A stretch of 63,555 nt of DNA, the filler included, from Lenisia limosa (Eukaryota; Protista; Breviatea), in assembly GCA_001655205.1 (NCBI GenBank). It is 9 parts of 9 records of this genome, joined end to end, with 100 filler letters (N's around TTAATTAATTAA, not from the genome) between each part and the next. Parts side by side here need not be neighbours in the genome. Positions count along the whole stretch, not along the records: positions 1 to 26,135 come from LPNZ01001809.1; 8 more parts are not named here. The stretch is one strand, 5' to 3'. The translations under genes and the position numbers were made by a program. How positions within the stretch are numbered: position 1 is the stretch's first letter; every line of letters starts with the position of its first letter. The notes under the pieces were generated by a model. It ran no database searches, was not told where the DNA came from, and worked only from the letters and a program-made list of their open reading frames with translations. This document shows positions 1 to 63,555 of the stretch, one piece after another.

Positions 1-228
1 ACAGTATTTGACCATTTCCTCTCCATCTCCCATGAAAGGCCCAACACAGAGAAGCATGTCAAATTTGCCTACGACGTAAACAGTGATATGCTGCACCCAC
101 CTTTAGCAGCGATAATCTTGTTTACCCTGGCATAAAGCTGACCAAACTTGCCATTAACGGTTCCAGATACCAGACTGAATGTAAAGTGGGCTTAGAATTC
201 AGGGAACTTACATTTTGAGATTGGACAT
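1..228 (-). CDS. CWF19L1: CWF19-like protein 1 (Drn1), 5' part; runs off the window edge
   Basis: Splicing two GT-AG introns gives MSNLKILVSGTVNGKFGQLYARVNKIIAAKGKFDMLLCVGPFMGDGEEMVKY. This resembles the N-terminal metallophosphatase-like region of CWF19L1 (G.V.GKF...GxFDxLLCVGxF), recalled from family knowledge. Confidence 0.8.
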
Positions 229-474
229 CGTACAGCCAACCTTATTTACTAATTACTGGCTAATTATTAAACAATTAAACAATTAAACAACACAACACAC
301 CAACACACTTTGTACACCACACTTTGGGATTTCTGGCTTCTTTCAGATACGAATTTACATCTTGACTGGAATTTGCCCTGCTTGCAATTGTTTAAAAAAA
401 TGTTGTCAAAAAGGAAAAAGAAAGAAGAAAAGAAGAAAAGAAGAGCATTGAATCTACACTACCCAGTTCTAGTG

Positions 475-3400
475 ATGAAAATGACGGGTTTCCCGAAGTT
501 TTTGCTTCTATTGTTACTTTTTTCGCTACTAAATGCATTCATTTTGATAAACACTAACAGCACAACCGAAGTACTTGGTAGTATCCTTTCCCCGCGTTCA
601 CACCTTATTGTGTAGGGGATCTGAATGTTATCGGAGGACGTATTCTCAAAGATGGAGTAGAAGTTGGATTAACAGGTATGATTGGACGATAGGTTAATTC
701 TGAACATGTTCTTTTTATTGACTCGGCTAGTTTTTTTTTTTTTTTTTTTTTTNNNNNNNNNNNNNNNNNNNNNNNNNNNNNNNNNNNNNNNNNNNNNNNN
801 NNNNNNNNNNNNNNNNNNNNNNNNNNCTTTTTTTTTACCAGTCCACAGGCCCCAAAGGCGAAAAAGGTGATCAGGGAGATCAGGGCATACAGGGAGTTCA
901 AGGTATACAAGTAGGTGGGAAATGTAATGAGAGAACCTTACTTTTGAGTTGTGCCTGATGACGTGGCAATGCGAAGAATTTCCCCGACACGGCAAATCTT
1001 TTTTTGTGTTTTGACGAACTTAGGGGATCCAAGGCCCAGCAGGAGCGGATGGGACCGGTGGAGGTGAGGCCTTTGTCATTTGTTGCCCGATTTGATGGAT
1101 ATGAACAGAAAAACACCATTCATTTAATATACATAAGATGGAATCTATTAGATATATGATATTAGATCATATCAATATCATATAGTAGATTGTGTACGGT
1201 GTGTAATATATATATGATATGATATAATTACATGATATGATATAGTATCTATCATATTAGTAATTATTTTGGCAATTATTTTGCAGAAGCAATTGTTGTG
1301 CAATTCTTTTGGAAGGCGGCTATTTGTTGCAAAGGGTCCAATAAATATTTGAGATGGCTGATTGACAAAACAGGGTCCAACTGTGCAGCCAAAACCATAA
1401 TTTGGGGGAGCTGCAGGAAGTACACCAGTGCACTCAATCATGCGCGTACACGCTCACTTGTCAACTCACAAAGCGGCTATTCTGGCAGCGCTGTGGTAGC
1501 ATGTATTAACGGAGTACATATCATTTCTGGTACCTCCAGTTGTGCTGCTGACGTAATGTTGGGGGGGGGGGNNNNNNNNNNNNNNNNNNNNNNNNNNNNN
1601 NNNNNNNNNNNNNNNNNNNNNNNNNNNNNNNNNNNNNNATCGTGTTTCCCTGGACATATGCGAGTGACCATGGCGGATGGCAAGAAAATTGATATACAAT
1701 CAGTCAGGCCAGGCCAGGTTGTCAGATCCATCAATGGCCAAAATGCAACGTAGGTTGTGATGCTGTGGAAATGTTTGGATAGTACACAACGAATGGGTAT
1801 ATGTCTTTGTCTTTCTTGGCTTATGTGAAACTCATTCATTTATTACTTAGAGTCGTTGGAGTTGATAAGACTGTCTTGGGGAGCCGATTTCTTTATAAAG
1901 TTCACCAGGTTTGTTCATTCAATATTCAAAATGTGCGTTCCATTTCTTTTTTCTTGTTAATGTGATCTACTACCATTTGGATTCCTCTGATTATCACAGT
2001 GCTTATTCGAAATATTATATGGTAAATCGAACAGGAAGTGTTAACAACTTTTTTTTTTTTTGTTGGTAAAAGAATCCTACTAAGAAGGATTTTATGGGAT
2101 GGCCTTGTGTGTAGTTTACAATTGAAATCTTAGTTTTAATATCACGATTTTCAGCTTGAACTGACCGATGAACACCCCATTTGGACTCGTAATGGATTCG
2201 CTGTTATCAAGTAGGAGGGACAATCAGAGTTGTAGTCATACATAATACACATATTATTATGCATATATCATCAATTTGATAGTATACTATCTTTTCTAGT
2301 AATATATATAGTTAAAACCGCGAACATGATTAAAACCGCGAACAAAAGGAGGCTTTTCTTTCAAATTTTGAGCCAATACGCTCCTTATTTACGCCTCTTT
2401 CGCATTTTTTGCAAATTATCGCCCGAAACACTCCTTTATACAGGGTTTTATTCATAAGAATAGGCAGGGGTATCAACATCCATGCAAAATACCACCTTCA
2501 TGGTACTTCAATTTTTCATGCAAAATACATTAAAAACACTGATTATGGGCCTAGAATTGTCCCTGCGATAAAGTGAAGACGTTCTTGCACCATCAGATTT
2601 GATTTTTTCCACTCTTGAGTAACCTAGAGACATTTAAGTAGAGAATACGAGACAAATTGGGCAAAAAATGAGCGTAAATTACCCATAAATGGGCGAAAAT
2701 ATGATAGAAGATGTTAATAAATCAAGCGAATTTGACTATTACCTTTTGTGCCGTTCCAGAACGGTAAATGAGTTGTTGACGTCCATTGGCTCCATTATAG
2801 AGACTGAACAAGAAAAATTCTTGAAAAAACCGTTACAAAAGTTGACTTAAATACCTCAAAACCACTACATTTTCTCCAAAAATGGACTTCAGATTCAAAT
2901 TCTCCTTAAAAATCTGCGTTTCTATAGTGGGGCACTTTAATAGGCTTAAAATGCTATTATTCTGAAAGAGGGGTGTTTCAAAAAATATTTTCGCGTTAAG
3001 GAAACTGGGTGACCCCAGCGGGTTCGATTCTGATAAAAAGATCTTTTTTTTCGATTTTTTTATCTCGTCATTTGTTTCTTCTTTTTGCTCAAAATTTCTT
3101 TGTTTTGATGTTATTGATAGTCTACTCAAAACTGCCGAATTTCACACTAAAAAGGGTGCTATTGAAGCGATTTATGTCGATTTTTGGCTTGTTCGCGGTT
3201 TTAATCATGTTCGTATATCATAAAATCATATAATTACTATTATATAATGGCTAGTATATGATAGGCATTTCACTCTATCCTATCAAAACAAACGCAAATA
3301 TTCTACTGCATGCAAATATCATTGTACGTGATGAGACAACCCTTATTTATGTGTTTGAAACGGTTGTTTGTGAATACCTGATTTTTCAGTCTCACGTCCT

Positions 3401-4010
3401 ACCGCTCAGAAGTGGGAGAAGTTCGGCCAGTGGCTACTTCTCAGGGGCAGAAGATGATGCAATACAAGGGTGGGTTGGCAAAAACTTTTCAAAGGGCGAC
3501 GTGGGTAGAATCATGCTTTCTTTCCCAAATAGCCTTGTAAATAATTGTTCACAGGCATGGAGTCCATTGTCCAGTTTGAGGATAGAATGGAAGTCTTGCA
3601 CCTGAAGGGTAAAACCGAACAATTTCTCCCTGCAAAGGTTGGTAGCGTTCTTCAATGTAATAACGGGGTTCCTTTTACAATCTTTTTGTATTTCATATTC
3701 AAACAGCGAACTCTGGACAATTTATCATTTTTGACCACATTTTAGATTCACAAATTGGATACTGGCCATCCAGACCTGAAGCTTTTCTCTCTTGTTTTGG
3801 ACGGGCCTGTAAGAGGGGAATGCATTTGAGAGCATGAAATGCATTGGGCTTTTCTCAGTTCATTTGTTTAATTCTTATGCAATATGCAACCAGACTGTTT
3901 TTTAACCTGATTAGTTTTCACATTCTTCATTTCTTCAGCAAGTGATGTTCGTCGAAGATGTTGCCGTAAGTGGTTGGGCAAACGACGATGAGGAAGGTGG
4001 CGAGATGTAG
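475..4010 (+). CDS. Secreted collagen-Hint protein, copy A (about 12 exons)
   Basis: Joined exons give: signal peptide MKMTGFPKFLLLLLLFSLLNA; EVLGDLNVIGGRILKDGVEVGLTG; collagen GPKGEKGDQGDQGIQGVQGIQGIQGPAGADG; Cys module GSNCAAKTIIWGSC...GYSGSAVVACINGVHIISGTSSC; Hint SCFPGHMRVTMADG...LELTDEHPIWTRNG...LFSLVLDG...QVMFVEDVAVSGWANDDEEGGEM*. Small assembly gaps fall within introns. Confidence 0.85.
2321..3213. mobile_element. TIR-bounded non-autonomous DNA transposon in an intron of Hint copy A
   Basis: Perfect 25-bp inverted repeat: cgaacatgattaaaaccgcgaacaa (2321-2345) and ttgttcgcggttttaatcatgttcg (3189-3213), with TA-rich flanks. The equivalent intron in copy B is under 100 bp, versus about 1.2 kb here. 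Confidence 0.7.
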
Positions 4011-4183
4011 CTGTTTTAGTTTTTGAAATTTGGGTATTTGTTTGTCATGTTATGTTATTATTATGTAGTATTTTGTTGTATTATATTTCAAAAGGTTTAC
4101 TTTTGTACTTGTATTATGTTTCTTGGGTGGGGTATTGACTTAACCAAAAATACATCAAGGGGAAATTGACAATAAACAGTGAA

Positions 4184-6036
4184 CTACTCCATCATAGTGA
4201 GTTTGTCATCACTGGCCCATCCACTTACGGCAATATCTTCAACGAACATTATTTGCTGGGGGGGGGGGGGGNNNNNNNNNNNNNNNNNNNNNNNNNNNNN
4301 NNNNNNNNNNNNNNNNNNNNNNNNNNNNNNNNNNAACGAGTGAAAACAGCTTCAGGTTGCGTTGTTTGTACTCTTGCTTTTGCATCTAAAAATTAATATT
4401 TATCACCACAAGTAAAAAAGAGTCAAATCTTTGGACCTAAAAGTACCAACCTTCACAGAGGCCCATTGTTCAGAACTTCCTTTAATTTGCAAGATCTCCA
4501 TTCCTTCATCAAACTGCCCAATGGATTCCATTCCTGTGTTCCATTATAATTTCATTGGGACTATGAGATACATGGTGGCAATTTTACCCACGTCGCCCTT
4601 TGAAAAGTTTTTGCCAACCCACCCTTGTATTGCATCATCTTCTGCCCCTGAGAAGTAGTCACTGGCCGAACTTCTCCCACTTCTGAGCGGTAGGACGTGA
4701 GACTGAAAAATGAGGTATTGTGGCAATATTGTTTTATAAACCTGCAACATGCTATCAAAAATGGTAACAGCCCCAAGCCTCCTTGAACAACCCAGCCCAC
4801 TTGATAACAGCAAATCCATTACGAGTCCAAATGGGGTGTTCATCGGTCAGCTCAAGCTGAAAATCGTGATCATTGAAGATTAAGCAGTTTTATAAATGCT
4901 TCCCGGTGACACAGCCGTCTCACTTCATTTAATGAGTAAAGGAATCGGTCGCCCAAAAGAGTCTCATCAATGCCGATAACTCTAAAAGAAAAAAATATCA
5001 GACAGTTCTTGTATAACTATTGGGTTTTCTTATAAATTCACTTCAGTTCAACTTACGTTGCATTTTGGCCATTGATGGATCTGACAACCTGGCCTGGCTT
5101 GACTGATTTGATATCAATTTTCTCGCCATCTGCCATGGTCACTCGCATATGTCCAGGGAAACACGATCTAAAAACATAGTGAGCATGAGTCATTGAGACT
5201 TCCCATCCTTCCCATACACACACATCAACGTAGGTGCAACTGCTCTCGCTGTTGGAGATAATTCTCCCATTCAGACACGCAATAATAATTGAGCCACTGT
5301 AGGATCCAGAAGTGGTCAGGGTCTTCGAGGCCGTGTGGGTCATTGAACCAGAAGACATCTGGCACCCACTTCCCCATCTAACTGTACTGGAACCACATCC
5401 GCTTCCTTCAGTGTTAACATTAGTTGACGTATGTTTATAATGTATGATTACATTTTGCATAAAATATAAAAAAGGGTATTATTCATCCCTTTCTCCCATT
5501 ACCAGTAATTCCGTCTTCACCTGCAGGACCTTGGATGCCCTGATGGGAATGAGTTGAATCAATGGTAATAAAAATGACCATGAGAGGTAGGAGCATACCT
5601 GGATTCCCTGCTCTCCCTGAATTCCCTGATCTCCTTGCGGGCCTTGTGGACCTGGTATGGTAAGCACAGATTCTTCAGCCACAAACGTATCCTCAGACTC
5701 ACCAGTCAGGCCTATTTCAACACCGTTGCTCATAACTTTTCCAAGGACATTGATGTCTCCTAAAACGTAAAGAAATATGATATGGGATATGGGATATAGT
5801 AAGGGTGAAAAATGCTATATTTTCTTTATAACTGTCCCAATAGAAACGCAAGAGATATGGCAGGAATGATCAAAAACACGTTTGCATCCGCATCTAGTCA
5901 TCTAATCTATCAAAACCTGCAAGCAGGCAGAGAATGCCCGTATACCTGGAACCTCAAGCGTAAAGTTATGGTTGAGATAAAGGAAGCCGTTTGCAGAACA
6001 GAGAAGCACTAGAAGAAGCAAAAGCGAACCAATCAT
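4184..6036 (-). CDS. Secreted collagen-Hint protein, copy B (paralog, convergent with copy A)
   Basis: Joined exons give: MIGSLLLLLVLLCSANGFLYLNHNFTLEVP; GDINVLGKVMSNGVEIGLTG; GPQGPQGDQGIQGEQGIQGIQGPAGEDG; GSGCGSSTVRWGSGC...GSYSGSIIIACLNGRIISNSESSC; SCFPGHMRVTMADG...LELTDEHPIWTRNG...QIMFVEDIAVSGWASDDKLTMME*. Intron positions match copy A where they can be compared. Confidence 0.85.
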
Positions 6037-6425
6037 TGTCCAGAGTGAGGATGGAGGTTAATCTATGGGTATTTATTCAATGATTTATATATCACACGTT
6101 AGGTTTAACTTAATTATAGAGATCTTACTCAAGATTGACACAAGGAATGCGAAATACAGGCGATTAGGGGAAGACAAGCCGCCACGTCACTATTTCTTGG
6201 TCCGGTTTTTTTTTTGGATCAAAAGATCATTCTCTGGGCAGTTACTTGCCTTATATGGTACAATCCACTCCTCTGCAGTTTTGGTTTGTGGGCGCTTCCG
6301 TCAACCTGCTCCTTCATTTTTGCAACTCATGTCACTCTGAATATATGATGTTGCCATTATTTCAACCAATTTTTGTTAAGTTCCTCAAATAATTGACTTG
6401 CAGATAAACCAAGGCAGATATTAGA

Positions 6426-8700
6426 TGAAAGTAGCAACATTCATCACATTCTTCTTTTTGGTTGTTCTCTTTAGACTTCCTTGTGTCAAATGCGCTCCTA
6501 CAAATGTGTCATTAACAGGTGCGATTGAGATGCTAAATGTAGTCTGAAAAGAAATCTGACCTTGTCAGTGCAATGTCAAGAAACTAAACTAGAGTTGCTG
6601 TATTGTGCCAAGTAATATATTATACGTATCCGAACGATTTGAGCAATTTTCCATGCGTTAACTCCTCAGTGTGTCCGGATCCTGAAGGTGTGGGCGCGCC
6701 AGACTTCAGCCTTGTGCGCACAACAGCTAACACTCTTTCGGAGAACTTAGTCTCCGTCGAATCGTTCCAAAAAATATTTTTCAACAGAACTGCTGGGTCA
6801 AAACAATGGTATTCTTGTCTTGCTTTTTTGTAAAATATGTGTGGTACATGTGTGTATTTCTTGGATAATTAATTGTTTTTTATTTCACAATAAACTGATT
6901 TCCTCTAACCCCCAAGTTTAAAGCGAGAAAAAACGCTGCTAGCAGACGATGATGAAGTTATCGGTTTCTTTGTGGAGCGATTTACTCCTGTTATTGTGGA
7001 ACACACTTTGTCATCAACCTTTCTCACCATGTGGAGTATGGGGTGATTTGCAAAGCTGTCACTATATTCATACGACCTCGTTTACTCTTTATTGCATTCA
7101 TACGACCTAAAGGATGAATTGCAGTTATTTATGTTCAGACCTCTTCCCAGACCTGGTGAAGGATATTACTTCAATTTGGACAAGTGTCAACAAAGATGAC
7201 CGGCTATTTGACGGTACATGAACAAAATGATATAATTACCCTGTAGTTGCTGAGGTGGTCAATCGAGCCGGTGTGAAATCCACAACAACACAAGCCTTCC
7301 TGCCCCTGACGTTCCATTCCACAGCTATTCATATTAACTTGGTCGGTTGTGGTCCTTGAACTGTCAGTGAGAATAATCGTTCCCTCCAAAACAGAGCAAA
7401 TAACAAAACCCATCTAACTGCATTTCTAATACTTTAGGGGACTGCTGAGTCACTTGGTATTGAATACTCAGGTTTGGACAAAACTTGAAAGCAAATAGTC
7501 CGAAGAGGGGGAACTATTCTGATTACCTAATTAATAGAGGACGAGAAACTATGGCGTTGTTTTATATTTCAGATATTCCGAGGTCGTTCACTCAAATGCC
7601 TACCTTCTGCAAAAAGGTCAGAAGTCTTGGTTCCTACACTTTTGTTGTCGGTGCTAAAGGTTAGAGGGCGAAAACCTTGACACAATTCAAAAGAATATTT
7701 TGTGTTAAAATTTTTTAGATGACATGGAGAATATTTCTTCCCTTTGGTTTGATGCAATTCTTCTGAATTTATTTGGGAAAGACTTTAGAGAAATGTTCAC
7801 CACTGCTCCGTCCAAAGGCTCTGTAGGTGTTACTATTGCTTCTCCCTCAATTATTTTGGTGTAATTAGTATTTTTAAAACGAGTGCACGATGATCAAACA
7901 TTGTCATTTTCAGTGGAACGACCCTCGAATTACAGTCGCGTTCAAGATGTTCCGTGCCTTGGTTGAGGCTGACTGCTTCTACCCAAATGCAAACTCGCTT
8001 AAAGTAAGCAAGTAAATAAGGCCCATGAAAGAAATACAATATAAACCAAAGAATGTTCAAAAAGAAAATTATCGTGCATCTATCATTAGCATGTTTTCTC
8101 TTCAAATTTTAGCTCTCTTTCTCCAACATTCTAATTGCATTTAGCTGTTTGATGCAACACAAACTGACGCAAATGCTGCAGAGCTTTATGCCGATGGTCA
8201 TGCTCTTGGGGTGAGACAGTTTGCTTTTGCAAGTGAATTTTCGAACGTTACATTATCCTAAGTCACATCTGATGATATCACCGAGTTTCCTTCGACCTGA
8301 CAAAGTAGGCGATTCTGTCGCCGAAAATGACTCAATACATGTTCTCGTCAGGTATATTCCTGAAAGCCATCCAGACAGACGTGTGGCCGTTCGAATGTAA
8401 TAACGGTGGACTTATACACGGCATGCAAGTCAGTAGAGTCTTTGGTATCTAATATGATATTATGAGTGCTCATATTTCACAAGGGTTTAAATTGGGTTTT
8501 TATGAATATCCTTAGTTTTTTATCATTCATAACAAATTACAAGGAATTTGCATTTAAAATCAAGATTTCTTATCATTCTAGTTTGTTGGCATCAGCGTTC
8601 CAAGTAACATTGATGATGACCAAGCAAGTACCATTGGTAGTATGTACTTTGATGATGTGAGCAAATAATTAATTGATGAATAGATGAACCTCTGTTCCCC
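6426..8700 (+). CDS. Uncharacterised secreted or membrane protein (multi-exon; 3' limit uncertain)
   Basis: ATG at 6426 gives signal-peptide-like MKVATFITFFFLVVLFRLPCVKCAP, followed by a GT donor and a series of GC-richer exon-like blocks separated by AT-rich GT-AG segments. No family recognised. Confidence 0.5.
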
Positions 8701-9147
8701 TATTATCTCTACTCTGACTTATAGGAATACTTGTTTGACATTGGTTTTGACACAGCGTCGGTGCCCATTTCCAAAAGAGTGGCCAATGTGGTTGGTTATT
8801 AATTCATTTTTCTCAACAATCGAACCTAGATTCATTGTAATATAATTCCTTGTTTCAGACAATCGAGACGTACCACGTACCTGCACATGCCACTTGGACA
8901 TACGCCATCATGAATGACTTATACACCACTTCTTCCACTGTTACAATGACATCAAAGGTGAGCAGACCAACTTCCCATCAAACTCTTAAATGACAAACTT
9001 CAGGAGATTGAGTCAATGAATGAGCTGTTTCATTTAATTTGGGACGGTACCGCGAGTGATGAGTTTCCTACTCGTCAACTGGGTATGAAGTACCCCATTT
9101 GCCCTTTTTGTTTACCAACTTGGATTAAAAATGTTGTTACTCTGCAG

Positions 9148-11910
9148 GTACATCATCAATCGAGGGTTTCATGCGTCCTACAGGCTGGGGCAGCAATAAA
9201 TATTCGAATGAAAGAATGGCGGTTTATCGAGACGAAAACAAACAATCATCAAAGGAGTACCAAAACAACAGAGCAGATAAGGGGCAATACCCATCAAACA
9301 ACCGGCTGGCTATGCAGAAGGCAATGCAAACTGTGCTGGGACACACTCAGATGCTGAACTCCAAGGTGACATTTACTGACGACGAAAACGTCATGGCATG
9401 TCCAGCCTTGACGTCGGAAGAAATGAATAACTTTTTGGACAACATTCGACATGGTGCAGCAGCTTTGAAAGACAAAGTTGGGGAGGGGGGCTCTTGACAA
9501 CTTGCGATTTTAGTTATTGTTCTCCTAGACATTCATTAGTCCTCTGTCATTGTCAACTTGTTTTAATTACAGAGTAAGCTGTCACATATCGAAGACGTTG
9601 TTGGGCAGAGAGGAGGCTTCTACAGTGAATCCGACGATGCTATCCAAACAATGCAATGGGCGTTGGAGAGCAGCAGGTCCTTCGATGCTTTGAACAAAGC
9701 ACCAATACCCTTAGTAAACGGATGCAAACGGAAAGCAGCGAAATATGTATATTTATCATTTTGGGTTTTGAATCTAATACTCGTAGGTTCTCCCAAATGG
9801 TGGATTCATCAATGGAAGTCAAGTATCTGTAGGCCTTTCAGTCAATAGTTTTTGAGCTAAACTTGTATTCTCAGCAGTTATGTATTGCAGAGTATAAAAT
9901 ATACTATCATATAGCTTTTGATGCAGCTAAGCACTCACTCTGAAAGGTGTCAATGGTGTCATTCAACCCCAACAGTCAAGAGTTCTACACCCTCGATGGG
10001 AGTGAGCCTAACCAGCTTGCGGTATGGACAAGCACTTTATAGAAATTTGCTTTGTGATATGCCCTAATATGATGTTACCAGATTGTGTACACCGGCGTTT
10101 TTGTTGTTCAAGGTCCAGCGCCAATTGTACTGAAAGTCAGATCGTTCATTTCTGGGTACAGCGGGCTCTAACTGGTGCTGACAAATGGGCATTACTATTT
10201 ATCCTTCAAAATATTGTCTTTTGGGTAAATTTTAATGATCTTTAGGTCGGAGGAGTCAGATCTATTGGAACTTATTTTTGAATTTGAAGATGAAGAGGTT
10301 TCTTCTGAAGAATCAAGTGAGATGACACCAGTCCCGAAATAAGACTGAACTCCTCGTATTCCTCAACAACTTTCTAGATTGCCATTCCTTGATTTTTGCC
10401 TCTTTGTTGCCCACATTTTTAAAGGCCTTTTTAATGGGCATTAATGTTTTCCTCACAATTATTACCAAATTTGCCTGAGACAACATTATTTAATAATCTA
10501 CTCAGATTCTGGTACATCGCACTCCAGCTGGCTCTGGGTTCTTATCATATTCGTTGTCGCGTTTGTCACGTTCTTCTCTTTCCAGTATTGCAATTCAAGC
10601 AGGTTTGGTTATTTTGCTGAATTTTTATAAATATTGGTGTTGTCTAGTAGCTTACTACCTAGGGTTGAGTCTCGAGAAAGGGACTTGGTACTTCAGGCAC
10701 TATACACTTCTGTTTGGGTACCACAGGAAAACATTACCCTCTATCGGTATGATCAGGATTTTGTCTGAAACCACTCAATGTTGCAAGTATTACAATGCAG
10801 ACCATGTATGACGTTAGGTTCAACATTTGAGCGGTTCTCAAGCAGCCAATTTGAGCCTGTTGACGTTTCCTCATTTGTGCCAGTCACACCTTTCACCACC
10901 CCACTGAATAGTCCCGTGATTCCCCACCATTTAAATCTGTCTCTTGAGAGGTTCGCTCATCTCCGCTAGTTTAAGCTGTTGTGATGTGGCCATTTTAACT
11001 GACACCCTAGCACCAGTCTTCCTGCCTCAACTGCATTGATAGCGTACATTGTTGACAAAGGAATTCATTGGGCTATTCCCACACATTCTTCTATCTCACA
11101 GCGTGCTTTTGCCCTTAAGGTAGGGGTAATGCAAATATTGTATTACATCAACATATTTTTTTGCTACACTTTTTGTAATTCAATACAGTTGGCAGTCTAT
11201 CATAGTACACGGGTGTTAGATTCCTCACTAATCATCCCATCAAGTTTGACGATGATACCGGAGTGCCAATGGGCAATGGCAGGTTGGCATTCAAATTATT
11301 TAATATCCAACTTGTATATCTACAACCAATATTATTTACAATGACCTAAGGTGGATGTATTTTCCGTGATGGAAAGATGTATCGCGCCCCGGGTTCTGTG
11401 AGACAACGCAGTTTGAGACCGCAAAAACGTAGGCTTGGAACGTTAATGTGATTTCAAAGCAGGTTGAAATGTAAATTACTTGGCATGCCATTGCTAAAAT
11501 GTTTTAGTTATGAGTGGTAAACGATCATACAGTTTTGGTGACCTAGGGACTATCCCATTTCAACAAACTGTAGGCGTCATTCTTCTAGAACGTAAATCAC
11601 GTTTCATGAAGTTTTATATTATAAAACTTCTCACATAATCAAAATTATTTTCTTTTAAAATATCCAATTAGTTGTTAATACCGTTTTCAAGTCATAACCA
11701 ATTTAGATCAGAAAATCAGTTGATGATTTGGATATAGAAATGTTGGAATTAAGGCAAAAGCAAGAAAACCAACAAAGTCCACTACAACGTGAAATCCAAA
11801 AGCGTTTTGTTGAAGAATCGTTTTCAAGATATTCGGGGTCCAGTGGGGACAATGATACAGTTATGCAGCCGCCAGTACTCTATCCGAGACCACGACTGAA
11901 GCAATGGTGA
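9148..11910 (+). CDS. Uncharacterised exons, including a predicted TM helix (one or more genes)
   Basis: Open exon blocks such as GFMRPTGWGSNKYSNERM..., MQWALESSRSFDAL..., a hydrophobic segment SWLWVLIIFVVAFVTFFSFQY (about 10520-10590) and DLDIEMLELRQKQENQQ...KQW*. The gene model could not be resolved. Confidence 0.35.
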
Positions 11911-11969
11911 AAAGGGAAAATAATTAACAACATGCAAGAAATGATTTGAACTGGAAATGTATCACATTT

Positions 11970-14900
11970 TCATATTTAGAGAGCCTTCCTTGTAACAATC
12001 TCAGTTCAACTGACTTTGAGACAAACAATGAGTTCTCAGCCAAGTTTTCTGGAGACTACGAGAGCAGAAGAAATGATTGCCCCAATGTTGACATTAGAAA
12101 TCTCGACACGTACATTCCACATGAGGAAAATTCCGTGTTGGTTGCTTTGTTTGTGGGTCGATTAAATAGATTATTATTCTATTTAAATTAATGAAATAGC
12201 TTTTGTATGGTTTAGCTTTGAAATTTCTCAAATATAATGCTATATTTTACTCTCCCGATGTCACTATTTTTACATCCAAGATACGTTTACTCTTCCGGAA
12301 TTACTCTTAATCACTACCTATCGCAGTATATTCTAACTCCCCGAGTGGTTTGTTGACATTGCTGCTTTACTAACGATAAGGCATGTTCCTTTATTCGTGA
12401 TGTTTGTCTGGCTTTTTCAGCAATTTCCAATCTCTCAAGTAATTCTCGACTATTGGTAGTTCCACCTGCTATGGTAAGTCTCTTTGTTGTCAAGAAAGTT
12501 GTTTTTCTACAACTACATTATGACTGATTCATTAATTTTGTTTAAATATTACTTGTCGAATAACAAGACTCCATAATTTACACACTCACTTTACGGCATA
12601 TTTTTCTATCTTAGCAATTCAGAACTTCTTTGTGTCTAATTCTAATGATGAAAATCCCCAAGTCCGCTTTTTCATGTGCCCTTCTGTCCTTAATGCATGT
12701 CTGCCATCAGAAAAAGAGAGTGTTGAACATAAATCAGGAAGGTAACTGTGAAAAGAAAACTTGTACCAACCTTCTTTGATATTACCAACAAACCTTTCAG
12801 TATTGTCACTCAAATGAGCACTTCATCAACCCCTATGGAGCAAATGGAAAGTGATCGCAGTCACACGTCATCTTATTATAGTGTTAGATCGTACGTTGGG
12901 GGATAACCCATCATTGGAGTTCAACTCATATGCGCTTTATTTTAAATTCTCCTTTTGATGACGAAGGGTTCAGTCTGAGGATATTCCAGTCGGTTGGATT
13001 GCCTCCCTTATTGATCTTGCCGAATTGGTAGGATGGTGAGAAGTAGCGGTTTTCTAAAAATTTTTTTATTATTTATTGTTCCATTTATTCCCCTTTTATC
13101 GCGTTTACACCATGTCAATGAAACAAAATAGATTAACTTTTCATTATTCCAAACATTTTCAAATAAAAACTCCTTAGATCGAAGACTCTGTCAACAATTG
13201 GTATAGTATGGAAGAAAGGCCTTCAACTGAATTTCGTGCTACTACCCAGGTCAGATAAAGTTTTTTTATTTCACAGAGTGCCATCAAGCTCACAAAACTA
13301 ACCAAGTTAGAAGCCGAATTGGGACATGTTCCTCTCCATTGCCAATACAATGACCAGTAACGCAAGTTTGCTGGAGGAGCAGGCTGCGTTGGAGGAGGAA
13401 GTGCGACATCGGACGTTGGAACTGACAAACTCCTACACGGCACTGAACAAAGAAGTGTGCTTTTACATAATGTTTTGTACAATGGTTGACAGTATTTTTC
13501 AATTTTGTCCTAATGTGAAAAAATAAAACATTCTATTGTGCTAATATAGGCTTCTTTGAAGAATATACAATATCAATCATGCTTAACTCCCAGATATCGC
13601 GGCGAATTGAAGCAGAGGACCAGGCAAGGCGCGCTGCTGGGGCTGTTCGTCAGTTCTTCGCTTCGTGGTTCCATGATATTAGGGCTCCTCTCACTGGTTG
13701 GTGCTAGAGTCTATATTGAATTACCATGATCAGACCCAATTTTATGAGTATCATTCTTTCATATTATCAGCTGTTCTTGGAACTGCGTCACTGTTGATTG
13801 AGGGGTCACTCGACAAGGAGCAAAGACCTCAGGTAGCTGGGGCTTCTCAACTGGCTTTTGCAATCAGATTAGTTACGAAAATAAACGCGTTATTATGACA
13901 AACACAATTGTTTTGTCGAATTCAGGATATTTCCCCTCTATCTTACTGAAATATAATCGTATCATTTTAGGTTTGATGCTTCAGGTTGAAATTGTACAGT
14001 CAGCTGGCCACTCCCTCCTCCATCTCCTCAATTCAGTTCTCGATGTATCGGCCATACAAGTCTGTCAAGATAAGTCAATACCATGATAACATACAAATGC
14101 ACCAAATGAATTCATTATACTTGGCCCGAATAGGTGCTTCTTTCTTAACCGTTCACAAATTTCTTTCTGTTTATTTCTTAGGCTGGAAGGATGAACGCTA
14201 ATATTCTTGAAAGCAAGCCATTCAGCCTCATCAACACGCTCAACGCCACGTTGAGCTCTTTAGCGTCACACGCACAGGTATTTTTCAATGTGTATCTTCT
14301 CAAAATAAAACAAATGAAAAACAGCAAATACAACAACCACAAATAGATTTATTTCCTAGTTCAAAGGGTTGCTCTTCCGCACACGAATTTCCTCAGATGT
14401 TGTACCTTTGATATGTCATGGTGATCCTCATCGGTTCAAGGAGGTAACGATGGTTCACGTCAGAAGAGTAACTCCTCCAGGTTTTAACCCATGTGGTTGG
14501 AAATGCTGTCAAGTTCACAATCTCGGGATGCGTAACGTTCACTGTTTCCACTGTGGGAATGCCTACTCTTTGCAGGTTTGGAGAGACTAATAAAAGGTTC
14601 ACTTATTTAGTCATCATTCCCCGAACGTATAAGGTTCACTTATTTAGTTTAGTCATCATTCCCCGAACGTACAAGGTTCACTTATTTAGTCATCATTCCC
14701 CGAACGTACAAGGTTTACTTATTTAGTCATCATTCCTCGAACGTACAAGGTTCACTTATTTAGTCATCATTCCCCGAACGTACAAGGTTCACTTATTNNN
14801 NNNNNNNAAACCAAACACTCTCATAACTTTGTACCATTTTTGGACACTCTGAAGCACACGTTCAGCATTTCTTCTGAAATACGTGATGTTCATGAGGTGG

Positions 14901-17900
14901 GTCTGATGAAGTACCAATTGAAACATACATTTTTTGCCAGTCTTTTTAATTATTCAGATTAACCTTATTGAAAAGGGGGATCGAATTGCAATCAAAAGTC
15001 AGCCCAATCCAACTATGGACAAGAACCGAAGCAATGTTTCAATTGTCAGAAGGGCAGTTTACTCATTATGAGACTGGGTTTCACTGTCTTTTATTTACTT
15101 TTTAGCCTTCCGACTTCAACCTCAGTGAGTGGCAAGAAAGTGGTTAAGTTTGTAAAAGAGGGCATGTATAGAAAAGGTCTTTCTTCGCATTTGTAAAACG
15201 ATTTCTCCTCACTATAATCGAATTGTGGCTACCAAAGTTTTTATATTTACTTACCATCATGATTATCTCAGGTCCTTGTGATGATGATGAAGTGGTAATA
15301 ACTGAAACTGAAACTAACGAGAAGCACGTGGTTTGGTTTAGATTCCAAGTAAGCGAGCGTCCAACAGCGATTTAATTATCATTCTGTAAACGTTGCTACA
15401 AACCAGTAATAAGAACTTCAAGTGTAATACAAATCTATTCCTGATCTGAACAATCAGGTGACCGACTCTGGTCCGGGCATTCATCCTGACAATATGTGCA
15501 AGTTGTTCCATCCGTTTGAAATGGTGTGGTTCTAATAAGCTGATGCCAATTTAGTCCTATATATTATATATGATATACTATATGTATATTTTCAAATTTC
15601 TCATTTAGTTTTTATGATTTTTCAATGTTATTGTATTGTTATAATGTTAATTATTAAAACGGCACAATAATTTCACAGGTAGATGAATCAGCCAGACAAG
15701 AACATGGTGGCTCTGGTCTGGGACTATCAATTTGCCAAGTGAGTTTAAGTAGAACACGCAACACTTCTGATGATGATGTGACTCTTTCAGCACCTTGTTG
15801 ATGTAATGGGGGGGCGGATCATGATCACTTCAACTGTGTCAGCGGGCTCGACCGTGACAGTTGACCTGCCCTTTCCCTGTACCGCACTAGTTGCACCGAT
15901 GTCCAATTATAACCACTCCAAAGTATGATCCGCTTTCAAATGTAGTTGCTTTAGAGATCTAACTTAATACACATACAACATTTCGCATGTGTCAAATCTA
16001 AAACTAAAAACGTCAATATATAGTAGATACTATCACATGAAGGCATACCAAACACTGAAACTCCTCTTGTTGTGTTTCACCACTTTCATCACACTCAGAT
16101 ATTTGTCATTGGAGGAGAACAGCCAAGTGAAGCCCCTGCACTGGCTACTTTCATCATTGGACTGTCTCGAGATGTAATGATGTTTCATGACGTAAGTAGG
16201 CTCTGCAATTGATGGTAATATCACTTTAGTTGCATAGCAATTTACTGTTTAGGTCAATGTAGCACTTCGGTCGTTGCAAGATGTGACCAGACCTTTACCA
16301 AAAACCATTTTCATCTGTATGGAAATTGTTCATCAAAGCGATCAGTGTTTGAATTGACGACTTACACCACAGTCCCATTTGGCAACATAATTAGACCTTC
16401 CTTAGCCGGGCGTCGCACCAGGTCAGTTCTTGATTTGCCTGCTCCTTGTATAATGTCTTGTTTTTTGTGAGTCATGACGTTCTTAGATCCAACACTAGCC
16501 TTCCGCCACCTGCTAGTCAATCTTGGACGTCAATGGCTTGTAACACAGCACAACTTGATATTTCGGGGGTCTTGATGCGATCAGTGGGGATGGATTAGAA
16601 AATGTCATTTTAGACAACTCAATTCTAAATGTTGTTACTCAATGATGTATAAGACAGTCTTGGAGTCTTGATACATTTCTCAAATGGCACTTCTTCAGTC
16701 GAGTTTATAAAATATAATGTTAACTATTCAGGCAAGAATACCCCCAATGAAAAAGGACACAGTGAGTTGAACAAACTGTTTGTTTGATTTGTGTTTACGC
16801 TTAATCTATTGTCATATTGTTGTTTCTGATTTAAATATTGCCTCCGCTATGTAAATGCAAGTCATATCCCTAGAGTTCCAACAATGACATTGGACTGCCC
16901 GGAAGCCCATACACTCATGACCCACCCCTGTCATTTGTGGACAAAGATGAAGATGATGAAGAGGAGGATGACAAAGTGGACCATGTATTTGGGACACAAA
17001 ATATCATATACTACTATATAACTATATATGCTCGATGTCCTAAACTATGTCGTTAATTCGAATTATTGTCGTTAATTCAATTNNNNNNNNNNTATCTAAC
17101 ATCATCAATGCTTCTCTACATCTATCTATGTATCTATGTGTAAACACCCCAGAAGTCTTCTCTACATGTATATAATATGTTAACACATTCCAGAAATCTT
17201 CTCTACATATATATATGTATATATATGCTCGATGTCCTAAACTATGTCGTTAATTCGAATTATTGTCGTTAATTCAATTNNNNNNNNNNNNNNNNNNNNN
17301 NNNNNNNNNNNNNNNNNNNNNNNNNNNNNNNNNNNAAAATTCGCGAGCGTGGCGCTAAAAAAAAAAAAAAAATTTCCACGATAAAGTGCTGATCTTGCAA
17401 AAAAAAACAGAAAAATTTTGAAAGGTTATATTTTTCTTTGTTTTCCTTCATAAACAAATAAAGTGTGTATATCTCAGAAATATATTACCTTTTTGAAGGG
17501 GAATAGCTGATTTGGCGACCGTAAATAATTAATGACATGAATTCGAAAAAACGACATAATTTTGGACCTTGAGCATATATATACAGTGGGCATCTATGAC
17601 ATGCCCTTTTTTAGACGAGTAATTGAACAAAAAAATTTACATTTTAACTGTGAAATGAAATACTTATCATATTGAAATCGGCACTAACAACTTTTATTCA
17701 AAACCACCGAATAGAAAAAATATCATATCATATGGTAATTATCTGGACTAGGTACGAAATAAGCATATGTTGTATACAGATTCAATATTCAGGGAACAGA
17801 ATCCACTCTTAAATGTATAGGCTGTCCGTTTAAAAAATGAGGAGTCTTTCAGCTCTATCGTAACCCCAACTGAGATCACCACTGATTTATATGGTAGGCC

Positions 17901-20402
17901 CAATTTTTGGCGTGTGTTGCTCTGGTCAAGTCATCAAATTGTCTATTGTTGTTTTTTAAGTACATATGTAGGCTTATACCCATTGTTGTTAAAAACTAGT
18001 TGTAAATGAGTCAGGTGACATCAAAGAACAAAGTCAATCCCTTGGATCAGAAACGCACTCTCCGAGCAAGGAGAAAAAAGTGCGATCCGAGGAACCTATC
18101 AGACATTCCGAGCCAGTTGTTTTTGCTACTACCGCCCAGTCTTCAACTCCGGGCACCTTTGGGGCTAATTGTCAAGTTGATCTGAAGTCTTCGTTTGTTA
18201 AAAAAGATGTATGAGTGATCTCTGTGATAGTTATAAGGAACAGATTTTTTGTATTAATCATCTAGACCGGCAAAAGAAATCATATACAACTGGAATTTGG
18301 TAGGGTTTTTTTTTTGAAAAAATAAACTACAATATATGTGAGATACTCGAGACAAATGAAAAAGTGTGAGAGTTCCTGAAATTTCATTTATATTTTCTAA
18401 ATAAAATGTTTTGAATTTCTGATTTTACTACAATGTAGAGAAAAACGACCAAATTGGTTCTTCAACTCAGTAGGTTACGGTTTTCACTCAACTGTTAAAG
18501 GGTTCAAGTACTTCTGAAATTGGGTTTTTTGCAAAATTTCATATACTACTACTAATACATAATTTTTATGATGTGCGTTCTCAATGATTGAAAAGGACTA
18601 CGAAGACTTAACCATCAGGGAAAACCAGGACGATATCTTCTCTGGCCATTTCAAAACTATTCTCTGTCATCGCACTCTCACGGTTCGTGAGATAAAATAA
18701 CGGCTTCATTACATATTATATTGGTTTTCAAATAAACTAATGGGAGTTATAAATTTCCGGTTCGGTAGCATGGTCTTATGACCCTTCATAGTTTGACCGT
18801 GAGCCTTTCAAAGCAAGTAATTTCTGGCCCCTTTTGGAACCCATCAAAGATGTATGGACCGCAACAAACGCGAGGTATGCGAAATATAATCTGAAAGAAT
18901 GTGATAATGTAGGTCAAAGTCAACATCAGCAAAAACGGACACTTTGATAGTGGCTGTCACACCTGAGCCGCTTTTATCTTTAACAGAAGACTGGATCAAA
19001 GAAAATGTCCAACAAGATGACGTCAAAAGGTATTCACACGCAATATCGCTACAGAAAATAGAAATCAAATAATTAATAAATATAATATGATATTTCCTAT
19101 TCTGTTCCAACTAAATCATCTTTTGGTGACGTTAACCATTTAGATCATTGGCGGTTATTGGCAGTCCTTATTTGCTTGAAACAGTTCAAGACATTTTAGA
19201 TACATCATCACACTGGCATCCTAAGTTGGTTGTGCACAAGATATAATACCACTTATGCATTTCTTCCACCTCCTTTCCATAGAACTCCATTTCTCTTATA
19301 GAACCGCATCTGGAGATGATATGGGTGGAACGTATCAAGGAAGAGGTGGCAATACCGTTCTGGTGGTTGATGACAACATGGTTAATAGAGTAGGCTTACT
19401 ACTACACTATTGCAAGACATACCATGATATTATGTATTGATGCATTTATTCCCATTTCAATTCCAAAACTATTAAATCCGATATTTGTAGAGGATTAAAC
19501 TTAGTCATCTTTCTGGAATCGGAGCAAATTTTCGGTACAAGTATTATAAGCATAGGGATGGATATAATATGGAATAATGTATAGCTGTGCATTTTGACAT
19601 CGTTAGCGAGTGGTCTCAGCAATGTTGAAGCGCCTCGGGTGGGGTGTCCAAGAAGCTGCAGATGGTCACCAAGTAGGCGTCCAATTGATATCCCCAAAGT
19701 TCTTACATACAACCCCCCCGTCATCTTGTTGTAACTCTTTTCTTTTTGAATGAAAAACAAATTTCCTTGAAAATACACCTGCAGCAAGCAACTCTTAAAA
19801 CAAACAATACTACAGTTTCACAGATGTATTGGAATCACCTTTTAGGCAGTAACAGTTGTCAAGGAAACAAAGCCTGGTAAAATTGCAGTCATCCTAATGG
19901 ACGTGCAAATGCCTGGAATGGACGGACTACAAGCGACACTGGCAATCAGTGGGGTTGATTGACATTTTAAATTGGATAGAGAAAAGAGATGGTGCTTTTT
20001 TTACATTGACAAATGTTATATCTTATAAAATAGGGCAATGGGAGAGTCAGCGGAATCTCCGGACACCTATTATTGCCCTCACAGGTTTGTGAAGCGGTCG
20101 AAATGGTCAATATTTGTTTAATATTGCCATGGGTTTAACCAATCAGGAGAGTCAACAGCAGAAGAGGGCAGACAGTGTATCGACTGTGGTTAGCTCATCT
20201 TTTGGGGATACTCACACATGTAATTTAATCATCCTTATTCCGCATAGATTTCTTATAAAAGTGCTGATGCGAACAATGCCAGAAAGACACCAACTTTCTT
20301 CTCACGTTTTATCTTTCAGGCATGGACGCAGTTCTGATAAAGCCCATCACTCTACCTGCCCTTCGACTCACCATGGACAAATGGTCATTTCACGATCGCT
20401 AA
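11970..20402 (+). CDS. Hybrid histidine kinase (HAMP-like linker, HisKA, HATPase_c, degenerate receiver-like linker, receiver); start uncertain
   Basis: Exons encode: KPNWDMFLSIANTM...LEEEVRHRTLEL (HAMP/coiled coil); H-box FFASWFHDIRAPLT; LLHLLNSVLDVS; GDPHRFKE; N-box VGNAVKF; G1 DSGPGI; G2 GGSGLGLSIC; HLVDVMGGRI; receiver VLVVDDNMVNR-RVVSAMLKRLG...ILMDVQMPGMDG...IIALTG...GMDAVLIKP; stop at 20400-20402. Confidence 0.9.
14594..14797. repeat. 37-bp minisatellite (about 5-6 units, continues into a gap) in a histidine kinase intron
   Basis: Unit aaggttcacttatttagtcatcattccccgaacgtac, repeated tandemly just after the N-box exon. Confidence 0.9.
17019..17583. mobile_element. Imperfect TIR element (MITE-like) within the kinase locus, partly gapped
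   Basis: tatatgctcgatgtcctaaactatgtcgttaattcgaattattgtcgttaatt (about 17024-17077, repeated at about 17222-17275) is the imperfect reverse complement of aattaatgacatgaattcgaaaaaacgacataattttggaccttgagcatata (about 17527-17579). Flanks are TATA. Confidence 0.55.
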
Positions 20403-21549
20403 GATGCGTAACCGTACCAGTGGTTGTTTGTTGTTTGTTTCTTTTTTAAGGTTGAAGTTAACTAAATGTATAATCAATAAGTTCATCTTTTGAAAATACA
20501 TATCATTAATTGCAAAGAGATTTAGATGGTCCAATAAATGACATTCTAAATGAGCAATAATTTAACATTAAAATGTAAGTGGGAGTGGCTACTGAACAAG
20601 CTGTTGATATCAGAATATTTGCCTTCGACAAATGATTGGAGTTATCAACAAGGTTTGAATTTGAGCCCAAAATTGAAACAGCTGTCATATTACCCAAAGA
20701 TAATAGATCCAGGTTTCAGCCCTCCATCTGAGGTTTTCTTTAATAACTATGTACAACACGATATATTGACCTTTATTTTTGTTGCTCAAAATTGAAGAAT
20801 AAGAATAAGAGATTTTCAACCCCGGTTAAACTCATCCAAGGCGGGACTCAACGCCCTTTGCCTTCTGTCCCCGTTTTTGGTGGAGTGCTGATGATAACAG
20901 CACGCACTATGCCAAAAAATACGATGTGATGAGAGGCCGGCATAAGGTAAGTTATGAAGCTATGGAAATAGGTTGACAATAATTCGGATTTCCTTATAAG
21001 GTAAGTCGCGACAGTCGTGCCCGATATTTATCTGGATACAATTCCGCGGAAACGTAACACTAAAGCAGGTTACGGTGATTTAATTTGTACCCATTTATCT
21101 ATTATAATCCTCCTTCATTCATAGCATATTTCCTAATTTTCTAACCTAACCGAAGTTGTCCCGTTACAACCCCTTCTCACCTGTCGTTGAAAGCGACAGG
21201 GCTGCGATGCCATTGTCGTTTTTTTAGAACTGTGCATATTGAATTCCGAAGCACTCTTCACCATGGCTTTCGGGTCTCCGTACCTTCGGGGATCTTGGAC
21301 GTCTCCTCCTTCTCCTGTGAACCTGGAGAATCTTTTTAAAAGCCCCCCATTTTCACCAACTGACCTTCGCTCTCAGAGATCTCATGTTTCCCCAATCTTC
21401 AAATCAATCGTATTTGATTCGACCAACTTCATGAAGGAGTCAGAACGTTCGAGGGATCTTTAGTGCGCGAGTTGCAATACTCGTAATATATGAAAATGGT
21501 TACACGAATGCAATAATTGTTTTGTACAATAATTTTTGACTCTTCATTC

Positions 21550-24500
21550 ATAAACGCTTAGAGTTTGACCTTGCCGCCTCTGGAGCAGGACACAAATCTC
21601 TCTATGTTCCTCCTTCCGAAAGACCGCAACCGAATACTAAAGGCAAAATAAATAAGAATTTGATTTTCTTACTTCTCTTCCTGTTTGCAATTTGTCCGCC
21701 CATCATCAGCTGCATAACAGCGGTAGGTGGAAAACATTGTCCATGTAATCAAAACATTTGCTTAGAAAGTACAATGATATCATTTGAGTACATCTCATAT
21801 GAACAAATTATGTTGACAGTTCAGAACTTCATTACAGCCCCTCTCAACAGTTGTGATAGTCTGCTAGTGCCAAGTTTGTTGGGAATCTCGCATTAGTTTG
21901 CACTTAACGCTTTCTTATGATACAGCCTTTACTAATACGGACAAAAACATCAAGAAGGAACTTAGCCTTCGTCTTGAACTCTGTGACCACTTGATGGTTG
22001 GATAGTACTATCAATATATGTAGCTTTTTTAAAAATAATTATAATTTTAAATGAAATATGGTCTTCTCAAAATTTAGGCTACTACTTTTCTGAAAAGAAT
22101 GATATCCAGTGGGAATCGTGCTCTTTTCAAGGTTTGTTTACATTATGATCCGTTTTAAGTATTTGCCACAACTTTGGCAAAAATAGTGACTGTTGTAGGT
22201 TTACGACTATATTACTGAACCTACTTTTGTGCCAAATGTTGGTATGCATTATGCAGGTTGAACGACACTCATGAGACATGAAACTTTGAAAAACACAGTA
22301 TTCTTCGGTGCACACCACTTTATTCATATCACACAACAATAGACAAAATTAGCCATTGATCTCTTCCAAATCATTTAATTATCAACAGAGTCCTTTTTTC
22401 AAGCAGTTTTCCTGACTCGGCGACTTTTGACCAAAGAAGTGCTGTTATTTTCGTATGTTGATTTCATTATGAGCTTGAAATTTTATTTACTTTCCAGGCT
22501 TGATACCGGGTTTACCATAATATCTACCAATCTAAACGCTAGAGAATCATTTGTAGGTAAATGTGTTAATGACAGCTCTCTGTGATCTGTATTTTAACCT
22601 TATACAGTTGTACTCTGATGGAATGTACGTCCAAGGAAATCCTTCGCACGTGACAAACTGTACGGCCCAATTCTGCAATGCTTTCAATGAGCCTCGAGCA
22701 GGAGTCTTTTTTAACAGCACTATTACAGAAGATCGAAAAGTTCACGTTGTTCTTGTGCCAAGCTTGTATGAGATTGACAACTAGGAATACTCCACCATTT
22801 ACTACATTGACTGCTTTCGTTGTCAAACACCGCAGGAATTGAATTTCGTAATTTCCCACTATTCAGAGGAGTCTACAATTTTGATCCGCGCACTCGGCCT
22901 TATTACCAGGCCGCTCTTGAAGCCCCTCCATTAACAATGGTATTTTTGTGTTCGTCGTTTTGCTTACAATTCCTAGACCCAGACACCCCCGTACGTTTAC
23001 TTCGCGGATATTTATCACGGCACATCATCGGCAATGCATGTGACACTCTTTGGCTCCACGACCGTGGTTCTTGCTTTTGACACGTTTGGAGAAGGCATTA
23101 TCGGTGCTATAGATCAAGTCTTGCAGAAGAAGGTACCCAGTGTATCAGGTTATACTGTCCATTGGCTCAAGAGCCTTCCAGCACAATGTTTCCAGCATAT
23201 ACAGATATATGATATAGCTACATATTTCATATAGTATAGCTATATTATACCCAATATGATACATATATATCTAATATGTATATATTACTAGTATATCATA
23301 TGTATTATATACCGCTATTAAGCCTCAGTTTTGATTTACTAGGTTTATGACTTCAATTTTTTTGGAAGTGTTAATAATCTGGTATGCTGTGGGTACTAAT
23401 TATTTAGTCGAAATACTACCCTAGGAAAATGGGATCTATTTATTTTTACTTCTTACACAACAGGCGATTGCACGTGTGACCACTGAAGGGGTACGCCCAA
23501 TTTCTGGCTCAACAAGGTTACGTGCAATTGGTTCACAAATTGTATTTCCTTCTATCTCAATCCTGACTCAAATTACACTTAATCATGTTTTACCAAAAAA
23601 AGGTACTGGAGTTCCCAACAACCCATTCATCAATTGTGTTGGATGAAATTGAGTTCAGCTCCATTGTTGGTCAAAAATGGGATGACCAACCATTTGTTGT
23701 CAATTCAGGCTCAAAACAAATCTCAATGGTACTTAGAGTCAATTAACTGCCTTTAAAACTATGTACCTCTCCAATAAATGTACAAAAATTCACATATTGA
23801 AGAATGTACCAAAAATGCAATGATCACGATTTAGGTTTCCAAAGTTTGCGATCAAGAAACTTGCTTGGTAAGTTGCCAATATTTTGGCAGATTTGATGAA
23901 TTTAGTCAGTCGTTCAATCACGAGATGTGAGGATTATGAAAGATATCAAAGGCAACAAACACCCAGTATGTTTTTTGATCAATCACATTTTTGAGATATA
24001 TTTCATGAATTGACTTATTATCATATGCATTATATACTACTAGAATGTTGAAAGCTTACTTCTCATCACTAGCCGTACGTCTTCATTCCCTTTACGCTTC
24101 TCTTCGCTGGAATAGTTGTTTTTGGCATTCGTCGCATGCTTCTTGGATCGATTCAAGTAGGTCAACTAGCCAGTTTGATTTTCCAGTGACATGTCATTGT
24201 ATAATTGCAAGATAATTGGGAGGATATCTTGTTGAAAACACTGTGACTCGATTTGATATCCTACTTTGCTATCCTATTTTGTCATTACTTGTCTTTCAAA
24301 TTGAGATGGTGTAGCATTTAGTAACGTGTTTAGTGCACAATACGGTTCAGTAATTCGGGCTACGCTAAGGCCTTGTTTGATTGCAATTTCGTTTGTCGTG
24401 AAGAGTCCACCCTTTTTGGAATGTCGCGTTGTCAGTTCTTTCATAACCTCTTAGATATCGAACCGGTTTGTGGATGACAAAAGTATGAAAGAATATCGTT

Positions 24501-25130
24501 TCCATCTCATAGATTCTCCGTTTCAAGTTGTCAAATGATTTTAAAGTCATTTCACTAATGTTGTAGAAGCTATATGGAAATAGCTACCATTGTTCGCATT
24601 GTATTGCCAGTCGGCAAGAGTATTCAAAGTAAGGCAATTGAAATGAAACCCTTTTATTGAATTTTATATATTTTATGGTACTACATGTATCATAAGGCCT
24701 TGACATTCCTGATATTGAGTTGTCCTGCAGATTCACCATACTAGATACCCAAATGTGTCCTACTTCAGATCCATCCGCTCAGTCCTCTACCTCATAAAAC
24801 AATCTGGTTTCGAGCCTTGCTTCATACGCGAGGAGTTCCACGGTACTGACACAGTTCCAACCTTCAAGACAAATGGCTTTAGTACCCTTTGGACATTTTC
24901 GGTCATTTTTGAAACGGGTTAGGTCAATTTAAGATTTCACAATTTAGCCAATATCAAGAAAATTTTTGAGATTGTTTGTCGCTATCTTCCAATTGTAAGC
25001 TCTGTCCTCAAACGCTGTTATTTTGAAAATTGAAATTGAATATTGTACTTTTGAATCTCAGCCTCACAATTCAAGGTGAAGTATTTAAGTGGCAACATCG
25101 GAATATTTCAATGGGAATGTTGCACAGGTG
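21550..25130 (+). CDS. Putative membrane protein with a large extracellular region and a TM helix (multi-exon; limits uncertain)
   Basis: Exon-like blocks GMYVQGNPSHVTNCTAQFCNAF, TPPYVYFADIYHGTSSAMHVTLFGSTTVVLAFDTFGEGIIGAIDQVLQKK and a TM-like PYVFIPFTLLFAGIVVFGIRR (about 24073-24135). No catalytic motif recognised. Confidence 0.4.
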
Positions 25131-25482
25131 AGACGGCAAACGAGGTTTTGTCTCGTGGGGATCTGAAATATGGCCTTCACCTACTGAATACTTAGGCCTG
25201 AAATATGGCCTTCACCTACTGATTACTTAGGTCGATGGCGGGCCTACTTATGCTTCAGGGACCTCCTACAATGTTCTTTCAAGGTGCGTAGCAAAATTGT
25301 TGAACTATTTTCCGTCTGACGTTTTCCTTGTAGATTGGCGGAATACTGTCAAGTAAGATTGATTTTGAATCAGCTTTTACAATCATGACAAGTGTTAAGA
25401 TAGTGAGTTGTAGGATAGGAATGGGAAAAATTGGAAAGAGCTAACATTTCTAGGGTGACATTCTAATTGAAAATGGCTCTGT

Positions 25483-26085
25483 TATGCCTTACTTCCCAGG
25501 ATGTAGCGTTGTGGTTTGTGGCTTTCAACCAAAATCTTGTCGTATCAGCATGTCTCAAAACCATGCTACCAGGGTTAATTATTGCTTGGTAGACCATGTA
25601 ACTGACTGAACAGGTGGTAGACTCGGTGTATATGCGGGTAACTCGCAAAGACGAGTGTGTATAGTTAGTAAACTCCAAATAGGGATGTACATTGTGTTAT
25701 TTGATGCATATGGTTTTAAACATGAACAGGCACTTTCCAATTCTAATTAAACGAGGAGCAGAAAAATGGATCAGTTAACATAATAAATAAAACCCCAAGA
25801 CAATCTAGTCAATGTCGTCTTCATCCTCATCATCACTGTCACTGGCTGGTGCTGCAACCACAGGATCAACCTCTCCGTCAAGGAACTGATGGGGGTGAAG
25901 GATTGATCAAAAACTGAAATGAAGCTAACGATTTAGCATAACTCAGGGCTCTAAAAGGCAAGTCCATTCCCCCAGCTACTTTTGCCGCCTTCTCATCCGG
26001 ATACTCGGACGAGGCCACTTCCGATACGGTGATGACGGAAACATTGCCTTGTTTGACCATGTCCCAGAAGCCTCTGCAGTTGTCA
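25483..26085 (-). CDS. 3' exons of an uncharacterised gene cut by the scaffold end
   Basis: Open blocks MVKQGNVSVITVSEVASSEYPDEKAAKVAGGMDLPF and an acidic DGEVDPVVAAPASDSDDEDEDDID. Confidence 0.35.
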
Positions 26086-26179
26086 GAACCTCATTTTCAT
26101 TTATGTCCGATTTTTTTTTTGTTAAATCAACAATGNNNNNNNNNNNNNNNNNNNNNNNNNNNNNNNNNNNNNNNNNNNN

Positions 26180-26191
26180 TTAATTAATTAA
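26180..26191. other. Artificial scaffold linker TTAATTAATTAA flanked by Ns (1 of 8; others at 28016, 34369, 37411, 42273, 48749, 52140, 60845)
   Basis: The identical 12-mer, which has stops in all six frames, lies between N runs at eight positions. This is typical of concatenated draft contigs. Confidence 0.97.
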
Positions 26192-26259
26192 NNNNNNNNN
26201 NNNNNNNNNNNNNNNNNNNNNNNNNNNNNNNNNNNAAAAAAAGAAGCCCAGGCTAGTCA

Positions 26260-26860
26260 CTTCCAATCATTTTCTTCCCAGAATGAAAGGGTCTTTTCCT
26301 CTTTCCTTTGGGAAGAAGAGGAGTAAGACAAGGGGGAGTGATATCGCTGTTACTATTCAATTCTACATGGACGACCTGAAGGAAGAGATAAGAGGAGAGG
26401 ATGAGGAAAACGAAGAGGAGGAAGAAGAAAGATTTGTAACGCTGAAGTACGCGGATGACACCTTCGCAAAGAGCAAAGAAGAAGCAGAGACAAGAGCAAA
26501 GAAGATGGAAGAATGGTAGAAGAAACTGAAGAAGCACACATGAAGAAGAAATGGAAGATGACAGAAGGAAGGATAGAGAAGGAGATTACAGCAATGGAAA
26601 AAGAAGGAGTTCGTGAATGGAGAAGAAAGTTGTTTGCGGTATGTATGATTGATGGAAGGGAATACGGATGGGAGATGATGAAGAGAAGAAGTAAGGAAGC
26701 AGAAAAAAAAGTGAGATGAGGATATGGAGAAGAGTTTTGAGATTAGGAAGAAGTACACCAGAAAAAGCGATAAGGATAGAGACGAAAAGAAGGGATGAAG
26801 ATATGAGGATACTGTTGAAGAAAAATTGTAAACACCATTCAACCAATGCTTGAATTTGAT
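26260..26860 (+). pseudogene. Decayed non-LTR (LINE) retrotransposon reverse transcriptase fragment
   Basis: GVRQGGVISLLLFN, then a frameshift to FYMDDLKEE...VTLKYADDT (RT motifs QG.xSP.LFN and YADD). Downstream VLRLGRSTPEKAIRIET resembles the post-RT LINE region. Multiple stops. Confidence 0.8.
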
Positions 26861-26979
26861 ATAATTCTGTAGCATTTTTCTTCATTAAAAATATTGCCAA
26901 TCACACGGATAAAAGGTCAGCCTTACTTCACATGTGTGAGTCGACCACAAATAACTCACAAGAGGGCTGGTTTAGCCTG

Positions 26980-27640
26980 TGCAAGCAAGATATAAAGGTA
27001 AAAAAACCATCGCTTCTGGCAAAGAGTACGCGTGGATTTGTAGTCGTCTCACGTTGCCTAGGCTTGTTGAAGTGATTGCCACCCCCCTTCTAAGGGCAGA
27101 TCAAAGAGTAAACTTCGTTAAGAAGTCGAAATGCCCCGAACCAGAGCCAAAGACTTCTTCCCTGTGGAAAAGGAGTTCGCCACTGTTTCTGCTCTCTTAA
27201 CCATAAACAGATTGCAAAGATTATGACCGAAGTCAGGCCCCTCTTTCAACGAGCTGCTACAAAGGTATCTCAGTGAGCTTGATACTATCACTACCATCAT
27301 TATTCGTATTAATGTTTAGAGGACCAGAAGCGGGGTGAAGACGGCACGGAAGCTCAAGGACGTGATGCCATCCCAATGGAAGGATAACAGTGCTCAAAGG
27401 ATGCCACACTTGCCATGGGTGTCACCCTGGTACAGGCCATGGGTCTCTCGTAAGCAGGTGGTCTCTTGCTTTTTATGTTCAATTATTATGAATTTAACTT
27501 GTTAGAGCCCTACCAGTCCCCCAAGTGGGGTGCATGATATTGACTATGATGTACAACATTTCCTATTTGTTGGTAACGATGAGAAGATTGACTGACCACT
27601 TCAGGTTTTTTCAAGGAACCTCTTCTTAGTTCATGAGTAT
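26980..27640 (+). CDS. Exon fragments of an unidentified gene
   Basis: GC-richer blocks bounded by AG/GT, for example SLRSRNAPNQSQRLLPCGKGVRHCFCSLNHKQIAKIMTEVRPSFNELLQ. Frame and identity unresolved. Confidence 0.3.
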
Positions 27641-28276
27641 CCTCTGTTTTTTTTTGCTTGACAAAGTTTCACGATGATCGATTACATAGACCAAATTTCA
27701 TTGGCTGAAGCCCACTATTTTTTACTATGAATCTCAAGGGCTCCTCATGGACATCAAAACAATAATAATAATAAACAAAAAATCAAGGGGATCAAATCAA
27801 TAGTATTTCAGAACAATTGGAAGAGTGTTGCATAGTTTTTCACGTCTGCATACGGTTTGATACAATAGAATATGAAAAACAAAAAAAAAAATAATAATTA
27901 TAAAAAAACACTTTATATTATCACCCAAATTCTCGTAATCCACCCCGCCCCACTGTGACGCTGGGATGGCTNNNNNNNNNNNNNNNNNNNNNNNNNNNNN
28001 NNNNNNNNNNNNNNNTTAATTAATTAANNNNNNNNNNNNNNNNNNNNNNNNNNNNNNNNNNNNNNNNNNNNAATCAACTAGTATATCATATAGAGATGAG
28101 AAATAAAACAAGCTTGTATCTGGCTGAAGCCGTCACACCTTGACACACATATACAATAAAAATCAAAGACATAGACGAAAACAAACAACCAAAAAAAGAT
28201 AAACAAATAACTAACCCCAAACACAAATACAACAGAGAAAAATGAGGATTAGTAGTCTGAAAATGGCCCAAAGAGT

Positions 28277-29294
28277 GATTATGTTTCCCCGACCTGAGAG
28301 ATACGCCTTCGGGTACGGGGCCTAACGACGAAGCTTTCATGAAAGCCTGTCCGCACCACTTCGGGTCGTCTAGGGGGGGGGGGCATAGATTATTATAAAT
28401 AAAAACAAAAGAAATCAATTTTGGAATTCTCGATATCACATTTTTATGTTTTTCCCAATGGTCCCATTCTTATTCAGCTATTAGTGTTGGCTTTCTAAGT
28501 GAGTTGTGCCATGTAAGCATTTGAATAAGTACCATTCCTAGAGGTGGCCAATACTCACCTTTACTGACCTCGACAGGGATTTTATCAGGGCGAAGGGTCT
28601 TAGCTCCTTCAGAGAGCTCCTTAGAAATGGTTAAAATACCAAGTAAACTAACATACACTGGTGCTATAATAAAGTAAGCATATCATATTTTTTAATTTAA
28701 ATGAAACTCTTTTGAGAAAATGTAGAACAGAAAAATGAACAAGCACTAAGACCACATTCATACAGTTCCAATCATTATAATACATTTTCTCATTTTATGA
28801 TATCACCCCCCCCCCCCCNNNNNNNNNNNNNNNNNNNNNNNNNNNNNNNNNNNNNNNNNNNNNNNNNNNNNNNNNNNNNNNNNNNNNNNNNNNNNNNNNN
28901 NNNTCAAAGGGTTCAAAGGGGTTCGCTCTGTGCGGGTTGTGGCCGGACCCTCGCCCTTGCTTGCCTTCCACCAAGGCGCTCTTCCATGGTTGCGGTCAGC
29001 ATTGTGCTCCTTGACAAACTTCTTCTTAGGAGCTGGACGGGAGGGCTTGGAGGACTTGTCAACCTTGGGCTTAAAAGCCGACTCTTGTTTGGGTTTAGGG
29101 GTGAAGGAAGACTTAGCTGGAGGAGGCGCCTTGTTAAACGATTTTTGAGGGGGCTTGGTCTCAAATGAGGATTTGAAGGCGGGCTTGGAGGCGGTAGAAG
29201 GCTTTGGGAAGGTGCGCTTCTTCGGTTTGTTCGTTCTGACCTTCTTGACCTGAGGTCTCGCTTCAGCTTTCGCAATAGGTGCTTTTTTAACCAT
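28277..29294 (-). CDS. Protein with a Lys/Pro-rich basic N-terminus (possibly nucleolar or RNA-binding); 3' end unresolved
   Basis: Open from MVKKAPIAKAEARPQVKKVRTNKPKKR... for about 130 codons into a gap, with further exon-like blocks at about 28570-28620 and 28277-28355. Confidence 0.55.
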
Positions 29295-29502
29295 ATTGAA
29301 TCCAAAAGGCCCTTTTGAATTTTTTTTTTGGCAAATCAGTTTATAGATCACTTGATCAAGTCTGGTCCGTTAGCCTCGCTCAACTTCTTGGTCCGCTCTT
29401 CTTGGACTCCTCTTTCTATATAAAGATTCTTTTTTTTTTTTTNNNNNNNNNNNNNNNNNNNNNNNNNNNNNNNNNNNNNNNNNNNNNNNNNNNNNNNNNN
29501 NN

Positions 29503-32343
29503 TATTGCCTTGGGCATTGCTGCCCCTATTGTTGACGATGGTATGCCACCTGCTGACAGATTTCATGATATGTTTTTATTCTTTTCTACATACTTGTTTT
29601 CGTTTCTCACTCCTTAGCTTTCCTCAACGAAATCAACACCCGCGCCTCCACCTGGAGAGCTGCCCACAACCATCTTACCAAGCAGGAGTACTCTGCCGTC
29701 AAGCCTCTTCTTGGTGAGTTTTTGTCTTCTATTCTTCCACTCATGTTGACTTGATGAATATCCCTATTTTTGGGTTCCCTCCCCTTCCCGTGACTTCTTC
29801 CAGGCTCCATCATCCGTCCTACCGGATTCTCCGACCTCCCCGAGACCACTTTCATGACTGTCTCTCTCCCCGCCTCTTTCGACTCTGCTGAGAACTGGCC
29901 CGGCTGTGTTCACCCCATCCGCAACCAAGCTTCTTGCGTAGGCGTTTGGCATTATTTTGGCGCCATTTCTCATGTCTGGCACAATTGATCTCTTAGGGTT
30001 CATGCTGGGCTTTCGGCGCTTCTGAGGCTCTTTCAGACCGTTTCTGCATTCAGACCGGCAAGGACATTATCCTCTCCCCCCAGGTTTGCGAGGCTTTATA
30101 TTTATTACAACTTTGACTTATTTTGTGCTCCATTGTTTTTATTGTTGTCTCATGCTGACCCTGCAGGAACTTGTTGCCTGCGACCCCAATGACTTCGGCT
30201 GCCAAGGTGGCTACCTCGACAAGGCTTGGGAGTACATGTCCAAGGTTCGCATATCATTTTTTCACTGTTTTGTTATTCGCCCCGTTATGCTCTGTTGTTA
30301 TCGTCTTTCTTCTCTCCATCCTACTTTGACCCCCCAGCACGGTCTTCCCACTGAGACCTGCGAGCCCTACACTGCTGGCGGCGGCTCTGAAGGCCCTTGC
30401 CCCGACTCTTGCGTTGACGGCTCCGACAAGGTTCGATTTGTCCAATTTTGCTTTGTTATTTGAGAATCCCTCGTATTAGTTGAATGTGAATTTTAAAAAC
30501 ATCGTTCACACAGCAGGTTCTCTACAAGGCTAAGAATGTGCGTCAGATTGCTGACTCTGAACTCGCCATCATGTCTGAGGTCTACAAGAACGGTCCCGTT
30601 GAGGTTGCTTTCGAGGTCTACCAGGTCTGCTAAGGGATAACATCCTGTGCTTCAATTTTATTATTACTCACACTTCTCATTTTGTACTGCTTTTAACCAC
30701 CGCAGGACTTCATGGCCTACGCTGGCGGTGTCTACAAGCACACTACTGGAGGTCTCCTCGGCGGCCACGCAGTCAAGCTCACCGGATGGGGTGAAGAGGA
30801 CGGCCAGAAGTACTGGAAGATTGCCAACTGTAAGCTGCTGGCTGGTTTATTCTGATTTTTTGTCTTTTACTTTGTCTTTTCCCTTCTCCTCTGACCCTTA
30901 TAGCATGGGGCACCGGATGGGGAGAAGAGGGTTTCTTCCGCATTGCACGTGGCACCAACGAGTGCGGCATTGAATCCGATGTTGTTGCTGGAGACGCTGT
31001 TCGTGATACCGTCATCAACACTGCCAACGATGCCGAGATCAACCAGGTTTGTTTTTGCACCCGCCTTGATTTGGTTCGCTCAACAAAGTTCTTCTTACCG
31101 TTCAGGCTTCTCTCATCGACATGATCAACCAGTCTGGTGCCTTCCAGGCCAAGGCTCACGAGCGCTTTGCTGGCATGACTGTCAAGGAGGTCAAGGGCCT
31201 CATGGGTACCCGTCTTGGTCACGTTGCTGGCACCACTGCCATCTCACTCCACGCCAAGAACATCCCGGACTCTTTCGACTCTGCTAAGAACTGGCCTGGC
31301 TGCATTCACGCCGTTCGCAACCAAGCTTCTTGCGTAGGCTCGGGCTCTTTTCTCCTTTTACCTCTTTTTTCTTGTGTTTTTTTTTTGACTCTCTCCTAGG
31401 GCTCATGCTGGGCTTTTGGTGCCTCCGAGGCTCTCTCCGACCGTGTCTGCATTGCCGGCGGCCCCGATGTTGTCCTCTCCCCCCAGGCTCTCGTCTCTTG
31501 CGACGATGGTGACTTCGGCTGCGAAGGAGGCTACCTCGACCATGCCTGGAACTACCTTGTTTGTGGCGCGCTTTTTGCACATCATTTCTTCTCTACGTTT
31601 TTTTTTTTTTTTTTTTCCCGANNNNNNNNNNNNNNNNNNNNNNNNNNNNNNNNNNNNNNNNNNNNNNNNNNNNNNNNNNNNNNNNNNNNNNNNNNNNNNN
31701 NNNNNCCTCTGACGAGTGCTACCCCTACACTTCCGGTTCCGGCTCCGTGGCTCCCTGCAAGGAGAACTGCGTTGACGGTTTGTTGGGCAATAAATGCCGT
31801 TGCTTGAAACTCTCTCTTCCAATGCGACTCACTCTCCTCAGGCTCTGAGATGAAGCTGTTCAAGGCCAAGGCCTCCACTGTCGTTTCGCTCACCGACGAG
31901 AAGTCCATCCAGACTGCCATCATGACTGAGGGACCTGTTGAGGGTGGCTTCACTGTTTACCAGGTATGCCCCTTGTGCTGAATCCTCACTCTTATCTTAT
32001 CCATTTGCGTTTTCCGTCTTATTTATATTCCCACTTAAACCCCCAGGACTTCATGTCTTATGCCGGTGGTGTCTACAAGCACCAATACGGTGGCGTCCTT
32101 GGCGGACATGCTATCAAGATCACCGGATGGGGTGTTGACTCCGAGACTGGCCAGAAGTACTGGACCATCTACAACTGTGAGCGGGCTTCTTTTTCTACTG
32201 GGCTTCATCCAATCTTATGACCTTTTCTCACACTTTCAGCCTGGGGAACCGGATGGGGAGAGAACGGCACCTTCCGTATCCTCCGTGGCTCCGACGAGTG
32301 CGGCATTGAGAGCAACGTTGTTGTTGGCTCCGCTGATATTTAA
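29503..32343 (+). CDS. Tandem two-domain cathepsin B-like (C1A) cysteine protease polyprotein; start codon lies in the gap before 29503
   Basis: Unit 1: [19 protein letters not shown]|GSCWAF, GGHAVK, WKIAN|SWG. An in-frame linker [22 protein letters not shown]|ASLIDMIN follows with no stop. Unit 2: [19 protein letters not shown]|GSCWAF, GGHAIK, WTIYN|SWG, ending [13 protein letters not shown]. Confidence 0.93.
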
Positions 32344-32509
32344 ATGTTTCTGTTTTGCTCATGACCTTAAGTGGTTTCATGACTTCTACTTATTATAATG
32401 CAGTGTGTACATTATCTTTTAATTCGGCTTTACTGGTCTTTTTGAAACATCATGATCACTTTTGGCAAGAAACAAAACAAAAGCCCCCATGACTAGCTTT
32501 GTTGGTAGA

Positions 32510-32603
32510 TCTATAGTACATGTTCACGAATGCAAAAGGAAAATGGTACCTTTTGGTAAATCTATAGTACATGTTCACGAATGCAAAAGGAAAATGGTAC
32601 CTT
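32510..32603. repeat. Tandem duplication of about 42 bp
   Basis: tctatagtacatgttcacgaatgcaaaaggaaaatggtacct occurs twice. Confidence 0.8.
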
Positions 32604-34601
32604 TACAATATACTCCAAATAAGAAAAACAGAAAAGACTTAAAAGAAAACCCTAGCAGACTAATCAGAAATAAGCAAATGAAAAAATTAACAAAAACAGA
32701 CTATACGCCACGCGAAACAAAAAAGGCGTGTCGTGATTCTCCCTCAATCACAAAGGGTTTGCAGAAAAGATGAACCCCAGGAAGCCTTGTTGAAGGCATC
32801 CAGGGGGAGGGAATAAACTTGAACTCCGCCAACTGTTAGGTAAGGGAGGGTTGATACGAGTGGTGTAATATTCCCTTGGAAACATGGCCATCAGCTTGCT
32901 ACTCTTTACGTTTTTCTCCATTTACCAAGTCAACCCTCCCCCAACCTGTGAGCCACTGGACTTGATAGTCGACGCCAGAACGTGGATGGAGGATGTGGGG
33001 CATGACTGCTCAAGAGAACTGGAAAGGCTGACTGCGGGGCCCCAAACAAGGTACCTGGATAGGTCACAATCATAAGTGCTTCCGGGCAATCACGCTGATT
33101 TTAGTGGCAAGTAGAATGTACATTTTAGGTCTGCAGAACAGGCAAATTCAGGTCTCAGAAGTTGAGAGTTCCCGAGTCATTCCCATCATATCATACCGTG
33201 GTTTCAACTTGCCAACAAGGCTGGCAGAAATGGAGGCGGTGGCAATTCCGGTGCGCATACTGACACTCGGGAGATGGTGGACTTGATGNNNNNNNNNNNN
33301 NNNNNNNNNNNNNNNNNNNNNNNNNNNNNNNNNNNNNNNNNNNNNNNNNNNNNNNNNNNNNNNNNNNNNNNNNNNNNNNNNNNNNNNNNNNNNNNNNNNN
33401 NNNNNNNNNNNNNNNNNNNNNNNTCATTTGCAAACTGTGGTTTCCTTCGTAGCCTGGAAGGCCTAAAAAGGTCACAGAGTGTTCAATTGAACATTATGTT
33501 TCGCAGACATGTACAACCTACAAGTCAAAACAGTCAAATAATAAGTACTACTATACCATATTTTTGAGAACCACAAAAAACTCTCATATTCCACATACCA
33601 CCAAGAATGATGACAGAGTCGCCAATAGTGCCCCATTTGTAGAGTCCTTGATATCGCTCCACAAGGCTATAGGGGGAGGGTTAGGTATAACAGAACCTGA
33701 TTATTTTCATTTGTTGAAGGAAAGTCAAATTGATATATCGTCATATGATATGCGTACTTTTCAATCATAGTGAAAACGGAATTGAGGAACTGAATGGCAG
33801 CTTCAGGGTACTCTTTTCTGATCATTGCCGTGAAACCCACAACGTCAGCCTAGTTGGTCAGCAATCGGAGGTATGTAGCACTGTAGGAGGTTATCGACTT
33901 CACCTCATACCTGGAAGACCGTCACACTATTAAAGGTGTCGATGATATCCTTTCGAACCTTGGAGATGAAAACAAAGATTGTGGTCAAACATCGAAATAT
34001 TGACCTACATTATTGACATTTCTTTGGTACCTAGGGTACAAGAGGGACACCCACTGACTTTGTTACCCACACCGCCACTGGAAAGTGATAGTTCGCTGAT
34101 GATGTCATTGAGAGTGTTACTGCCTGTGCCCAGGCTCGATGAGATTTTGCCCCTCATTGTGCGTCGGTGGGTACCTGTAGGATGAATGCGGGTAATATAT
34201 CAACCATGATTTGAAGACAATGCCACAGAAACCAATGCACTTGAAGGCACATAAATAAAGGATTGACAAAATGCACCGAATAATAATAAAAAAATGTTTC
34301 AAGACGCAATTGGCTGAATACCCGNNNNNNNNNNNNNNNNNNNNNNNNNNNNNNNNNNNNNNNNNNNNTTAATTAATTAANNNNNNNNNNNNNNNNNNNN
34401 NNNNNNNNNNNNNNNNNNNNNNNNCTTCTGCAGCACCACATCCCATCGTAAATGGGAAAATTAATGAAACAAAAAGAAAAACACAAGTATATTTCGATGA
34501 AGCATATGAGCGTAAAGGTACTAATCACGAACCGAATAATCTGAAGCCCCAAACAAAACAAAAAACAATAAGTGCAATGGATAATGGGGGGAGGGGCATA
34601 C

Positions 34602-37350
34602 CTTCAGCAGTTCCACACGGAAGTCATGCGGGATGGTTGCGGCTGTGGGGATCTTGTAGAGCGACGGGCCCTATAAGGATAAATAGTTGAAGAAAAAAAA
34701 CAAAACAAAAAAGTCAAATATCAATAACTAGGTGTGCAGAGAGAGAAAGAGAGATTGTAATACAAGATACTGTGAAGAGCTAGGGGCCCTATAAAGGATA
34801 AAGGATTGAAAAAAAAAAAGAAGTCAAATACCAGACATTTAGAGGTTAAAAAAAACAAGATGGTGTGTTGAGGGAGAGTATCAAGGATGAATAGTTGAAG
34901 ACGCTCTAGTTTGGAATATTTTGTTCCAGGTCCATATTTCATTGTGTCTCAATACACAACTACAGTAACATAATCCGTAGGGCTTCAATTCTGTTCAAAA
35001 AAAGTTGCTCGATAAATCCTCGAAAACTATCGATATTTTATCGATCTTTTTCGAACCGAAGTAAAGCCTTAACAGCCCTTCCCCCCCCCTCTCTCACGTC
35101 ATTGAGAGGCTTGCCGTTGTTCCTCCATCTCAGCTCCTCCAGCGTAAAGAGACCCATGCCTTGGACAAACGCTCCTTCAACCTAGATTGTTAATGCTATG
35201 CTGGTCCATTTTGTTTATTGTAAATGTTGTTTATCAAGGTTTTATCGAGGCTAAAAATTCCTAAAATATCCCTAAAAATTCCCGAATTCGCGCTAACCTG
35301 TCCGATATCCAGAGCCGGGTTGAGAGAACGGCCAACATCCATGATGACGTCAGCACGCACTGGGTGGTACCTGGGGGTTTAGGGGGGATAATATATCATA
35401 TATACAGTGACCGGAATAAGTCCTGACCGATTTGCTATGTGATTTCCCAAGGAAAATAGGTCACTAATCCCGGTCACTACATCACATAGTAAATCGGTCA
35501 ATACTTACACCGGTCACTTTAGACNNNNNNNNNNNNNNNNNNNNNNNNNNNNNNNNNNNNNNNNNNNNNNNNNNNNNNNNNNNNNNNNNNNNNNNNNNNN
35601 NNNNNNNNNNNNNNNNNNNNNNNNNNNNNNNNNNNNNNNNNNNNNNNNNNNNNNNNNNNNNNNNNNNNNNNNNNNNNNNNNNNNNNNNNNNNNNNNNNNN
35701 NNNNNNTGAAGGGGGTGCCCTGGAGAAATAAGCAAGAAATGGAAAATAAAAATGGAGGAAGGGTAGCCCAAAATTAACTCTGTTGAGGGTTGATAACAAC
35801 AAAACAAACCAAGCCCAGGCCATCGCTTCTGCATCCCATCGGGGGGTCTGAAAAAGACCGTTCAAATATCGATATTATCGAGAAATTCGGTCTTTTTTGG
35901 GACCGGGGAACCCCAAATTATACCCCCCCCCCNNNNNNNNNNNNNNNNNNNNNNNNNNNNNNNNNNNNNNNNNNNNNNNNNNNNNNNNNNNNNNNNNNNN
36001 NNNNNNNNNNNNNNNNNNNNNNNNNNNNNNNNNNNNNGTGTGAGAGAGAGTAGGTTGTGTGTCTGTGTGTGTTTGAATGTATGAACGTGTGACAAAGACA
36101 CCCAAAAACAAGATATAAAAAAATAATTGTAAAACAGGCAGAAATAAACTCTGGTTCAATGGTCATACTATGGGCAATGTATTGGGTGGTTGTTCAGGCG
36201 TATGAAATGATTGAAGAAGCTTATTGAGAAGGGGTGTGGAAGTAAGCAAATACCTGGTTGAAGAAGCATGCAGAGGCAACTTCGGCAAATGAGGCGTCGG
36301 GCATCTTAGCTGGGGGGGGGGAGTAAAATAAAACGAAACAACAATAATAAAACCCTGGGGATCCACCCATTAAAAATATGATAAATACCAATACCAATAA
36401 TACTAATCCTAATAATAATACTACTACTACAAATATTAATATGAATAAATCCCTGGGGGCCCAACCCTTCATCGGCGCCATTCTCTTCTTGATCTTGTCA
36501 CAGGCCTTGATCACAGCCATGCAATAGATATCGGCAGAAACAGATGCCGCCGTAGAAATGACATTTGGCACAGCGTCAGTGGACTGTTGGAGGGGGGGGG
36601 GGNNNNNNNNNNNNNNNNNNNNNNNNNNNNNNNNNNNNNNNNNNNNNNNNNNNNNNNNNNNNNNNNNNNNNNNNNNNNNNNNNNNNNNNNNNNNNNNNNN
36701 NNNNNNNNNNNNNNNNNNNNNNNNNNNNNNNNNNNNNNNNNNNNNNNNNNNNNNNNNNNNNNNNNNNNNNNNNNNNNNNNNNNNNNNNNNNNNNNNNNNN
36801 NNNNNNNNNNNNNNNNACATCGCATTTTTGTACTCAAGGAAGACCAACTTTGATGAAATTACAACACAATCCCCCCCACAGAGTCATAGATCTTGACCTT
36901 CTCAATTTCGATTCCGAACTCGTGAGCAGCGACCTGACAGACCTGTGGGGGGAGTAAAACAAGGAATTTCGATGCAGTTTTGATAAAGGTGCTAATCACA
37001 AACCGAATAATCTGAAACTCCAAAACAAAAAAACAAAAACAAAAAAGCAATAACACGAGCAACCAACGCCAAAACTAGACAAAAACCAGTAAAATTGGAA
37101 AATTTAAGAAACAAAAAAGCCCAAATCAACTTTGTTGGCTGACAACAAAAAAAAAAAAAGAAAGAGAAAAAGAGATAACACAAAGTATCGAACCTGGAGA
37201 ATATTAAGGGGGGAGATGGAATGTTAATGAAGCATTAGAAATAGCAACAAAGTTAGCTCGGAATTTTTAGTGCCCTCTCAAACCTTAGTATGCAGTCCTT
37301 GACCCATTTCGGTACCTCCATGAGACACCAAAACCGATCCGTCTGTGTAC
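34602..37350 (-). CDS. XDH: Xanthine dehydrogenase / aldehyde oxidase, molybdopterin-binding C-terminal region (internal fragment)
   Basis: Exons YTDGSVLVSHGGTEMGQGLHTK; QVAAHEFGIEIEKVKI; STDAVPNVISTAASVSAD...AVIKACDKIKKRMAP; VRADVIMDVGRSLNPALDIGQ; VEGAFVQGMGLFTLEEL; GPSLYKIP. These are hallmark XDH/AO motifs. Confidence 0.92.
34979..35069. mobile_element. Palindromic MITE family A (about 90-100 bp), copy in an XDH intron
   Basis: TIR ggcttcacttcggttcgaaaaaag...ctttttcgaaccgaagtgaagcc around the core ctcgataaatcctcgaaaactatcgata. Related copies at 46698-46783, 49004-49096, 50529-50622 and 61303-61401; variant subfamily at 35843-35913, 42928-43024, 44943-45035 and 53010-53107. Confidence 0.8.
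35404..35487. mobile_element. Short TIR element family C (about 80 bp)
   Basis: acagtgaccg...gatttcccaaggaaaat(a/c)ggtca...cggt(c/t)act. Copies at 54275-54355 and, inverted, at 51841-51916. Confidence 0.65.
36985..37146 (-). repeat. Interspersed repeat family B (SINE-like; pieces suggest about 250-300 bp), downstream part
   Basis: tgtctagtttt(g/a)gc..ttggttgc...ggagtttcagattattcggtt(t/c)gtgatta also occurs at 43905-44003 (+) and about 34500-34560 (-). It adjoins the gttgtcagccaac motif of the upstream part. Confidence 0.7.
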
Positions 37351-38149
37351 CTAAGGGGGGGGGGGGNNNNNNNNNNNNNNNNNNNNNNNNNNNNNNNNNN
37401 NNNNNNNNNNTTAATTAATTAANNNNNNNNNNNNNNNNNNNNNNNNNNNNNNNNNNNNNNNNNNNNCTTGAGTTTTTGTTTTTTTGGCGTGTCTTCTTCC
37501 TCTTCTCTCTTTTGTTTCTATTTTCAAAACATATTACGTGTTTAAAACATTTACTACAACCTTGTAGCTTCTCCCCACTCTTCAAACACAATCACAGTGG
37601 ACATCTATTAGGACAGGCACAAAAAATACATTTTCTATACAATTATACTGGGCTAAATGTAAGTAACAGTGAACTGTTGCCCATTTTGAAATAAGATTTG
37701 TACCTGTGTCAAAAAAACAATTTCAGTCAAAAAAAATCGGGTAAAATCGGGTTCAGTGGCGGTAGCATATCTTATAGTATCTTTTAAGAAGAAAATGTAG
37801 GCTTCTTTGTCATTCCTATGTCGATGTATATGCATATTATGTTCATTATAATATTCTACACTGTTCTGGGTATCAAATATAGAAGACTCGGTAATAGAAG
37901 ACTCGGTACGATATAGAGAACCAAAAGACACTTAAAAATAATATTTGAACAGATAAATGGGTTTTTTTTTGAACTCTGGCCGAATTTTATGACAGCTCTG
38001 CCTGTCGACCTTGTCGCTTTATAAAACAAAACCTAATGTTCTATTTATCCCTTTCCAAAGGAGAGCGCAAGTTGAACTCTAGGCTACCTCGCCAAAAACC
38101 GATAAACTTACCACCTAGTATTTTCACTCTTTCAAACTTACTTTTTTTT

Positions 38150-39400
38150 TCAGTTTTGGTTCAATAATGAGCAGAGATGGACATTGTTAAGAGAAATGGT
38201 TGGGCATTCTGACTCCATTTATTCACTCACTTGGAGATTAAACCTTGGCAAGTTTTTGTTTTTTCTTACTTGTGGATTTCAATATGTTGCATCAAGCTCA
38301 AAAGACTCATCTGTGTGTTTTTGGAAAATTATTGAAGTAAGATTTTGCTTTAATTTTGGAAGATGATGAGCTATCAGTGGTTAAGTGTACGTCTATAGCA
38401 ACCAATTCGCCAGTATTTATTGGTTTTCTTATTCGATATGGGATTGTCGTTTTAATGAAATTGGCAATTCCGTTTCTGCTGTTTCAGAGAATGGTGTTGC
38501 AGTTTTTTATATTTTTGTTTTACGTTTAGATATTCTATATGTTATCATCACCTGACCACTGGACTCAAGTAAATTGCCAAGAGTTAACAAATTCTATTCA
38601 ATAGGCTCTTGTATTTGTTTTTTGTTTTTATAACATCTTTTCGTCAGTTGTTTGTTGATATAATCTCCACCCATAAGCAGCAGTTTTATCCTTTTGGAGA
38701 AAAACTGAATTCTTGAAAACTACTGGGAAAACGGACAGCATATTACATACATATCTTTGCTCATCATAGAGTTGCTGAGAAATCTAAAGTGAACTGAACA
38801 AAAGAGCAAGAGTATTTTGATAAAACAACTGATCATCACCAAAATACAACCAAGCCTATGTCTTTCAGAGTAAATATGCTCTTATATTGAATTGAGAAAT
38901 ACTCAGAAGCTGGACCATCTGACCAAGACGAGGAAAGAGTTTTTTGAAATGTTAGAATATAAACTGTTTCGAAACAAACCGTCATACGCTTTTCTGAATG
39001 GGAAAGAAATATATAGTTTGGAAAAGGGTGTGATCGATCAAAGATAAGATACGCACTGTCTATTCAAAACTGGAATAGTAATCTAAACTCGTTTTGGTGC
39101 CTTCTTTCAGAAAGCTACAGTTTATTTGACTCTCTGTTTATTGGGACAGAGTAACTATCAGGTGTTTTTGTTCCGACACCGTAAAGACCCACCTCAACGC
39201 CTTCCTCGCTCACCTCCAGCTGACTGGCCATTACACCCGCTTGACCATGCATTGCTTTCGGTGAGCTTTTCAAAGCCTTTTAATTTTCCTTTTTGTTGTT
39301 GGTGACATTTGTTACCTTTCTCTTCATTTGTACTAATACTGCTTCAGTGTCTGCGCATTATCCATGCCGCCTCCCTATCAGTCGTCCCGCCGATCCCCCN
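38150..39400 (+). CDS. WD40-repeat-containing protein (partial)
   Basis: WTLLREMVGHSDSIYSLTW and YVASSSKDSSVCFWKI form a WD40 repeat. Further exons such as NTQKLDHLTKTRKEFFEML follow. Confidence 0.65.
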
Positions 39401-39679
39401 NNNNNNNNNNNNNNNNNNNNNNNNNNNNNNNNNNNNNNNNNNNNNNNNNNNNNNNNNNNNNNNNNNNNNNNNNNNNNNNNNNNNNNNNNNNNNNNNNNNN
39501 NNNNNNNNNNNNNNNNNNNNNNNNNNNNNNNNNNNNNNNNNNNNNNNNNNNNNNNNNNNNNNNNNNNNNNNNNNNNNNNNNNNNNNNNCTGACTGGTTAC
39601 CAAATATTAGTGTAAATCACAAACAAGATTAAATTATCATGTTATTTAATGAAAGAATCTCATTGTTGTGATGCCCTAG

Positions 39680-41098
39680 CTCTATCAACCGAGTACGCTC
39701 CGTCCCATCCACTACTTCAAGATCGCCGTATGCTCGCGCAGCCAACAATATTCACCAGTTCCCCCCCATGCCACTCTCTTTCGCAACTCACACCAAAACA
39801 CCCCTACACCACCCCAACAGAAATCCCGGAACCTGTTCAGAGAACCTTGTTTGTCAGCATCATCACCACTATACAAGCCCCCCCCCCCTCTAAGCCCAAG
39901 TCAGCAANNNNNNNNNNNNNNNNNNNNNNNNNNNNNNNNNNNNNNNNNNNNNNNNNNNNNNNNNNNNNNNNNNNNNNNNNNNNNNNNNNNNNNNNNNNNN
40001 NNTCCGAACGACAACCTCCATTGCTGAACGCAGTTTGTCCCATCGCATCATGAAGCCGGCAATGGTGACCGAATCGGCACAAATCGGCATGTGCACTTTT
40101 GATCCGAACGCTCGTGTATGATATATAAGCTTGGAGATTTCGAATGCCAAAACATGGAAATTTTTATTGGCTATTATTACGGAGTTCTGTAGGCGCGCAA
40201 GTAAATTAGGTCTAAAGAAGACAGTGAAGGTGAGTAGCTCAATAAATGGAGCATAGTTCTTCAGTTTTGCATACTTTCTAGAGACTGAGGTATTTTAAGA
40301 TGTTTATTGTGAATTATTACATTTTCATTTACACATACTGATAAAAGCAAACAGCGTTATATAGTGTCATAGAGTGAGAGAGAAGAGAAGAACAGAGACT
40401 ACGTAGTTCTTGTTGGTGAACACCTTTTTTGTGGATAAATAATACTACTGCCCCATTACTCGGCATTTTGAGCCAACTCTTTTCCAAAATACTGTGACTT
40501 TCGGAACCCAGGGTAAGCTCTTCAACAGTATTGATTATTGAGGGCATAATATCCGTTGAATAACCTTATATTAACTGTGAAACTATTCTCAATGAGCTAA
40601 TAGGCGTAATGGTATCTTTCTGTGTGGCACTAAAATCTCTTGGAACGTCCCCTGTATTCGCTTTTCGTTCCCCTACTGGTCCTGATATACCTCAATTATG
40701 ATTCACGATGAACTACAGGTTACCTTTCGTATATCGATTCTCTTGTCCCTTGTTTTACTTGATCTACACATACATGCCTCCATCTTTCAGCTCCCCCCTC
40801 ACCATTTTGCCCAAATGTTATCAATATTAATTGTCTTCACTAGGATGCTCTACCCTTTGTTCTCGACCGCCGTTTGGTTCTTTCGAACGGGTCGTCAGTA
40901 AACTGCAATCTTGTAGCAAGCGCATCCGACGCTTGACAAAGCTGTCCCCCTCAAGCAGCACAAAAAGAGTTACACCCCCCATCCCTGCATAAAACGGTCA
41001 TCCCCCCCACCACCACCATCAAGACCTACAAACGCAATAGCAAAACAGTTCTTACCTGTGACACCGACGTTGTAGCCTATTGCTGGATTCAGCACAAT
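39680..41098 (-). CDS. Uncharacterised multi-exon gene
   Basis: ATG exon MPTIVLNPAIGYNVGVT|gtaag and internal exons such as ISKLIYHTRAFGSKVHMPICADSVTIAGFMMRWDKLRSAMEVVVR. No family recognised. Confidence 0.4.
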
Positions 41099-42384
41099 TG
41101 TCGGCATAATATCTAAATTGGGAATGAAGTGGTAAAATATCTAGGATTAGGCGGTATAATATCTAATTCAGGACGAAGAGATAAAACACGTTTTCGGAAA
41201 AAAGCGGGAGTCCAATTAATTTTTGTAGTCCTAGTTTATACGATTTAGGGCCTGGGGTGGACAGTTTTAGGGAATAATTTTCATCTTTTTCTTTCTAAAT
41301 CACTGCTAAGCTTGGGTAGAAGAAGGAAAAGTGATAATTAAGGGTAGGAATAGAGAGGGGAGTAGTATAAAGTGAACTAGTTTTGAAGCCTCAGTGAAAA
41401 TCTGGATCAAAGTGTCCTGACGTGGTGACAAGCCTCTTGATTAATAAGAATTCTCAGACAATCTTACAGAAACAGAAAGCTAAAGATGCACTACGATCAT
41501 CCTAAGGATCACTAAGTGTTTTTCTCCTGAAGTCTATCGCCGGGGCTTTTTGAACTTAAAATGCTAATGGGATAAATAAATGAAACTTGGATCACAATAT
41601 GAGCCCAACAGTTGGATGGATCTTCTCTCTCTTTCTCTCTGCTTCTCTTCTCATGTTTAATAACAGATGACATATAACACTACTTAGATGGGGTTTGAGG
41701 ATAATTTCCTTAAAATTACCAGTAATTGGACTCCAGCTTTAAAGCGGGCCAACAGCAGCTATTTTGCGCTTTTTTTAGTGGTCAAATGAACACCAGATGG
41801 ACTTTTTGAACTAGAAGTCGGAGTGGGAAACTTTTTTAAATAATGCTTCTCTTTTTTCTGATCACCCTTCTTTTTTGCTCCCTGTTCTCTCATTTTAGAG
41901 TTGTCGTCAAACGTCTAACCGGTATCTAAATACCTCTTACAACCTGTATTAAGCTTTTAGCATCATAAGCAAACCGAAAGATGCAGTATTTGGAAAATCA
42001 TTCTTTCCTGTTACAGCTCCTTCCTTTCAACACATTTTTTAAGAAAATCTTAAACCTCCACTCTTGAGGCTTTTGGTCCCCACCTCCTCGGTTTTTTCCA
42101 TTGTGGTCATTTCTCTGGCTGAAAGGAAGGCTGGCGTGATCGCAAAGACAAAATAAATCAAATATGGAGCGACAACGTAGTCCTGACTTTTTTCAACCTA
42201 TGTCAGCCAGAGTGCTCTTTGGAAGTCTNNNNNNNNNNNNNNNNNNNNNNNNNNNNNNNNNNNNNNNNNNNNTTAATTAATTAANNNNNNNNNNNNNNNN
42301 NNNNNNNNNNNNNNNNNNNNNNNNNNNNCTTTGTTGTTTATCCAGTTTCCGCATATTCGCATCCTTGACCGCCACTCACTCCAT

Positions 42385-45300
42385 CAGTGCCAATGTGACG
42401 GCCTGTACACCCACGATGACTGCTCATGTCTGCCGGATGCCGTTTGCGACCCGGCCTGTGTCCATGGTGGGGTATTAACACAGCACTACTTTTGTTTTGT
42501 TTTTCTCAATCGTACAGTTCCGTTATTCCCAGAATTGATTTTTGCTCTCTCTTTACCTTTTTTTTTTTGATATAGCTATTTTTTATTCATACAATTTTCT
42601 ATTTTTACAGTGATGGGATGCGGTGCTATAGAAGCGACTGGTCTGGGCTTTGTTTGTTTTGTTGCTATCAACCCTCGTGTGTTGTCAGCCGACAGAGTTG
42701 ATTCGGGCTTTTTTTGTTTCATAAATTTTCCTATTTCACCCCCCCCCCCCCNNNNNNNNNNNNNNNNNNNNNNNNNNNNNNNNNNNNNNNNNNNNNNNNN
42801 NNNNNNNNNNNNNNNNNNNNNNNNNNNNNNNNNNNNNNNNNNNNNNNNNNNNNNNNGAGGCGGACTGCGGCTGCTCCATCCTACCTTGTGCTGAGGCCTG
42901 CTTCGAGCATGGTGGGGGTGATGATTCGGGGTTCCCTACGTTCCCCAAAAAGACTTAACAATTTCTCGATAAATCCTTGAAAAATATCGATATTTGACCG
43001 GTCTTTTCCCGGACTTTAGGGAAGATGGGTGACTTTGTTTTGGTTAAGGTGGGGGTGCGAAGGGCCCTAAAGTGACTGGGAGAGGGTCTGATCGCTTACC
43101 ATTGAGAGTAGTACAAAAGAGGGTCCCAGTTAAGGCGTATCATGTAGTACATGCAAAAAAACAGCCAATAGAAAAGAGCTTTCATTAACGAAGGAAGCGG
43201 GCCACGAAATATAATTGTAATGGTAGTATTTTCAAGTTGTATTTCCCCGAATCCCAGACAAAATAGAGTTTATTTGGGGTCTTTTGTTTCATAAATTATC
43301 CCTTTTCACACCCCAGGAACTTGCGACTGTGGCCAATGCGTCTGCGATAACCCCCTGCAGTGGGATGGTGATAATTGCGAGTGTAACAAGAGCATTCCCG
43401 TCATGGACTGCGGACTTCACGGCGTTTGGAGCTGCGATGTGAGCAAGGAACTGTAATTTCCCTCTTTCTGTTCTTTCTTCTTTCTCTTCTTTCTTCTTTC
43501 TTCTTTCTTCTTTTCTTCTTTTTCTTCCTCTTGCTCTTTCTCAGTACTAAAAATAGACAATTGCCTGATTACACCCCCCGCATCTCATACCCTAGAAATG
43601 CCTCTGCAAAGACGGCTTCACCGGTGACAACTGCACCTGCTCGCCCCTGCCATGCCCCAACGACTGTTCCGGCAACGGCGTTTGCGAATGCGGCGAGTGC
43701 AAGTGCCCAGTTTGGGGTGTTGCCTAATGAATCGTTATCAGGCCAACTTTTTTTGAGCAAGAGAAATAACATATCATATAGAATCTAGGGATACAAAAGA
43801 ATGCTTCGAATAGGAATACTAAAGGGATGTAATTCGCATGGCTAATATTGTTGTTACATGCCTTTTGGTGAATTTTATGTTATAATTGCCTCTTCTTACC
43901 ATCTGGTTTGTCTAGTTTTAGCTTTGGTTGCGCATGTCTGTCATTGCTCCTTTTTTTGTTTGTTGTTTTTGTTTGGAGTTTCAGATTATTCGGTTCGTGA
44001 TTANNNNNNNNNNNNNNNNNNNNNNNNNNNNNNNNNNNNNNNNNNNNNNNNNNNNNNNNNNNNNNNNNNNNNNNNNNNNNNNNNNNNNNNNNNNNNNNNN
44101 NNNNNNNNNNNNNNNNNNNNNNNNNNNNNNNNNNNNNNNNNNNNNNNNNNNAGAGAGAGGCTTTGTTTTTACTCAGCTGGTGCAACTCCCACTGCCATTT
44201 TTTTTTGTCAAGGAATATAATCACCCACTCTTTAAATCTGCCTATTTGACACGTGTAGTGTGTCTGCGAGACGGGATGGTCAGATCCGCTCAACGCCTGC
44301 AACTGCTCCACTGCATTGTGCCCTGGTAACTGCAACGGTCATGGCTCTTGTGAAGTAAGCGCTCCATCTGGCTTGTTTAGCTCTGTTTAGCTCTGTTAGG
44401 CTTCGTTAATCTCTGTTAACCTCTGAAAAAGCCTCATTCTTTAGTGTGGTGTGTGCACGTGCGACACAGGCTTCTCCAAGCTGGACTGTTCTTGCGAGAA
44501 CTCAAAGGCCTGTGCTGCAGGCTGTGAGAACCACGGCTCAGTGGGGGGGGGGGGGNNNNNNNNNNNNNNNNNNNNNNNNNNNNNNNNNNNNNNNNNNNNN
44601 NNNNNNNNNNNNNNNNNNNNNNNNNNNNNNNNNNNNNNNNNNNNNNNNNNNNNNNNNNNNNNNNNNNNNNNNNNNNNNNNNNNNNNNNNNNNNNNNNNNN
44701 NNNNNNNNNNNNNNNNNNNNNNNNNNNNNNNNNNNNNNNNNNNNNNNNNNNNNNNNNNNNNNNNNNNNNNNNNNNNNNNNNNNNNNNNNNNNNNNNNNNN
44801 NNNNNNNNNNNNNNNNNNNNNNNNNNGAGTGTAACCCAGGATGGGTGCACACGTCTGCTGAACAAAAGGACTGTGGATGCTCGGCCCTTCCCTGCCCCAA
44901 CTCCTGTTCGGGTCATGGTTGGATGGATTCTTCTATGACCGTTAGGGCTTTCCTACGGTCCCAAAAAAAAAGACTGAATATCTTGATAAATCCTTGATAA
45001 ACATCGATTTTTATACTGAACGTAGGGAAGCCCTAATGACCATATAATCATGCTTTAGTGTATTTGCTTTCACCTGATAGTTTATGGTTCTGGTGGTTTC
45101 AGCTTGATATATTTGTTAAACAAATTCCTCCACTACTTTTGTTTCCCCAAATTTTTCTATCATTGTTTAATTATTCTTATTCTGTAGGTACATGCTCCTG
45201 CGGAACATGCAGCTGTGAAGACCCGTTTTCAGGAGATGATTGCTCCTGTGACCAGTCGAAAACCTGTTCCCCTGACTGCAACGGCGACTGTGAATGCGGC

Positions 45301-48300
45301 GTCTGCGTCTGTCTCCCCGGATGGACGGGGGATAATTGCGACTGGTGTGCACGGAACTCTTATCAAATGACAAAATAGTTTCGACAACATCGTCTCTTAC
45401 ATATGACATACCATAGTGTGCAGAGTTGTAAGGCAAATGATTTAATATTATGCTATAATCCAATATCTCTTATAAGCGTGATAGTGTGGACAGCTTCGGC
45501 CAGATACAACCTTGTTTTCTATTTCTCATTCTGACTATTCAGCTTCGACCAGCCTTGCCCCTCCAACTCCTCGGAAGTTTGCTCAGGGAACGGCAACTGC
45601 GTGTGCGGCGGATTCTGCAACTGGTGGGTAAATGTGCAAATGCTGGTTAGTTGTATTTATGGAAATGCTGGTAGCCCCGAATGGGATACTGTTGCAGAAG
45701 CCACTGGCCTGGGCTTTGNNNNNNNNNNNNNNNNNNNNNNNNNNNNNNNNNNNNNNNNNNNNNNNNNNNNNNNNNNNNNNNNNNNNNNNNNNNNNNNNNN
45801 NNNNNNNNNNNNNNNNNNNNNNNNNNNNNNNNNNNNNNNNNNNNNNNNNNNNNNNNNNNNNNNNNNNNNNNNNNNNNNNNNNNNNNNNNNNNNNNNNNNN
45901 NNNNNNNNACAGTGTCTGCGAAAATGACTGTTTCGGACGCGGATCATGCCAAGTGGGGAGGGGAGGTTCAAAAACAAGCAAAAAATCCATCCCAATTATA
46001 AAAAGAAAATACTTACACCGTATCTTAACATCAACCATATTGCATCCTTACACCGTATCTTAACATCAACCATGCATCCTAGATATGGACATTATTGCCA
46101 TTCACGAGTTCAGTGCGGCATATGTAGCTGCGATGCCGGATACGAACCTCCCTTCTGCGAGTGTCCCCAATCCATCCTTACATGTAAGCCACTCTACCCT
46201 CTCTTGTAAATCAAACCATCCTTAAATGTAATTTCTTATCCGTCCCTACTTCTATACCACTCTCTCCCCCTTCCTTTTGCCTCTCGCTTCACTGAAACCA
46301 TATCATATCAACATTGATATACTGCATCATATGATTTGTAAACTGAATCTTCTCAATTGTATGTCTTCTACGCTTCATGCTTTTTTTCACCTGGCTAAAG
46401 TATGCCGTTGTATGGCCTTACCCTTTTCCCTTTCCCCCAAATTCACAATGCTTACACCCATCATTCCCCACAGTGTTTTAACGTGGCATTTACTTACTCT
46501 TATTCAGGCCAAAACGGAGGAACTTGGGACTGTGACCATTGCGCTTGTCTCAGCGGCTTCACACTAGTGAGGGAAGACGTTTTGTTTGAGCTGGGGTATT
46601 TTCTATAATATTGAGAATTACTTAAATATCACAATATTTTGTCTAGGTGGTGATACAAAATGGCTGATGGGGGTAAAATAAAGATGTATCATAGTTGGGG
46701 CTTCACTTCGGTTCGAAAAAAGACTGAATTTCTCGATCAATCCTTAAAAACTATTGATATTTTCCCGAACCGAAGTGAAGCCTTAATCATAGCCCCCCTC
46801 TGTCCATTACAACAAATAGAGCAGAAAAAGTTTAAACCGGAAATGGTATAACCACAAGATGCAATTCAACATTCTACCTTCCTTTTTGCGAGCTAGAATG
46901 ATATTGCAACATTAAATCAATCTAGGGAAATGAATACATATAGATCCCTTAAACTTCCCTTCACTCTCCAGGATGACTGCAGCTGCAACACCAACGCTGT
47001 ATGCCCTTCTGCTAACAGTGAAGACTGTTCGGGTGCCGGAATCTGCGAATGTGGAAACGTGGGCTGGGTTCAAACTTCTTCTTATTAATATTTTATTATT
47101 ACCTCACCCCACACACACACACATTGTGTCTGTGAATCAATAAGGTACATATCCACCTCTCAGAGATGTTTTGATATGAAGCTATCCTTAACTAGTATCT
47201 TAAGCCCTCAATTCGGGCTTTTTTTTGTTTCATAAATATTCCAATTTTACTCCCCCCCCCCCTCCCCAGTGTGTCTGTGAGCCAGGCTACGAGAACCGTC
47301 CCGGTCAAACCCCAGAGACCGGCGACTGCTCATGTCCCATTGACGCATGCCCCACGGCCGTGACAGGAGTGGGGGGGGGGTGCTTTTTGTTTTTGTTGTG
47401 TTTTATTATTATTACATTAAGAGGTGGTTTTTCTCTTCAACCGTTTGAATACAGGAGCATTACCCTCGCCATAAACTTACCCCATAGAGTGTCTGTAGCG
47501 GTCACGGCACCTGTGAATGTGGCGTATGTACGTGTGAGCCCAATTACAGCGCACTCGATCCCTCAGGTTTGGTCCTACTCATCCCTCCTTTTACCAAGTT
47601 CATTTTGGGCTTTTTGCTCATGTTTTTCACAATATTATCAGGTGGATGTTTTTATTGGGTGAATCAAACGCCAGTATTTTGCATAATCTTCATGGTTTTA
47701 AAGTACTATCATCCAATATCTCTGAAATACGATGGTGTGACGGCTTCAGCCGAAATTCCCTTCGTTTTCCATTTCTCATATTCGCTTATATATCCTTTGG
47801 TACCACACAGCGTCTTTCCGTGTACTATGTTGATATTTGCCCTACTCATTGCCAAGGCGAAAACGACTGTGGGTGTAACAACATGCTGGATTGCGCGGAG
47901 TTTGACTATTGCAACAATGGTGAGTAGGGTGTTCCTTCACGGTCATGATGGATCTTTCAAGCATATCGGTATTAATAATAATTATTCTTCCCTGTTGTTT
48001 ATGTTTGAATGGAACTTATATATTATATTGGGGAGGGGTGGATTGTTGGGGTGCACACGTTTCAACATAACCTACAGAATTAGCTGAGCAGCAAGGTACC
48101 CCTACAAAGCTTTGTTTTTATTATCAATGCAGAATATCAAGGGTTGAGGCAATGTGTTTACTTCCTTTTATCTCAATAATTATCTTTTTCATTTCCGTAG
48201 GAACGCTCCAAGGAGAATGTCAGTGTGGCATCTGCGAGTGCTCGCCTCTCTTCAGTGGCCAGAGCTGCGACTGTCCCACAACACCCTGTCCATCTGACTG

Positions 48301-48655
48301 CAACAACCGCGGAGAATGCATTTGCGGACAATGCGAGTGTCTCTCAGGCTACGTATGTGGATTTGCTCTTGTTCTTCGGCTGGATTTGACAGCTTCGGCC
48401 AGATATGTACAACCTTGTTTTTATTTCTCATTTCTACATTTGCTTTTGCTTTTGACTGGAGGGCTCACTGTGATCCACTAACAGTGAGTTTACCATGTCC
48501 TAGTCATAGTCATAGTGTATGGTTTGATATGATGTATTGAGAGGTGGATATTTACGATATTAGGGCATGGACCCCGAAGAACCCTCTGGCCTGAATTCTT
48601 GTTCCTGCGATTTCAATGCTCCCTGTCCGGGCGATATTTTCAATGAAGAAACGTG
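42385..48655 (+). CDS. Long array of integrin-beta-stalk/tenascin-type EGF-like Cys-rich repeats (both ends missing)
   Basis: About 18 short exons, including GTCDCGQCVCDNPLQWDGDNCEC, CLCKDGFTGDNCTCSPLPCPNDCSGNGVCECGECKC, CVCETGWSDPLNACNC...CPGNCNGHGSCE, CSGHGTCECGVCTCEPNYSALD and GECQCGICECSPLFSGQSCDCPTTPCPSDCNNRGECICGQCEC. Confidence 0.9.
42612..42735 (+). repeat. Interspersed repeat family B, upstream part
   Basis: gatgggatgcggtgct...agaagcgactgg..ctgggctttgtttgttttgttg.tatcaaccctcgtgtgttgtcagcc. Copies at 59586-59700 (+), 45680-45717 (+), 35765-35843 (-), 56985-57065 (-), 60901-60948 (-) and 34426-34450 (-). Confidence 0.8.
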
Positions 48656-49925
48656 GGTGACTCGTTACAAGACCATTAGAGGTTTTTTTTTGTTGAGTAT
48701 TTTTNNNNNNNNNNNNNNNNNNNNNNNNNNNNNNNNNNNNNNNNNNNNTTAATTAATTAANNNNNNNNNNNNNNNNNNNNNNNNNNNNNNNNNNNNNNNN
48801 NNNNGGGGGGAAGAAGAAGAAGAAGCTGTGGGAGGGGAGTTGTGTGGGGTTGTGTGTAATTATATGTGGAGGGAACTATTGTCTACACTTGATTGTGATA
48901 GGAGAAACCCAGGCAGTTCTCTATCCTGACCCTCCAGCAAGAAGAAGCTTTCTACATCACCCTACCATAAGCCGTCTCGACCGTAGGCACCCGAGGATTG
49001 GGGAGGCTTCACTTCTGTTCGAAATAAATCGATTTTCTTGATAAATCCTCGAAAATTGTCGAAATTTTACTATTTCTCGAACCGAAGTGAAGCCCTTGAC
49101 ACAACATAATTAACAGGGCACAATCGGAGGGTCAGACAAACATAATCAATCATCATGTTCACAGGATGCAAATGAATACACTGGCGGTATGGCTATCTTC
49201 ACCCCCCCCCCCAGAACGAAGGGAGAGCCCGTCCCATTTTCCCTAACCCCAACCAACACTTTCCCTGTTTCCTCCTAGTATTATTTTAGTAGTTGCCCTT
49301 TTTGATATAATATCGTATTTGAGAGTTTCAAGAGGGTGAGCTTTGAGGGAGTTTTGAACTTTTTGAGATTTTGAGGGGTTTTTCACTCATCTGAGATTTA
49401 TCAGATACTACCAAAGAGGATTTATGATTGTTACCGTCTCACATGCATATCTTTGAGATGATATGCAAGCGCAACATTAGTGACATTAGCACATACACCC
49501 ATTGAGATATATCGATAGAAGTATAGTATTGTCCCTGTAGAGTGGAACCAAGCATGTGAAATCAGTGTTAAAGTTGTGTGAAAGTGTGAAATATTGGTGA
49601 AATATCATTGAAAATATAAATAATAAAACTAAAACTTAAAACTTGCTTAAATGACAATTGAATGATTGAATAACAAGGTATAATTCTGAATTCGGTGAAA
49701 ATTTAGTGAATACTTGGACCAGTGTTTTGAATAAGAAAAATTCGGATTGTGGAAATGACCTCTAGTCTTGTCTAAACGATTCAATTTATCGATTGGCATT
49801 TAAAAAATTTGCAATTGAAATTGATACAACAAGTTAAATCGTATTCACACGCAGAGTATTAAAAATGGAAAGTCCATAGGCACTACAGAGGGTCTCCCCC
49901 TCCTCCGAATCGTCAGAATGGTTCA

Positions 49926-51815
49926 ATGGAGCCTGATAACACTCTCAGGTATGATTGTAGCGCACATATCGCCTTATCTCTAGATGTTTATGGGGTTGCT
50001 GTGTGCTTCAGCATCGCCAATGTGATCGTTGCTGCGTCTGTTGTGACATATTCCGTGGTTCTTCTTGGCCGCGCCGCAGCGGTGACAAGGGTCTCGCACA
50101 GACCGCTTCGCATTGTTGCGGCAGTATTCATCATCATTTCGCTTGTGAGGAGCGGGAGGGCTTTTGCCTTCACTTGGCCGGTTGGGGTTGAAATGGTGGA
50201 ACCGAAAAAGTTTGACGACTCTGCTTCAACAGCAGGTGGTAAGGGAGGCTAATTGAACTGTTATTGGGGGATTTTCCTCGAATGGCCCATCCTGGCTAAA
50301 GTCACCTTAACATTGCTGTTTTCTGTTTTATTGTCTTATACTAGCTATTATCGTCAATTTTTTTTTTGTATCATCCCTAAAATTATCTTTTTATGTAATG
50401 TATGTGGTTGTTTTCTGTATTATTGTTCTTAATACGGTGCTAGCTTGATATTGATAGGGCTGGAGCATCTTCTCACATTTTGCTCATTTTGCTACTTTTG
50501 TCGGGGATCATTCAATTGGGTAAAGCATGGCTTCACTTCGGTTCGAAAAAAGACTGAATTTCTAGATAAATCCTCGAAAACTGTCGATATTTCAAAGGTC
50601 TTTTTCGAACCAAAGTGAAACCGTAGGTATAAGCCAGCTTGCATCTGGCTGTGAATTATGCTTCAATATGGTTGCCTTGGAACGGTGGTGGGAGACTCTT
50701 CAAAGGCTGATTTATCTTTGTTTTTGTTGCTCATGTTTTTGTTGTTTTTGTTTTTATTATTTTTGTTTGTTTCTTGATTTGTACCTTTTCACTATTCTTC
50801 ATCGAAATTCCCTTCTTTTTACTCCCTCCATCTGGCTTTGCTTACTGTGTTGTTTTTAGCTTTGAAATGCTTTGTCAACAGAGCTGATCCTTTTTTTATT
50901 ATGTCATAGTTTTTATTACCCCTAGTGTCTGGTCCCCATCTCCTCCGATCCGCTATGGGTGGCACTATTCCCGAAATCCGCAGAATCCCTTGCGTCAGAA
51001 CCGTTTGCGTGATCGTTGATCGTATTATTTTAGGAGACTCTAAGAAAAATGACTGCATATAATCCCATATCCCTTAGTGGATTACTTCGGCTAAATACAA
51101 CCTTGTTTTATTAATCATCTCTATATACTTTACAACACGGTTATATTTCCTTTCTTCCATAAAAACTAGTGGTTGGTCAAGCAATTATTGTTTAGTTCTT
51201 ATTATGTTTTATGATTATATTGTGATTGGTTGTGAATTTTGTCTTTTATTTCGTATTTCTGATTTACCTTGATGAGCTCATGTCTGTTTGTATCCTTGTT
51301 ATGAGCTTTGATTTTCGTTTTTATTTTGATTTCTTTGATAGCCTTTTTTGTCAGTAAATCGCATTGTTATTTGAAAATTATATATACGTACGTATTTCAT
51401 ATCAACAATCTGAGAAGCGTGATGGTTTGGAAGACTTTGACCAGATACTATCTACATAGTTATGATTATTTATCCTGTCTACACAAGCTGGGCAAACTCC
51501 ATGGCTTTGCCACCCTGGCGGTTCAGAGAGTTTCTACATTTATCATTAATTTATTCAAAAAACAATTGCAGGAGTACTAATAATATTTTTAAATAGAGAT
51601 AAGCTTGATGGTGTGGGAGGCTTCGGTCAGATCCTCCTTTGTTTTCTTTTTTTTCATCAGCATACATGTATAATTAATTCCAGGGGTGCAACGTATCTCG
51701 ATATGGGCCCTGCGATGTGTCAGACCTGGGCCCTGGGCTATGTGTCGGCCCCATTTGTTGTCCCCGTCCTGGCTCTCATAAACATCTATCGCGGCGGCTT
51801 GCTGTGGGGGAGAGG
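49926..51815 (+). CDS. Multi-pass membrane protein (possible 7TM receptor-like)
   Basis: Hydrophobic helices VYGVAVCFSIANVIVAASVVTYSVVLLG, PLRIVAAVFIIISLV, WPILAKVTLTLLFSVLL and WALGYVSAPFVVPVLALINIY, spread over several exons. Confidence 0.6.
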
Positions 51816-52195
51816 GGATATGACGATATGATGTATCTATACAGTGGGATCAGTATTGACCGATTTTCCTTGGGAATCTTACAGCAAATCAGTCAAGACT
51901 TATCCCGGCCATTGTCTTTTATACTGACCATGGCAAGTTTTGATACGGATATTGAGCTTTAAAATTAGATCGTGTCAGTAATTATTGCAGTCTGCGGTAA
52001 AATACAATCTAAAAGAAAAATTCTTGAGGACCCAAGTCCTGATATCGCGGTCACTGTATGTACATGCATGCATTTCATATGTATGTGCAACTACANNNNN
52101 NNNNNNNNNNNNNNNNNNNNNNNNNNNNNNNNNNNNNNNTTAATTAATTAANNNNNNNNNNNNNNNNNNNNNNNNNNNNNNNNNNNNNNNNNNNN

Positions 52196-53703
52196 CGCAC
52201 CTTCGAACCCCAGCCCAGAGGTATGTCGCCGCGTCAGGTCGCAGATCTAGCTGAATAATTCTTTTGTAAAGGCTCTATTCAAACTGGGATCATAGAGATC
52301 CGGCGGATATATATTTTCAACACATCGCTAAAAGATTTATTGAAACTAGTAGCCTGAGCTTTCTTTGTATGTGTATTCGTGTCACAAATCTGAATTTCAT
52401 GCATTCCTATCTTAATTCCTTCTGCAAATCACAGCCAGTTCCATTTATTGCTTCAGAGGAGGAACCCCAGCCCAAACCGGAGCCTGTCAAGCCCCAACCT
52501 AAGCCTCAACCGAAGCCCCAGGTTTGCGTCAGCATTAATTGTTTAAACTAATATAATATGTATATTAAATGGAAATAACCCAAGACGAAGCCGGGAACAA
52601 CTCACGCTTATAAGAAATATTGGATCATGGTAGTATTTTATTATAATATTTCATTCAAAAGATTGAGATCTTCTCTCATTTCCCGCGTTGATACTAATTG
52701 GTTCATGACTTTAGTGTCTGCTTTTTTTTTACCACTTTAGCCCCGCCCTGTCCCCCGCCAGCCTGAGCCAGAACCAGAACCGGAACCAGAGCAAGAGTGG
52801 GATGAGCCTGAACCCGAACCCGAATACCAGGAACCTGAACCCGAATACCAGGAACCTGAACCCGAATACCAGGAACCTGAACCCGAATACCAGGAACCGG
52901 AACCAGAATATCAGGAACCTGAGCCCGAAGCTGAAGCTGAAGCACCTGCTGAAGAAGGTTGGGGAAATCGGCTTCAATTAATTGCTTATTCCTCAAACGT
53001 TTTTTTTTTAGTTCTTCCCTACGGTCCGAAATAGACCGTTAAACTATCGATATTTATCGAGGATTTATCGAGATATTCAGTCTTTTTTTGGACCGTAGGG
53101 AAGCTCTGATGACCAACTATATTTGGCATGTGAACCACAAAATTCTCTTATTTCACTCCACCAATTTCTGACGCTGTAGGAGGACTCCCTGACCCTCTTG
53201 GCTACGCCCAGGCTGTAAGGGGTTCATTTCTATTTCCACATTGTTTCTCTTCGGCTTTGCCCAGACTCCCATTTTAATTCACCCCCCCCCCCTTAGGTTG
53301 AGGCATACGCTGGTGGTTCAGAAACCGAAATCAGCTTTGAGGTCGACCAAGTCGTGTGCGTCACCCAAGAGGTGGGGGGAGGACGTCCCTACAGTCNNNN
53401 NNNNNNNNNNNNNNNNNNNNNNNNNNNNNNNNNNNNNNNNNNNNNNNNNNNNNNNNNNNNNNNNNNNNNNNNNNNNNNNNNNNNNNNNNNNNNNNNNNNN
53501 NNNNNNNNNNNNNNNNNNNNNNNNNNNNNNNNNNNNNNNNNNNNNNNNNNNNNNNNNNNNNNNNNNNNNNNNNNNNNNNNNNNNNNNNNNNNNNNNNNNN
53601 NNNNNNNNNNNNNNNNNNNNNNNNNNNNNNNNNNNNNNNNNNNNNNACCACCGACCTTGGATGGTTTCCTTCGGACTACGTTGAGATCTACGCCAGACCT
53701 TAG
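52196..53703 (+). CDS. Abp1/drebrin-like (DBNL/cortactin-type) protein: Pro/Glu-rich linker plus C-terminal SH3 (5' end missing)
   Basis: EEEPQPKPEPVKPQPKPQ; PEPEYQE repeats; then GYAQA..., YAGGSETEISFEVDQVVCVTQE and GWFPSDYVEI near the stop, which match the SH3 consensus (ALYxY...ELSF...G.FPxxYV). Confidence 0.75.
52816..52926 (+). repeat. Coding 21-bp tandem repeat (EPEYQEP, about 5 units)
   Basis: gaacccgaataccaggaacct repeated in frame. Confidence 0.9.
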
Positions 53704-54685
53704 AACCTTCTTGTTCTTGGGGGTATATGTATTGTAGTTATGGGTTGCTTCCACGTGCTTAATATACAAGACATACATCACTTACTAATATACAATAACT
53801 TAATACCTACTAATAATACAGTGTGTCACAGCTTCTTCTTGATCACTCCACGGTTTTCCTTTTTTCGAGGTATCTAAAGAGTAAACAATCAAATACGTAA
53901 AAAAAAAGGGGGGGGGGGAGTAAAACGAAGGAAATTTCAATGGAGGAGTAAATGCAACAATGGATATCATATGCTGAAGCAGAGGCCAACTTTGGTTTCT
54001 TTGTCGTCCTTTCTCTTCACCCGACCAGGCTTCTCTGATGGCTGAAATGTCAGATTCCAATCACATGACGAGTCGGGACACAGAAGAGTTAGAAATAAAA
54101 CACAGTTCCGACATAGTAATCCCTAACAGAAAAAGAAAGGATACCCAGATGCATCAAAATTGCACTCCCACCCCCCACAGAATCTTTTGGTGGGGGAGAA
54201 GCTCCCAAGCCAGCCTGTTGGAGCATGTTGATGTCGCTCATAATCAAAGTGGTCTTCGAGTTCTGAAGCAATAAACAGTGACCGAATAAGTCTTGTCCGA
54301 TTTTCAACGTGATTTCCCAAGGAAAATCGGTCAAGGCTTAACTCGGTTACTGTATACTGTACGAGATCACAATACGATGTTTGTGATGTCAAAGCAAAAC
54401 AATTTCTCTGTTCTTAAGAAAATACCCTCATTCAAACGAGATCATGGAATTTCCAACAATTCTACCTGAATGTGTTTCTAACCTTACACAAGCAACTCTG
54501 CAAACGAATTTTGCACCTTCAAGATTCCTTAACCCCCCACCGCTTCCACCTCGCGCTGGAGATGCGAAATTGTGACGTCGGCACTGTATCGGGTTAAATA
54601 TTCGACCGTGTCACCGCGGCCCGGATGAAATCCGGAGGATTATCGAAGATTATTCAAGATTATCAAGGATTATCGGGATTATCTT

Positions 54686-57600
54686 TCAAAGACTGCTAAA
54701 AGGTCCTCTATTACATGATCGAAAAAGGGTTACTTTCAGCCTTACGTTTGCAAATGAGAAACTGCTTGCTCTGCCAGGTCCTTGTATTTCTGAGCCTAAA
54801 TGGTGATCAAGTAACAGAGCTGCAGATCTCGTCTGTTCCCACATGCCCACCCCCACCTCAGCCTGGGATGATTCCCTCATAGAATTGACCTCGTTCAATT
54901 CGCGTTCAAGTTCATCAAGGTGGGCCTGATTCGGTAAACAAATTGAAAAATGAGAAAAATGGAATCATTACTTTCCCTTCTATCCTAAAAATATTGAGGA
55001 ACACTACTAACAGGACATCCCACTTGGTTATGAAGGTCCCTTCGTTTAAGCTTCTGATTGAGGGAAGTCCTAAAATGTGAAATTATACAACGTTGCCTCG
55101 GGTATTGGAAGCAATTAAAAGAAAGCAGCTGTATCAACAAAAGGTGAACGTTTATCTGAAGGGGGGAAAATTCCTCCTAGTCCAACTTTTCTTTTTCCAA
55201 AACCTGGAGCAAGTTGATCAACTGATCTTCTCTGCTTGAGCTGTCTCCATCTGAACGATTAGGGCAAGATTGGGCGATTTCATGCATTTCCACCATATTA
55301 CTATCCCCACACACTTATGGGTTGCGCCTTTGGTGTAACGTTCAGATCAAGTTCCAATGAAAGTTCCTCCTCTTCAGGTTCTTCGTTGTTTTCAGGCTCA
55401 TGTTGACTGGATTGCACTACAAGTCAATAATTGGAATTTACGCGGTAGGCAAAAGGAACTAATTTAATTGTGCCTTGAAAACAACCAATAACACAAAAGC
55501 ACGTATCTGTATATGTTATGCTTCAATATCATTCTGTTTTAACCTGAGAAATAATGGTTTATCTGGAGCAAAACGCAAAAGCAATACACCCCCATACCTG
55601 GATGATTTGCAGTCATATTCATTTGAACTTCTTTAACTTTGGCTGTCATTGATGAAGACAGCTCCTTCTCCGCTTGGAACTGGGGAGGATATCATAAAAC
55701 AACCAAACCCAAACACTCTATTGATAAGTATGGCACACACTACGATTTTGAATAGTAATAACAGTAAAAAAAGAAACTATAATAAAACAAAGCCAGTTGA
55801 TTCAGCAGGACCAGAACAAAGGATATTTTCTGGTCTGATAGGATATTGGAGAACCCCCCCCCCCACATTATCATCATCAAGCGGAAGACCTTGCTGCACT
55901 CNNNNNNNNNNNNNNNNNNNNNNNNNNNNNNNNNNNNNNNNNNNNNNNNNNNNNNNNNNNNNNNNNNNNNNNNNNNNNNNNNNNNNNNNNNNNNNNNNNN
56001 NNNNNNNNNAAGGAAAGAGATTAATTAGCCCCCCCCCCCTCCAACCTGATTTGTGAGTTGCTGTACGAGGAGTTCTAGACTGCTCTTATTTGCCGACCAC
56101 ACCGACTCTGAAACGTCATTATCACTTCTCTGAAGGCTCCTAAAAGGTCCACAAAAGAAATACATTCGGGTCATAGCCCGATATGGCCTTGGCCTTTTTG
56201 ACCAAACCCCTTAACAAAGCCGGAATATATATGAATATATAATACTATTATCATATAATATCATATTACTATATGATATAGATATGATATACTATAGTGT
56301 AATATACTTGTAATTATGTAATAGTATATAATATATATTTGATAAATTTATCTAGGAATGTGTTCTTATTTTAAGACGAAGACAGCAATATTTATGGTGA
56401 TTTGTTTATGGTAGTTTCCCTAGATTTATAACATATCATATGATATGATATACTACATGATATAGTGAGGGTACATCATATAGTATATCATATGATATGA
56501 TATGATATGATATAAATCTACTATATATATTTTCTTGTCTTAAACAATACAACATCCACCCACCCTTTTCGATCCACTCCTGTTCGCGAGTATCACTGTA
56601 CTGCTTTTCGATCTGTGCGGCCCTGTCGAGCTCAAAACGCGCGCGCTCAGCATGCCACGCAGCACGCTCATTGGCAAACTCCGCTTCTTTGGCTCGGAGG
56701 CGCTCTGTCCAGTCTTCCCGGTCCTGGGCTGCCGATATTTCAAGCCCAGCGACCGCGTCAGATAGTTCGTCCACATGGCGCTTGAGACTTTCGGACCGTC
56801 GGCTCGCGGAGTCGGCAACTTCAGTCTCGGCTCGGAGCTTGGCTTCCGACCGCTTCCGAGATACTTCTGAGGCTGCTAGAGCNNNNNNNNNNNNNNNNNN
56901 NNNNNNNNNNNNNNNNNNNNNNNNNNNNNNNNNNNNNNNNNNNNNNNNNNNNNNNNNNNNNNNNNNNNNNNNNNNNNNNNNNGTTGGCTGACGACACACA
57001 AGGGGATAACAACAAAACAAACAAAGGCCAGGCCAGTCGCTTCAGCAGCACCGCATCCCATCACTCCAGAGTACAATAACTAAAACGGGTATACTTCAAT
57101 TACCGTTTTGTACCACAGTGAAAGAAGGCCGGTGTCATAACGATCTACGGAGCAGCAAAATGAACCGACGGGCGTATATAGTAATATATACCATGAACAA
57201 TAAGAGTGAAATGCTATAAAAACGCACAGTATCGTTTGTTAATACGTGTGAAATAATGTAGCCAGGTGAACAGAAGCCTGTGATGTGGCATAAGCGGGCA
57301 TCAAAACTAATACTCAGGACAAACAACTGGTTCCAGAAAACACAAAAATGAAAGAGTAAAAGAGTCAACAGAACGAGATATTGACATCATTAAATGAGAT
57401 CATATGATGAATCCTTGGGCCAAAAAGGCCCCCAGTCTTCAACACCGAATCAATGGAGGGAGTGGGGGTAAGAATTGCTGAGGATACTTGAGAAAAGTAA
57501 GCCTATGATATATATCTGGCGAACCCCCCTAGTATCCTCTGGCTCAAGCTTTGGAGTTTTAAAATACAACATAATTTTAAACTTAACGCATCGAATAACA

Positions 57601-59850
57601 ATTGGGCGTTCATCGAAAGCTTTAGGTTTGTCTTCCACACCTCTTCAACAGGCCTGATGATATAGCTCCAACTTCAATAGGACCCTCCTCTCCCTGAGTT
57701 TTCCCCAAACCTCATCGGACTTCCTCTCTACAGCTTTTTTCGCTTTTTCGTCCAGAGCCTGATGGACTTCTTTGTCAACCTAAGATGTAAAAAGAAGTGG
57801 TTTTATTCGTCCAAAGCCGCCAACACCTTGTTTATAAGGAATTTTTTGATGATTTTTGTTTCTCATTTCTACATAGTAGTATACATATATGTATCTGATA
57901 TTAGGTGAGTGCATATGACCGCAATATTTGTATATATAATGTATACAATGTTTATCATATATTACTACAGTAGACAGTAACCACCCCCCATCATACCTGC
58001 GAGTCCTGAACAACTTGGCTTAGACGGTTGCGGGCATCAGCTAGTTGGTCCGCTAAATCATCGGCCCTTTTGCGATGGTGCTGAAAGACAAATGAAGACA
58101 GGAAAGTAGTGAGCTTTCATAAATATAGTCAGAGTCCAGAACTGACAGAGAAAGACTTAATCAATAAGATAATACTCATTGTAAAAAGCAAGCCGCTGAA
58201 CTTTTGCGGTTTGAACCAGGGATGCCATTTGGTCCTCCATTTCCTTGAGGCGATCCTGCGTTGCACGCGACTGTTGCGACTCCGCCGCCGTCTTCGACAC
58301 CAATGCTGAAAATGGTTAAGCCCCCTGTCTTGCTGGATGCTTCAGTTTGATATAAAAGGAAAAGCGTCAAAAAGGATAAGAAGAAAGGGGTAAGAACAGG
58401 GTCAAAACACGAATTTTTGGTAACACTTTTCTCCAAGACTGCAAACTTTGAAATGAACATAAATTAGCATGAGTATATATAAAATATGATATCCATTGTG
58501 TAAATACTGCTGAAAATGCAAGATGTGGTTGTGTAAAAAAACGTTCTCTACGGATATATTACTAAGTATACATAATAAATAAATACTTGTCAAAGTCCAA
58601 GTATTTGTTTTCAAACCGTTCTCCGCTTGCAACCGCTTCTCTCTTTCATATGCAATTTCTTCGTCCATTGTTTCTTTGGCAACACTGCAGCAATTACATG
58701 TTGGTAATTAAAAAGGTATATAATTGTCCGTTATCAGTAGAGCGAATTATTAAATACTTATTGATTTAAGGATGTTCCTCGTGATTCACAAGGTTAAAGC
58801 CTTATTAGTCTGAATCTAATCACAAGAGGGCTACGACGTTGCCTGCATACATAAACATACATTTTATATTTCGGTCCAAAGAAGAGTAGATTCTTGATAA
58901 ATATCAAATAAAGTAGCCCCTACCCGGCATCCACCGCAGCTGGCCAGGTGTGATGTATTCGTGCCAACTCCACGCGAAGGTCACGAGCAACCATGCTCAG
59001 CTCCGGTGCTATGTCTGGTGGCACGGAGTCATCGTAGCTGATCAAGCTGGAGATGTTACGGTTGCAATACGTGAAACAAAGAGTGGCTTGAAAGTTCCCA
59101 CTCTGAACCACCAGCGGTTCACAGCTGAGCATGCGAAGCGCCGAGAAGTTAGTCAAGAGCTAGGAGGAATATATACATGTATATACATGTACTTTAGTAT
59201 ATACTGCTCCTAGTCCAGAGTGCAAAACCCCCTCCAGAATCAAACTCCCTCATTTAAGCAGGAGAGATGGAAATCTGTACATGCATTATTATTATACCTC
59301 TTCTACCCCCCCTGACACTAGGCTCTATGTTGAACCCAAATAAATATAAAGTGATGGTAGCAATAAGTGAAACAAAGAGTAGCTTAAAAGTGCCTGTCTC
59401 CCTCACCCCTCAAACCCCCCTCACGAATCAATTTTTTTTATTGTTCTTGTTCGTGTTCTTCTTCTTCTTGTTGTTCTTGTTCTTGTTCTTCTTGTTGTTC
59501 TTGTTCTTCTCTTCTCTTCTTGTCACCATCACCCTTGTCAAAAATTGTCATCCCCTCTTTATTAAAATGTTGCGTAAGCTGGAGTGATGGGATGCGGTGC
59601 TGCAGAAGCGACTGTCCTGGGCTTTGTTGTTTCAACCCTCGTGTGTTGTCAGCCAACAGAGTTGATTTTGGACTTCGTTTGTTTCATAGATTTTCCAATC
59701 CCCCTCCCCCCCTCTTACCACTCAGGCCGCACATTTCATTCGACACGTACCTGCTGGACTACAAGTCCATGGTAGTGGATCACCAGGCTTGCTTCAGAGT
59801 GGAGATGGTGAGCGAGGGGTCCAGAGTTGCCCTGTGCTCATGTTGATGGA
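54686..59850 (-). CDS. Large multi-exon coiled-coil protein (limits uncertain)
   Basis: Exons LAASEVSRKRSEAKLRAETEV...ERARFELDRAAQIEKQ, MDEEIAYEREKRLQAENGLK, VDKEVHQALDEKAKKAVERK and SSLISYDDSVPPDIAPELSMVARDLRVELARIH. Confidence 0.6.
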
Positions 59851-59926
59851 TATTTTATCATCCCAAAGAAAATATGTTTCCAAGAACCTGAGCTTTGTTT
59901 GTTCGTTTTTTTTTTGGCTCATAAAT

Positions 59927-60040
59927 TTCTCCCTTTTTTTATCCCCCTCAATCACAGTTTGATTCTCTCCCTTTTTTTATCCCCTCAATCACAGTTTGAT
60001 TCTCTCCCTTTTTTTATCCCCCTCAATCACAGTTTGATTC
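59927..60040. repeat. Tandem repeat of about 36 bp (3 units, into a gap)
   Basis: ctccctttttttatccccctcaatcacagtttgatt repeated. Confidence 0.8.
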
Positions 60041-60444
60041 NNNNNNNNNNACCCCAGCAGAGCCCGGTCTATTTCCAGCCATATCCGCCTCCATTTCTGA
60101 CAGGCGTCACAGTCGTGGTCCATGGCCTTGTTGTCTGCTGTCTGCTGCATTGTTAGCTCTAAAGCCTGAAATACTCCCACCCACTTTAACCTTGGATATA
60201 TATATATATACATATATTCCTCCAAGCATTAACCCCCCCCCCTCTCCACATTCAAGAATCATCCTCCATCTTTCCGCAATGTTACAATTTGATTACATAC
60301 CAGTTACATACAACGCAACACTTGGTCTGTCAAGATGAGACACAAGTTTGGGGATGTGTTGGCAACATGACAGATTAGATCTCGCGATCGGATTATCATT
60401 TTATTGATATTTTTCTTTTTGTTTTTTGGCCTCTTTTGCTGATA

Positions 60445-60790
60445 ATGGGATCTTCAGGCAAAAGTGGTAAGACAAAAGCGCCACCAATTGGCAATGCGAA
60501 GCCAAAAGGTAGGAAGCGCTTCATTTTCCTGGAATTTATGCCGTTGTAGAGGAATGGGCTGACGAAAAGAAGGCCAGCAAGTGCTTAAGATGCCGTGTTA
60601 AGTTCACTATGACTCGTCGCAAGCATCATTGTCGGATGTGTGGACTTGTGAGAGGGTTGTTGGCTCGCCCTGTACGCTATATAGTGGCACTTATTCTTTT
60701 CAGGTATTTTGCGACCAATGCAGCGGCTTCAAAGCATATTTCTCTGGACTTTCTGCACCTGAAAGAGTTTGCAAGTTTTTCTTACATCAG
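60445..60790 (+). CDS. FYVE zinc-finger protein, 5' part
   Basis: MGSSGKSGKTKAPPIGNAKPK|EWADEKKASKCLRCRVKFTMTRRKHHCRMCG|VFCDQCS...ERVC contains the FYVE signature WxxD...R(R/K)HHCR.CG. Confidence 0.88.
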
Positions 60791-63555
60791 AACTTTTTTT
60801 NNNNNNNNNNNNNNNNNNNNNNNNNNNNNNNNNNNNNNNNNNNNTTAATTAATTAANNNNNNNNNNNNNNNNNNNNNNNNNNNNNNNNNNNNNNNNNNNN
60901 TAACAACAAAACAAACAAAGCCCAGTCCAGTCGCTTCTGCAGTACCGGTGAAATGGAAAATTTATGAAACAAAAAAACTCTAAATCAACACTGTTGACAA
61001 GGATTTAACAAATTCGGGTTGAATAAAAAGTAAGCAAGTTATGGATAATGAAATGAAAATAATAAGGAGCAACTGGACGACGCCCTCCATCTCTCAGGAA
61101 TTTGAACAAATGTGTGTCGCCACTACCCCAGCCTCCCCACATCATGTATCAACTTAGAGTAGTAAGAGTCGTCATCCGAATAGATTGTCGGCATTCTAAA
61201 TTCATAAATACTAAAACAGCTACAATATACAGAGCAAAGAGTTTGAATCTGACCGCCCACACCATCACGCTAATAAGAGATATAGGATTGTAGTATAACA
61301 ATAGGGCTTCATTTCGGTTCGAAAAAAGACTGGATTTCTCGATAAATCCTCGAAAACTACCGATATATTACCTGTCTTTTTTCGAACCGCAGTGAAGCCC
61401 TAAGGGTGGTCGTCAAATTGTCTATATATAGTAGTATGAGTTTTGACCCTTGACCCCATACTCCCTTTACCCTAGCCGTCATGTACAAAAGTTGTCTATA
61501 TATTTGACTACCCCATTATGTACATAGTATATACATTTTATCTTAGTGGTCAAAATTTCAAATAAAAACTTTTAAAAAAACAAAAACAAAATATCCAACT
61601 GAAAGGAATAAGTGAAATAAATCTATGATTTCACCCCCTGACCCCATACCCTATACCCCATTATGTATATTATATTATATATTTGAGGGGCCTTAGGAAA
61701 ACTTATATTGATATGATATATTGATAAATATATAAATAAATATATTTGACGACTTATTAATTACTTCACTGATTGGTTGGAAGTTTTGCAACACTCATAC
61801 CAAAAATAACACCATAGAAGTGAGATAAATCAAATTTGTTTCAAAATTTTGTTGACAAGCCATACCTCCTTGTGTGATGTGGGATCCGTGGTGACCACTC
61901 TTTTGCAAGTTTTGTCTAACAATCAAGATTTAGAGTTATGAATTGCGAATCCCGAGGGAGCGGTGTTGTCCTACTCTCTAGTTGTAATAGCACCGCTGAT
62001 GGCAACACGAAATGGAGATCAAGGAGAAGCTGGACTGTGTGAAGGAGTGGAGAATCAGAATCAGTGGAAGTCCGGGGAATGGGGAATGAGTTATTTTCTG
62101 GAATTATTACTCGATATTATTTTATCGAAAAATTTCGATTTTTACCCTTTTGAAACCGCTTCTTTTTATAGACCAGTTAAAAGTGGCTTGGAATTTCCTT
62201 GTCTAGTTAAGTCTTGTATTATTATTTGTTCCCTATAAGCTCGGCAAACTACAAATTGGAGCTACCCTTTTTGCGGTACGGCGGTTTTATTGATATCATT
62301 GACACAAAAGGCTTCAATGCACCACATCTCCCATTCCAGTTGGTTTAAAATTTATAATACTTTCGATATATCAGCCATTCACCTTGCATTGTTGCTTATC
62401 CCTCTTATATTTATTGCTGTCTATACATGTTTGTTGCATTAATTGTTGTAGCCCAATCTCTTTCATTATTGTCCTAATGTGTCAAAAAAATATCTGAGTT
62501 ATTTCGTTGAGTGGATGAGCTGTTGGTCTCATATGTGTATGATTGGATTTTGCATTTTCTCGATTCATTTTTTCAATTGCCGTTGTTGTGCTTCAACTTT
62601 GAAGCAAATTTTCAACTTTCATGTTTCTTCACACTGTCTGCATTTTTTTCGTTTCTTTCCTTCACCGTCTCATATTCTTTATTGTTATTATTATTATTTT
62701 TTTTTTTTTTNNNNNNNNNNNNNNNNNNNNNNNNNNNNNNNNNNNNNNNNNNNNNNNNNNNNNNNNNNNNNNNNNNNNNNNNNNNNNNNNNNNNNNNNNN
62801 NNNNNNTTAAAAAACGTCTATCATATAATTATACACTGTCGCTTTTCTAACTTTGTCGTTTTCACAGATAAATCACCGACAAATATCAATATTTCACACA
62901 TATTTTGGCGCTGACTGTGAAACTCCTTTTTATTTACTATCTCAGGCAACAGCAACCCGCGCAACGCATAAATGGCGTCAATCGCTCTTGGGCTCGGTCT
63001 TGGCGCCTTGGTATGGGCGGATATATGTGTGTGAGAGAGAGAGGGAGAGAATGTGTGAATTTAGGTTGATTCTCTTCTCTTTTCACAAAAAAAAAAAGAC
63101 TGAATTCTCGATTAACCCTCGATATTTATTGCTTACTACCTTTTACCAATAGTTAGTCTTATTTCGCATACTTGAGGGTTTGAATTTGCTTTTGAGAGTA
63201 GGAATATCATATGTATACAAAAAAAAATACCAAGGGCAAAAGCCACTTTTCACTACATTTAGGGCTTCGGTCGAATGTGCTACAACGCCTTTATCAATGC
63301 CACCATGTGGGGAGGAGGGGGGTCAAATGAAGGAAATTTCGATGAATGTTGGCGTAAAGGCACCAATCACGAATCTGAAAGTTGAAAACATTATAATGTG
63401 ATAGAGGGGTGTGAAATTGTTTATTATGGGATGTGTATTTATAGTATTTGGCGAGGGGTGGTTCACATTCGGGAGGGGGGTAAAATGTGAGCGGTTTGGA
63501 GTGGTATTTATGGGGGTACCCTAGCAAGTGAAAGACTATGCTAATGATGAAAACA

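Follow-up and report, generated by a model that had tools for sequence, protein, structure and literature searches.

Two paralogous genes of Lenisia limosa (A and B), each of twelve exons, converge within the window (the whole stretch of 63,555 nucleotides that was analysed) and encode in the same order a signal peptide (recognised by eye), a GD(L/I)NVxG motif, a Gly-X-Y run, a 57-aa four-Cys module, a Ser|Cys junction and a Hint domain. The exon structure, splicing, polyA expression, domain order and catalytic motifs of both genes are established, and the architecture that an earlier note had read from the sequence (signal peptide, beta motif, collagen, four-Cys module, Hint) lies in both genes where it had been placed. 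We propose, with a probability of about 60%, that each product is a secreted, self-cleaving Hog-like precursor of about 315–325 residues that would free a trimeric molecule with a collagen stalk and a Sushi head, its thioester probably being resolved by hydrolysis and not by sterol transfer.

Structure and expression of the gene pair

The stop codons of A (TAG, 4008-4010) and B (TAG, 4186-4184) are 173 bp apart, in agreement with the tail-to-tail spacing of ~170 bp first noted, and tblastn with pieces of B finds exactly one further copy in the window, gene A. The features are as follows:

475-4010, plus strand: gene A, 323 aa
475-577, plus: A exon 1, start codon, Leu-rich signal peptide (by eye), N-X-S/T site
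616-675, plus: A exon 2, GDLNVIGGRILKDGVEVGLTG motif; tblastn match to B exon 2
676-848, plus: A intron 2, containing assembly gap 753-826 between T-runs
849-1063, plus: A exons 3 (849-910) and 4 (1024-1063), Gly-X-Y run, 13 triplets counted from GLT
1374-1557, plus: A exon 5, four-Cys Sushi-like module (Cys 92, 102, 132, 145); 184 nt, as in B
1558-1638, plus: A intron 5 (predicted), donor GT 1558-1559, G-run, assembly gap 1572-1638; acceptor AG would lie in the unread letters
1639-1749, plus: A exon 6, Ser 1640-1642, catalytic Cys1 1643-1645, Hint block A; codons checked
1851-2210, plus: A exons 7 (1851-1908) and 8 (2155-2210), exon 8 with T-D-E-H (Thr 2164-2166, His 2173-2175)
2321-3213, no strand assigned: transposon in A intron 8, high-copy, non-autonomous, perfect 25-nt terminal inverted repeats; outside the protein
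3390-4010, plus: A exons 9 (3390-3469), 10 (3555-3637), 11 (3746-3808) and 12 (3939-4010), second half of Hint; S-G-W-A 3969-3980, TAG 4008-4010
6036-4184, minus strand: gene B, 314 aa
5946-6036, minus: B exon 1, start codon, signal peptide (by eye)
5503-5759, minus: B exons 2 (5759-5703; GDINVLG), 3 (5651-5599) and 4 (5539-5503), collagen run, 12 triplets
5222-5405, minus: B exon 5, four-Cys Sushi-like module (Cys 83, 94, 123, 136); RNA piece 5222-5404
5057-5167, minus: B exon 6, Ser 5166-5164, catalytic Cys1 5163-5161, Hint block A
4184-4981, first part, minus: B exons 7 (4981-4924), 8 (4856-4801; T-D-E-H) and 9 (4702-4623), gene model
4184-4981, middle part, minus: B exons 10 (4533-4451) and 11 (4385-4335 plus 12 nt inside gap 4272-4334), gene model and RNA bridge
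4255-4184, minus: B exon 12, S-G-W-A 4225-4214, stop TAG 4186-4184

All 22 modelled introns are GT-AG where they can be read, and the frames close at 323 and 314 aa. Both proteins begin with a Leu-rich hydrophobic stretch followed by GDLNVIG (A) or GDINVLG (B), and the uninterrupted Gly-X-Y run, spread over three exons joined in phase, has 13 triplets in A and 12 in B rather than the 10-11 counted previously; Pfam Collagen matches the B collagen exons weakly.

RNA contigs show that both paralogs give real spliced, polyadenylated transcripts, the check that the earlier note had called for, and they upheld the elements of its gene models while correcting the exon structure (two extra B introns and the frame of exon 9). 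B introns 1-5 are confirmed by spliced polyA-RNA contigs with GT..AG joints: RNA contig X1 record 6 spans 5945-6100 and is joined from 5945 to 5758 by splicing (the B start ATG is preceded by an in-frame stop), and the three introns around exons 2-4 show up as RNA joints whose ends read CT..AC, or GT..AG on the minus strand. One of these is a short in-frame intron (about 5652-5702, 51 nt) through which a naive reading runs, and the RNA removes its ESEDTF... stretch. A further in-frame intron (5168-5221, 54 nt; RNA joint 5167/5222) separates the Cys module from S-C-F-P-G, and its removal takes out 18 residues including a spurious fifth Cys. The assembly gap 4272-4334 cuts the end of B exon 11 and intron 11. 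It is bridged in RNA by a contig that runs from 4255 to 4335 through 12 letters encoding L-D-G-P, the same residues as gene A has there, and in DNA by one that links 4271 and 4335 with 67 letters; the B stretch is therefore continuous and in frame. The RNA is also contiguous from 4255 to 4135, across the B stop.

In gene A, RNA contig X1 record 1 covers 451-576 and departs from the genome at the exon 1 donor. A start at another in-frame ATG upstream, at about 400, would extend the protein by a basic stretch, and ATG 475 is preferred because of homology with B. Intron 1 is a 38 nt GT-AG intron; exons 2 and 3 are in phase across a GT..AG intron that holds the gap 753-826, and the B equivalent of this intron, in the same place, is 51 nt long and RNA-confirmed. 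RNA depth is present in the bins of exons 3-4 and zero in intron 4 (bin 1164-1354), so the exon 5 acceptor at 1373/1374 is favoured. The weak intron 5 donor at 1558-1559 (GTTGGG) gives exon 5 exactly the 184 nt of B, and exon 6 begins at 1639 and shares its opening 15 bases with B; by homology with the RNA-confirmed 54-nt B intron, the frame probably continues across the gap 1572-1638. The exon 9 donor is fixed by a loose RNA end at 3554, which sets a frame different from that of the naive model. DNA run X2 covers the intron 8 transposon at a depth of thousands versus about 25-38 in its flanks.

A and B are an inverted duplicate pair whose DNA identity is 95-99% in exons 6, 8 and 9 (95% in exon 6, where 5 of 111 bases differ) and 54-75% in the other exons; protein identity is 74% in Hint versus 52% in the N-terminal part. 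Since intron sequence is also common to the two genes (39 of the first 40 bases of intron 9 are identical), the likeness of the catalytic exons points to gene conversion, and it is not by itself evidence of selection for catalysis. Short conversion tracts would homogenise the Hint-coding exons while the N-terminal "business end" diverges.

The Hint domain and the four-Cys module

The Hint domain is complete in both genes (~160 aa from Cys1 through TDEH to a final S-G-W-A). Pfam Hint (PF01079) matches 34 residues from C-F-P-G (E 2.5e-5 in B and 4.4e-5 in A) and Vint matches A exon 6 (E 1.2e-4); the exon fragments alone, as distinct from the full spliced protein, score under the Pfam gathering cut-off (24.4 vs 29.7 bits). 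An HMM built from 12 Hint units taken from database matches detects A and B with E about 1e-14, the match taking in blocks A and B with T-x-x-H-P, and a global profile-profile alignment (144 columns, query 1-161 vs template 1-154 of 154, probability 98.9%) reaches the last Hint strand and sets A V-S-G against the V-H-N of inteins. The domain is divergent (21% identity to intein-like units), and both copies retain Cys1 and T-x-x-H, on which the N-to-S acyl shift depends. The intein His-Asn is absent from the Hint of A and B, both proteins stop 9 acidic residues past S-G-W-A, and neither has a sterol-recognition region (SRR/ARR), another C-terminal extension or a hydrophobic or membrane-binding segment after Hint. 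A hidden SRR exon is impossible because the B stop lies inside a contiguous RNA contig and the genes are so close together; the lipid coupling suggested earlier is not supported, the SRR being described as the feature that enables sterol ligation (PMC7906309).

The 57-aa module matches, end to end, a profile built from bacterial repeats only (E 1.4e-16 for A and 1.3e-14 for B), and its only sequence-detectable relatives are bacterial. The AlphaFold2 model of the B module (pLDDT 93.5) is a confidently modelled Sushi/CCP-like fold; its fold matches are mostly Sushi/CCP and HRM domains (TM 0.8-0.9 in AFDB, Z 4-5 over the full length in PDB). Like Sushi/CCP/SCR modules and the HRM of class B GPCRs, the module is predicted to be disulfide-bonded and all-beta, with about 60 aa and four Cys. 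The modelled likeness is at the fold level only: Pfam Sushi gives no sequence match, and the invariant Trp lies between Cys1 and Cys2, not Cys3 and Cys4.

Predicted processing and its alternatives

We infer secretion, trimerisation, actual cleavage, the resolving nucleophile and the biological role of these proteins as follows. The signal peptide would be removed first, and Hint would turn the Ser-Cys bond (S151-C152 in A, S142-C143 in B) into a thioester through an N-to-S acyl shift by Cys1 and T-D-E-H. Water or a small nucleophile would most likely resolve it, because Hint comes last and is without the Hedgehog SRR and the intein His-Asn with downstream nucleophile. The freed N-terminal product of about 120 residues would comprise the short beta motif, a collagen-like stalk of 12-13 triplets and one disulfide-bonded Sushi-like head. 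If trimeric, the stalk would be about 10 nm long, which does not suit the "fibre" first envisaged; the run is short and proline-poor, and a stable triple helix is not assured. The Hedgehog precursor likewise uses an N-to-S acyl shift at the Cys that opens its Hint fold, secreting an N-product and discarding a C-fragment, but A and B have no Hedge domain, carry Ser rather than Gly before Cys1, and have Gly for Cys and Trp for Tyr in the SCYA-like loop; without a sterol-recognition region, cholesterol transfer is not expected.

It is unlikely that a specific nucleophile other than water (a lipid, a wall or coat glycan, a protein amine) attacks the thioester and so anchors the collagen-Sushi fragment covalently to the cell surface or a target, which would be a more general version of the coupling suggested in the earlier note. 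Both proteins keep Cys1, T-x-x-H and, 18 residues before the Thr, an Asp (A D192, B D183) whose position by manual comparison resembles that of the Hedgehog general-base Asp, but the C-terminus described above offers neither a region for sterol ligation nor a membrane-binding segment. Quite unlikely is a Hint that stays uncleaved in vivo as a structural or binding domain of a functional full-length protein, for example as a trimerisation nucleus. Collagens generally need a non-collagenous domain for nucleation of the trimer, and the Ser before Cys1 and the divergence of the Hint sequence fit this idea; against it, all acyl-shift residues are kept in both copies, and C-terminal Hint domains of secreted proteins, where studied, are autoprocessing modules (PMC2362128).

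Pseudogenes in decay, a chimera of the assembly or bacterial contamination are very improbable readings of A and B. They would fit the three assembly gaps in this region and the bacterial relatives of the Cys module, and the near-identical exons could in principle represent assembly collapse. However, each gene has eleven spliceosomal GT-AG introns, the splice joints of the polyA RNA contigs coincide with the predicted sites without a single mismatch and both frames are intact; the exon 6 differences make A and B distinct copies, and their common exons have about double the DNA depth of the flanks, which two true copies should give. The RNA and DNA contig data thus largely refute this explanation.

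Relatives of the architecture

The combination of collagen, Cys module and Hint, which the first reading did not recognise, was found in none of the collections searched and not in the literature searched, and among 1.84 billion representative proteins, JGI metagenomes and IMG/VR no close relative turned up. Apart from A and B, the only proteins found with the module directly before Hint are two metagenomic bacterial secreted proteins, P0009 (in a prokaryotic gene neighbourhood) and P0013, in which the last copy of the same 57-aa module precedes a Hint starting S-C-F or similar. They differ in being prokaryotic and intronless, with 4-6 tandem modules instead of one, no collagen run and an intein-like Hint that has H-N at its end and a Cys-rich domain of about 105 aa after it. 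The 57-aa repeat profile itself came from bacterial pseudopilin-like proteins (P0002, P0003, P0008, P0011, P0012 and P0014, the last with a precomputed Pfam PF27521), which share C-x6-W-G-x2-C ... G-Y-x-G-S-A ... C-x-N-G ... C with A and B but lack Hint and collagen and show a prepilin N-terminal methylation motif and 5-11 modules in tandem.

In protists, secreted proteins that join a lineage-specific N-terminal part with cysteines to Hog/Hint have been described as widespread (PMC2362128), so the general scheme is not new. The protist and nematode Hog proteins of Buerglin (2008, PMC2362128) resemble A and B in their signal peptide, short Cys-bearing N-terminal part, C-terminal autoprocessing Hint starting with Cys, T-x-x-H and a motif J/SCYA to which S-G-W-A is similar; A and B differ in being Hint-only, with no ARR/SRR and hence no full Hog domain. 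That survey does not mention a collagen and Sushi-like N-terminal combination, and the collagen-Sushi-Hint combination, not found elsewhere, is a variation on a known theme. The predicted mature product is like collectins, C1q and ficolins in having a short collagen stalk and a small globular binding head, by analogy only: there is no sequence relationship, their heads are C-type lectin, gC1q or fibrinogen domains where A and B have a Sushi-like one, their stalks are far longer, and the C-terminal pro-domain of A and B would remove itself. The product would thus be a miniature collectin-like recognition or adhesion molecule, and the Hint fragment a disposable pro-domain.

Gene models, splicing and expression

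Two genes in convergent orientation occupy positions 475–6036, and a tblastn search with pieces of one gene against the whole window recovered a single further copy; there are thus two paralogs in the window and no more. The two genes, called A and B here, and the assembly gaps that interrupt them are as follows:

475–4010, plus strand: gene A
6036–4184, minus strand: gene B
753–826: assembly gap in intron 2 of A
1572–1638: assembly gap in A between exons 5 and 6, the only gap without read support, in which the acceptor is unread
4272–4334: assembly gap over the last 12 nt of B exon 11 and most of intron 11

The window is clearly eukaryotic, with many short exons and short GT-AG introns, and it is AT-rich (38% G+C). 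Contigs from a polyA RNA library (X1) and from a DNA assembly of ~71 Mb from the same study (X2) were placed on positions 400–6100; only the RNA counts as independent evidence, since the window itself probably derives from X2. Gene B is matched without a single mismatch by one 620-nt RNA contig that skips five introns of 186, 51, 59, 97 and 54 nt, and the ends of the skipped stretches are CT..AC on the plus strand, that is, GT..AG for a minus-strand gene. Two of these introns, those of 51 and 54 nt, preserve the reading frame and contain no stop, so that a reading made without tools takes them as coding; the RNA places the 54-nt intron exactly at the boundary of the four-Cys module and the S-C-F-P-G motif. 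A second RNA contig is unbroken from 4255 to 4135 and so spans the stop codon of B. The same contig crosses the gap at 4272–4334, with 12 letters between 4255 and 4335 that encode L-D-G-P, the residues that A has there, and a DNA contig crosses it too, with 67 letters in place of the window's 63 N.

In gene A the RNA depth tracks the exons and is zero across the long introns, and a loose end of the RNA at 3554 gives the end of exon 9 as ...ATACAAGG, which fixes the frame and acceptor of that exon. By homology with the 54-nt intron of B, exon 5 of A would end at 1557 (184 nt, exactly its length in B) at a weak donor, GTTGGG; exon 6 runs from 1639, and its first 15 bases are the same as those of B exon 6. 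An acceptor near 1286 for A exon 5, which is also in frame, was rejected because RNA depth is zero in 1164–1354 and nothing in B corresponds to it. In the final models each gene has 12 exons, with GT-AG ends at all readable introns, and the coding sequences come to 972 nt (323 aa) for A and 945 nt (314 aa, with the four in-gap residues kept as X) for B. The two spliced genes that the earlier note had drawn from the sequence are in this way supported by RNA, directly at B's joints and through the loose end at A exon 9, with corrections to their exon structure. An in-frame ATG at ~400, with no stop in between, would place a 25-residue, very basic extension (MLSKRKKKEEKKKRR...) before the signal peptide of A; RNA coverage of 400–474 is hard to judge because of a low-complexity A/G repeat.

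The stop codons of A and B are 173 bp apart, and RNA depth is unbroken over this intergenic stretch (4011–4183). The sole AATAAA between the two stops lies at 4171, 13 bp before the stop of gene B and on the other strand, so that the two convergent transcripts probably overlap at their 3' ends.

History of the pair and its surroundings

The DNA identity of A and B is a mosaic, with exons 6, 8 and 9 at 95%, 96% and 99% and the other exons at 54–75%. Exon 9 (3390–3469 in A versus 4623–4702 in B) matches at 79 of 80 bases, and the likeness runs on into intron 9 (39 of its first 40 bases) and is also found at the end of intron 7. Collapse of two copies during assembly might be suspected from such stretches; however, the X2 DNA depth on the near-identical exons is about twice that of their flanks, which fits two true copies and argues against collapse, and the mosaic points instead to short gene-conversion tracts between inverted duplicates. 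At the protein level the two are 74% identical in the Hint domain and 52% in the N-terminal part. Two further features lie within gene A and further along the window:

2321–3213, in intron 8 of A: non-autonomous transposon of ~890 nt with perfect 25-nt terminal inverted repeats (CGAACATGATTAAAACCGCGAACAA)
~13300–19450, plus strand: probable hybrid histidine kinase gene with many small exons

DNA depth on the transposon is in the thousands versus ~25–38 for its flanks, so it is probably present in hundreds of genomic copies, and diverged copies occur in RNA contigs too. The B intron homologous to A intron 8 is only 98 nt long.

The plus-strand neighbour is probably a hybrid histidine kinase, as judged from three collinear but weak Pfam HATPase_c matches (E 0.009–0.06, profile positions 6–32, 41–62 and 64–85), an N-box at 14502, G1 and G2 boxes at 15464 and 15709 and a receiver-like VLVVDDN at 19357; a tblastn search with a bacterial histidine kinase fragment found nothing. 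Animals do not typically have hybrid histidine kinases, which are characteristic of fungi, plants and protists, so that this probable neighbour argues against an animal. Pfam searches of the neighbouring long ORFs were uninformative, and no Rfam family was detected in the window. About 390 bp upstream of the start of B and on the opposite strand, a plus-strand ORF (6425–6520) has a hydrophobic, signal-peptide-like N-terminus (MKVATFITFFFLVVLF...) and may be a divergently transcribed secreted-protein gene.

The cargo: collagen-like run and four-Cys module

The collagen-like run consists of 13 (A) or 12 (B) consecutive, uninterrupted Gly-X-Y triplets, whose frame over three exons in B is borne out by the RNA joints. 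Pfam Collagen (PF01391) scores it at 15.6 bits versus a cut-off of 27.2, the run being shorter than the 60-aa model. A reading as minicollagen or nematode cuticle collagen was discarded since the Cys pattern, compared with what is generally known of those families, does not fit.

The exon that carries the Cys module and the start of the Hint domain was searched with phmmer against all 1.84 billion representative proteins, which gave 12 matches below E 1e-3 and no close relative. Most of the matches are long proteins that have the module 5–11 times in tandem, several of them with a prepilin N-terminal methylation motif. Among the matches, P0009 is set in a prokaryotic gene neighbourhood. A 57-position profile built from the bacterial units alone found A at E 1.4e-16 and B at E 1.3e-14 over its full length (positions 1–57 of 57); A, B and the bacterial repeat have in common all four Cys, an invariant Trp and a G-Y-x-G-S-A core. 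Across 42 aligned units there is no variation at the Trp, Cys2, a Gly and Cys3, while conservation is at least 90% at Cys1 and Cys4. The local Pfam and NCBIfam copies hold no model for this 57-aa repeat; P0014, a protein of 11 units, bears the precomputed accession PF27521, which we infer from that make-up to be the four-Cys repeat.

The AlphaFold2 model of the B module, made with the module alignment, is all-beta and of high confidence (pLDDT 93.5). Its matches among AFDB clusters (TM 0.82–0.90) include proteins named Sushi domain-containing, and ESM Atlas matches show the same Sushi/CCP/HRM themes. A Foldseek search of the PDB with the 60-aa module had no match below E 1; VIA-align, which is independent of Foldseek, matched PDB entries of factor H CCPs, IL-15R alpha sushi, DAF, C1s/MASP CCPs and class-B GPCR HRM with Z 3.5–5.2 over residues 1–60. 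PDB sequence searches with exon pieces returned only the designed repeat proteins Tako8 and ZZ4, which we regard as noise. The Sushi/CCP/SCR domain and the module, as predicted, are alike in being ~60-aa beta sandwiches with four Cys; however, the Sushi Trp lies between Cys3 and Cys4, whereas that of the A/B module lies 7 residues after Cys1, and Pfam Sushi does not match the module. The module thus appears Sushi-like at the level of the predicted fold, while by its sequence it is a member of the bacterial repeat family that does not pass the Sushi signature. That a repeat of pseudopilin-linked proteins should have a Sushi-like predicted fold may have gone largely unnoticed.

A signal peptide and 4–6 module copies followed directly by Hint occur in two bacterial proteins, P0009 and P0013. 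Unlike A and B they have no collagen run, and their Hint is intein-like, with an H-N end and then a Cys-rich domain. The combination of collagen, Cys module and Hint, an architecture that the earlier note had not recognised, was not found in the representative library, the JGI metagenomes, IMG/VR and the literature searched. Close relatives are likewise lacking in the JGI metagenomes and in IMG/VR, and the giant-virus link for which that note had suggested a search found no backing in the latter. Secreted proteins in which a short, lineage-specific, Cys-containing N-terminal part precedes a C-terminal Hog/Hint domain are known across eukaryotes, with examples from alveolates, red algae, mosses, cercozoans, cryptophytes, jakobids and nematodes (Buerglin 2008, PMC2362128). 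A and B fit this scheme; their novelty lies in the cargo, where a collagen-like run is joined to a bacterial-type module with the predicted Sushi-like fold, and in the lack of an adduct-recognition region.

Three of the other database matches (P0005, P0006 and P0010) carry tandem intein-like Hint units head to tail (...VHNK-GG-CF...): seven units were cut from P0005 and three from P0006, and P0010 has three Hint-type matches. Such a chain with almost no extein in between is odd. The AXH or Tim44 matches in these proteins look spurious.

The Hint domain and the proposed fate of its cargo

The Hint domain was analysed through exon fragments and through local HMM searches and hhalign alignments. 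In each gene the 34 residues that begin with C-F-P-G are matched by Pfam Hint (PF01079; E 2.5e-5 and 4.4e-5), with Vint as the second match; the scores of 24.4 and 23.6 bits are below the gathering cut-off of 29.7 because only one 37-aa exon was submitted at once. C-F-P-G-H aligns with position 1 of Pfam Vint, positions 12–13 of Pfam Hint and position 1 of a local profile made from 12 Hint units cut from the database matches. This local profile finds A and B at E ~1e-14 with the catalytic Cys, block A and T-D-E-H-P aligned. The nucleophilic Cys is the first residue of the domain, in block A (TGT at 1643–1645 in A and 5163–5161 in B), and the block B T-x-x-H is T-D-E-H-P in both (T210 in A, T201 in B), aligned to T-x-e-H-P of the profile. 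Both genes also keep an Asp 18 residues ahead of this Thr (D192 in A, D183 in B), which by manual comparison may be the counterpart of the Hedgehog general base. The global hhalign alignment covers 144 columns (query 1–161 versus template 1–154 of 154; probability 98.9%, E 1.3e-16), and on this alignment the Hint domain is complete through its last beta strands.

What follows those strands separates A and B from both of the better known kinds of Hint protein. Inteins end in His-Asn and use a Cys, Ser or Thr of the C-extein; in A, V-A-V-S-G is aligned on the I-L-V-H-N of inteins, and B has I-A-V-S-G there, so with S-G in place of H-N the pair lacks the His-Asn for C-terminal cleavage and splicing. 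The nine-residue tails after Hint (NDDEEGGEM in A, SDDKLTMME in B) offer neither a Cys, Ser or Thr directly past its end nor an extein domain. Hedgehog has an S-C-Y-A loop, to which the S-G-W-A of A and B is similar, and in bona fide Hedgehog, as in Hog domains, the sterol- or adduct-recognition region (SRR/ARR, ~60–70 aa) comes after that loop; in contrast, nine residues, acidic in character, lead from S-G-W-A to the stop in both genes, and that region is absent. The stop of B is inside a contiguous mRNA contig, and the space between the genes is just those 173 bp. Judged from these alignments, A and B carry a complete Hint that has the N-terminal acyl-shift machinery and that fits neither the full Hog domain nor the intein. 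The coupling to a lipid that the earlier note had envisaged appears unlikely, as A and B are without the structural element that enables it in Hedgehog.

We favour, at a probability of about 0.6, a secreted precursor that Hint cleaves, with the thioester going to water or a small nucleophile and a product of ~120 residues. The precursor would be secreted, Hint would catalyse an N-to-S acyl shift at Ser|Cys, and resolution of the thioester by water or a small nucleophile would release a beta motif, a ~10-nm collagen-like stalk and one Sushi-like head, a product whose role is probably adhesion or recognition; of this reading, we infer the secretion, the trimerisation, the cleavage and the function. 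A more far-reaching proposal takes the bacterial-type Sushi-like module and the sterol-independent Hint together as a new eukaryotic extracellular molecule, in which Hint would be a self-removing C-terminal pro-domain that nucleates a mini-collagen trimer, the thioester on the Sushi head would be transferred to a non-sterol surface nucleophile, and the adjacency of module and Hint may be a bacterial acquisition. We consider this combined proposal improbable; if true, it would mean covalent, Hedgehog-like anchoring without cholesterol.

The locus does not amount to a new mechanism. Hedgehog autoprocessing is presumed to descend from Hint domains whose N-terminal cargo was not that of Hedgehog, and to our knowledge the cargo that such proteins release, and the resolution of the thioester without an SRR, are largely unstudied. 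The A/B pair is a compact, expressed example (~315 aa) whose cargo is unusual and easy to assay, with a clean predicted cleavage site at Ser|Cys and two natural variants that have a near-identical catalytic core and diverged cargo. Through the predicted structure the pair would also link a bacterial extracellular repeat to the Sushi fold, and the repeat adjoins Hint in bacteria and in a eukaryote, which bears on the spread of extracellular domain combinations.
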